From Trichosphaerium sp. ATCC 40318 (Eukaryota > Protista > Tubulinea), in the NCBI GenBank assembly GCA_038496445.1, contig JALMLS010000585.1, positions 1 through 64,000 on the forward strand: a stretch of DNA of 64,000 nucleotides, written 5' to 3'. Under the pieces are notes generated by a model. That model was not told where the DNA came from, did no database searches, and was given only the letters and a program-made list of their open reading frames with translations. Shown here in pieces: positions 1-64,000 of the stretch. The translations under genes and the position numbers were made by a program. How positions within the stretch are numbered: the first letter of the stretch is position 1; each line of letters opens with the position of its first letter.

Positions 1-2255
1 AACTGGTATTCGTTGTTTGTAGAGTTTGTAATACCATTTTAAAGAAAAGTCCAAATGAGGTTTTTTGTTGGGAAGGAAATAAACTATTTTCACCCATTTT
101 CAAGTCTTATTAACCGCAAAGGAAACAGATCGTAGTAACAGCAAAGACTTGCGCAGGTGAATACTATAGCCTATGGGTTATTTTATCCTTTCAGGGTTTT
201 ATGTTTTGTTGTTGGATTCGTAACAAGTATCGTGTTATCATTGGTGTTCTTGGTATACGGCCCGTTGCCTGGTAGGTCACGACAAAAAAAAGTAAAACCA
301 AAAGCTGAGGAGTATAAATGGCCGGATGTGTCTGCGTACAAGCTACCCGCGCGTAAAACAATTCGAGTTAACTGCACGGCACGCTTTTTTTTAACAACAA
401 AAACAACAGTGACGTTCTTTTCGTTGCTAAATTTGCGCACCAGGCCGAATATCCTCCTATAAAACCAGATCTTAGTACATGGGTTGACCCTGAAAATATA
501 TTCCGCTACATTCTTGTTGTTAAAGTCTTTGAGGCCAGAAATCTTGTTGGTTCGGACTTTAACAAGGGTGCTGGCATGGATGGTGGTACGCTCTATTTTA
601 TCGTAGTTGATTTCTAACATGGCCTGGCAGCGAGCTCTGACCCTTATGTGGTTCTGCGTCTTTGTGACAGGGATGTAAAGTCGCGCACTGTAACCAAGAC
701 GTGTAATCTCAGGTACCTAAAACTTGACACGTGCAACTTCACTTGCTACTATTATTGCACTGTATCTTTCTAACGTGTAGTTAGTGGCATCAAACCTTTA
801 TCATGAAAGTAGACAACTCGCAGGAGGATGTATTATTTGTAAGGATATTTGACCAAGACAAGGAACAAGATGACAAACTTGTGCGTTAACCAAAAACCTT
901 TTGTTTTGGGGTGTAGCTTGTCGCTAATGTTAAATTGGATAGGGTAATTGTACAATAAGTTTGTGTGATTTAGAAAAAGGTGTTGAACAAAAAATGTGGG
1001 CACCTCTTAAAGGAAAGACGAGCTTTGTGTACTTTTTGCCAGGTTAACAATCTTTAGGTGTGGCGGAGACATACAAGGGAACTGTGCCAGCCACCGGCGA
1101 AATTGCGTTGAGCTTGACACTTACTGATTACAATGCTACTGTTCCGCTATCTACCTATAAGTGGTTGAAGTGGTTAAAAAAAGCATGGTGTGATTGATAC
1201 TCTTGTAAAGGAGGCACAGCGTGAAGAGAGGAGAAACAAAGAGCTCCAAATGTCACAAGCCAGCGATTTAAGCGTAGGCACATTTTTTTTGTGTTGTGTA
1301 ACTCACTCTTTTTAAACTAGCAATCACGAACTGCTACCACACAGAAACAATATACTACTGTAGTGACTATGCATAAGGGTTCTGTGATAAGGGTTGGTTA
1401 TCAAGGTTCCTCACGTTTCAGGATGAAGATAGCGAGGCGAAGCGATGGTGTGTACTAGAAGGAAGATCTATAAAATGTTTTGCAGATGATACGGTATGGA
1501 GGTGCTATAACGCTGTTTGCGGTAATTTATTGTGGTAACAGGCTTGGGAACCTTCAAAGTGATCGAATTGGATGACTCAATGCGTGCAAAGAAAGTAGCG
1601 AAGCTGATGTTTGTTATTCAAAAGGGAAAATCCAAGAAATATGCTTATGCATTCAAAGTCAGAAAAACTGTCTATCTGGAAACATGGGTCGAGCAAATCA
1701 ACAATGCAAGGAGGTTAACAGAAGGTGATTTGGTATGTGCCGGATTAGTTATTTCAGCTTGTTTTTTTCACAACTAATGATGACTTTCAGCGGCAATTAC
1801 AAGTTGATGTGGATGATGAGGATTCTTCATATGAACCACTTGATAGTCCGTCAGAAAACCGTAGCACTTTAGACAAAGGAGACGCAAGGGTAAGTGGCAC
1901 AACAAACTTTAGTGTGATTGTAACGATATTATAGGTGATGACTTTGACTTTGTAGAAGAGCAATTGGGTGTTGGCATGTCAAGTAATTCTGAGCTTGAAA
2001 GGAAGTGCCTGTGAAGCGATTGCCGGAGTATACACCATGCACTGAACCAACATGGTTGAATAACGTATTGCATCGGTAAGTAGTTTGTTTGTTCCGTGTT
2101 GTTCGATTTACATACTGTTCGTATTTAGCGTGTTTTTGCAGATGGCGTCTCTGGAAGTATTCCACAACTTTATCAAGGTGTCCATTGATCAGTCTTTTGA
2201 ATCTATAACCCCACGTCCTGCATTTTGTATGTTGTCTTAAATATCATAACTGAGC
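1..2255 (+). repeat. Left arm of a ~2.25 kb inverted duplication (partner 4225-6491)
   Basis: Base 1 onward (aactggtattcg...) is the reverse complement of 6491 backward. Identity persists to about 2255/4225. Differences are mostly single-base homopolymer indels in this arm. Confidence 0.95.
173..2212 (+). pseudogene. Truncated, frameshifted inverted copy of the 5' part (TM-C2-PH) of the 2861-6319 gene; probably an assembly/read artefact
   Basis: Same exons as the minus-strand gene but with indels (tcagggttttatg vs tcagggtttatctg; ctataagtgg vs ctataaagtgg). It stops at the start of the SMP domain. Confidence 0.7.
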
Positions 2256-2334
2256 TGCACACCATAATAATACATGCTTGTGCCTAACAGCACAGCCATG
2301 AAAGTAGCAAAATCTAATAAAATCGAAAAAGTAG

Positions 2335-2632
2335 AGGTTTAAGTAACCTTAACCCTAACTTTAATTTGCTTGTAGGGTATAACCCTAATTGTTATTATAA
2401 TCTATTAGGACTAAGGTTTTGGCATGTAATTGGTATCTGTGATTTAGGGCTAGGGTTAGGTTTACAGCCCTAATGGCAGATCAGATTTATTTTTTAATTG
2501 TTGATTGAGGTTAGGGTTTAGGGTTTATTGCTGCTTTTAGAGCTATGAGTTAGGACTAGGGTTACAACCCTATGTACTTTGAGCACTGCTTTAGGGTTAG
2601 GGTTGGTTTAGTTTGGATGGCTGCCTTTTACC
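2335..2632. repeat. Degenerate telomere-like (TTAGGG/CCCTAA) low-complexity tract
   Basis: Scattered aaccctaa, ttagggctagggttagg, ttagggtttagggttt and ttagggttagggtt units in both orientations, followed by AT-rich filler to about 2860. Confidence 0.6.
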
Positions 2633-2860
2633 TTTTTTTGTAGTTTAAGGCTTGGTGTTCCTTATTGTTAATTATTTTTAATCACTTTCTATTTTTCTAT
2701 TTTTTAGGCTAATATTGGTTTTATTAACAAGTATTGTTATCATACTGTTCACAAATACATGGCAGCAATGTTAAATTAATTGATAAGTTTTTGTAAACAA
2801 AAAACAAATTAACATATTATCATTGTTGTTTCAAATTACTTGTTACACAAAATACAAAGT

Positions 2861-5800
2861 TTAGTTTAATAGTTTGTACAAGGATCGTGGATTAATAAAA
2901 TTCCAGAATTCAGTTACATTTTGATTACTTTTGTCAAATTTTAACATTACAACACCATGTAGAATACGCTCTACACCAGATGGCTGATAATCCCACAAAG
3001 GCCCTTATTTAAAACAGTTAGTTCCTTACTTGCACACCAGAGTGACTTACGTTTATGTGTGCCCTTGGCAACATAACGTGCTGTTATACAGTAACTCTGC
3101 CATGCAACCTCATCTGCAATTGTGAAGCTAAGGTCGGGGAATGCAGTGCGCAACTCTACTACAAACTTCTTTATAGCTGCTCGACCATGAAGTATAACAT
3201 TAATAGGTAGTACACCATGTACATTACACTCTTCAAGGAATAACTCATCAATGACTGTAAAACAAACAAATTTAGCACTAACACAAACACAGCGGCAGCT
3301 AAGCTACCAACTCTAGTACTTACTTTCGAGATCGCCAAGGTTAACCGCCCTTGATATGAACATCTTTAAATGATACTTACGGGCAATAGCATCAGGCGTA
3401 TCTTGTCGTATCTTATCCTCAGGTATTGGAGCGTCTTTTAATTTAGGCATCTCTGGTTTTTTTACGGCCGCTGAAGACGATGTAGCCAACTGCCCAGACG
3501 AAGCGCTTGACAGCTGGCGCCTAGAAGCTTCTTTTGTTTGTGTGATTGCCCTTGTTGGTTTGTGGCCCTATTTATGTAAACGTTAACATTTACCTACATT
3601 TCATTGTTACAAGAAAAACTTACCTCCATAATTTCAACCTCAGGTGCAATACCTGGGAATGGTATGTACATGCGTATACCCTTAGGATATACCAAGTAAT
3701 CATTTACAACCTTTGTAAGGATTCTACGAACACACTGTGAGTTCGGCCATTACTTAGAAACAATGTACCTGTGCAAGAGGCTCTTGAATTGAGGAAGCCT
3801 CCGACCACCTGCAGTTATTTCTACATTAAGATCAAACTCAGGTTTACGGACTAATCGCATTTCCCATTTTCCATTAATATCCTCAGGCATGAGTATATGA
3901 AGCTACATGTATCTCAACAATGTGAAGCAATGTCAAAGCAAATAGTAAAACGTTTATGAAAAAAAGAAAAAAAAAGGAATTGTAACGTACTGTGCCAACC
4001 AAACTCTTAACTGTAACAGTTGCAACTACCTTTAATCGACGTGCACGAAGCTTTAATACAATAGACAATACAGCGCTTAAGCTGCCTCTATAGTCTATAT
4101 CTGTTTCAACTACAAGTTCACCGGTTTGTAGGTAGTCTGCTTTCGTATTTTTAAGCGAAAATATCTTGGTTCCCCAATTGAATTCCAGAATATGCATCTC
4201 TCCCTACACCGGCAGTTAGTTATGCTCTAGTTATGACATTTAAGACAACATACAAGAATAGCAGGACGTGGGGTTATAGATTCAAAAGACTGATCAATGG
4301 ACACCTTGATAAAGTTGTGGAATACTTCCAGAGACGCCATCTGCAAAAACACGCTAAATACGAACAGTATGTAAATCGAACAACACGGAACAAACAAACT
4401 ACTTACCGATGCAATACGTTATTCAACCATGTTGGTTCAGTGCATGGTGTATACTCCGGCAATCGCTTCACAGGCACTTCCTTTTCAAGCTCAGAATTAC
4501 TTGACATGCCAACACCCAATTGCTCTTCTACAAAGTCAAAGTCATCACCCTATAATATCGTTACAATCACACTAAAGTTTGTTGTGCCACTTACCCTTGC
4601 GTCTCCTTTGTCTAAAGTGCTACGGTTTTCTGACGGACTATCAAGTGGTTCATATGAAGAATCCTCATCATCCACATCAACTTGTAATTGCCGCTGAAAG
4701 TCATCATTAGTTGTGAAAAAAAACAAGCTGAAATAACTGTTCCGGCACATACCAAATCAGCTTCTGTTAACCTCCTTGCATTGTTGATTTGCTCGACCCA
4801 TGTTTCCAGATAGACAGTTTTTCTGACTTTGAATGCATAAGCATATTTCTTGGATTTTCCCTTTTGAATAACAAACATCAGCTTCGCTACTTTCTTTGCA
4901 CGCATTGAGTCATCCAATTCGATCACTTTGAAGGGTTCCCAAGCCTGTTACCACAATAAATTACCGCAAACAGCGTTATAGCACCTCCATACCGTATCAT
5001 CTGCAAAACATTTTATAGATCTTCCTTCTAGTACACACCATCGCTTCGCCTCGCTATCTTCATCCTGAAACGTGAGGAACCCTTGATAACCAACCCTTAT
5101 CACAGAACCCTTATGCATAGTCACTACAGTAGTATATTGTTTCTGTGTGGTAGCAGTTCGTGATTGCTAGTTTAAAAAGAGTGAGTTACACAACACAAAA
5201 AAAAATGTGCCTACGCTTAAATCGCTGGCTTGTGACATTTGGAGCTCTTTGTTTCTCCTCTCTTCACGCTGTGCCTCCTTTACAAGAGTATCAATCACAC
5301 CATGCTTTTTTTTAACCACTTCAACCACTTTATAGGTAGATAGCGGAACAGTAGCATTGTAATCAGTAAGTGTCAAGCTCAACGCAATTTCGCCGGTGGC
5401 TGGCACAGTTCCCTTGTATGTCTCCGCCACACCTAAAGATTGTTAACCTGGCAAAAAGTACACAAAGCTCGTCTTTCCTTTAAGAGGTGCCCACATTTTT
5501 TGTTCAACACCTTTTTCTAAATCACACAAACTTATTGTACAATTACCCTATCCAATTTAACATTAGCGACAAGCTACACCCCAAAACAAAAGGTTTTTGG
5601 TTAACGCACAAGTTTGTCATCTTGTTCCTTGTCTTGGTCAAATATCCTTACAAATAATACATCCTCCTGCGAGTTGTCTACTTTCATGATAAAGGTTTGA
5701 TGCCACTAACTACACGTTAGAAAGATACAGTGCAATAATAGTAGCAAGTGAAGTTGCACGTGTCAAGTTTTAGGTACCTGAGGATTACACGTCTTGGTTA

Positions 5801-6319
5801 CAGTGCGCGACTTTACATCCCTGTCACAAAGACGCAGAACCACATAAGGGTCAGAGCTCGCTGCCAGGCCATGTTAGAAATCAACTACGATAAAATAGAG
5901 CGTACCACCATCCATGCCAGCACCCTTGTTAAAGTCCGAACCAACAAGATTTCTGGCCTCAAAGACTTTAACAACAAGAATGTAGCGGAATATATTTTCA
6001 GGGTCAACCCATGTACTAAGATCTGGTTTTATAGGAGGATATTCGGCCTGGTGCGCAAATTTAGCAACGAAAAGAACGTCACTGTTGTTTTTGTTGTTAA
6101 AAAAAAGCGTGCCGTGCAGTTAACTCGAATTGTTTTACGCGCGGGTAGCTTGTACGCAGACACATCCGGCCATTTATACTCCTCAGCTTTTGGTTTTACT
6201 TTTTTTTGTCGTGACCTACCAGGCAACGGGCCGTATACCAAGAACACCAATGATAACACGATACTTGTTACGAATCCAACAACAAAACAGATAAACCCTG
6301 AAAGGATAAAATAACCCAT
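2861..6319 (-). CDS. Multi-exon membrane-anchored protein: N-terminal TM, C2, PH, SMP (TULIP lipid-transfer) and C-terminal SnoaL/NTF2-like domain
   Basis: TM: FICFVVGFVTSIVLSLVFLVY. C2: VKVFEARNL..SSDPYVVL..KSRTVTKTCNP.W.QTF..VRIFDQD..DDKLG. PH: KRWCVLEGRSIKCF..YAFK..ETWVEQINNA. SMP: EPTWLNNVLHR..HILEFNWG..DIDYRGSL..VTVKSLVG..KPEFDL..YLVYPK. SnoaL: HGRAAIKKFVVELRTAFPDLSFTIADEV..ARYVAKGTHK..PSG. Start codon is uncertain. Confidence 0.75.
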
Positions 6320-6491
6320 AGGCTATAGTATTCACCTGCGCAAGTCTTTGCTGTTACTACGATCTGTTTCCTTTGCGGTTAATAAGACTTGAAAATGGGT
6401 GAAAATAGTTTATTTCCTTCCCAACAAAAAACCTCATTTGGACTTTTCTTTAAAATGGTATTACAAACTCTACAAACAACGAATACCAGTT
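4225..6491 (-). repeat. Right arm of the inverted duplication (intact copy)
   Basis: Reverse complement of 1-2255, with reading frames intact. Confidence 0.95.
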
Positions 6492-6614
6492 GTTTGTCGC
6501 TAACTCCACAGTTCAGCCCACAACCAACCACCCAACGCGAATTTCTTTTTTTTTTGAAGAGTTTTTTGTTTTAATGTTGATGTAAACAAACACATATACT
6601 GGTGCGCAGGAAAG

Positions 6615-8086
6615 CTATTTCTTTTCCTTGTCTTTTACGTCTTCAACTTTTTTCTCGCCATCTTTGTCTGCCTTGGCCTTATCAGTTTTGTCTTCTTTTG
6701 GTTTCTCTGGTTCTTCAAGCTTCCTCTCAGCCTCTTGATTGTCCAACTGGAAGATACATGAGCAAAACGTACATACGGAAACAGAAGGAATTTTACAATT
6801 ACAATGACAAAAGATATGGATAATACTCTTGGAATCAAACTAGTGTACCTTATTATTGATGAGGTTGTGTAGCGCTATGATTGATCGAATGATTGAAGCA
6901 ATGTAGATAGCGACAAGTTGATCATTTGTTTGCACATTGAAGGCGCGTAGTAGGGTAGGATCCTGCAAGTTAGGCAATAAATTAAATATTTCTTGAATAT
7001 GATTCAGGATCTACAAAGTAAATGAGTAAACGAAGAAGTGAAATGAAGGGGTGTCAAAATTTTTCGTCGAGCAAGTTAAACCCATATCTGAGCGTAGTAC
7101 CGTTTGATTTATTGGTAACTTTTTGGCAGCTACATCTTCCAAGTATGTGCGCATTTTGCCCAAACGCTCAATGAGACTCTTTAATGATACAATCTTTTGA
7201 GAGATTGTAGTAGACAATGTAGAGATGTTTGTATCTTTGACATCCCTGAGAAGATGCTCAACACCTACTTCTTCTACCTCAAGAGCGCCTACCATAGAGG
7301 CAATGTGATTGAAGCGTTCAGAAGAGGAACCATCCTAATCCAAACTAGTTAACAAACGAACCATACACACGGGTTTAATTTTGCAATTAAAAAAAAAATG
7401 GCGTCTTCAGTAATTTAGAGTTCCTGCCGTGTGCTTGGTGGTTGCGTTTATAAATTGCTAAGTTGGTTTTTTTTTTTTTGCACTATCAGCGCTGTGGTAA
7501 AAATTTGGGCTGATCGTAAACGGTTTGCGTATTATGTAGCGCAATAACGCACCTCGTTTGCTTCTATTTTAGTGATGTAACCTTTGGTAGGGAGACCAAT
7601 TTCCTTCTTTATATCTATAATTACGAATGTAGGCGTCTTGAGGTACTTTTTGAACAAGCCGTGAATAGCGAGATCAGATTGTTTAATTTGAGGTCCTGAA
7701 CTGTACCAACCTACAATGCGCTCCTTGGCTAACGTGGATTTAGCGTCTAAGAAGAAACACTAAAGTTTTGTTGGCCACCGCACCATTTACTTTTTTAAAC
7801 ATCTCCCACATCTGCTCGTGAAAGAAGTGATCCAAGAACCATACTTTTGGGTTGCTATCATCTTCTTCAAAAGGTACTAAAACGTATAACGTTACTATAC
7901 GCTGTAAACGGCTTCACTCGTACCTGCGTATGAATTGGTGACGTCAACGACACCTTTAGACTGTGATCCAAGCAAAACGCCCACAACGCGTTTTTTAGTA
8001 TCACGCGCAATACGATTGTAGTGATCCACAACACTCAATAATACAATTGGGTGAATTACCACCATCGAAGGAGTAGTTTGCGACAT
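6615..8086 (-). CDS. RPN8: 26S proteasome regulatory subunit RPN8/PSMD7 (MPN domain)
   Basis: [72 protein letters not shown], and a charged C-terminal tail. Confidence 0.97.
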
Positions 8087-8535
8087 GTTGAAAAGAGAGT
8101 TTTGTTCTTTGATTTTTTTTTTTTGGTGGAAAACGGTTGACAAATCTAATCTAACTTTTTTTTTTCTTCTTCTCAGTCTTTTATGCTTTGTGACAACCAA
8201 GGAAAACGGCAACAACTACTTGACTTTAACAATCTCTAGGGTGTATGTAGTTTAACGTTTATTGAGTGGACGCATAATAATCACGTGCGAGTGGCGTGTT
8301 TTTTGTGATGGAACGTACGAATACATTACACATTTTGTAGCTCTTTGCTGTGCTACTGGACATTGTTTGTTTTATATACAAAAGAGCCCACCTAACGCCA
8401 AGAAAATCAAAATTGGGAGCGGTGGCGAAAAAGGTGACACCACAAGAAATAAGGTAGGGTATTGAAGCATTCTCTATCGCCTGTGTCTTATTTGGGTCTG
8501 TTTTGAGAACAAGAAGGAGTGCCAGAATACGAGCA

Positions 8536-9409
8536 CTATTTGTTGTTCCCCTGTTGTGTTTGTGAAAACGTGGTGTTATTGGTTGTGTCTGTAGGTAGTG
8601 AGCTAACACTGCTAGATATGGACTGAATAGTTTGCTCTAACTGGTGCCGTTGATGTTCAAGGCGACCCTTTTTGAATAAAGTTAGTGCCAAAATATGCGA
8701 GTAGGGAAGCAACGAGATAAAAATTGGTGTTTTGATTGTTTTTAGTAAAAAAATATAATTTTATCTAGTATGTGACCACAATAGGAAATCAGACACTCAC
8801 CAGTTCTTCACGTAGCTGATTAGGATCTCTTGTGTCGTTAGGGGCTGTGTTTTGTGGCTTTTGTGTAGGGTCTATGTTTTTTCGCCTTTCCAGCTCTGCT
8901 ATTCTGGCTTGCAATCTGGTCATGTCATCTAGTAGCACGTGAGGAAACGATGAGAACGTATGACACGTTTTAACATTTGTATTGTGTGAGTTATTGTAGT
9001 TTTTCATACATTCCAAACTGCTGGCTTTAAAAACAATTACCTTGTACCACAGCTAGGTTACCGCGTATTGTACGTAAGTGGCTCAATACTTCCGCTAACT
9101 ACAGCTCGTTAGACGTCGTTTTACAGAAGTAAGTGGAGGCCTAGGAAATTTTTTTTCCTTATGGCACTCGCGAAATGTTGGCCTGCGTACTGTTTTAACC
9201 GTGTTTGTGGCTTGATTTGTGTTGTTGTTTGGCTCCATTGTTTTTCTTCCCACTCTACCAAATAACGCTTCAATAACAGGCCAAAGGCGGTGGTATACTC
9301 TCCAAAGTAGGCGAGGGCGCACCAGCCACTCCTTTGAGGTTTTTCCTGGTGTAGCGAATGATGAATTTGGTTGATAAATTTGGCTGTTTTCGGTCGAATT
9401 TTTACTCAT
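8536..9409 (-). CDS. Hypothetical coiled-coil/low-complexity protein (gene model uncertain, possibly decayed)
   Basis: Exon-like segments DMTRLQARIAELERRK..QLREEL and GRLEHQRHQLEQTIQ are bounded by GT/AG. No recognisable family. Confidence 0.3.
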
Positions 9410-9666
9410 TTTTCGGAGTTCAAAATAAAAAAATAATATGATGGTCAACTTATTTTATGTACGAACATGCAAACCAACCGGACCCTTATTATTTGGATAC
9501 CCGATTACATGCACATTTGCAATTAAAATGACCGAAAAAAAAAAAGAAAAAAAAAACCATATTCCCCGAGTCTTACCACATTTTACTTTTGTTTGAAAAT
9601 CACATCTTGCATTACACCGTCTACACTTTGTTTGAGGGCGTTATTCTGCAAATCTCACGCTCAAAC

Positions 9667-10470
9667 ATGAACGAAAAAATAGAGCAGTACGAGCGCTTTA
9701 TTAATGAACAATTAAAGAATGATTTGGAAAAAATACTTTTTTCTCGCGATGCGTTGTACAAAGAGCTTGGAGACTAGTGCGTGGTTCAGAATTAGTGTTA
9801 AATTTTCTTTTTTTTGCTGCTAGCGCTAAAAGTAAAAATTACACCTAGTTTGGAGTTGCGCAACAATATAGAGCTCATAAAAACACAAAATCTGACTTCT
9901 CTAGAAACTAGAGTGAATTTAGGTTCAGACTTCTACGTAGACGCTAAAATGTACGAAATACTTCTTTCCACGCGTAAAATAACTAGTTTCGATGCCTTTT
10001 GTGCTAATTAGGCCATAGTCCTGACACAACCTACGTATATGTACTAGTGGGGCTCGGATTCCACGTACAGATGACATTAGATGAGGTTTGATTGCAATTA
10101 TGAACATTTGACAACTTTTCACGCTTTTTTGAGAACTTTGTCGTCATGCCCTGATTTTGGGAAAATCTGCTTTAAACAAGAATTGCAAAATAACTAATCT
10201 TAGGCACAAAAATTCATACAAGAGAAAGAAAATGCTTTAAACAAGTAAGGGGACCTATTACCTTTTTTTATACTCGCAAGTACTACTCTATTTTTTAACA
10301 CTTGGTAGAGAAATAGAGCAAGTCACACAACAATCATTGGGTGTTAAAATGCGTATTAAGACGGTACAACAAAATTACTGCGGGCCTTATTATTGTTTTG
10401 TGTAGCTAAATACTGTTTGTAGATGTATGGATATATAGCCCAGCTTATGGGGTTAAACCCAACAAATTGA
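9667..10470 (+). CDS. UXT: UXT-like prefoldin alpha-type subunit
   Basis: KIEQYERFINEQLKNDL..YLELRNNIE..LETRVNLGSDFYVDAK.PDTT..V.VGLGFHVQMTLDEA, assembled across about 5 introns. Confidence 0.9.
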
Positions 10471-10655
10471 CGGAGTAGATAATGTGCCGAAAAAAAAAAA
10501 AAGTCGGGAATACCAAATTAGGATGTATTAGGCTCCTGTTGTAAGTATGAAAGTGTACATTTACCGTGTAAAATCCCGAACATGAAATTAAAATAATGAG
10601 CTCGTAGACACCGTAATAAAAAAAGGCAGTTGACCCTCAAAGCATTGTTTATTTT

Positions 10656-13600
10656 CTATACCTCGTCTAGAGTTGCAGCACCAAGTAGTGATGTGTACTG
10701 CACGGCTTTGTCCTTTAGCCATTCTTCAAAGGTCTCATCAATAGGCTGCCCTTTAGTGCATCGCCACAAATAAGCAGCGAACAAGATGAGATAAAAGTAG
10801 CGTTTGAGATAATCTAACGCGCGAATCAAGTACACTTTTTGCTTGTTACCCTGTAAAAAAAAAATCATTAATCCAAATGTTGGTTGACTTGCTATTAATT
10901 CTCATGATTTGCTGCGTACTGTATGTTTTAAAGCGTTCTTTTTAACATCGTTAATAGCAGAGCTAAAATGAGATAAGTAATGGGTAGAGATACATTGAGT
11001 AAGTTCCACAATCAAAAAAAAAAAAAAGACTATAAACTTACCGCAAGTTTTGCATCTTTGAACATAGGTTGAGGGATGCATCTACGTTTGCCTTGGCTTC
11101 TATACCATATGGCAATATTCTCAATAAGCGTGCAATGAGCTCAAAGTGTGGCTTGATTATCTTAGGTTCAACACGACCAAATCTCCAAGAAAGATACATT
11201 GATGTGACTACCATTCCTGTTGTAGTTCGTCCTCGTCCCATTTGACAATTATAAATCACGTGCATATCTGGTGCTAACACTAGAGTATTGAATGATTGTT
11301 GGAGAATTTCCACCAAACGATCAAAATCCTTGAGATACCATTAGTGGTTTGCTGAGTACCAACAAAAAATTTTAAATGCTTGGGTGTAAATTGTCTCGTA
11401 CTGCAACTTTTGGAGCATGTTCATCAGTGATGGCTATACGGTAATACGAAACAGGTAACCCTTGTTTTGCAAACTCGTTGTATATATCCTTTGGTGTAAG
11501 TAGGCTGCCTGGAGTCACTTCTTCCCACTCTACCAATAGCTCAAACTGATCGTTTTCGTCATGTAACATGATTGTATCATCTTTGTACAGGTTTTAGATA
11601 ATAAAACTGTACACTATGAACATACCATATTTCTTCGCTTCTGTATTGAGATCATCCTTGAGCCGCTGTTCCATCGCCTCCACTCTCTGTGTAGAAATTC
11701 CAGTATGCTCCAAGTTTGCATAAGGACTATTTTTAAGTTTGTTAACAGAATAAAGAAAATGAAAGTACTTACTTGGCTAGTGATCTTACAACAAATGGCT
11801 TTCCATTGACGTATATAACAGGTTCTATCATGAATTAGACTTGTCTGTATATTGTCTTAAACGCAACAAGTAATGTACCTTCTCGCAAATTTATCCACAC
11901 AATCTTATTGGCTTTATTTGCGCTGATGTACTTGAGTACATTTGCAATACCTCTCTTGGTAGGAATAGCAGTACCGTACAAATTCCACACTGACGTTTTC
12001 CTAAAGTTTGGTGCTCCTGGAACATTGAGCTCCATACCAACACGCTGACAGCCAGGAAAGTGATCCGACTAGCAAATGAGTAAGCTCACTATGCACTAGC
12101 TTGACTACTATAACGTACCTTTATAATAGTATTGCTAACCAAAACATTACCATCTCGTTCTCCAATGATATCATCCACATCCTCACGTACTGCATCTAGT
12201 GCAATAGCATCCTCTGGATCTTCTTTTAACTCTGCTAGTAACATACTAATCTCAGGGCGTTCTTCAAGCCATTTTACATAAGTTCCTTTGTAGCCATACA
12301 GTTCAACTAGTACGTTTTTAATCATGTGTACTCAACTAATTTTATCCTACCTTCTCGAATCCAGGCGTTACACACCAAGAGGAAACAGTATCTTTCAGCA
12401 TATACACAAATACGTGCCATATTTGTGTCTTAAATATTGTTAAGTAACTAAATACATCTAATGTAATATAACACGTACCGAATTGTCCCTTTGTACGCAT
12501 GGCACTAGAATCTGCTAGCGCTGTTAATAGTTGATCGCGTACAGTCTTTCCAGGTGGAGAGTGTTCAATTGCTGCATCCACCTTAAATATAATGAGCATG
12601 AGGATAGTAGTGATCGATTGTACCTGTCTCTTAACTGTTCTACCATCGCTAAACAGCCGAACTAGTTTCGATACTATGTGGAATGGAGGCATCTCATCCT
12701 TGACACTTGGAGTTTCATCCAATACTCTATTAATAAGCATTGTCAATACTTCTGTTGTTACAGTTCGTCCTAGGCCTATAAACAACATTAGTGGTTCTCG
12801 TGCTTAATAACAATGTAGCCAGATAAAACGCACCAGTAGAACTGTTAAATACAATGTGAACATCTTCTACCATTTCCTTTTTGATAATGGTATACAAGGA
12901 ATCAAGGTCCTTTGGTTCCGGTACTTCTCCAGTTGTGATAGGGATGCGAAAGTAACTGAATGGTGCTCGCTTGCCTGCACAAGATTGATAGAGCTCTTTG
13001 GGAGTTTGAAGCAACGTATTTGTAGGTACTAAACATTCTGGGACAACCTTGTTTGTAGAGTAAGATAATGGGTAAAGCAAACAAACTCACTTCATCACCA
13101 GCGAGACTCTCGTCATGTACTAGGATGTGACTATTATCCTCTAGTTCTTTAATAACGTCTTGCTTTAAGCGCTCTTCAATCGCTTCAATGTTGTCACCGC
13201 TTATACCTCTGTAATGCTTCAGATTGTGGAATGGCGTCTCTAGCTCACGAATAACTATTAAGTAGGGTTTGTGTTAGTCAAAGTAGAAATGTGTTTATGC
13301 ACGAACCAAACGGATGCCCGTCCACATAAACCATTGGCTCTTCTCGGACGTTTACCCAAATAATCTTTTCTAAATCGTTTTGTTAAGACACGTCGATACA
13401 GGACAGTTACATACTGGCACCGCTATGATTTATGAGGTGATCAAGCACGCCTTTAATTCCTTCATTTGTTGGAATTGCACAGGCATAAATGTCACTTCCG
13501 CGAACCCTACGAAAGTTGGGTGCTCCAGGTATCTTGACAGAAGATATTTGTTCAATAGAAGGGTAATGGTCACGCTTGAGGATGAGGCCTCGTGACAAGA

Positions 13601-15648
13601 CTGATCCCTTACGCACAACAGATTCTGTCTAAAAAAAACTTGTTAGCACATCACCAAATTAATATCTGTTTTACATCAGTATCTGTCGTTTGAAACGATA
13701 ATGCACGTGCTGGGTTTTCACGTAGATTTGTGAGAATTGTGTTAAATTCTGGACGTTCAGATATCCAAGATGCAAATGTAACAGCATATCCACTACCACG
13801 TGAATCTCTGATATATTTGTCGAACAATATCAATAGAAGGTAACTGGAAGAAGGATGGTTAGAACACTTATATACAAGTAGCAGTCATCAAAATTACTCA
13901 CCTCTCTAAGTAGTGTGCAGCTGATTCTATAAGTGATTTTATTTTTGGGGCAGTTTGTGTTCGCTCAGATTTGCGTTTGTATCTAGATATTTCGTTTCTG
14001 ATATTTATAGTATGTGCACATTTATCTAAAATTTATTAGCAACAATAGCAGCGTTGGGTTTTTAAATGTACCAAGGAGATAATCCACATGAGCCTTCACT
14101 TTGGTACTCTTTTCAAAACAACTCAGTAGTTGGAGTACAGGCCTATACTCTCCTCTACAAAGATCCAATAATATTAGCAATCGCTAAATAAGTAAAATAT
14201 GATAACTGCGCGTACCTTTGTACTAGTTTATTTGGCTGATCGTCAGTCTCAGAAATTACTGAAGAAGCTAACATTGCACTGTATGTCGAAATACCACAAT
14301 GCTTGGGCGTGCTCAACAAACAACAGGATGCTATCATGCCCAATGTGGATCTCGTTCTCCCTGTAAAGAATTAACAACCTAAATACAATGGCAATATAAT
14401 TGTACCCAAGTGACAATTGAAAACGATGTTGGTGTTAGGTCCTACTTCGTGTATTTTCGTGTTGATCAATCTGTCAATATCCCTGGATTTTGTTGTTAGA
14501 TTAAAAACATACTCAATGTGCATACATAGCAGATAGTGGTCGCTCAGGGGATATTGGAACACGGTGGTATGTGATGCCTTCAAACTCGCTGATAGCTTCA
14601 CGAGGTGTTTTGACACTTTCGAAAGTGACAGCTTCAAAACTAGGAACCATCTTTGTTTTGTCAGTCATAAAAAAAACAACAAAGTAAGTGTACGTACTTG
14701 ATTGTTTTTACCTTCTTCATGAATCAAAATGAGACCATTATGAAGTCTGGCCTCCTCCAAGATATCTTCCTATTAACTAAGTAAACACAGGCAAACAATA
14801 CATTTTAATACAACTACAAGTAACTAATACCTTGATTCGCCTTTCCATAGCTTCCAAGTCTTTTATGCGCAAGCCATAAAATACGGCGAGATTTTTTAGA
14901 GAATACTTAGATTCCCTCACCTAATTTTAGTGGTGAATGGCGTGAGATTTCACAGGGTGCGCTGTGGTTTAAAAAAAAAGCAAAAAAACTGTTACAACAG
15001 CCAAAAACATTCAGAGAAGTTGCAAATATTGAGAACTTACTACAAACGGTCTTCCGTTCAAGTATATTATAGGTTCTTCACGTAAGTTCACCCACACCAA
15101 CTTTGCCGACTTTTCTTTTCTTTAGCATTAATAAAAAACGGATCTACACTATCTGTGGCGTACCACCGCGATTTGACATTAGTCCAAGTAGTGCCCGAAT
15201 GCCAAAAACAGTTGGTTGACCACATCCATAAACACGCACTCCATCAGAGCCAGGGACTTAGCTACAGTAAGTATGGCGCGTTAAAGCGTATCTAGGTGCT
15301 TACCTTCAAGTGCTCGAAAGCGTGGTGCTCCTGAAATTCTTAAAGCGCCTGTGGCTTGTATGTATGATAGCGGAATGTAATAGTCAAGTTTGAGGAGCAT
15401 TGATTTCGCTAATACCTTGCCTGCACTTATATCAGTTTATTTTAACCTTTTGAAGATAGAACAATCGTACCTGAGCGCCCTAAAAGCACTTCATCGACCT
15501 TTGGTACTTTTAACATGTCATAGAAGCTCCCAGAGTTTGATAATGATGATGGTACGTGCTGGGACACTGACAGACCTACTCTGTTCGATCTACTTAACGT
15601 TGATTTATTGTCGTTACCACTACTAATGCCGCTGGCCATATTGCTCAT
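10656..15648 (-). CDS. Paladin-like protein with three PTP-like phytase/inositol-phosphatase repeats
   Basis: Three iterations of GAP(N/R)FR..W(V/I)N(L/V)REEP..Y.R.P..FN-P-loop, including NCQMGRGRTTTGM and the paladin-type LDYLKRYFYLILFAAYL. Confidence 0.9.
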
Positions 15649-15812
15649 AGCGTTGGTTTGAATAAATGGCGTTGATAGGAAACGCCTTTGGTATCAGTGA
15701 AGAGGTACTAACCTCAAATTCTTTTTTTGGTTTGAGTGCATAAAAAAAAGCGAGCAAAATATGCAAAGTCGCTGCAATTCTTCCACTTCCCACAAAATTG
15801 TCGTCAGCTGTA

Positions 15813-16633
15813 ATGGACTCAATAATTGGACTCGTTGGTGACGGTTTCGTCTTAATTGCCGCAGATCAAGCACAAGCGCGCTCTATTATGATACTCAAAC
15901 AAGACGAATCTAAATTTTTGAAGCTAGACTCTCATAAAGTATTTGCTATGGCTGGTGCGCGTCGAAACAACTGTTATTTTTATTTTTTTTTGTTGTTGCT
16001 GTTGGTTTTTTGTTCAATTCAATTTATACGCTAATACGTTTTGGCGTAGGTGATCATGGAGACAGATCTCACTTCACACAATACGTTCATAAAAACCTTC
16101 AGCTATACCAGTACCGTAACGGTTCAAAGCTTTCTACACATGCTGCCGCGAACTTTACCCGTTCAGAACTTGCCAAGTCGTTGCGCAAGAGAATGTACCA
16201 AGCAAACCTTTTGCTAGCTGGTTACGATGAGAAAAAGGACCCTAAAGACGACGAAAAAGTGATTGGCGAGCCTTCACTTTACTACCTTGATTACCTTGGT
16301 TCCATGCACAAAATGACATTTGCTGCTCACGGATACGCTGGTTACTTTTGCTTGAGTATTTTGGACAGGCACGCACTGCTGATCAGTAATTTTGATCACG
16401 CAACAACGATGTTTTTTATTTTACTTTCAAAATTTCAAATTAGACGTTCACAACTGACAGCTAATTAACTGTACAGATACTACAAAGATGGCATGTCCCT
16501 AGAAGAAGCACAAGAAGTATTAAACAAGTGTGTAGCTGAATTAAAAACGCGCTTCCTTGTAAACGCAATGACATATGAAGTTATGATCATTGATGCCAAA
16601 GGCGTACGCAACTTGGACCCAATTGTAAAGTAA
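15813..16633 (+). CDS. PSMB2: 20S proteasome subunit beta-4 (PSMB2/PRE1)
   Basis: MDSIIGLVGDGFVLIAAD..ARSIMILKQDE..GDRSHFTQYVHKNLQLY..HAAANFTRSELAKSLR..YQANLLLAGYD..LYYLDYLG..AHGYAGYF..LDRYY. Confidence 0.97.
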
Positions 16634-17011
16634 ATAAACTGGGGGCATGTATTGCATGTCATTATTCTCAATCAAGCTAAAGTGTCAAAGATAACGTTGC
16701 TTATCCACTTGACACAATAAAAATAAAAACGCAGAACCACACAGTACAAATCAACTACTCTTTTGCATTGGTTATAGACACCGCGTTGCGGTTGCTATCC
16801 AACAAACCAGAAACTCTCACACAATTTTCTTTTTTGCGGTAAAAAACTGCGCCACGTCAAAAAAAAGTGAGGCGATTCCAAGGCCAGTCAACACAAAATA
16901 GAAAATCTGCAACGTCACCACTATAGTTTGTAGCGTACAGAGTTTTATATATACGCTACATCACTCTTCTATCACAGAAAACAATTTTGAAATTATTAGC
17001 GACAGACATCA

Positions 17012-18948
17012 ATGCTTTCACATACGCATTTCTGCCTTGTGTTATTGGCAGCGTTAAGCTGGTACAGATTGTTCTTTAAACTTTTTTTTTCTTCTTTTTC
17101 TGGCAAAGAAAACTCAATCTAAACCTCCAATTTACTACTTATGTACTAACTGATACGTAGTGCTTTGGCCTCAAGCGATAAATTCGGTCAAAATCCACAA
17201 CACGAGTTTGGAGCCTTATATTCAAATGCTAAACCAATCATACCTTTCTGGAAACTAAGTAAGTACCCATAAAAACGACCCAAGAGAGCTTTTCTCAATT
17301 CAGTGTCAAAAAACAGTTTATGAAAATAATAAAAAAAGTTTTAACCGTTTGAACGACAGGCGGCAATGCCGTTGCCACCGACGACTTTGTTCGTATCACC
17401 TCAGACCGTCAAAGTCAGATGGGCGCTCTTTGGAACTCAGTTGTACGTACTATTTCAACTAAGGGTTGTTTTTTGTTTTTTTGTAATTGTTTCTCATCAC
17501 TACGTTAGCCAAACCGATTTAATTCTTGGGAAGTTATTATGAGTGTTCGCATCCATGGCGTAGGCCACCTTGGAGCTGACGGTATGGGCTTTTGGTACAC
17601 CCAAAAGCCAGCCATGCCAGAAGGTGACTTCTTTGGTTTTCGCGAAAGTTTCAGAGGTTTGGGTGTTGTTGTCGATACTTACGATAACGACGGTACTGGA
17701 AACCATCCTCAACTTATTTTGATGTACAATGACGGCACCAAATCTAAGAATGTTGCCTCCGCTGCAGCCCACGATCCAACTCACTTGCGTCAAGTAGAAC
17801 GTAAGTATATACTCTTTCGTTGTCACCTGTTCAAATCAATACGTACTTACTGAGCTTATAGAATCTATGCAGTTGGGTTCGTGTCAAATTAAGATGAGAA
17901 ATGTAGAAAAACAGACATACATCAAAGTCACCTACTGGCAGAACAGCGTCACCGTACGTTATCATAATAATATTTTAGCTTGTAGAAGTTTGGTTGTTTA
18001 GCTTTTTTTTCTTCAGTCTTTGTTGACAATAGCTGAACTTGTTCTGATGACTATTTAGGTGAGTTATGATCTCGGCAGGTGAGCCACGTGGACAATTAAA
18101 GTTTCTCCAGAATATGGTTTTATTTTTGCTCGTTCCTCTCTTATGTCTCATTAGCACTGGTACATGGACTGATTGCGTATCGGCCACATCTCAGATAGTT
18201 CCAACTGGATATTATTTCGGTTTCACAGCTGAAACTGGTCAACTTGCTGGTATTTATTTACAACCGAAAACATTTCGAACGTTACCATAATTAACATATT
18301 AATAGATAACCATGACTTGCACGGTATTGCAATCCGCAATTTGGATAGCAATGCAATGAGCATCGATAGCATGACTCAATACTCAGGCCAGGCCAGACAA
18401 GAGAGTATGCAAGAGACATTGAGCAAACTGAACTTGGCCATGAAAACGTTACCAACTGGTGGTAGTTCTAGCAGCGGTGGGCTTTCGTATGTCCTGCTCT
18501 TCCTGTTTTTTTCTATTAAGCCCATCCTTACATGTATTTGTAGTGCTAAGGACCTTGCAAATATTCAAGGAACGCTTGCACGCGTTGAACAAAGACTTGG
18601 TACACTAGAATCACGCTTGAGCGGTAGCCAACAAACAACCCAAAAACTTGATCAAATTTTGAATCAAATTCGCCATGTCGAAGTACGTCATGCCAATAGT
18701 TCTATTTCTAGTATCTAACGTTGCACTGCAGAGTATTCCAGATGGTCTAGGAGGTATTTTCTCGTCACTCCAAGGATTATTCAGAGCATTGTGGTACGTA
18801 TTTTGTGACATTTGGCATTAATCTTGTTTACCCCACTGTTAGGTATGCTCTTGGTTTTGTAGTATTTGTCGTAGTTGTCTACTGTGGATACTTACTTTAC
18901 CGTGTTTTGGCCTCAAAGAAAACAAGGTCTAACAAGCAATTGTACTAA
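17012..18948 (+). CDS. L-type lectin cargo receptor (ERGIC-53/VIP36 family)
   Basis: Signal peptide; IPFWK.SGNAV..VRITSDRQSQMGALWN; GADGMGFWY; FRGLGVVVDTY; GYYFGFTAETGQL..NHD; then coiled coil, TM, and a KQLY tail. Confidence 0.92.
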
Positions 18949-19518
18949 AAGAGCGTTATTTGTTGTCTCACGCGTTCTCCTGTACAAATAAATAAATAAA
19001 AAAAATTTGGTGAAAGAAGATTCATTGTGTACTCAGTTTACATTAACAGCAGTGCGTTGAGGTTGACTCTCCAGAAAACAAATAGTGTTACGTCGTTGTG
19101 GCCACAAAACTAATAATTAACACATAAACATTGGCTTTGTAGTTTTTTGGTGGTACTGTCGTTAGGTGACGAGATACGCTTAAATGTAGCCTATCAAGTA
19201 CTTTTCAATTGAAAGCGTAAATTGAAAAAACTTAACGCCAGAAAAAATCAGCTATTTTCAAACCAGAAATAGTAACCACGGATTACCACCTGTAAGAAGT
19301 ATTCATACAAACGTACCAAACGGTAAGTTTTACCCCTCCACCGCTTTTTCTTTCTGTTCTGTGAGAAAAATAATTATAAAAACCAACAGTGTTTTAAACA
19401 AACGACCTTTCAGTCAATTTGTCCATATCTTTGTAGATGAATAATTAAACAATCCGCTTTGTTTGGTTTTTTTAGTTTCGTTTATAATTCACCTGGTTGA
19501 CCCCATAAGGTGCAATAG

Positions 19519-22500
19519 ATGACCAGCACGCGTACTGGTCCTCGAAACGGCCATAAAAAAGTTAAATCTGCTCACTCGGATGGTTTTGCAATTGGCCCAC
19601 TAGGTAATTAAACAACTGCAATACTGAATACTTACAGCAGAAAAAGAAATGGAAAAAGAACCTTTATATTCAAACGGAAAAACAACGTCTCGATCGTCCC
19701 CAAAATCAAGGTCAAAGTCTCGCGGACGAACGAGGAGACAACGGGCTGGAAGCGCTGGCATTAAAAGAGACAGAATTGCTTCTCCCCCAAAACGGTATGA
19801 GCGTCACTAATTAAACGCTGTTCTCCAGTATAACGCCGCAATTATATAGAAGACGAACGCAAAGACGAAGACCAGGCGTCTCAAGTGGCAGGTATACATT
19901 TATTCCCCGCAGTGCAACAAAATGGCCCCTACATCCCTTTTTTACGCTAAATATTTGCGTCAAGCACTTGTTTTTTACAAAAAAAGACTTGCAACGCGCC
20001 CTTTTTTAAAACTTTAACCTAGCGGCGCTACAAATGCAACGATAAACGGTAGAACAAATGGGCATAATAAAACAGGCTCTCCTAAAAAAGTTCGACGTAA
20101 TCACACTGCCAAATTTCGCCATCACAGTACATCAAATGGTCCACGTCCAATGAAGAAGGCGCACACGGAAAGGTATTTAAATCTTCCATTTCTATAAGTA
20201 TAGTTATTCATCTCGTCTCTTTTAGCGCCCACACACGCTCTCATGGCAGGAAGGGTATACCTAAAAACATGATTTCACCTTTATCGCCAAAAGGTACTCA
20301 AAAAAAGATTTGAAATGCTTGCTGTGATGCACTTTGTGCAAATACCTAATTTTTTCATTTCTCTTTGTTATAATTTATTAATGCTGGTGCTATTAGGGCA
20401 ACGACATAAATCTAAATTGCCTACGGATGATGCACTTCCCTTATTACATATGGCTGCAAAAAAAGGAGATGAACAAGCAGTGTTGTCTTTGCTGGCCAAG
20501 GTATGTTTTGCGTACTAGTTGTATTTTTTGGTTTGTTTGACATTTTCCTCTGTTGCAGAAAGTAAATATTAATAAACGAGAAAGAATGTACGGTACAACT
20601 GCTCTACATCAAGCTGTAAAACGCGGAAAAATTGGAGGTAAGAAAGGAATTATTTTCAAATCTAACAGTGTGCAGTTGTCAAGATTCTGTTGGAAAATAA
20701 TGCCAATCCAAATATTAAAGACAAAAAGCAAAAAACAGCATTGCACTGGGCTACATCAAAACAGGTTGGTGACTTCATGAGAAGTAATCATTCGTATTGT
20801 ACTAAACTCGTTCAGGAACCTGCAGGATTAGTTAATGTGCTGCTTGACTACGGCAATGATATAGAGCCAGGTGCTAAGGATCATAAGAATAGAACGCCAC
20901 TGCATGTTGCTGTGATGTACGGTACCCCGCAAGGTGTAAAGGCACTGACAGAGGTGATTGGGAAGCAAGTGCGTACCATAAAACATGTGCTAAGCGTCAA
21001 GTTTTTCTCATGTGTTTTCGGTAGATAAATGCGAAAAATAGAGAATGGAAAAGACCACTTCATTTAGCTGTGCGCTACAGTGAAGAATCTGAAAAGATAT
21101 TATTGGGCTCACCTGATATAAAAATTGATGCTGTTGATTTACAAGGCCGCACTCCTTTGCACATTGCATCAAGAGAAGGCAAACTAGAGAGTGGTAGGGT
21201 TAACCAAAATGTTTTTTTTATCAACGTTAAAATATCTGACTTGTGCCCATAGTGAAACGTTTGTTATCTGCTGGTGCTAGCGTAAATGCTAAAGATGATT
21301 CAAAACTGACAGCACTTCATTATGTACGTTGGTCTATTTTGTGCATTGAGCTAATTTATTTGTTAAAGGCTGCTGGGTTTGGCAACCTTAGTGTCACCAA
21401 GTTATTAATAGAAAAAGGTGCCCATGTTAATATGAGAGATGTTGAAGAGAGGTAACAATTGACCGAATTTTCTTGCGAAAACTTAACGCATTGATAGGAC
21501 ACCACTTCATCTTGCAGGCGAAGGAGAATACCACTCAGTTTGTCACGCGTTGACAAGCGCTGGAGCTGATGTTAGTGCGTTATACGACTTAAAGTACGAT
21601 AGAACAGCACTCTGTTCATTTTTATATCAACTCGCCGTTAACTAACTATTATTTTTTTTCAGGACTTATAGGGTGCGACAACATCGTATGCTTGTAGCCA
21701 GGCGATCCACTGTAGATATGGGAAGTATTCCTGACCGCCAAGTCGGTTATCTGGTACGCAAGATTTTCATTGTTTCTTTTTCCTCATGAGTGACTGCCGT
21801 TGCTGTTCTTATTGTTTATGCGTTATTAGCGTCGCAATTCAATGATCCCATTAACACCGAGAACAATACGGCAAACGAATCGTGCACAATGGTTTGTAAG
21901 ACCTATGCAATCTACTGATAAGTACGGTTTCATAAAGAAGAAACACTCAATGGTAAACGCAACTGATGCCGACGATGCATCCAGCTCGTACGTAGCAATA
22001 AAAGTTAAATGAGATATTTACACCTATTAGGAGTTCAGATGTAACTGATGCGCCTAAAATGCGTAACACGGATAGGAGAGAAAGGAAGGAATTGGAACGC
22101 GCTGATAAGGTTCGCACTTAGTAAACCACACAAGCTAATTAACACGTGCCCACTAGTGGGCAAAAATGCTTAAAAATTGGGGAGAGTATTCAGAAGCCAA
22201 AATTCGGCGACGAACTTATAAGGGAATACCAGATAAGGTTAGAGGGGAATCATGGAAACGAATTGCGAATATCAAAGCCATGCGTGAAGCAAATCCTGGT
22301 ATTTATAAGGTGCGAAGAGATTGTGCATACTATGTTATTTTTTGAAGACTTATTTCTCAATAGTCGAATCTGGACAAAAGGTTCAGCGGTAAAAATGTGT
22401 CTATTAACAGACAGATTGATCTTGATGTTGAGCGTACTTGGAGAAACCATCTTATGTTTAAAGAACGCTATGGTCCAGGGTACAATTTTTACAATAACCG

Positions 22501-23499
22501 TACGATGTTGTTGGTTAAATACTAATGAAACTTAAAGGCAAATTGCTTTATTTAATATACTAAAAGCATATTCGCACTATGACCCAGACGTTGGATATTG
22601 TCAAAGCATGTCAGACATTACAGGTTCGTTTGTTTGTTAAAATTTGATTGTGTCGATGTTGACAATTACTCATTGTTTTAATTAGCGTTCCTGTTGTTCT
22701 ACATGGAAGAAGAGGATGCCTTTTGGATGCTCGTTCATTTTTGCCATTCCCAAAAGTTTCACATGCAGGAACTGTTCACAATAGGTACTGTTTTGCGCCT
22801 ACAAAGAAGTTTCTTAGAAAATCTAAAACGTTGTAGATATGACAGAGCTAAAGATGAATTTTTACGTACACAACCGTATGTTCGAGGACAAGCTACCCAA
22901 GCTCTATCAACATTTTGTACGCACTTTTTTATGGTTAGGTCAGCTACGCTTGTAGTCAATTACATGCATTGGTGGAATTTTAATAAATATTTTTAATGGT
23001 TTGTTGCTGACACTGTTTTGTAGCAAAAAGAAGATATTCATCCGTCTGGCTATGCATCGGAATGGTATATGAGATTGTTCATGACTGTATTGGACCTTGA
23101 AGTTGTTCTACGTGTATGGGATTTATTTATTCTGGAAGGCTATGATATATTCTTTACTGTAGCATTCTGCATCTTAAAAGAGCTTGAAGGTACGACAACT
23201 AGTTCTTTTATTGTTTAATTGACAATTTTTTGAAAGATCGGTTGATAAAAGCAGACATGGTGACAATCATGACAGTCATCAATAAAGATATTAAGACACA
23301 AGGTGAGAGTAAAGATATTATTGAACCTTCTTGTTGTTGACTTATGTGCTTAGGGGTTCTCGATGCTCAAGAATTAATGAAAAATGTCAAGACCCACAAA
23401 CTGAAGCAGAGTTACCTCAATAAGCTAAAAAGAGAATACCGCAATCAAAACCCACCAGATCTAGAAGAGCGTATGAAAGCAAACACAGCGCCACATTGA
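19519..23499 (+). CDS. Ankyrin-repeat plus TBC (Rab-GAP) domain protein
   Basis: Basic low-complexity N-terminus, then about 7 ankyrin repeats (LLHMAAKKGD, TALHQAV, TPLHVAV, GRTPLHIASREG). TBC: KGIPDKVRGESW, QIDLDVERT, VGYCQSMS, EEDAFWML, LRVWDLFILEG. Start is approximate. Confidence 0.88.
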
Positions 23500-24105
23500 G
23501 AAAGTCATCCTAATAAGCACTTGTGATTTCGCTAAGCATCAAATTTTTCTTTTGAGCGAAAAGCGTTCTTGTATTTTATTTTTATTACACGTTGTACTTT
23601 GCAGCACCAAAATCTAATAAAGTGTACCATAGAATCAACTTCGTTATTCGTCAAATTCTCACAAGGTCTCAATAACAGATCAGGTAAATGCGCTTGGAGT
23701 CCTATTTGTTTTGCCGCGCATTTTAAACGGCAATTTGTACTAGCGGAATCGCTGGTCTAGTTCCTTTTTTTTGCGAAATTTAGCGTATTCATCTAATTTC
23801 GCCTAACAAGACGTTGCTCAAAGCAAAGCCGTGAGGTCGAATCACATTTTTACTTGCGCTGTTAAAAGAAATTCGTTTAATTAATGGCGTCTAATCTTTT
23901 TTTTTGTTTGTTTTACTTGTTTTTAGTTGCTTGTTAAGAGTATATACGTAACACATTACAATTACTAGAGACAATGTGAAAAAATAGATTTGAGTGTGAG
24001 TAGTTGCGAATAAATCCAACGCTGTATTACAGTTATAATTGTGCGCTAAACCAAAAAAGAATTTCTCACCTGAGTCACACCTCATTCAGAAAATCCAAAA
24101 TTTAA

Positions 24106-26119
<2,014 letters not shown>

Positions 26120-26313
26120 TTTTTTTTACCCGAAACCGCTTAACCTCACGCACTTTGTATGGGTTAAATTTTGCTGCGCTTTGTAACGCTAATAAGATAT
26201 TATAAGTTTAGATGTTGTGTATTTGTTTGGCTTTGTAATTAAAGCAATTCTTTTTTTCTTATATTCAAAGTAGGAATTCCAGTTCTTGTGGATTATACAG
26301 TACAGTGTATGCA

Positions 26314-26834
26314 TTACCAATGAGTGGAGCCACCTCTATTCCATTTTTTTGTAGACATTAATCTTCCTTCTGTGTATCGCTTTTTGCATGCTAACTGGCC
26401 ATTCTCAAACCAGTTTAAGTACTCACCATCAAATTTGCCATTCTTGTACCAACAATGCCTGCGCAATACGCCATTTGCATCCCACCTCAAACACTCACCA
26501 TGTAACACTCCGTTATTGTACGAGCAACAGAGCTCCATTTGTCCGTTGCTGAACCACCGTTTGCACGTGCCGTGCTTTATGCCATGCTTGAAAGCCTGTG
26601 TAACGCGTCCGTATGCTAGTTTTTTTGAAAACACACCATGCTTCTCAAAATTATTGTCAAAATTACTTGAAAGTGCTGCATAAGTGCATTGAGATGCCCA
26701 TAGCTTCCGTACTTCATCATCGAAGTTAAATATCATGTAGTGCAGTTCAGGAGGTAGGTTGGTTAACAACAGTGACCTGAGAGGAAATGACTGTTTGTAC
26801 TTACTAGTGGGCGTACGTACGTTTGTGTAGCCAT
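26314..26834 (-). CDS. F-box-like N-terminus plus MORN-variant (MORN_2/YwqK-type) repeats
   Basis: MATQT, then an intron, then SLLLTNLPPELHYMIF. Repeats: KHGTCKRWFSNGQ, LHGECLRWDANGV, FDGEYLNWFENGQ. Confidence 0.75.
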
Positions 26835-27083
26835 GCTCTTGATGATCTACAATTTAAACCTTAATTGTCTTTGTGTTTTTCAAATAAAAAGACTTGAAAT
26901 CTAACAGTGTCGTCACATATTGTCACTCCTTGTTCTACAAACTGCTGCAAACGACAACGTATAGTAAAGGGTGTGGTGGTAGTAAAGGAGCATTGCAGCG
27001 GAGACTAGTCAAGGCAGAGTCAATGCATTGTAGAAAACTTGTTTAACACTATAATTATTTTGGGTTTATTTGCTCCACAAAAA

Positions 27084-28086
27084 CTAACTTGGTGGGATTA
27101 CATCCACACAATTATTAAAGATTTTACCATCTGCAACCAACCATGGATATTCTTTATCTGCTCTGCAACTGACTTGTGTCAGTACAGGAATATGATAGGG
27201 TGGTAAAGTGTTGTCAAAAAAGCGATAATAGTAAGTGCTCTGGTTTGGAATGCTGGGATTGGTCATTTCTGGTATTGAATAAGTCGATGCAGTGTTGACA
27301 CCCCACAGTACGTCTTTGCAAACACTTAACTTCTCTTGAGGTATGTGCACGTTCAAGCTGGTCCAAGCTGTACCCATTGGGTTGTCGCTTGAAACTCCTG
27401 ATCGCATGTACAAGTGTTTGCTTTTTGTAATACCATAAGGTACACCTTTTTCATCAATGGTTATCTCATGAAGTGCTCCTGGGACCTAGTAGTAAAATAA
27501 ATTTCACCTGCCTTTGACTTGTCACAAGGTTGAGGATTGAAACCGTACATGAACCCAATCACCATTAGCTTTACGGAACAATACATGATCATACCAATTT
27601 GTACCCCATACCTCACCATTTGGGCCTGTCGCTATTGTACGTAGGCTTCCATAAATGTGTGTCCATGACGTTCCTTGTGGGAGTTGTTCCTTGACAGAAA
27701 AAGTAAGGCGATTTGATTGTGTTGTCGCAGGTTATTTTGCTTTTCCACACACGTGGAACAAACCTTGATAGTCTTACCGTTATCCCGACCCTTTGGAAGA
27801 TCTGTTGATATATGTTGAGGCCCCACACATCCCCGTTAGCGCCAACAGAGATGGTGGATAGGGATCCGGGAATGTTTATCCAATCGCCAGTGTTTTCTAA
27901 TAAAAAGTATACGCTGTTGTCGCTTGCTAAACCCCAAGTGCCTTTCGGGCTTGTAGAAACTTGTTTCACTGTTGCAGGGAAAAAGGGAGTTTCGGTGTCG
28001 CAGCTAATAAATCCTCCTCCTGTGCCCGATACAGGTACGTACAGAATAGCAAAACTTAGTGCGAAAATAGCGAAGAGGTGCTTCAT
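27084..28086 (-). CDS. Secreted tectonin/tachylectin-type beta-propeller lectin
   Basis: Signal peptide MKHLFAIFALSFAILY. Repeats: WINIPGSLSTISVG..GDVWGLN..QIFQRVGIT, WVHVPGALHEITI, LYMRSGVSSDNPMGTAW. Confidence 0.8.
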
Positions 28087-28488
28087 AAGTGTTGTTGCGG
28101 TTTATGTGAGTAATCACGTGCAGTTTTTCCACAAGAACGACTACGGACATTGAAACAGTGTTAGGTAGAGGTTACCGATGTTGGCGGAGAATTACAGAAT
28201 TGTTTAAAGTACTTCGCGATACTACACGAAACTCTACCCTCCGTTTTTATACATAGATTGTTCTGGAAGGCATTGTAGTCACTTTGTAAGGAGTATTGAT
28301 CTTTGTCATTCTAGTTTCAATGAAGTAGTGTATTTCTAGTACACCATACGCTATTTTAATAAACGTGTATGTTAGGGTAATGGAAATACCCTGAGGATTG
28401 CCATGAAGTAATGCTATTTTGTGTGAAAAGTACTCTTAGTTTCTACAAGGATTTTATTTTTTTCTTTTCTTTCTTATTATTTTTTGAT

Positions 28489-32390
<3,902 letters not shown>

Positions 32391-32550
32391 CTTGTTTGCG
32401 CTCTTTGTGATCTGTTTGAGCTGAGAAGGCAACGCTTTTTCGATGGTTTGGCAACGAAAAAAAAAAGCACTTTAAAGTTGGCGTTTTTTTCAAACTCGGT
32501 CGTTATTCTTTGATTTACAAGCAACCAAACCGACACAGCAATACGTCCTT

Positions 32551-33750
32551 ATGTTCCTTGGTTCCGCTGCGTTATTATGGGTTCTTGGTTGTGACGGTGG
32601 AACAATACCAAAGCGAGCAGAGCTCATTAAATTAAAGAAGGATGGCGAAAGAGCTGATAGGACAGAATCCAAGAGAATTAAATGGTTATCTTGCGCTATG
32701 AGCAAAGAACCATTACGCGCTCCAATTTGTTGCGATGTGTTGGGTAACTTGTTCAACAAGGACGTGGTTATAAAGAAAATATTAACAAAGAGAATGGAAG
32801 AAAGATTCAAACACATTCGCTCGTTAAAGGTAAATAACAGCACCTTTGTATACTCCCTTACTGTAAATACTAATTACACCTATTTGTAGGATCTAACAGA
32901 CGTTAATTTTACACCAAACCCCGAATTCAACGTAGATGAAAATATCAACGACTACATCAAGGTACCTTTATTATCCCTTCAATTTTGCGTAAAACCATTT
33001 TTTGTAATTTTGATTATTTTAACAGCCTGTAATCGTACTAAATTACTGTTATTAGGCGTCTCCTTTTATATGTCCTGTTACTGGTAATACTGTGGGCGTT
33101 ATTCCTTTCTCTGTTATCAAAAAGTGTGGCTGCGTTATATCCGATAAGGCTCTAAATGAAGTTAAAAGTACTGAGTGTCTTGCCTGTGGAGAACCATTTG
33201 ATCCTAAGAAGGATGTACAACGGTTAAATCCTGATAAAGAGTTACGAGAGGTAAGAACAAAATTTTGGATTTTTTCGAAAAAATTGATTTGTACTGTTGG
33301 CTTACTAACTATTTTCTAGAAACTCGAATTACAATTAGAACTTGCTGAAAAGGAACGTGCGTTAATTCGTGCTGCAAAAAGGGCTGCAAGGAAACGAAAA
33401 CGTGCTGCCAATGGCGAACTACCAAAGGAGAAACCAAGTACTGTTTTTTTCTTCTTCTTTTTCTATTTTTTTTTGAACTTTTTAACTTATATCTCTTGTA
33501 GCCAAAAAAAGCCGTCGTGCTGACCGTGCAGAATTGGATACAACCAAGAGTCTTCGTGTGAAAAGTGTGCGTAACAGTTAGCATCATGTGTTCAGTGTTC
33601 TGACACTTTTTTTAGGTTGTCAAAAAGGCTGAAAAGCAAACGGCTGAGTATAAGGATAGCGAGACTTACCGTAACTTGTTTACTGATTCTATCAAGAATC
33701 CTATGAAAGAAACATTTTGCTGTCGTCATGTGCAGCATAGATTGTTCTAA
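32551..33750 (+). CDS. RTF2: RTF2 (Rtf2 RING-like) protein
   Basis: GCDGGTIPKRAELIK, W..CAMSKEPLRAPICCDVLGNLFNKD, FKHIRSLKDL, FICPVTG, CGCVISDKALNEV, CLACGEPF. Confidence 0.93.
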
Positions 33751-33897
33751 AATTGATGATTTCATCCCGTTTGATACTGAAAATGTGTTTCTAAAAGAAA
33801 AGTGTAAAAAACTAATAAAAAAATGTAATAGTTTGGATTCTATGCCCAGTTATCCCTCCCTAACTTTTGTTTTAGTTTGAAGGTAAAAACCAACAGC

Positions 33898-35017
33898 ATG
33901 TTGGCTGTCGCAAACGTTACTCAAACTAACAGAGTTAAGAGCACTTTCGATCAGAAAAGTGCTTCATTGAATTCGGAAGTCTCCGATATGCATTAAACGT
34001 CAAAGAACTGGGTTTATGGAATGGACGCTAATGTCTCTCTTAAACGGTATGTAGTTATACCACTGAAAATGCAGTTAATACTAGTGTAGAGCAAAGCAAG
34101 CGAAGTTGAAGCGTGTACAAGAACGAGAAGCCCTAAATAGGCGACTGAGGAGATTCGAAAAACTAAAGACAATGAAAGCGTGAAAAAGTTTGTTCTGTGG
34201 TGGTTTGCCGGCCATTCATTATTTTATGTATTATCAATAATTCAGATATTCTTGTCCATTTTTTTTTATGGAAATGGATGCAAAGAAACAAAGTGTACGA
34301 AGAAAGAAACAACGGAAATTGACCCAAGTTATATTACATATTTTTTTTCCTTTTACTCTCAATTTTCAGCGTACAGGGCGGATGGTATCCTCTTCAATAC
34401 CCAATATTATTGCCATGAGTACAATCAGTTCTCAAGAGGATGTGATCATAGTCCTACGGATCTACAGATTCATAGTGAACCACAACATGATAAAATGTGT
34501 GCAAATTGAGATTGCAAGGAAAAAACTTGCAGCGCCACTTTAAATTTACAGTTGTGCTTCACCACGAGTCATAGCGTGTCTCTACCTAAAACAACAAATT
34601 TCGTATTACTTTCAATACATGGTATTCAAATAATGGCTTATTACACCAACCATGAATCAGTGCTCCAGTTAAACTTATATTCTTTAGTTGCAAGTATTCA
34701 GACGTGGGTATTGGTTGACTCACAATTTGTCTCAGCTTGGTTACATTTTTTCTGCACTAAGCCGTTTTGCTATGAACCGTGCACAGGGGCGGTATTATTG
34801 GAGTTTGTATTTAGTAACATATCTTGTTGTGGTAGGTTTTTCACTTATTGCTGGTACAGTTATTGTTGCAAGAAGTAAGAAGTGTGATGACTATGCTCCA
34901 TTAACTTGGAAACTTGGACTAGGCATTGTTGTTTCAAAGTGGCTATTATGTTTCTTGTACTTATGCGTTCCTTGTTGTTCAATGCTATTTCTGCTTTGTG
35001 TGGATTTGATTATCTAA
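33898..35017 (+). pseudogene. Disrupted Cys-rich multi-pass membrane protein
   Basis: Long near-open frame with hydrophobic segments, broken by TAG at 34138, TGA at 34507 and an apparent frame change near 34650-34700. Confidence 0.35.
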
Positions 35018-35286
35018 GTTAAGATTTGTCATGTTTACAATTTCTTGTACATTGTTGCTTTGAAAACTGAAATGATACGAACAATAAAACATTTCGTCTA
35101 CAAAGGTCTTTATACTACTAGCACTATCACGTGATCAAAAGCGTGTCCAATAAATAACTACTCCTAACAGCCCATTAAATAACGACAGGCAGAGATAGGG
35201 TTAAGCAAGGCAGTCAGAGATTGCTTTCAGAGAAACTTATGTTAAGTAATTGTCTTGTCCTAAAAACAGCAACACAAACAACACAA

Positions 35287-36000
35287 ATGTCACTTGCAAG
35301 CTTACCAGCAGAGCTATTAGTAGACATACTTAGCCTTGTAAAAAAAAGGGGTCCTGCAACACAATCGTGTGCAGCCTTGGCAAATATCGTCCACAACTTC
35401 ATCGGATACACAGGAACAATAACCATACCTTCAAACGAGGCTTGCCGTTACATTGGCCAATTTTTAGGCATATTGCGGAATACGCGCATACAAGTCGGTT
35501 ATCAAGTTACAGACGTAGGTATTAAGCATTTGGCGGGCGTTCAGCATATTGATCTAGCTGCAAAGGATGTTACAGACGTTGGCGTCAGTGCTCTTGCAGG
35601 AGTAAAACATATCAACTTAAATTGGTGCAAAATGGTGACAGATGAAGGGTTAAAGCGTCTAGCAGGTGTACAATCTATTTCGTTGTATGCAAATGAACAA
35701 TTTACAGACGAAGGCATTAAAGCTTTAGTTGGCGCTCGTGCGATTAGTCTATCATGCACATCCGCCGGAGATGACAGTGTCGTGCCTCTAATCGAAGCAG
35801 GCGTGAGAGATATTGATTTGAGCTGGACGAAGATTACTGATCTTACACTAAAAGCGCTTGTGGCTAACAAAGTGCGTGCTAATATATCTGGTTGTCAAGG
35901 TGTATCCGAAAACGCCAGACAATTTTTCACTTATGAATGGGATTACTCCGTTCTCGGGATTATCAATTTCCATTTAAGAGATGCACCTGAATTCCGGTAA
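35287..36000 (+). CDS. Intronless F-box-like plus leucine-rich-repeat (cysteine-containing LRR) protein
   Basis: MSLASLPAELLVDIL, then ~22-aa repeats VTDVGIKHLAGVQHIDL, VTDVGVSALAGVKHINLNWC, VTDEGLKRLAGVQSISL. Confidence 0.85.
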   Translation: MSLASLPAELLVDILSLVKKRGPATQSCAALANIVHNFIGYTGTITIPSNEACRYIGQFLGILRNTRIQVGYQVTDVGIKHLAGVQHIDLAAKDVTDVGVSALAGVKHINLNWCKMVTDEGLKRLAGVQSISLYANEQFTDEGIKALVGARAISLSCTSAGDDSVVPLIEAGVRDIDLSWTKITDLTLKALVANKVRANISGCQGVSENARQFFTYEWDYSVLGIINFHLRDAPEFR

Positions 36001-36318
36001 ATCGGGAATAAGATAAGCGATCATTTCCTATTTTTTACTTATATCCTAAACTTTTTCCATGCACCCATATTCTGTATGGCACGTGCTAGCAGTAAATAAA
36101 CCATCTAATGCTTGAACGAAATGCATGCTCACAGGTAAACGAGATTTTTGTTCGTCGTGTTTAAAGGGTAGTGTGGTCAGCTTTACAACATTAAATGATT
36201 GATACTTGTCTTAATCAGTATGCCTCAGTTTCGAAACGATTCTATTTTTGGAAGAAGCAAAGTCACGCTACATTATCGGTAAGTACAGATAATCTAAAGT
36301 ACATTTATTTGAATACAA

Positions 36319-37373
36319 TTAATCTGACATTGTTAAAAGAACAACCAATGCCAATCTATAGCCGCTCTTTAAAGGCATTACTTCATGAAAGTGTGTGCCA
36401 CGGTGTATAACAGCGTGACCTTTTTCAAAGTAAGCACTCAAAATGACAAACACCAGTACAGTACCTTTTGTATGTGAATAACAACAAAAACCATCACTTT
36501 CTTCAAGCTTATCTCTAAACATCAAGCTGCATTTACTAATAGTGTTGTAAGCTTATGATTACTTTGTGAAACTCTTCTTACTTATAAGGACATAATACAC
36601 CATCTATTGTATTCCAGTGTCGTCTATAGTGAGTAATGTGTGCTACACAACAATCTTCACAAGTGTGTTTTTGACATTCTTCACATTTCCAACTTTTATT
36701 TACTTCCTTATGGCATTTCCCACATTTCTCTGTATTGGGTAACATGGTGAAAGTAGGAACATCACAACTTAGAGGTTTATTGTCATAAAAAACAAGCTCA
36801 GAGCCTAAATATGTCAGACATGGAGAGAAGCAAGTCAATCTTCAAAACAACAAAAAAAAGTACCCTCAAATTGTGTTCCAAGACAAACTGTCATTGTAAT
36901 ATCACTATCATCAATATGTCGTTCCCAATGTACATCTTCACCTTTTCTATATGTAACAACCTTCGCATGTACATCTTTCACGTGTTTATTTTCCAAATCC
37001 GGGAATAAGACAGGGATCATCTTTGTAATGTAATCTTTTTTAAATCGGCAAGCATTTTTTCAAATCCAAACTCAGAAGGCACAATAACCTTACAAATATG
37101 ACCTAATTGTTCTCTATAGCTTTGTATCTCTTCTACAAATGCATCACAGAAGCTTTTTGTAAAAAACGGAAAGCTGTAGAGTTCTCGGGCACATTCTTTG
37201 TAATATTGCTTTGAAGCGATGTCTCTGCGTAAGCAAGGCTCCAGGAACGCCTTTGAAACGAAATTAAATACTATGGTGGTATTCTTTGTTCTTACCGGTT
37301 GTAATGTATAGAGAGACGTATTACTACGTTTAAATATACGTTTTACCTCTTGTAGACGTTGTTCCCTTCTCAT
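36319..37373 (-). CDS. 2OG-Fe(II) oxygenase (OGFOD2/PKHD-like) with a Cys/His-rich insertion
   Basis: YSFPFFTKSFCDAFVEEI; VVTY..HIDDSDITMTVCLG..FEGSELVF; GHAVIHRG.HFHEVMPLKSGYRLALV (HxD..H..R set). Confidence 0.85.
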
Positions 37374-38275
37374 TTATGCTTTTGAATGGCATGCTTTAAC
37401 AAACATTCGGTTTACTGAAATTGGTAAGTGTCTTCTTTCACTTAACATCAACTTACACCGACACGTGTTCGATGTTTATATTAGCGTTATAGTCATCTTC
37501 CCCTTCTTGTCATCGCCATCAACGTAACGAAGGTAGCCTAAGTAGTGTTCATACCAGTTGACCAAAGATGTCGCCAAAATTATTGGTGTGTTTACAATTA
37601 GTCTCACTTTTATTAGTCTGGCGTATAGGTTTATACTTTTTTGTGTTTTCATATTTAGTCCTATTTAGACCACCATTGATACGACTTTGTAAAATTAAGA
37701 ATCATACGAACCACCTCTTTGATGGTGTATACGAACAACTTCATAAATTCTTGAAGATATGTCTTAAACGTTGTGACCTTGTCAGTTGTGTAATTTCTCA
37801 TAGCACCAACTGTACCTGCATAGATGTACATTTTTTAGCTAGCTGGTGGCAGAATTTCTACGTTTGAGTTTGCGTGGTGCTGTACTATGTCGCTGTCGTA
37901 GCTTTATTTGGCGTTGTTGTATTCTTTTCCTCATTGGTGATTCTTGTCCTCCAGAAAACGATGAAACTGATTTTGCTATAGTCCACTTCCGCTGATCTCG
38001 TCTTGACTTCTTAACCACCTTGGAATCCTAAAACCAACTTAACAAAACCCGACTGTGGATATAATTTGGAACGCTTCTAAGTAGTTTCAAGACCACTCGA
38101 CGCTTTGATTTGTATCTAACAGTTTAAATCCAAACTGCGACCCTCATGATGGATTATTTGAGGGACATAAGCTAACTAGCTTTAATGCATTTGGTAAACA
38201 AACCATCACGCTTATTTTTTTTTTCTATTGGGTTTTATTTTCAAAGAGAAACAAAACTGTTTGATTGTACTACGT

Positions 38276-40011
38276 TCATGCCTTATTATTAGCATCTTTA
38301 GCGTGCTTAGAAATGAGAGCGTCCAAAGCTTCTGGTTTTAATCCCAAATAAGCTGTAAATAATGATTCCAATTGTATTTCTAGGTCTTCCTCACGCTACA
38401 TATTTTTTTTTAGATATCACGTGATTATCACGTGAAGGAAAAAAAAACACAAGAAAAAAAGGGAGTTGCGACTTACCTCTGCACACTCAGGTAGTAGAGG
38501 TTTCAATACACCTCTTAAATATGTATCAAGTAGTGTACTGACTTTTTTAGCTGTTGGTCTTGTTTTGGGATTAGGAGCAATCATCCTACGAACTAGAATG
38601 TCACTTGGAAACTTTTTGGGTAAGATAGTCTTCATTTTCATTTTATCCCATTCTGGCATTTTACCTTCAAATAGCTAACAAACAATTATGTTAGCTCTGA
38701 GGTGACGTTTCTTTTCGAGACTATAAGTTAATTATTGTACCTCGTAAAATACAATACCAAGACTATAAATATCTGCTGCATAGTCGTATTCTCCCTGTCG
38801 GACTTCAGGCGCCATCCATAAATACCTACAAACAATTAAACACAAGGAATACAGGTTCTGTTTTACGTACGTTCCGCGATCGTTAGTATGGCGCCTCTGT
38901 AAAGTAGGAGCAACTAATTTAGCACAACTATAAAAGAAATACCTTTAGCATTTCTTGTTAGCAAACAAAAAGAGCTTACCCAAAATCAGCTATTTTGCAG
39001 ATTCCGTCAGAATTTACTAAAATATCTAGAACAAATTTTGTTAGATCGTGTACTTGTCTTAGTCATATCTTTTTTGTGGTCGTACTTGGTGACTTTATAT
39101 CTCTGTGTAGAGTATGCTTTGACTTCAAATAAGCTAGGCCCAACGCACAGTGTCTTGCCATACGAAGTTTATGGAGAAGTGATAGCTTTTCTTTGTTGAC
39201 ATGAAGTACATCATGAAGACTACCTTTATCCATGTACCTTTATTTGGATATTAATATTAGAGACACAGCAACTTTAAAATTAAAAGCGTAGGTATTACTC
39301 CATGATTATAGATAGTTTTTGCTTGTCTTGACAGTATCCATAAATGTACACAACATAAGGATTTTCGCCGGCTCTTAAGAAATTGTTATTCCAACTTGTA
39401 ACATAAAAAAATCACTCTTGACTTACACCATCATGTTCACTTCATTTCGCCATTCTTCCACCTTTGCTTCACTTGATTCACGCGCCATATCTTTAATAGC
39501 AACTTCTTCTTTTATACCATGAGCCTAAAAAAAACTACGCTAAGCAAACAACAAAACATCATCATTTTCACGTCACGTGACAAAAATAAGTTCTCACCTT
39601 GCCTGTAAATAACTTTCCGTAAGTACCCAACGCGAAAAAAGGTTGGTCTCGCTTTATTTGAGATGGTTTAAATTTCTTTACGCCATTTTTTGATCCTCCT
39701 ACGCGACTGTTAACGATCACGTGTCCAAACAAACAAACAAAACAAATTCAAAAAAAAAAATACTCACTGCGTAGAGTAAGTGTTGGTTTCTTCGTTCTAG
39801 CAACACGACGAGCTGTTGTTAGTTTATCAGCTAGTCTAAGAGACTCTCCTCTTAATAATCGCCGTTCTAATGTCGTCACGTGTTCATCGCTCATAGAGCC
39901 TGTGCTTATCCCGGTTTTTGAAGGTGTTATAGGCTTTGCCTTTGCATCACCTTCTTCATGTTCAGCTGATATTCCAGCAGTAGGCATAGCGTTAACGGGA
40001 ATGTTACCCAT
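38276..40011 (-). CDS. Protein kinase, TKL-like, with possible N-myristoylation (MGN)
   Basis: LGTYGKLF, VAIK, NPYVVYIYGY, MEYMDKGSL, HRDIKSPNILV, KIADFG, GTYLWMAPE, DIYSLGIVFYE, RPTA. The 3' end may extend past 38276 via a GC donor. Confidence 0.93.
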
Positions 40012-40281
40012 TGTATTGAGAGCGATCGAGGTACACAAAAGGCGAAGTTAAAAAAATTCCCTAAGTGATAGTCAAACGGTTTAGCGCTCGAACAACGTCC
40101 TTTTTTAACGATGCTACTACGCAATGGTGTAGTACACTCTTACGACATAATATACCAGTACAAAAATCGTTGGTACGTGTACAGATAAGGAGAATATCAC
40201 AATAATGGCATTCTGTAACTGACAACGGAATGTACTTTATTGAGTAGCAGTTAAGATACAATAGATGGCGTAGTTGTAGGT

Positions 40282-41295
40282 CTACTTTACTAGTCCCCAC
40301 ACTAAGCTTCCAGGTGCCGAAAGATCATCGTCTTAAGAAAAAAACTGTTACCAACACGTTTCGTGAAAAGCCAAAACAAAAAAGTTCGTACTCGTCCAGA
40401 AGTTAGTTAGCGCGGTTACCAACTCATCAGTGGATAGTTCACCATTCTTATCAGTATCTATAGAAGCCCACATAGCCTCAGCATCTACAAAAAACGTTAC
40501 ACAAAAGTCACTAAAACGTGAGCTTTTTCGGTATTCCGAAAAACGAAAAAAAACGTGTACCTGCAGCAGGCACCTTGCATCCAGTGGCTACAAACTATCC
40601 AAAAATATTTAGGCATTGATAAAGAACAAGAATCTTCCTTACCTTGATGTATTCAGCTTTGGTTAGTTTCTTGTCTCCATCGACATCCATCATCTTCATA
40701 ACTGTTTTAAGCTTGCTCTTGATACCCTAAAAAACCGACTATTATGAAAAACAATCGTATTCCTAAAAACACATGCCTTGGCAATCTTTGCTGGGTCTTT
40801 CGCTGCGTAGAACGCCAAAAACTCATCTAGCGTTACTGCCTTGTCCTTATCAGTGTCTGCTTTTTTAAGCGACTTGAACCACTTCTTCCACGCTTTACTA
40901 AAGTGCTTTGCCTCTATTCTAGTATCAGTACCATCTCCTAACCCGAAAAGAAACGAACAAACCCAAAAACAAGTGTCGTTCCAAAACGAAAAAAAAAACA
41001 TGTGTCACGAACCGTCGGACTCTTTTTTGCCGCATGTTGTTACTAGGTTAGCTACAAGCGCGTCAAAGTCGGCCATATCCAGCTTGCCGTTGTTCGTTAC
41101 ATCAAGTGTGTTAAACTTGGCGGTTAACTTTTTCTTTAAGCTCTCAGAAAGCCCTGAAGCTGCTGCGGCTTTTTTAGGCTCTACAGGTTTTGCTTCAGCT
41201 GGCTTTGTTTCTGCAGGTTTTTGTTCGGCTGGTTTAGTCTCTGCAGGCTTTGCCTCTGCTGGTTTTGTTTCTGCTGGTTTGGCTGCGTCAGACAT
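40282..41295 (-). CDS. EF-hand calcium-binding protein (sarcoplasmic calcium-binding/calexcitin/calerythrin-like)
   Basis: Four EF loops: DVTNNGKLDMADF, DTDKDKAVTLDEF, DVDGDKKLTKAEY, DTDKNGELSTDEL. C-terminus FWTNDDLSAPGSLVWG. Confidence 0.88.
41175..41282 (-). repeat. 15-nt coding tandem repeat encoding KPAE(T/A/Q), about 7 copies
   Basis: KPAETKPAEAKPAETKPAEQKPAETKPAEAKPVEP. Confidence 0.9.
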
Positions 41296-41828
41296 GTTGT
41301 TGCTTGTGTTGTAATAATGATACCTATGGCAACGGATGCTGAACGTTAAATGTGATTGCTACACTTATTCAGAAAATAAATTCTTCGTTCTACATAGCAT
41401 TGCTTGGGACATAGAAAATAAATCAAATTATCGTGTCTTGGATATCTGTCTACCAAGATAACAATAAGCATGAGAAAGTAAAAATCTAACCAACCTAAGT
41501 AGTATGGCCTCGCTGCTACGTTGGTAATCTTGTAACTTGTTGATGTGATTTCGAACATTCTATTTTAACCAGTAGTGGATATTTGTAGCAAGGACCCCGA
41601 CCACCTCTAGAAATACATGAAGTTACAACTTACTATGTAATGTTTGTCAGTCTTAAACGCGTTGTTTACTCTTCCAAAAAGGGAAATAAGAAATCTGCTA
41701 TCTTTAATTTTTGAATAATTTATTTTGACTTGAGCAGACAGCTAGCCTCACTCTCAACCGTATTTCAATCCGCTTGCGGTTTAAATAGCTGTCTTTATGT
41801 ACATTAAAGGAGTATTTGGAGTGTTATT

Positions 41829-42370
41829 TTAGTTCCTCTTCCAAAATACTTGCACGTGGTATATTTCTGGAACAGTCTGTTTAGGATTGATGTACCAAAC
41901 GAATTCAAAGTCATCACTACCACAACGACGCTTTATATCAATTGTGATGTCTTTTGTTACTTGTTCATCTGATATCTCAGGCGGATGGTATGTGTACCAC
42001 ATAACAAAGTGTCTGGTGCCATTTGGTAAGTTGTAAGGGAATACGTTACGATCAAATACTCTGCGCTTTCTTAAATTATCCTATAGGCCTTTGATTAGCG
42101 TAAAAAACGCGTTTGAAGTAGTTTTAGTACCTTTTTAACAAAATAGCGTCCGTCTGATGCTTGTTCAGGCGCTAAACTGAATACTGTGTTTAATACATAG
42201 TCCGCTTCTGATACCCAGTTTTGTACGATCGTATGCGCCTGTTGGTCTTTTCTTTCTTTGCGTTCCGGCGTTGGCCGTATATTGTCCTTACCTGGTATCC
42301 ATGGGTGTGTGGCGTGTAATACTTCCAGTTTATCTTTGTCTGCGGGTACCTTCTGTCTCATAAGGGCCAT
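41829..42370 (-). CDS. DUF3605 / GIG1-like protein
   Basis: NVFPYNLPNGTRHFVMWY, and FVWYINPKQTVPEIYHVQVFW. Confidence 0.75.
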
Positions 42371-42557
42371 TTTAAAATTTTACAAACAGTTACATCACAA
42401 AAACATTCAGAGAATCTATTCATCAATTATGAACGAATTTTCGCTTAATCAGCGCGTAAAAAACAACAACAACAAGTGATTGTAAATCATTATATTGTTT
42501 GTACAAAAAAGTTGTGGTATGAAAAAAAAATTTACTTTAGTTCTATCGTGTAGGGCT

Positions 42558-44959
42558 CTAAGCGTCCCATTCGCCTTCGTTTTCTGAGTCATCATCAAAA
42601 AGGTCGTTTGCCTATTGTATGAGTAAGCAATTTAACCCAAGGGCATAAGAGAAGATACTTTAAAATCAAAAAAAATCCATCAAAAAAAAAAAAGAACTAA
42701 AGCTGTACAGGTTCAATATCGTCACCGCTATCTTCATCAAGAACTGGTGGTTTAATATCATCATCTTCATCATCACCTCCTTTTTTACTAATACAAAAAA
42801 TTAATGGTTAAATAAGGTGTACTCAAGCAAAGCTGAAAGACTTTCATTTTAAAAAAAACCACATACGATTTCTTGGTTTTTTTGCCGGCACCTCCTTTCG
42901 ATATTCCTCTTCTACGAAGCATCAATGCACTCATCAAATCTCCCATAAGACCACCTGATAATTAATGGTATTAGAAAACCGAAAACTAAGTTCACAGTAA
43001 GCTTCATACCGCCTCCAGCAGGCTTGGCCTTCTTTTTATCCTTCTTTATTCTTTTTTTGACAGATTTCAATTTTGCTTTGTTGTTAGCGCGAATTTGTGC
43101 CAACAATCCACCACGACCAGAATCTGGGGCTAGAGAGGCAAAGATAAGTATACCATACAAACAAATAAAATAACCCAACTTGGGTTTGTGTAAAGAATAA
43201 GTACGTACCAGCAACTGCTTTAGGTACACCAGCAGGTGGAGGAGGTGGAGGACCAGCAGCTTGGTTATACTGTTAGTTGTTGTATTTACAAAGTAGCAAG
43301 ATTAAAGTACCCGCAGGTGGAGGTGGAGGTGGGGCTGGGGCATCAGCTGACGGTGGCGGAGGTGGAGGTGGAGTTGGAGTAGACTCAGCTCCAGATGGAG
43401 GTAGAGGTGGAGCTATAACAAACAATTAGGTTGGTTAACGTACTAAATTAGTACCAGATGGAGCACCACTACCACTTTCTACTGGTGGTACATCAACTGT
43501 TGGAGCGCTATCCGCTGGTGGGAGTGCTGCTAAAACTTAGTGAGAAAATGAGAAAGTTGGTTTTCGCACCATCTGTTGAGCCGTCAGCATTTGGTAGTTC
43601 AGGTACTAATGCAGTAGGTGCGATAGAAGTAAGCTATAATAACATTAAGAACAAAAGAAAATCGAATGAAGACGAACTAAAGCAGCAGTGCTTCTGAAAA
43701 CGATGGAATACCAAGATTTTTCTTTTTGTATAAAAAAAAGGCTTACTGTGGTCCCTGCAGGGGCGTATGAAATATTTGTTGCAACCATAGGTAGATCAGG
43801 TAGTGTATTTGGTAAATTATCGAGTGTAGGCACATTTTTTTCGTCCAGAACTGGTACATAACCAATTTTTAAACCATCAGGTGTAGGCTGAAAAAAAAAA
43901 TCATAAGTATCATTTGTTGAAGTAGTTGTGCTTTGTGTACCAGTGTATCACCCTCGATAAGGGATGTAGGTGCAGCATAAATCTCTTCCCTGGATTACAT
44001 TAGTATTAATACACGTTACAAACGAAGTATTAAACTGTAGGTGATACAGTAAAACAATTCAAGTTGAAACGAATTTTTTTTTTCTTCTTTTTTTTTGTCT
44101 GATTTTGAACCACCTTTCAGTGGTTTTTAAACTTCGAAAATGCGTACTTGTCTGTTGTCTCCTTTCTGGTTGGTTTATCCTCTCCCAATAATGGATCAAG
44201 GTTGATGTATTTCTTGTACAAGTTCTCTTGTGTGTTGAAAAGCAACAAACCACTGATTGAAGGTAAACGCTCTGGCAATCTACCCAAACCTTCTTTTTCG
44301 CCTTCCACAACATCATCGATTGAAGACATGCCTGCAAACTTTACAACAGGATCCTCAACATACGCTGGCGGATTCTAATAGAGTTTTAGGACATGGAAGG
44401 CAAGGTTGGTGTGACCCATGAATAATATTGCTTACGTGTGGGTTATCTTGTAGTTTGACCTTGTATTTGGATTCAAAGGATATTGGAGGTGCTTTTGCGA
44501 ATAAATGCTCGGATTGTTCTAACGTGTCAGGTGCTGGGTATTTGGCAGGTGAAAATACTTGTGTAGCCTTCGTTGATCCTCTTATCGCATTAACTTTAGC
44601 CTTTGAGAACATGGAATTAGGTGCCACAAACGAATTTAATTATTATACTCACGTTTACGCCATCAATTCGGGTAACTACGCCTTGTAAGCGTTCTTTTTC
44701 TTTGTTTACCTTCCATGCGTTGTTAAATAACAATCAACTATGAAAAGTTACGTACTCTAGCTGTAATAGCACCAAATACATTATCAACAGTTTCTGTTAA
44801 TTGCTTCAAAGAGCATACCAGTTGGAAATAAGTTTCTGTTTGTCGCAAATTCGGGTTTACAACTAATAATTATGTAAGTACATGTATTGGTAATCGTAGA
44901 AGTATACCAGGTACAGCGAATTTTTGAGATACGCTCACAGACGCAATTGCTGTGGACAT
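42558..44959 (-). CDS. WASH1: WASH complex subunit 1 (WAHD, polyproline, WH2/VCA)
   Basis: [71 protein letters not shown], polyproline, [31 protein letters not shown], acidic EGEWDA. Confidence 0.96.
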
Positions 44960-45105
44960 ATTGGTACCAGTTGATTTTTATAACGCTTTATAGGCTTCTT
45001 GACAAATTCAAGTGACTATTCTCAACGCACACTCGTAGAACCGGCAAGAAATTTGTTCAGTTCAGCACAAGTCAACTTAAATTTAGTGTTTACGCTTGAA
45101 TAACC

Positions 45106-46116
45106 ATGGATAGTGATAGCGAAAGCGGTGGCGACCCATTTGGCAATTTTGATTTGACTGTCTTCCCTGATAAAAAGAAAAAATCATTAGGTTCTTATGC
45201 GCTCGATGATAAGCCTCGTATAGAATCTCCAGGTGCACTTTTATTACTTTATTTTGTGCAAGTAACTTACAACCCTCAAAGTGGTTCGTGGATCAAGACA
45301 GCGAGATGGTAGTCGAATTTAACGGCGATATTGGTAAAAATAAGGTTTTTACGTTGCGGTCTGGCGGAGATTACATGTATATGCGTGGAAAGTACGCGGA
45401 TGCGCTGAAACTATACCAAGGTGTACTGGAGATGGAAGATAAGAAGATTTCGTCTGCAACTATTCAAGACATGAAAGAATGTGTATTCCGTTGCTATATG
45501 CACTTGAAAGACTACAAAAACGCACTTCCATTATGTGAGGACATTGTACGCTGGTTCATAGACGTTTTTTCATAATCTCACTTCAACTAGCGTAAAACAG
45601 ACACCCAGAAGCCATGGCTTCACTTACATATGTGTGCTAAAGTTAAGGATAAGCTAGGACATGATCTATTGAGTACGAAAGTTATCCGAACCGTTATTTC
45701 CCCGTTTCTCCAAGATTTGCTCCGTTCTCACTGTGAGGTTAGGTTGCATCAAATTAAACCAGGAGAGCATTAAATTAGCGAAACAATACGCACCTGCATG
45801 GTACAGTCTTGGAAAAATGCAAGCTCGTGCTGGAAGGTATGAAATAGCGAAGAAATGCTTTTCAATGGCTGCACGGTATACACAGAATGAATGGGGAGGT
45901 ATGTACGACAAAATAAGAGTGGACATACGTCAGAGGATAAAAGAATGCGATACAGCCATTGAAAGCGAACAAAACGATGCAGATAAACAAAAGAAATCTA
46001 TCATTACAATTGATGAATGTATACTTGCTTTTGAGAGAGATTTTACTTTTAGTTATGACACTTATACTATGCCGGAAACAGAAACAGTAAAAGAGTTAGA
46101 TCCAACAGGGTTATAA
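45106..46116 (+). CDS. TPR protein resembling C8orf76
   Basis: FDLTVFPDK..SY..WF..GDYMYMRGKYADALKLY..DMKECVFRCYMHL parallels the C8orf76 layout (recalled, not searched). A second TPR is PAWYSLG. Confidence 0.6.
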
Positions 46117-46451
46117 TAAAACAAAACTTGATGTACTCAGTATTGTTACTTTTGAGATGTTTTGTAAAGGTTTAGACCTACCCACACGTGGCTTGGCTGT
46201 CGTGTGAGAATCGTAATTTCGGTGGCTTCTTGGACTACATGCAAGAAAATGACCTTCCCAGAATTTTACTTGTCTATGAAGATAAGAAAGCCAAACTCGA
46301 AGATGCTAGTTTCAGAATCAGTCTAGCGATTATGAGGTTTGATACAGTAAAACTTATGCAAGGATTTACATTTTGATAGATAGTTTATTTGTCCAAGACT
46401 AGAAATACAATTGTACACTTTTTTTTCTTTCGAGATTTGTTTGTTTACGCT

Positions 46452-47554
46452 TCATCTAAACTTTCGCATCCTGAACCATTTAGCCATAGCCCATTTTGTT
46501 CCCTTGATGGTAAAATGTTAGAGACAGTTTATGAATGTAAGAAAGTGTACTTCAAGGACAGGTAGGCTCGCATGTAACGAATTCGGATCTGGTTGCATAT
46601 TTGGATGATAGTCGTAGAACAAAACAGCATCACCGGCTTGTGCCTTCACCTTAACGTTTGTCTTTGGAAAGACAGTTTCGCCGCCTTCATCAGGTGTATG
46701 TAGGTACACAACAACCTAATACAAAGTAAGTAAGACAAGAAAGAACGATGAAAAGTGCAAAGCACTTACAGTGGCAATACGGTTACCATGCTTGCCAATC
46801 CACTTTTGATCAGCGAAATAGTCGTGGTGAGCTTTGTATTGTTGTCCGTTACCATATCTAAGCAAGTAAAAGTATTCTCCATTTTCAGGTGGAAGGTGTG
46901 TCCACGCGCTCAACCGATTCTAAATCACGTGATTAGGTATTGTAATTTGGTTTCAAAAAACAAAATTCTGCTTACGTTGATGGTAACAACCAAAGGATCG
47001 TCTTGCATATACGATAAGAAAGTACCGTAAGAAGTACGGTGTTGTGATTCAGTATCTTTTCTATTAGCACCAGCCACGGTAGATCTTGTCAAGTGTGGCT
47101 CACCTAAAACTTGTTAATAAAATCCGAGAAATACAATGTTTCTTCTTTACCTTTTTTGATTATGTAGTCGCACTCTTCTTGAGTTAGGAATCCCGAATAA
47201 AGCTGTGCTCTATACTAAGTATTAAGAAATTTATGAGCACAATCGTAAATCTCAAATTGTGATCTGTTGAGTAAACAAGACTCTGTTTAAATACCTTGGA
47301 GACCATGCAACAGTAGATATCTTATCATCCTCGATACCACGCCCGAGCATAGTGACAGGTTGACTCGTAGTACTTCTTTTTACTTCAGATGCCATTTGAG
47401 CCACTTCAGCGGTATAAACACTATGTGCGGCCGGTATTTTAGTCTTATTCGCCCCTGTGCGTGCCACTGAAAGGATACCGAGGAAGAAAGCAAAAACTAA
47501 GAGTAGTGTAACTCCTGCAATGATAAGTAGACGATTTTTCTCTAAACGTTGCAT
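46452..47554 (-). CDS. Prolyl 4-hydroxylase (plant/protist type, type II membrane anchor)
   Basis: N-terminal TM; WSPRA.LYSGFLTQEECDYI; RSTV; RTSYGTFL; PENGE..LLRYGNGQQYKAHHDYF; RIAT..YL..GGETVFP; GDAVLFY; SLHASLPV..GTKWAMAKW. Confidence 0.95.
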
Positions 47555-47905
47555 TGATTGTGTAGTCTACGTAGGTTTTGAAGTGTCCTTCTCACCTTTC
47601 CCAATTCTTAACTTTCTCAAAGTTAAAGTGAGAAGAGTACGAAGGGTTGTCTAAGTATTCTCCCTGTATCTTATCATTATGCTTGCTAAATAAGGTCACT
47701 ATTCGGCCACTATTTAAACATACTCCACAGTTTACAGTAAAACAGATTTCTCTCGTTTGTTACACCACTATTTAGGTACTAAGCCTTACTGTAGTTGAGG
47801 TGTTGACGGTTAAAAAAAAACAATACTGGTTTTTGTTTTACACGTGACACATTTACTTAAAACTAATATACAAGCAGCATGTAGTGACCCAAGTTATATA
47901 ATTTT

Positions 47906-49271
47906 TCAAGAAGATTTTACTTCTGCTAATGACGCCTTCTAAAAAAGGAGAAAAAAATAAGAATCTCTCTTCATTAAAATCAAAAAAAAAGAAGAAAGAG
48001 CAAAACCTTTGGTAAGTTCATTCGACTAACACTACGTACTTGTAAGGATAATTCGCTAAGCATACTGGTAATTGCATCAACCTGCTCAGGGACTTTTTTA
48101 GCCTCTGCAATAAATGCTGTGGCCTTTTCATAGTTTTCTGTTTGAACAAAAGTTAGTATTTAATTTTGGTTTTAAAATCTTTTATCCGGGTAACACATAC
48201 CTGTAGATAGTCCAGCTTCATTCATAAATCCATAAAGAGTACCAAGGTGCATGTGGCTTGAATAAATAATTAAACATAAATAATAACGGTGGGTCTTTTG
48301 ACGTTGACCAAACACTAAACAAAAAAGGCGTCTTTCAAGCTTCGTTTCATGTCACAGTACGTACGCATTGGCTTTTCTTAGAGAATCGTCTACAGTTTCT
48401 AGGTATGCCAGTGCTTTTTTATACTCAGCGAGAGCAGTTTCCATGGTTGCTATAAAAGAAATAAGACTTCACAACTGATTGACATATAAAAAAAAGACAA
48501 GCTTACCACTTAGCAAAGCTACGCCGCCGAGCTTTACGTGTACATCAGAGAGAATAGCCTTAGCTGTTGATGGGTCTTCTTTTAACTGTTGCTCGTATAT
48601 TGTACGAGCCACTTCAAGAACCTATTTGCTATGAGTGTAAAGCAAGAAGAGTGCAAAAATAGGAATAAAACGCGAAAACAAAAACAAAACTCTTAAAACG
48701 TGACGTTTGTGTTCTTCTCTTCTTTGTTCAAGTTTCCTTTTTACGATGTCGTACCTCCCAAGCGATTTGTAAATCTGTTGCGTCATCGTCCTGTGGTGTT
48801 ACTGTCGCGCCAAAAGATGGTGTTTGTGCAGTTGGTTGTGCTGTTGTAGTAGTACTTTTAGGTTGTTCAACCGTTTCTACGCTTACTACTTCTACTTTTT
48901 GATCGGTTTCTTCGAAAATAAGTCAAATGGCAAAGTAATACTGTACGTACTTAGAGCCTGTAGTTTGCTCTTTAATATCTCGCTAAAGAGGCTAGTTTCG
49001 TTTGCTAGGTCTAATAGAGCTCCTCCGTAATGTAAATAGTATGGCCCTACTTCTAGGTGCGTGTCACCATGTTCCATAGCTCTTTACAAATGTAAGATTT
49101 AAAAATTGGCGGCAATCGCTTGTTTTAAGCGTACTTTATCTGCACCATACGCGAGTACAACTCTACAAGCAACTCAGCGTTTTTGTTTTGCCGCGCATTT
49201 ACAACTGCTTTGGCCAACTCATCAAAGGTTTCTGGGATATCACCACTAGTTGTTTGTACAGTTTCTGCCAT
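47906..49271 (-). CDS. NASP: NASP/Sim3/Hif1-family histone chaperone (SHNi-TPR)
   Basis: HGDTHLEVGPYYLHYGGALLDLA, DLQIAWEVLEVARTIY, LSDVHVKLGGVALLS, ALAEYKKAL. Confidence 0.8.
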
Positions 49272-49349
49272 TGTATTGGTATAATTATTACGTGTAAGGG
49301 TGTTTTGAGACTGTCTTTGACCTGGCGTGCCGGTCATTTCAATTAAATC

Positions 49350-49978
49350 ATGGCGAGGCAAACAACTCCTCCCGAAGTCCATAAAGACCTCGAAAAACAT
49401 CTCACAAAGGCCATAAACTTATTATACGAGGGAATAGTATCTCTTGAGGACTTCTCAAGCGAAGCTCAAGAGCCATTTTACAATAGAATGTATAAATACT
49501 GTTTTATAGGTGATTGTAACTTATCTACGCATTAGAAACCGTCTGGTTGATTCTTACAAGTCAATTGAAGAGCTTAGGCCGTATGTAAAAGTTGACGTAC
49601 CTATGGCGCTTTTCAAGTATGTACAATGAACAGGGAGAAAATTAGCGTTAACCACTGCATAGAAATATCGACGCAGGTAAAAACCCTGAACTATACACTC
49701 AAGAGACACTAAAGGCTTGTGTTAAACAAAACGAAGTAACCAAAGGCAAAATTGAAGCGTTCAAGGTAAGAAAAGTCAAATGTCATTATTCCTGCGCTAA
49801 AATGACATCTTACCCAACAACTTATCCTCTTTAGGACTTTAGCAAGTGTCTAGAATCAGAAATCAAAGAGCAATTCGCTGACGAGTTTGAAACATTTGTC
49901 AGATTGAAAGCAGAGGCAGAAGCACAACAAAAAGCTGAAGGTGAAAATAAACAAGAACCAGACGCCATGCAAATGTAA
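49350..49978 (+). CDS. MED10: Mediator subunit 10
   Basis: DF..EAQ..FYNRINRLV, VDVPM..IDAGKNPELYTQETL..QNEVTKGKIEAFKDF..L. Confidence 0.93.
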
Positions 49979-50559
49979 TATTAACATCTTATATTGTACA
50001 ATACAAAAAACATGACCCAAAAAAAAAAAGTTACACCTGTAATTGTGCGCTGCTTGACCGAGTGAGGCTTCATAAAATAGAAACAGCAAAAAACAAGGTT
50101 GTATGTCTTGTCAATAGCGTTCACTTGTCGATAGCATGGAGGTACTGGTGAAGAAGACAATTTATGGCAATTTTTTTTTGTTTTTTGTTTTCCGCTGTCA
50201 CGTGCACTTGTGGAAAACAGGAGGATCATTAAAACGCGCTTGCCCCATTCTAGGTGCTGTTGTAGTTCCATGTGCACTTTGTCTGAACGTGCATTAATAA
50301 AAAAGGGCTATAATACGCTTTAATACCTGTTCGGTGAGCCAAATTTACGAAAGTTATACGTTTTGTTTTTGCGGTAGTTATCCTCTACCCATATTAATTT
50401 AATTCGACTGTTTACAATACTTTGAGCCACACGTGCCTATTTTATGTAGGTCTCTGCTTGATTGTGGCTCGCAAGATGGAAGAGGATCATCTATACGCAC
50501 TTGCTTGGGTGGTATAGGCTTCTAAAGACCGTCATACATCTTTTAAGTCTATTTGGGCT

Positions 50560-51270
50560 AAAAGCAAACCTGTGATGTCTTTGAACCACCAAAGCATTTG
50601 AACATTATGTTAATGGCGCTGTGGTAAGCCCAAAACAAAAAAAAGTGTTATGGAACACCAAAAAACTTAACACATCACGTGACTTATAGCACTCTTTCAG
50701 TTGGCCATTTGAGTACCATTGCTTGTATGCCCCTGACCTTTTACCATTTACGTACGTAATTTGTAGCTTTAAGCTACCAGTAGCATTGTTCCACCTGCTA
50801 AACTCTCCGTGTAGTTCACTATTGACATATTGTCGAGAACTTGCAACTTTCCAGTAGAAGACAATGTCTTGTGCTCACCATGTAGTTTTCCATTGACAAA
50901 AAAGCATTGCCTTATAAAACACTCTTGTCATTCCACATCTTACATTCTCCATGGAGTTTCTCATGCTTAAACCAACAGTGTTGTTTATTTTTCGCTTCAG
51001 TGCACCAATTAAAATATTTTTTATTCATTGCTTTGCCACTGTTGCAGTAGTAGAGTTACATATGTAATGTATTGCCTCGAATATACCATGTCAGTAATTC
51101 CTCTCGTTTGCAATTTTTCTACCAACTGTGGTGTACCCAATAGCTGTTTGTACCACTACATTCAAATTTTAGTAAGGTAACAACTATAGCATATGATTTC
51201 AGTGCTACTTTGCTGTGACACCGAAAGGTTAAGCATTCCTTGTTAAGGGCCCGTACATTACGCGCTCATC
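50560..51270 (-). pseudogene. Degraded MORN-variant repeat gene, paralogous in type to 26314-26834
   Basis: Fragments in shifting frames with stops: HCWFKHEKLHGECKMWN, NGKLHGEH, ELHGEFSRWN, YVNGKRSGAYKQWYSNGQL. Confidence 0.7.
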
Positions 51271-51462
51271 AAACTACTGTAACAGGTCGTTGTTAACTAT
51301 GTTCTAACTACTTTATGTTATCTACTCTTGTTTGCTTATCGCCTGTTATACAATAGCGGGCTACTTATTTTGGTAAGTTCGTACAATATAAAGTTGCATT
51401 GTATGCATTTTTTATAAATATTATTCGGAACTCTTCGAAATGAAGTAACAATAAACAGCTCA

Positions 51463-51534
51463 AGCCTACGACGGGGATCGAACCCGCGACCATTAGATTA
51501 AAAGTCTAACGCTCTACCGCTGAGCTACATAGGC
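51463..51534 (-). tRNA. tRNA-Lys, anticodon UUU
   Basis: GCCTATG TA GCTCAGCGGTAGAGC G TTAGA CTTTTAA TCTAA TGGTC GCGGG TTCGATC CCCGT CGTAGGC T forms a full cloverleaf with no intron. Confidence 0.96.
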
Positions 51535-51762
51535 CTTGATGTTAAAATGGATTCAAAGGGTTTTTTATTCATTGCTTTGACAGGAATAGTGTTGTTGCGG
51601 TAATAGAGTTACAGCACTCCTGTTAAGAGTTTGTAATATTTGGCCATGATAAAGAACAATATGAAGCGTGTTTATATTGTACATCAGTTATGATGGTAAT
51701 ACCGATTATCTGAAAAATGTACAGGTTTAGTTTATTAATTTTTTTTCAATATATTGTTGGGT

Positions 51763-53609
51763 TTACACCTTGCGCAACACCGCTTTATCTACGCATATCC
51801 TAGCCACCTCAGGTGTTATAAGTTGAAGGGCATCTTGCAGTCATTATCTTGCCCAGTATACTATTAAACGAGATAAGTAAAGTTCAATTGCAATCAATCT
51901 TAATAACATGTACCTAGTTTTCTTTACGTGTTTTTTTGACTTTAGATTATGCCACAAGTTTAGGGTAATAGACTTTTCTGCCATATCTTCAAGTCCTGAA
52001 TCCTCTGATAATAGCCCTTGTTCTTCTCTGTACACATGCAATTAATAAAATAGGAACGTACCACATTGAAAAAATAAGAAAAAAGTAAGAACAAAGCTCA
52101 ATAACGTTCTGATACACTTATGTATGTGGTGTTACCAATGGAACTCCATTTTGGCAGTGTTTGTACAATAAATCTTACCTTGATACAGGATAAAAAGCTC
52201 TTCTTGGCACTTAAAGTAGAGTAAGCAAAACTTAGCTAATTTTGTTTATCCACTCCAAAAAAAGATTGAGTTTTGTCCTCACGTACAAATCTTTACATGT
52301 GGGTAGTGACCAGTCAAATATACTTTAGAAATCATATGTGAACCAGACCATCCTGCTTTCATAGAGTAATCTGTGGCCATATGCGAGAAAACATCGAGTA
52401 AAAAAGTGTCATTTTTCAAAAAGTTTACCATGACACCATTACCAATAAGCTCTGAAGAAATGCTTGACATTGACTTCCGAAAACCAAGTAAGAATAAAAC
52501 ACCTTAATGAGTTATTGCACATACAGAATGTATTTCTTTGAGAGGTCGTAAAAGAATCTGATCCCAATCTATATACGTTCCTCCATGATGCAACAAAATA
52601 GCAATCCGCAAAACATTTGCCTAAAATAATTCCTTTAGTACTGCTTTCAAGAACATATTGTGACATTTAATCAACATAACACGCAGTAAATATCACCCGG
52701 TTTTAGTGTTTCTGAGGTCATTAGAAAAATGTATGAATTACTCGGCTGTTGCACATAATCTGGGTTGTGTACAAGGAATAAAACCAATGACAATTTACAC
52801 GACAAGATTCACGATTTAAAGCTGTCAAATTCTTTTTTCTTTTCTCACTCAAAAAATCACGTGCCATTATTTTACGTGTGGATTTCATTCCACGCCACTT
52901 CGGACTTTTATTTTCTAGATGACTTAGCCACCCTTTGTTCGCAGAGAAGAGTTCTTTTGTGTTTAATTTTGCAACTCTTATATTCGAAATCCCTCCAAGT
53001 TGTGCCTCGCTCTTGAACTCTCCAGTGTTCCTAATACCTTCTTATACTCTTAACACACTATCTAAACTACCTTACGTCCATACAATGACCATCTTATCAG
53101 GATGAATACGTGCAGCACTCTCAACAGCACATGACGCAACAAACGGTAGTTTCTCAACTCCAATCGCTATGAAATGGATGTACGGACTGTCGTGCGAGTT
53201 AATAGTTACTTTAGAGCGTTTCAAATCACGTGGTCGTAGTAAATCTCTCCCTTTACCAGAACCATGACGTGTTTTACTTTGTCTATGACTGATTAGTATG
53301 TTGTGAGCGTTAAACTAGCTACTTGGGTGCGTATGCTTTTATAATAAGTGGTTTAACATCTCCAGGGAATACAGAACTCTGTGGAACATCGTGTACGTCA
53401 TCAAGAGGCTTTTGTTTGCTTTCCTTGATAAAAAAAGGATTTAGACCCTTTTGTTTTACTAATCACGTGCTACCTTCGCGTTGTAGGTATACAATACTAG
53501 TGCTAGCACCCAAATCGCCACGAATATGACTAAATGATGGAACTATGCCATAGAAGAGTTGGTGTGAAGACAACGTATATTTTTATAGTACCTTTACACG
53601 ACAATACAT
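51763..53609 (-). CDS. Type II membrane glycosyltransferase, GT32 / alpha-1,4-galactosyltransferase-like (DXD)
   Basis: TM LVIFVAIWVLALVLY; SCAVESAARIHPD; ANVLRIAILLHHGGTYIDWDQILLRPL; IGNGVM; LNLWHN; C-terminal RCPST. Confidence 0.88.
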
Positions 53610-53849
53610 TTCATTGGCTACTTTCTAACGTTTTGAAGTTAAGTTAAGTCAAAGCTTGACAGTTTCAACAAATAGCATACTACAGGGTTCGTATCTGTGA
53701 GGTCACGAACATGAAACCAACGTAGACTGTACATATTACGCGAACGCGTCTAGGCATGTACAGAGCCTGCCAATATTGGCTGGTGATCAATAAATAGGAG
53801 CTTGTAAAGATTCACATTGGCGAAGTGTCAAAATATCTAAAGCTGTACA

Positions 53850-54951
53850 GTAACATTTATTCACATGTTTGTGGTGTCAGATGAAGCGTTAGTGGTTTAT
53901 TACCAGCCATCTATACGACAAGTTAAATCAAAGGAGAAGTTCTATTGAAGGACTCTTACCAAAGACAATCTTTCTTGATATGGTTTCCCAGGCGCTTTGA
54001 ATGAATAAGCAGCAACCTGGAACGACATTAATACTAAATAAATGGAGTATAAATCTAGTACAGGAGAGGATGATCCGCTTTTGCCCTTGACAAATGAGCC
54101 TCCAGGTGGTTTTACATAAAATCGAGCTGGTTTTTTAGCAAGTGCTTCTTTGCTGTCTTTGAATACTGTAATGGTTAGTGTCGGGTCTAACCGTTTTTCT
54201 TTTTGTTGTGTTTTAACACAATCATCTTCTACACTTTGCTTCCGTGGGCGAGGAATGTGCAATTGTGCTCGATGTGCTGTCAACCGATACCTACTTTTTT
54301 GTTAAATAAACAAATTTTTTACTACCGTGTACTCTAGTAGCATCTTTTTAAGGAAGTGTAGGTCTATTATTCCCATATGCATGATGTAACCACCTCTATC
54401 ACAAGTAAGTACGTCAAACTATCAAAGAGACTCACCGAAAGAGGGTATCATATCTACGATTACAATATCCCAATGACTTGCCAAAAATAAACAGTGCTCT
54501 GCACGTTGTCATGAAAGCTGACATACGCTTTCTATTCCCCCTCATTGGTTTAGGACTTATATACCATAGAAATTTATCTAAGACAGTCAGCTAGGGATGA
54601 CTCGACACAACTTTCTGTTCATTGAATGGAAAAGAGTAGCTTGTAAAAAAAAAGGCGTAAATCTTGTTTTTTGTCATTTCTATTTGCTTCTACGCATTTG
54701 TATGTACTTAATTATACATCCAATCATATAATAGAGCAAATGAAAACAGTTTTAAGCATGTAATTCACCGTACCTAGTATTTCGAGTGGAAACACTCTAA
54801 AATCGCCGCTATCCGCGTTTGCGTATTGTTCTCCGTACTTATTTAATATATCAAGGTCAGTATGTAACAGTCCGTATGCAAACAGCTTTCGGGATCTCTC
54901 ATAGTATTCATCTAAGTTCTTCCCATGCAGGGACAACAAGTTGCTATGCAT
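53850..54951 (-). pseudogene. Multi-exon unknown gene with in-frame TAG stops
   Basis: Exon-like blocks bounded by GT/AG, including SSHP*LTVL and KRCY*ST. No family recognised. Confidence 0.3.
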
Positions 54952-55534
54952 TGCTAACAATAGAGCTCGAAATTAGGGTGTAGCGGAATTCGTTAAGTCA
55001 TTTTGACAAAATGCGCACTTAATCAGTTTTCAAGAAGTTTAAGCTTGATTACGTTGAATGAGAATGCTCGGAAACGGTAGATACAACGCATTTATTACGA
55101 TTAAGCACATGTTTGCCTTTTTTACCGTGTCACTATTTTATTGACACGCAATTACAGCTTGAAAAGCGTTTATTATGTGGTTTATTGCGTAAAAGAAGCT
55201 TTAAAACGCTTGTTATGTATGACACGAAAAAATAGCAAAATTTTCTCGTCGCACAGTGCCGACCCCGTATACTTCCTTGAAGGAGCGGTCCTCATTGGCG
55301 AAATAAACGTATCTGGACAGGGTTTGAAGCTCAAAAGCGTGTGGGCACAAATTGTTTTTCCAATTTGAGAGACTACGTGAACATCTCCGCCTAAAGCACA
55401 GGTGATAGACCCCATATCAAGATTGCCCACAAGAATGTGAAGACTCGGCATTGCTAGCGGCAAGTCAAAGGTCGTAATCTGCGATTTATCAGTGCGGAGA
55501 AACTAAATAGTCGACACCCTGAATCACAAATATA

Positions 55535-56070
55535 AAAGTGTCAACTTCCCTCTAGTAAAAAACAAAAAAAGTCACGTGATTTTTAACGACAGTGTGGTCT
55601 ACTTTCGCTAAACCTTGATACTCGCTCAAGGTTTACCTAGGCAACTGGAGGGCACTGCGCTCGCTTGCGCTTCGCTGGATAGATCACAACACAACAGCGC
55701 TATCTACTTGGTATTAATAAAAAAACTGTTTATTTACCTTCAAAAAAGCCTCAAACCCCCTCTCGCTGTACTACATATAATAATAAACACACTCTCAATT
55801 ATTGTTTGAAAAAGTCTCAACTCCCACCTAGTAAAAAACTGTCTAGCGAAACACTTCTGTCTTTTGTGTTTTTGGTCAACATGGTTAAAATCGAAAAAGT
55901 CTCAAACCCTCTCTACCCAGATGGTTTTTTTTTCCTTTAATCGATATTTGCTATAATCGTCAACACCTCAAATGCTGTCTAGCGAAACACTTCCGTCTTT
56001 TGTGTTTTTGGTCAATATAATTAAAATCGAAAAAGTGTCAAACCCACCCTAGCTCGAAATGGGCCGTTGG
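55535..56070 (+). repeat. Local direct repeats: ~80-nt duplication (about 55839-55914 vs 55975-56050) plus five AAAAG(T/C)(G/C)TCAA-CCC motifs
   Basis: ctgtctagcgaaacactt(c/t)gtcttttgtgtttttggtcaa..ttaaaatcgaaaaagt(c/g)tcaaaccc occurs twice. The short motif also lies near 55535, 55743 and 55810. Confidence 0.8.
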
Positions 56071-56138
56071 AATAAGTCAATGCCACGTGCCAGTTAAGTC
56101 TAACTTCGTCAGTACAACTCTCGGCGAATAACGCCAAT

Positions 56139-57916
56139 ATGGTACTTGCAGCGTTCCACCATGATTTATTAAGCTAAATTCGATTCTAGAGGGCTACTAA
56201 TATTGGTTTTGCCGTGTTATTATTCTTTTCAGCGACTATCGTTCTATTTGTTATGTACAGGAACACAGTAAGCGTTTACACCTAATGTTTATTTATTTTA
56301 CGCTTTATAATAACATTACCACCTTAGACACTCCTTATAAAACTCGGAGAGCGTAACAAAGAAGTGATCCGCTTGAGATCCGAATTAGAAATGAAGAATA
56401 AATGCAATGAGGAAGATCTCTTTCGCTGTTCTGAACAACTCTTTAGTTATGAAAGCACAATACGCAATTTCAAGGTACTGGGGTGACGTGTTGCTTTGTA
56501 ACACAGAAAAAGTTTTTTTGTTTTTTCTCACGTGGAACAACCACAACATACATGTTATACTGTTCATCTAAATTTGAGCATAAAAATAAGCTTAAATCCG
56601 GGATAATTCCTGTCTTTTGGGGTATTTCGAAAACGTTGAATTGTCACATTTATGGAATCTTTACAGTGTTATTTCTCAACACTACAATGATATACTTTTG
56701 GTTTTTTATTACTTTCTACAAACTTCTATTTCTTAATTCTCCTCAAAGGAAACACCAACAAAGCTCAGTTCACGATATGCTTTGCTTCCAGATGAGATTT
56801 ATGATTGGCCAAAGTTACACAAAGACCAAGATGCTCTTATCGAGCATTTGAAACCATTTGGAGATGAAGTTGACATTAAAGAGAACGGAATGGTTGGACC
56901 ACTTGATCAATGGGGATTGTACACAATGACACGTTACTTCAAGGTATGTGCACTGATTTAACGAAATATTTCAAGTCTACACGTGATAAAAAGTTAAAAG
57001 ACATTCCTTGAATACAAACACGTGACATCAACAATGTGTTCAAATGCAATGTTAATTTGATTTTTACAGCCGAGGCGCATAATTGAGATTGGAAGCGGTC
57101 ACTCAACAAGAGTCCTACATCAAGCAATGCTTGCAAATAAGATAGACGGATATAAAACTGACATCACTTGTATTGAGCCATACAGAGCGGATAAAATCAA
57201 AGAAGAACTACGTGGTGATGTCAATGTGATCAACAAACAAGTTCAGGAGTACAGAGTTTTTTTAGATTTAGTTTGTTGTTTACTTACATCGAATCAGCGT
57301 TGATGTGAGTGTTTTTAAACAATTGGAGCCTGGTGACTTTCTTATTATCGATAACTCTCACGTGATGCAACCTTATGGAGATACTATCTTGGAGTACACG
57401 TACATCGTTCCACTTGTCCCAGAAGGCACTATAGTCCATTTCCATGACATCTTTGTACCATATGACTACCCGAAGAAATGGTACAACGCCCTCAGACAAT
57501 ACACAGAACAGTAAGATACACTTAAAGGAAATTTAAAGTTAACAAACACTTTGTTTAATAGATACCTGTTTGCTGCCTTCATTTATGGTAATTCTTATTT
57601 CAAGATTGCATTGTCAGTACACAACATGGATAAACACAGCAGTACGTCAACAATGAACAAGTCTAAATACCACTTTTGTCTTTTTTGCAGACTGTTAGTC
57701 TAAAATCTTGTTTTTTTCTTTGAATAGAGCACAGAGATGAGATAAGAGCAACTGTAAAGTATCCACAAGAATTTTACATGAATGGATTAGATAGTGGTAC
57801 GCTTTTAGCAAAGTTAGTTATGGTCCAAATTAATGTGGTTTGTAATAGGAATGTGGGTGATTAAAGACATGTCATTTGACCCAACAGTAGAAGTTGTAAG
57901 GCCAAAATCTTCTTAA
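56139..57916 (+). CDS. Membrane-anchored class I SAM-dependent methyltransferase (Methyltransf_24-like)
   Basis: N-terminal TM and coiled-coil stem; KPRRIIEIGSGHST; ITCIEPY; VFKQLEPGDFLIIDNSHV; GTIVHFHDIFVPYDYP; TEQYLFAAF. Confidence 0.88.
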
Positions 57917-59701
57917 AAGTTATTCGTCTATTTTCTCATATATGTGGCTGGTTTTTTTTATCCACGTCTTCACTACAAGTAACAAAAATCATCTTGAGAC
58001 TTAACAATACCGAAACCAAATATCCTGTAAATAAATGAACAAAAATCAAAGGAGTCACATGTCGTCATACTTGATACAAGCGCCTGAGTTCAACAATAGA
58101 CTGACAACACGTTTATATTTTATATCCAAGAGTATTATTTGCTATCTTGGTTAGCGCGAGTATGTCTAAGCTATCACATAGGCAATTCTCTTTGAATGGG
58201 TTCATAAGATCTCTTTTGAACAACAATATATGTCTTAAGGGCCGGTCATTGGACTACAAGACTGCTTTTGTTAAACCATTTGTGCTTTAAATTTGTTGCT
58301 AAGTTGTAGATAAAGCGCATGCAATTAGATATACGTCGGAATACATTTGTGTTTGATGGCAATGAGGAGAAGTGGCGATTGTTGTTTAATAGCTGTGCAT
58401 GGTTAAAAAGACTTAAAACAAAGCTGAGGCCCGCATTTGGATATCACGTTTGCTTGGTTAAAAGTGTAGGTGGTAGTTTACTTTCTCTTGTGCTGTTCTC
58501 ACTATGAACAGTAATTTGGTTTTGTTACCAAACAAAAACATTTATCCTCAGTTGATTATAATTGTTGGTATAAGTTAGCTACACAAAACGCCACACTAGT
58601 AGTGTCCACAAACTCAAACACTCGCACTCTACGCAACTAAAGCCTTTCACGTGATTTATAAGTTTATTGATTTAAAAGTTTAACTTGCTGCTCAACTTTT
58701 GTATTAGTGAAATATTCTGCCCCCTAGGTTTCAATTTATCACCTTTCTTTGTTAAACATGAGTTTTCGATATTAGCTCTGACGAGGAACTTCAGATTTTG
58801 TTTGTTCTTCTTCTTCTGTTCGTTCCCATTCTTTTCCATTTCACCTTAGCGTTGGTACGTTTCATTTGCTGCTATTATAGGCATGTTATGGAGTAATTTT
58901 ATGGAGGAGGTTATACAGCAATTGTAGTCTCACATAAACCTGTTACATGAACTAAATTGGCGATAGGACGTATAAATAAAAATACTCTCGAGAATTATTA
59001 GACTAATGTTACCTCGCCTTGTAATACTGTAACTTAATAATGTGAAGAGTATGAGCTCTGCAATATTGACCAATATTATGCATGGAACATGTATAACAAC
59101 CAGAGACGTTATGGAGAACGGATAGTTTCAAATACTGCAAAATTTTATGAGTTGGTATACCAAATGAAAAAGTACCAACCGCCATTTTTTTTATTGCTCT
59201 AAAAGGATCATAGAGTCTGAAAAAGGGGCTCAGAATTTTACACTGAATTGGAAACAAATTACAAAATTTGAAATGGTAAATGACGTCATGTGATTTTTCG
59301 AAAAACTATTGTTTTGTCATAACATCGCTACCTCTTCAACATGAAAGAAACTAGCGCCTAGATTATTTGTGAACCTGGCAATGAAAGTTCGTTTCCATTG
59401 TCCAAGAAGTGTTTAATTTATCGGCACTATTGTACGACCTTAGGTGCGGAAAAAAAAAAACCCCGCTCTCCCATTCCATTGTAATTATTGGATAGGTAAG
59501 GACGGATCATTTCCAAGCTACATAAGCAAAACAAGTTATTTTTATAAATATCACGCAATCATGTGATTTTATAAAGAACTAACCTCGTTATATAAATTTA
59601 CCCGCTGCCTAATGTGATTTAAATGCACACTAGCATATAAGAAAGTTACTAGCGAATCATTCTACTCAAGTTTTCAAGCAATAAACAACACAAGCGGAAA
59701 A

Positions 59702-60703
59702 ATGGTACGAAGCAAATTTCCGCTGTTCTATCTCTTCATCTCACAGTATACCCAGAACTGGATTCTTTTATTGGTTTGCGTGGCAATCTTCCTCACGCAA
59801 GTTACAGCGCTAGACACAAGCAAAACGCCTGGAGAAAACTTCGACCTCAGCAACTGGAAAATAACACTTCCTGATTCGTCAGCAAGTGAAAGATCACCTT
59901 CTCAAGTATGCAACTATTTCCCACTTTCTACAAAGTCATGCCTTGTTAACATTGCTGTTAGCTGCGCACATACGTTTCCAACTACTTTTATACAGGAGGC
60001 GATGGATCGATGACCTTCTATTGTCCTTCAAATGGCGGTACAACAAGTGGATCAAGTTACCCAAGATCTGAGTTACGTCAACTCTGTAACCCTGGTGACG
60101 ATAACTACGTACACAACAACAATGTTAAGCTAAAGCTAACGCTATGCCTTCGTGTTTTAGAATTGGCACATATCTGATAAAAACGTGATGAAAGCAAGAC
60201 TCAAAGTTGATAGAGCCAAAACGGATGCCAATAAAGTTATAGTACTTCAAATTCACGCTTTTGATGCCCCACCTCTTATCAAAATTCAATGGGAATCTAA
60301 TGGGAATATCTACGCTTTGTACAAGAAAAACAGAAACGGTGACGATGCTCCAAAGGTATGTATAACATTTATAATTTGTCTTTACCATGGAAGTTACAAT
60401 TAACACAAACTTGAGGTTACTCTGGGCAGTGTTGGATTTAGTCGTTTTGACATGGAAATACATGTACGTCCTCGACATTATGTAACTTGTTTTGATGTTT
60501 ACCAATAGGCTGACAACGGACGCCTTAAAGTGTACCTCAATGGTGCTAAAAAACTGGACGTAGATGTGGGTGGATATTGGAGCAGCTTCACAAACTACTT
60601 CAAGGCTGGTAGCTACTTGCAAGCAAACTCTGGTGGTCAGTTCGCTACAGTTCGATTCTATGAATTGGATATCACCAGCCAAGGACCTTGTGAAGAAGAT
60701 TAA
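59702..60703 (+). CDS. Secreted polysaccharide lyase family 7 (alginate lyase-like), 5 introns
   Basis: Signal peptide; PGENFDLSNWKITLP; TTSGSSYPRSELRQ; VLQIHA; YFKAGSYLQ. These are the three conserved PL7 regions. Confidence 0.93.
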
Positions 60704-61428
60704 ATAAAATGCTATTACTACTTTAAAAATGACGGGGGCACCATGTGCTACCTTAAAAAGTGAACATAAAGACCTAGCTGTTTCTTGGTATCCAGTAGAC
60801 AACTACCATTCTCTAGTTGCTCAGCATGTTTCTTCGTTTAAATCCATTGATAATCTATCGCATTTGTTTTTAAAAATACACCTGGATACACCACAACACT
60901 CTTCTTAGTACGCTGTTTAGCCTTTTTCTTTCGGGTTTTGGCTAATAAATCAATGTCAACTTAATCGATATCAATCAAGGTGATTGATGGTTGGTAAATA
61001 AAAAAGAGCACCACTCCCAATAACCAATGTCAATATCTTATTGACAGACATCAAGTGGCAATCACAAGAGATTTAGATTGAAATAAATTACTTGCAAAAT
61101 GATAAATTTTAGTGGACAATACCGAACTTGTTTTTCAATCTACCACGCGAACATCGGTCACTTAGTCACTGCTCATATGAAATAAGGTAAAATGAGCACA
61201 TAAACAGGTTTGTATTGGAGTATTTAGCATTATAGGTGTAGAGCTTGAATAATATCGCAAGTTTTCAATCAACTTTTTTCAATCTGTTTTGGTTTCAATC
61301 ACTCTATACTGTTACAACAAATGATTCTATGCTCGTTGTATCAGCAAGTCTAACACATAATGGAGTCTACAAATAGTTGAGAGTGATAAAGGTTATGTTT
61401 ATTGTGGTTTGGGCGCTGTCTTTTGTAA

Positions 61429-61945
61429 TCAATTGTCGTCTTCAGCTTCACCTATTGTGATTGTTTAGTGGAAATATCTATTGTCATAAATTGTAATGTG
61501 TACCAGATAAGATGCGCTTGTATGAAAACGGAGCGAACGCATATCCACCACCATAGTAGAACTTTACTTGAAACTCAACCCAATGTAAACGTAGTGCATG
61601 TAAAAAGGCAGAAAGCGATTCCTATTGAAGTTTAATTTTAGAATACACAAGCACGTGATTGGCACTTTTATAAAATCTATCATATCACGTACCATTAATA
61701 AGAGAACAGCAATCGTAACTCCTAACCATGCAGCGTAGCACAAAAACTTTGAGATTGGCGAAAGAACAGAATACATGATTCCTTCTCGTCCTAGAGCTTT
61801 TATCCCGACGTCTACGAATAGCATACTCCAGAATACAGTAGCTAGCTCTGAATGCGCTAGGCTTAGAGCTCATAGACGAAGATAACTTGCAGTATGCGAA
61901 ACACAGCCAAGTACGAATTCAATGGTTTCAATGACTTGGTGTACT
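61429..61945 (-). pseudogene. V-ATPase V0 subunit a C-terminal fragment with in-frame TGA
   Basis: [50 protein letters not shown], intron, [41 protein letters not shown]. Confidence 0.85.
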
Positions 61946-62926
61946 ATAATATCAAGAATCCATCAAAGTATGACAAAATCAAGCAATTTTTATGATTTCG
62001 CTCAAGCTTTAGAGTACACGTGGTGTATGGAGCACAATTTAGAGAATAAAGTACTTGCTAAACCCATGAATAGCGCGATGCCTAGATAGATAACCAAACT
62101 CATACGCGATGGTAGAAGCGTCAAAAAAGTGACAGTTGATGCTGTAATAAATCGAACGAAAATAGCTGACTGTTGCTGAAAATACAAACTTGTCGGCGTT
62201 GGGTTATTGTAAATAACGTTGTATTACTTGCATACTACACGCCATTAATGATAGAATACGCATGTATAAATGGTCTGAGTTATGTATATTGAAAAAGCAC
62301 GCATTATCTCCTAGCTAGCTGGTGCTTAGGATAAGAGCGGATTAGGATGAATTAGTTTTTTCGGAAAACGCTGAAGCAATTTATCCCACCGTTGTCGCCA
62401 CGCCTTTGAAGTTTACCTTCGGGCATGCTATTATTATTACGCAACTCAAGCCACTGTACCTCCACATACAACTTTTTACGACGTTACGGTACCCACGTGA
62501 TTTCGCGATAGACGACTGAATATTAACATCACAGTGATAAATGGACGATGAATTTGGCCAACCAATGAGGTAAAGAATTCAATCAGTTCAACGTTTTGCC
62601 CCTCTTAACACCTTCCTTAGCCATGATCGTAAAGCCAAGTAGCATATTGTTGTGAGGTTAGTGGCATGTCAAACTGCGCAGGATGATTTAATGCACCGTT
62701 GAAATTTCTTGATGCTAGCAGCAACAAACCTAACAGCGTTAAGCTGAGACCTTGATTTGCGAAGTGAAGTATGTACTTTCGTTTGAGATTGTGTATGGAT
62801 TTGAGAGCCTGTCGACAACGCATGCAACACAGGCATATGGGTAAGAACAATGGCAACACGTGCGTACTTTGTAACAATGCAGTTTTTCCTGGTTGCAGTT
62901 TTTGAAGCATCAGACAACAGATTTAG

Positions 62927-63900
62927 TTAGTGGCGTTCCAACGAGTTGTTTAACGAAACAAAGGTGTTGTCGTGAAAAAGATCGCTCTTCCGTATCTGTG
63001 AATCTACACTTTTCATAGCCCTTTTTTCCTTTCCCATAATTACCATAAGTTCTTTGTAGACGACCATAAACAACAACGATCTAAAAACGAATCTACACGA
63101 AGCAAAAAAAGAAAAACACTCGGCACGTGCGTGTTGACGACATAAAACGATAAACGACGCTATCAAAACAGTTAAAGAGTTACAACAAGCATCACAATAC
63201 AAAGGAAATGTCAAAAACTCATGAAGTAATTTAATATCCAGAAAATCAAAAAAGTCAAAAAACTACCGTTTAAACGCTAGCATAAAATAAACAACAAAGT
63301 AGTTATGATACAAGAATTTACATTGGGTTTTATATATTCACACTTTTGGTACAATCGATTTTTTTACAAGCTTTTTTTGAGCTGTCGAAGGGAAAAAAAT
63401 TGGGTTTAAACCACCGGATAGTTGATTTCTATGCGTGGTATTCCGTTCGACATCGTTTTTTTCTGTTTTGAGGAGTCCAAATACAGAATAGAACGGTTCA
63501 TTTTCTTAGACGTACAACATCTCCACAACGAATGGAATAGACAAGAATATGCCTGCAACCATTGTCATGACTACGTATACGTTTTTGAAGTTGTCTTGCT
63601 TCGAATTGCTTTTGTATCGGCGGGTTTTTGTGTAAAGTGGCAGCGATGCCTCCTGTGATCTAAGAAATGCTCGAGTTCGTGCTTTCCGGCGAAATAGCTC
63701 TTGATCGCTTAGAGTTTTTCCAGTTTGCGCTTGTTTTCGTTTTGTAGGGCTGTAAAAGGCTGGTGTGGAAGAGATTGCTCTTTTGGGAGTGTTCGGTGTT
63801 TCACTTTCAACAACGGAAGGAAAACTTTGTTTCAGTACGCTCTTTGGTGCTTGCTAAATAAACGAGTGAGAAATACATACGTATGGAAGGAGAATTGCAG
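62927..63900 (-). CDS. Hypothetical membrane protein (model incomplete)
   Basis: Basic low-complexity exon ending VYVVMTMVAGIFLSIPFVVEML at a gtacgt donor, followed by further hydrophobic exons. No family recognised. Confidence 0.3.
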
Positions 63901-64000
63901 GTAAGTTGCTTCTTTTAGAAGGTCAGAAGAATGCTTCCATCCCCGCTTTCAAGTCTATTTACATTGTACACGCACCTTTGGTTTAGGTTTTGACTCCGTG

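Follow-up and report, generated by a model that had tools for sequence, protein, structure and literature searches.

A predicted SMP-domain membrane tether with a C-terminal SnoaL-like domain in the amoebae Trichosphaerium and Balamuthia

Does a single gene at this locus join a membrane anchor, C2 and PH domains, and an SMP lipid-transfer domain to a SnoaL-like domain, and how would such a protein work? The first-pass annotation had proposed this fusion on the minus strand of the window (the whole 64,000-nt stretch of Trichosphaerium sp. ATCC 40318 DNA analyzed here), and its coordinates proved exact. The gene runs from an ATG at position 6319 to a stop codon at 2863-2861 (6319..2861, minus strand) and comprises 17 exons totaling 2550 nt, that is, 849 codons and the stop (850 including the stop). 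A frame and phase check of the 17 exons revealed no internal stop in the spliced frame and a sense codon at every split position; the peptides cited by the first-pass annotation were found in the translation. The gene is present once in the genome. The coordinates of exons 1-6 (6319-6125, 6047-5906, 5860-5778, 5705-5610, 5547-5478, and 5432-5215) are based on the exons and intron positions of an orthologue, and those of exons 7-13 (5166-4993, 4944-4753, 4693-4595, 4549-4407, 4353-4254, 4203-3991, and 3902-3769) and 14-17 (3723-3624, 3567-3324, 3254-3051, and 3003-2861) on a public cDNA. We consider it likely that the locus is a real gene that is transcribed and whose protein of ~849 amino acids runs from an N-terminal membrane anchor through C2, PH, and SMP domains and a flexible linker to a SnoaL-like domain; this estimate applies to the explanation as a whole, including a Tex2/Nvj2-like mode of working and a non-catalytic SnoaL pocket.

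The public cDNA contig (L013, 1691 nt) aligned exon by exon to exons 7-17 with approximately five mismatches (~99.7% identity at the DNA level). Its 11 blocks share the boundaries listed above, except that the first begins at 5105 (5105-4993) and the last extends to 2855 (3003-2855), and the predicted junctions observed in it include 3624|3567, 3324|3254, and 3051|3003. Because this alignment continues through exons 7-17, the PH, SMP, linker, and SnoaL parts are joined in one mRNA. Transcripts ending before ~3450, which the first-pass annotation had named as evidence against the fusion, are thus contradicted, and the in-frame splicing that it had described is fixed by the cDNA for the junctions of exons 7-17. 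The corresponding transcript products are an MMETSP transcript ORF (P0001) and a JGI transcript contig protein (P0080). A transcript was also sought for exons 1-6, which encode the anchor and C2 parts, and none was found; both known transcript ORFs begin downstream of exon 6. The attachment of the anchor-C2 part to the rest of the chain is suggested by comparative evidence only. In a related metagenome contig (L011), the 17 exons are all present, their order is unchanged, and the intron positions match; a Balamuthia mandrillaris protein of 1343 aa (P0056) is collinear with exons 1-6. The Balamuthia protein carries Pfam matches to C2 (77.7 bits, in the region homologous to the C2 segment described here), PH (two domains, 64.2 bits), MMM1-type SMP (PF10296, 25.5 bits versus a cut-off of 21.9), and SnoaL (58.8 bits).

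The N-terminal part of the translation agrees with the proposed anchor and C2 segments. A hydrophobic membrane anchor was predicted at residues ~2-31 (6227..6316, minus strand), where Kyte-Doolittle 19-residue means ranged from 1.9 to 2.8 with a maximum of 2.76, and a basic stretch follows. This segment is 55% identical in the related metagenome contig, and the N-terminus of the Balamuthia protein is likewise hydrophobic. The C2 domain, with Asp-rich loops, occupies exons 2-5 (5478..6010, minus strand) and is collinear with the Balamuthia C2. Contiguous halves of the PF00168 profile matched exon 3 (positions 20-49, E 6.9e-4) and exon 4 (positions 50-81, E 2.9e-3), the scores of 20.2 and 18.2 bits being each under the cut-off of 22 when the exons were searched singly. 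Exon 6 (5215..5432, minus strand) encodes a conserved post-C2 segment, 38% identical to Balamuthia residues 419-486 (E 4e-7) and 49% identical to the metagenome contig, followed by a charged coiled stretch.

The 45-nt intron 5 (5433..5477, minus strand) has GA..AG ends in place of GT..AG, and its retention would bring in an in-frame TAA at 5445-5443, so that translation would stop behind the C2 domain. A GA at the intron start normally blocks splicing. Taken as assembled, the allele might give rise to no more than a truncated protein, or to no protein at all. Two other readings of the intron were rejected: it is not of the U12 type, having no RTATCC donor, and the alternative donors at 5511 and 5466 would either cost the C2 domain conserved strands or break the reading frame. 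Could the assembled copy then be a young pseudogene, or a disabled allele, lying at the end of a chromosome, from which no full-length anchored protein is made and, at best, a soluble PH-SMP-SnoaL one? The homologous intron of the metagenome contig opens with GTAAGT in the same codon phase, telomere-like repeats lie ~250 nt from the gene, a partial inverted duplicate adjoins it, and the start of both transcript ORFs downstream of exon 6 would fit such a loss. Nevertheless, all 17 exons are otherwise intact, without frameshift or stop, and the locus is transcribed with its downstream exons correctly spliced. The GA may stem from a wrong base in the assembly or be an unusual donor that is tolerated (intron 15 of the metagenome contig has a GC donor), and the short transcript contigs may just lack their 5' ends. 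We therefore regard a disabled allele as improbable.

The inverted duplicate lies at the contig start, outside the functional gene (1..2221, plus strand), and is a partial, lower-quality copy of 4261-6491, the 5' half of the gene up to exon 11. Of the 14 differences between the two arms, 10 reflect the loss of 1 nt from a base run in the copy (two of these runs are short), and it is the right arm (4261-6491) that the cDNA matches. A simple fold-back artefact was rejected as the origin of 1-2221, the arms being 2 kb apart. Degenerate telomere-like repeats (TTAGGG/TTTAGGG) occupy 2240..2640 (no strand assigned), and their first ~235 nt belong to a dispersed ~120 bp family found near many contig ends. 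The last exon had been described as abutting a low-quality region, which was incorrect: the adjoining sequence is this dispersed telomere-like repeat, and the poor sequence is 1-2221.

The central part of the chain bears out the SMP assignment and includes a predicted PH domain. The predicted PH domain in exons 7-8 (4780..5088, minus strand) matched PF00169 nearly over its full length (profile positions 3-102 of 105, E 1.1e-4, searched on P0080:1-110), with 23.0 bits, just below the cut-off of 25.1, and the PH domains of the Balamuthia protein occupy the same position in the chain. Exons 10-14 (3624..4480, minus strand) encode an SMP (TULIP) domain, as indicated by profile search, precomputed Pfam, and structure prediction. 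A three-species profile (A1) searched against PDB matched Mmm1 (5yk6) across 180 profile positions (E 7.2e-6) and, weakly, E-Syt2 (4p42, E 0.38), and PF26547 (PDZD8_N) is precomputed on both transcript proteins. The AF2 model of this domain is of low confidence (pLDDT 62, TM ~0.4), with a layout of helix-helix, long strands, and helix. Foldseek with this weak model returned TULIP folds exclusively (best E 8.5e-7), the best seven being Mmm1, Mdm12, and E-Syt2; TMEM24, Der p 7, and BPI ranked next. Searched one by one against Pfam, the SMP exons gave no match and the PH part only a faint hint, and phmmer of exons 12 and 16 against PDB gave nothing useful. The predicted function is that of a lipid-transfer SMP domain of the Mmm1/PDZD8-like Pfam class.

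Exon 15 begins with a Ser/Thr/Lys-rich linker (3361..3567, minus strand), which was recognized from the translation; its open frame is kept in the metagenome contig and its sequence is poorly conserved. The exon runs on into the first helix of the SnoaL-like (NTF2-fold) domain, which continues through exons 16 and 17 (2864..3360, minus strand). On the MMETSP ORF, PF07366 scored 46.9 bits against a cut-off of 28.4 (profile positions 6-118), and exon 16 alone scored 29.5 bits. The AF2 model of the domain (pLDDT 89, pTM 0.81) is an alpha+beta cone that Foldseek aligned with IdmH, AclR, SnoaL2, and 3kkg at TM 0.78-0.85. The domain assignment thus stands, and so does the pocket fold of the "second ligand-binding or catalytic pocket" suggested from the sequence; the catalytic half of that suggestion was weakened by the residues lining up with the active site. 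In SnoaL, Asp121 is the acid/base, and His107, His119, Gln105, and Asn33 are essential; the equivalents of SnoaL catalytic residues in IdmH are His129/Thr131/Asn117 (PMC6830212). By an alignment with IdmH that is weak outside the E-x-W anchor, the SnoaL His119, Asp121, and His107 positions are Phe, Asn, and Lys in the Trichosphaerium protein, so that by this weak pairwise alignment the combination of Asp121 with His107 and His119 expected of a SnoaL-type aldol cyclase is absent. Because these three residues are replaced, a binding or oligomerizing role appears more likely than cyclase chemistry.

The other reading of this domain is an active enzyme, such as a cyclase, isomerase, or hydrolase, that would receive a lipid or sterol-like substrate from the SMP domain and convert it, so that transfer would be coupled to chemical modification. 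Enzymes are abundant in the family and fold (SnoaL, AknH, ketosteroid isomerase, epoxide hydrolases, and Trt14), and the domain is strongly conserved between Trichosphaerium and its close relative: the SnoaL core exon is 79% identical to the metagenome contig, among the best conserved of the coding exons, the others ranging from 30% to 83%. Several polar residues are also invariant among the fused proteins, among them the Cys of DELFxxEC and, in the GTH/GTN motif, the Thr; the His of that motif is Asn in Balamuthia. This reading is nonetheless unlikely given the Asn, Phe, and Lys at the catalytic positions, the Ala found in the metagenome contig at the position aligned with Asp121, the further variation at catalytic positions in Balamuthia, and the lack of a candidate substrate.

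The least tenable alternative is that two neighboring genes were misjoined, one for an SMP protein with its end near 3594 and one for a separate SnoaL protein with its ATG near 3450. This would accommodate the frame stop at 3596-3594 in unspliced intron 14 and the in-frame Met of exon 15 but is exceedingly improbable and already refuted at the mRNA level by the cDNA, where the 3624|3567 splice lies within one continuous ORF of 560 aa, while the metagenome contig retains this intron position and an open exon 15, a Balamuthia exon covers SMP and SnoaL, and Met positions are not conserved.

The one-gene reading is extended by the Balamuthia homologue. The Balamuthia exon (L012:5921-6442) encodes without interruption residues 1053-1226, which include the C-terminal half of the SMP domain, the linker, and the first SnoaL helix; together with the cDNA ORF, it places the SMP and SnoaL exons in one transcript, as had been anticipated. 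The Balamuthia protein is collinear with the MMETSP ORF over SMP and SnoaL (E 4e-37), and a FastTree phylogeny of 127 SnoaL domains aligned with mafft placed the Trichosphaerium and Balamuthia domains as sisters (support 0.87), a pairing of two long branches that could reflect long-branch attraction. By sequence comparison, the fusion is old and common to Balamuthia. A DHX8 search meant to place the organism, a marine amoeba-like protist, gave only 53-59% matches, to animals and fungi alike; its lineage was judged from the Balamuthia homologue and the MMETSP source. Searches with region 940-1343 of the Balamuthia protein and with the MMETSP ORF recovered the queries themselves and nothing else, and metagenome scans with exon 6 and with a two-species SMP-SnoaL alignment found no relative. 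The other long SnoaL matches were tandem SnoaL repeats, CBS or LysM fusions, and low-complexity proteins, none of them containing SMP, and the nearest non-fused SnoaL relatives lie in operon-like, bacterial-looking contexts. In the literature searched, no paper was found with both "SMP domain" and "SnoaL"; the first-pass statement that no such architecture had been described therefore holds for that literature, and the databases do contain the Balamuthia protein and the MMETSP transcript. The architecture is thus already in public databases, under a wrong name, and one other amoeba besides Balamuthia shares the combination. The Balamuthia member is mislabelled there as a RING1a ubiquitin ligase, an annotation that can now be corrected.

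In the preferred reading of one anchored chain with a non-catalytic SnoaL-like cone, the protein would most likely work like Tex2/Nvj2 and the extended synaptotagmins, with a putative contact-site function. The anchor would hold the chain at the ER membrane side by keeping it in the ER; C2 and PH, judging from their families, may bind acidic lipids or phosphoinositides of the partner membrane, and the SMP domain may, by the same family knowledge, dimerize and shuttle glycerolipids or ceramide over the gap. The SnoaL-like cone has the fold without the acid/base residues and is therefore probably a non-catalytic second pocket for a hydrophobic ligand (a sensor, hand-over, or presenting site) or an extra oligomerization interface. 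To our knowledge, the accessory domains of SMP tethers described so far are modules that target a membrane or a protein (C2, PH, PDZ, C1, and coiled coils). The conserved C-terminal NTF2/SnoaL cone would represent a second hydrophobic pocket on such a tether, a bacterial-type small-molecule-binding fold recruited to the presumed contact-site machinery of amoebae, and a case in nature by which to test if lipid shuttling can be coupled to ligand sensing or hand-over. A bolder proposal, which we hold to be doubtful, is that the cone works as a partner to SMP: by sensing or chemically converting a specific hydrophobic molecule (sterol, ceramide, or quinone-like), it would gate lipid transfer at a contact site of Amoebozoa or couple that transfer to chemistry. 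If true, a second lipid pocket built into an SMP tether would be without precedent, and it would occur in the pathogen Balamuthia with no counterpart in humans.

Among known systems, SnoaL-like polyketide cyclases or "ester cyclases" (IdmH 6hnn, AclR 2gey, and SnoaL 1sjw) share PF07366 and the cone fold (TM ~0.8) with the C-terminal domain. In contrast to them, this domain forms part of a eukaryotic membrane tether, its catalytic Asp and His are replaced, and in the fused proteins their usual G-x-PPTG loop corresponds to W-D/G-Y-x-P. Lipid binding by the NTF2 fold is known from prokaryotes, and the fold is listed among lipid-transfer folds (PMC5486777). MlaC-type bacterial phospholipid carriers, with an NTF2-type cone as the lipid-holding pocket, offer a functional analogy only; MlaC is a soluble periplasmic protein, and no sequence kinship is claimed. 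Extended synaptotagmins and tricalbins (hairpin anchor, SMP, and C2 repeats) likewise combine an anchor, SMP, and C2 in one chain and include the E-Syt2 fold match (4p42). However, their order of SMP followed by several C2 domains is not found here, where a single C2 precedes the SMP domain, none follows it, and a predicted PH domain and a C-terminal SnoaL domain are present. Tex2/Nvj2 proteins have the order TM-PH-SMP (PMC11320393), and the Trichosphaerium protein similarly has an N-terminal anchor, then a predicted PH domain, then an SMP domain of the Mmm1/PDZD8-like Pfam type. The likeness lies in domain order and Pfam type, with one predicted anchor helix here versus two in Tex2/Nvj2. A C-terminal SMP domain and the absence of other folded domains, which mark Tex2/Nvj2, do not apply to this protein: a C2 domain is inserted between anchor and PH, and the linker and SnoaL-like domain follow the SMP domain. 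Based on these comparisons, we concluded that the gene product is a probable Tex2/Nvj2-like SMP tether of a known kind, with added parts.

Open-frame segments on the minus strand were chained through short introns from an ATG at 6319 to a stop codon at 2863-2861, and after the frame and phase check the final gene model comprised 17 exons (2550 nt; 849 residues plus stop) with no internal stops and only sense codons at the split positions. The introns are 45-88 nt long and carry GT..AG ends throughout, with the exception of intron 5. The gene is single-copy in the Trichosphaerium genome, a eukaryotic assembly of 70.3 Mb in 642 contigs, with the window forming the first 64 kb of its contig. Exons were used singly as search queries, and the longer queries were transcript-derived database proteins.

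The SnoaL core exon (3052-3252, minus strand; 67 residues) was searched against 1.84 billion representative proteins, and a 100% identical match was found in P0001, a 510-aa ORF from an MMETSP transcript. Its sibling in the same 90% cluster, P0080 (560 aa), originates from the 1691-nt JGI transcript contig L013, which aligned to the window in 11 blocks corresponding to exons 7-17 of the model; five single-base mismatches were found within the exact-match blocks, and close to where exons 10 and 11 begin, two short stretches lay outside these blocks. The aligned junctions include 3624|3567, leading from the end of SMP to the linker, and two inside the SnoaL domain, 3324|3254 and 3051|3003, the latter with an AAG acceptor. 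Therefore, PH, SMP, linker, and SnoaL are encoded by one mRNA in one frame, which answers the check proposed in the first-pass annotation, namely whether a single transcript joins the SMP and SnoaL exons. The MMETSP ORF begins at an internal methionine, probably due to retention in its contig of intron 7 with an in-frame stop. No transcript among those found covered exons 1-6.

The second-best match to the SnoaL core exon was P0002, a 117-aa fragment with 79% identity encoded on L011, a 397-kb ENA metagenome contig of a related amoeba. A collinear orthologue with all 17 exons present was located at L011:7015-10563; the intron positions are identical, intron sequence is unconserved, and identity per exon ranges from 30 to 83%, the core exon (79%) being surpassed by one SMP exon only (83%). 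Based on this comparison, the exon 1/2 junction was set at 6125|6047 and not at the alternative 6156|6081. Intron 5 (5477-5433) starts with GA, and the corresponding intron of L011, in the same phase, reads GTAAGT. If left unspliced, this intron would introduce a TAA at 5445-5443, and the protein would end behind its C2 domain. The GA donor may result from an erroneous base, be unusual but tolerated, or represent a disabling mutation. In L011, the homologue of intron 15 (L011:10087-10142) itself has an apparent GC donor (G|GCATGA ... CCTTAG), with no in-frame GT available.

A distant match to the core exon was found in P0056 (KAL6057908.1), a 1343-aa protein of Balamuthia mandrillaris. Its N-terminal segment is hydrophobic, and the Pfam matches comprised C2 (77.7 bits), PH in two stretches (64.2 bits), an MMM1-type SMP (25.5 bits; cut-off 21.9), and SnoaL (58.8 bits). 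The source name, "putative E3 ubiquitin-protein ligase RING1a isoform B" (locus L012:2001-6857), therefore looks wrong; no RING match was detected in Pfam. P0001 and P0056 share a collinear alignment that extends from SMP through the linker into SnoaL (E 4e-37), and the C2 and post-C2 exons of the window aligned to P0056 residues 316-486. One unbroken Balamuthia exon (L012:5921-6442, residues 1053-1226) encodes the C-terminal half of SMP together with the linker and SnoaL helix 1; in this second, distant species, the fusion is therefore free of splicing ambiguity.

The anchor occupies residues 2-31, with 19-residue hydrophobicity means of up to 2.76, and is followed by a basic stretch. Exons 3 and 4 matched adjoining halves of PF00168, and the C2 translation displays Asp-rich loops. 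Such loops are typical of Ca2+-binding C2 domains, suggesting that this domain may bind Ca2+. The PH profile PF00169 matched over nearly its entire length at 23.0 bits, slightly under the cut-off. The SMP domain was not matched by any single exon searched alone. A profile built from the window protein, the L011 exons, and P0056 matched the Mmm1 SMP domain 5yk6 at E 7.2e-6 and E-Syt2 weakly, and P0001 and P0080 are assigned PDZD8_N in precomputed Pfam. An AlphaFold model from a shallow alignment was poor (pLDDT 62); this poor model had the expected helix/long-sheet/helix order, and its top structural matches were TULIP-fold only: Mmm1, Mdm12, E-Syt2, and TMEM24, then Der p 7 and BPI.

PF07366 matched across exons 15-17 at 46.9 bits, the SnoaL family profile matched many SnoaL-like PDB entries including SnoaL (1sjw), and the domain model (pLDDT 89) superposed on IdmH, AclR, and SnoaL2 at TM ~0.8. 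In SnoaL, Asp121 is the acid/base and His107, His119, Gln105, and Asn33 are essential; the IdmH equivalents of SnoaL catalytic residues are Thr131, Asn117, and His129 (PMC6830212). The HMMER alignment places E-F-W-N of the window domain opposite E-H-W-T of IdmH and a Lys opposite Asn117; thus, the positions of His119, Asp121, and His107 are Phe, Asn, and Lys in the window protein. The Asp121 position is Ala in L011, and Balamuthia is different again. The catalytic positions are replaced, yet the domain is well conserved, suggesting that it probably serves as a pocket or interface without catalytic function. A published list of lipid-transfer folds includes the NTF2 fold on account of prokaryotic phospholipid carriers (PMC5486777), and a lipid-like ligand would be plausible by analogy.

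Of the 60 significant matches to the SnoaL exon, those linked to SMP are limited to P0001 (encoded by the gene itself), the L011 fragment, and P0056; the remainder have one SnoaL domain or several in tandem, in some cases with CBS or LysM domains. The two best non-fused matches are located in tightly packed rows of genes on the same strand that look bacterial. In the row of the closest non-fused relative (L014:169-7009), four genes are of the SnoaL type, and others encode a GMC oxidoreductase, DJ-1/PfpI, and glyoxalase. In a FastTree phylogeny (LG+gamma) of 127 SnoaL domains, with P0080 and the L011 exon pieces left out, the window and Balamuthia tips were sisters (support 0.87); both have long branches, so long-branch attraction may underlie the grouping. 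Word searches and two metagenome scans yielded no further fusion members.

Bases 1-2221 repeat 4261-6491, the 5' half of the gene up to exon 11, in inverted orientation, with ragged similarity for ~40 nt further (to about 2262). The arms show 14 differences, 10 of them single-base deletions in same-base runs of the left arm, and the L013 cDNA agrees with the right arm. Either the left arm arose in the assembly (as an under-polished or chimeric end), or it is a decayed inverted duplicate; it has no effect on the gene, and the exon 11-12 junction is cDNA-confirmed. Adjoining it, 2240-2640 contains degenerate TTAGGG/TTTAGGG-like repeats in both orientations, including a ~120-bp unit with copies of 80-94% identity on dozens of contigs, in many cases <1 kb from the contig end, which is probably a subtelomeric repeat family. 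The gene is therefore probably subtelomeric. Elsewhere in the window, the S1 and DEAH-helicase part of DHX8/PRP22 is encoded in a 749-codon open frame (29688-31934, minus strand). Its best database matches, from both animals and fungi, reach only 53-59% identity, indicating that the collection searched contains no close relative of the organism. Two further long open frames are neighbours unrelated to the fusion gene: one (25406-26116, plus strand) contains a protein-tyrosine-phosphatase domain, the other (35221-35997, plus strand) leucine-rich repeats (LRR_6).

Based on L013 for exons 7-17 and the collinear L011 and P0056, the TM-C2-PH-SMP-SnoaL fusion recognized in the first-pass annotation is confirmed, and its interpretation as an SMP tether with a SnoaL-like domain is supported. 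The architecture is already in public data, unrecognised there. In the literature searched, no paper was found for "SMP domain" together with "SnoaL", and "NTF2-like" returned only a general review. In the passages available from a 2024 review of SMP proteins, the domain order is given as anchor-SMP-C2s for E-Syts and TM-PH-SMP for Tex2/Nvj2, and no extra SnoaL-type domain is mentioned (PMC11320393). The window protein is a Tex2/Nvj2-like SMP tether that additionally carries a C2 domain and, at its C-terminus, a conserved SnoaL-like domain.
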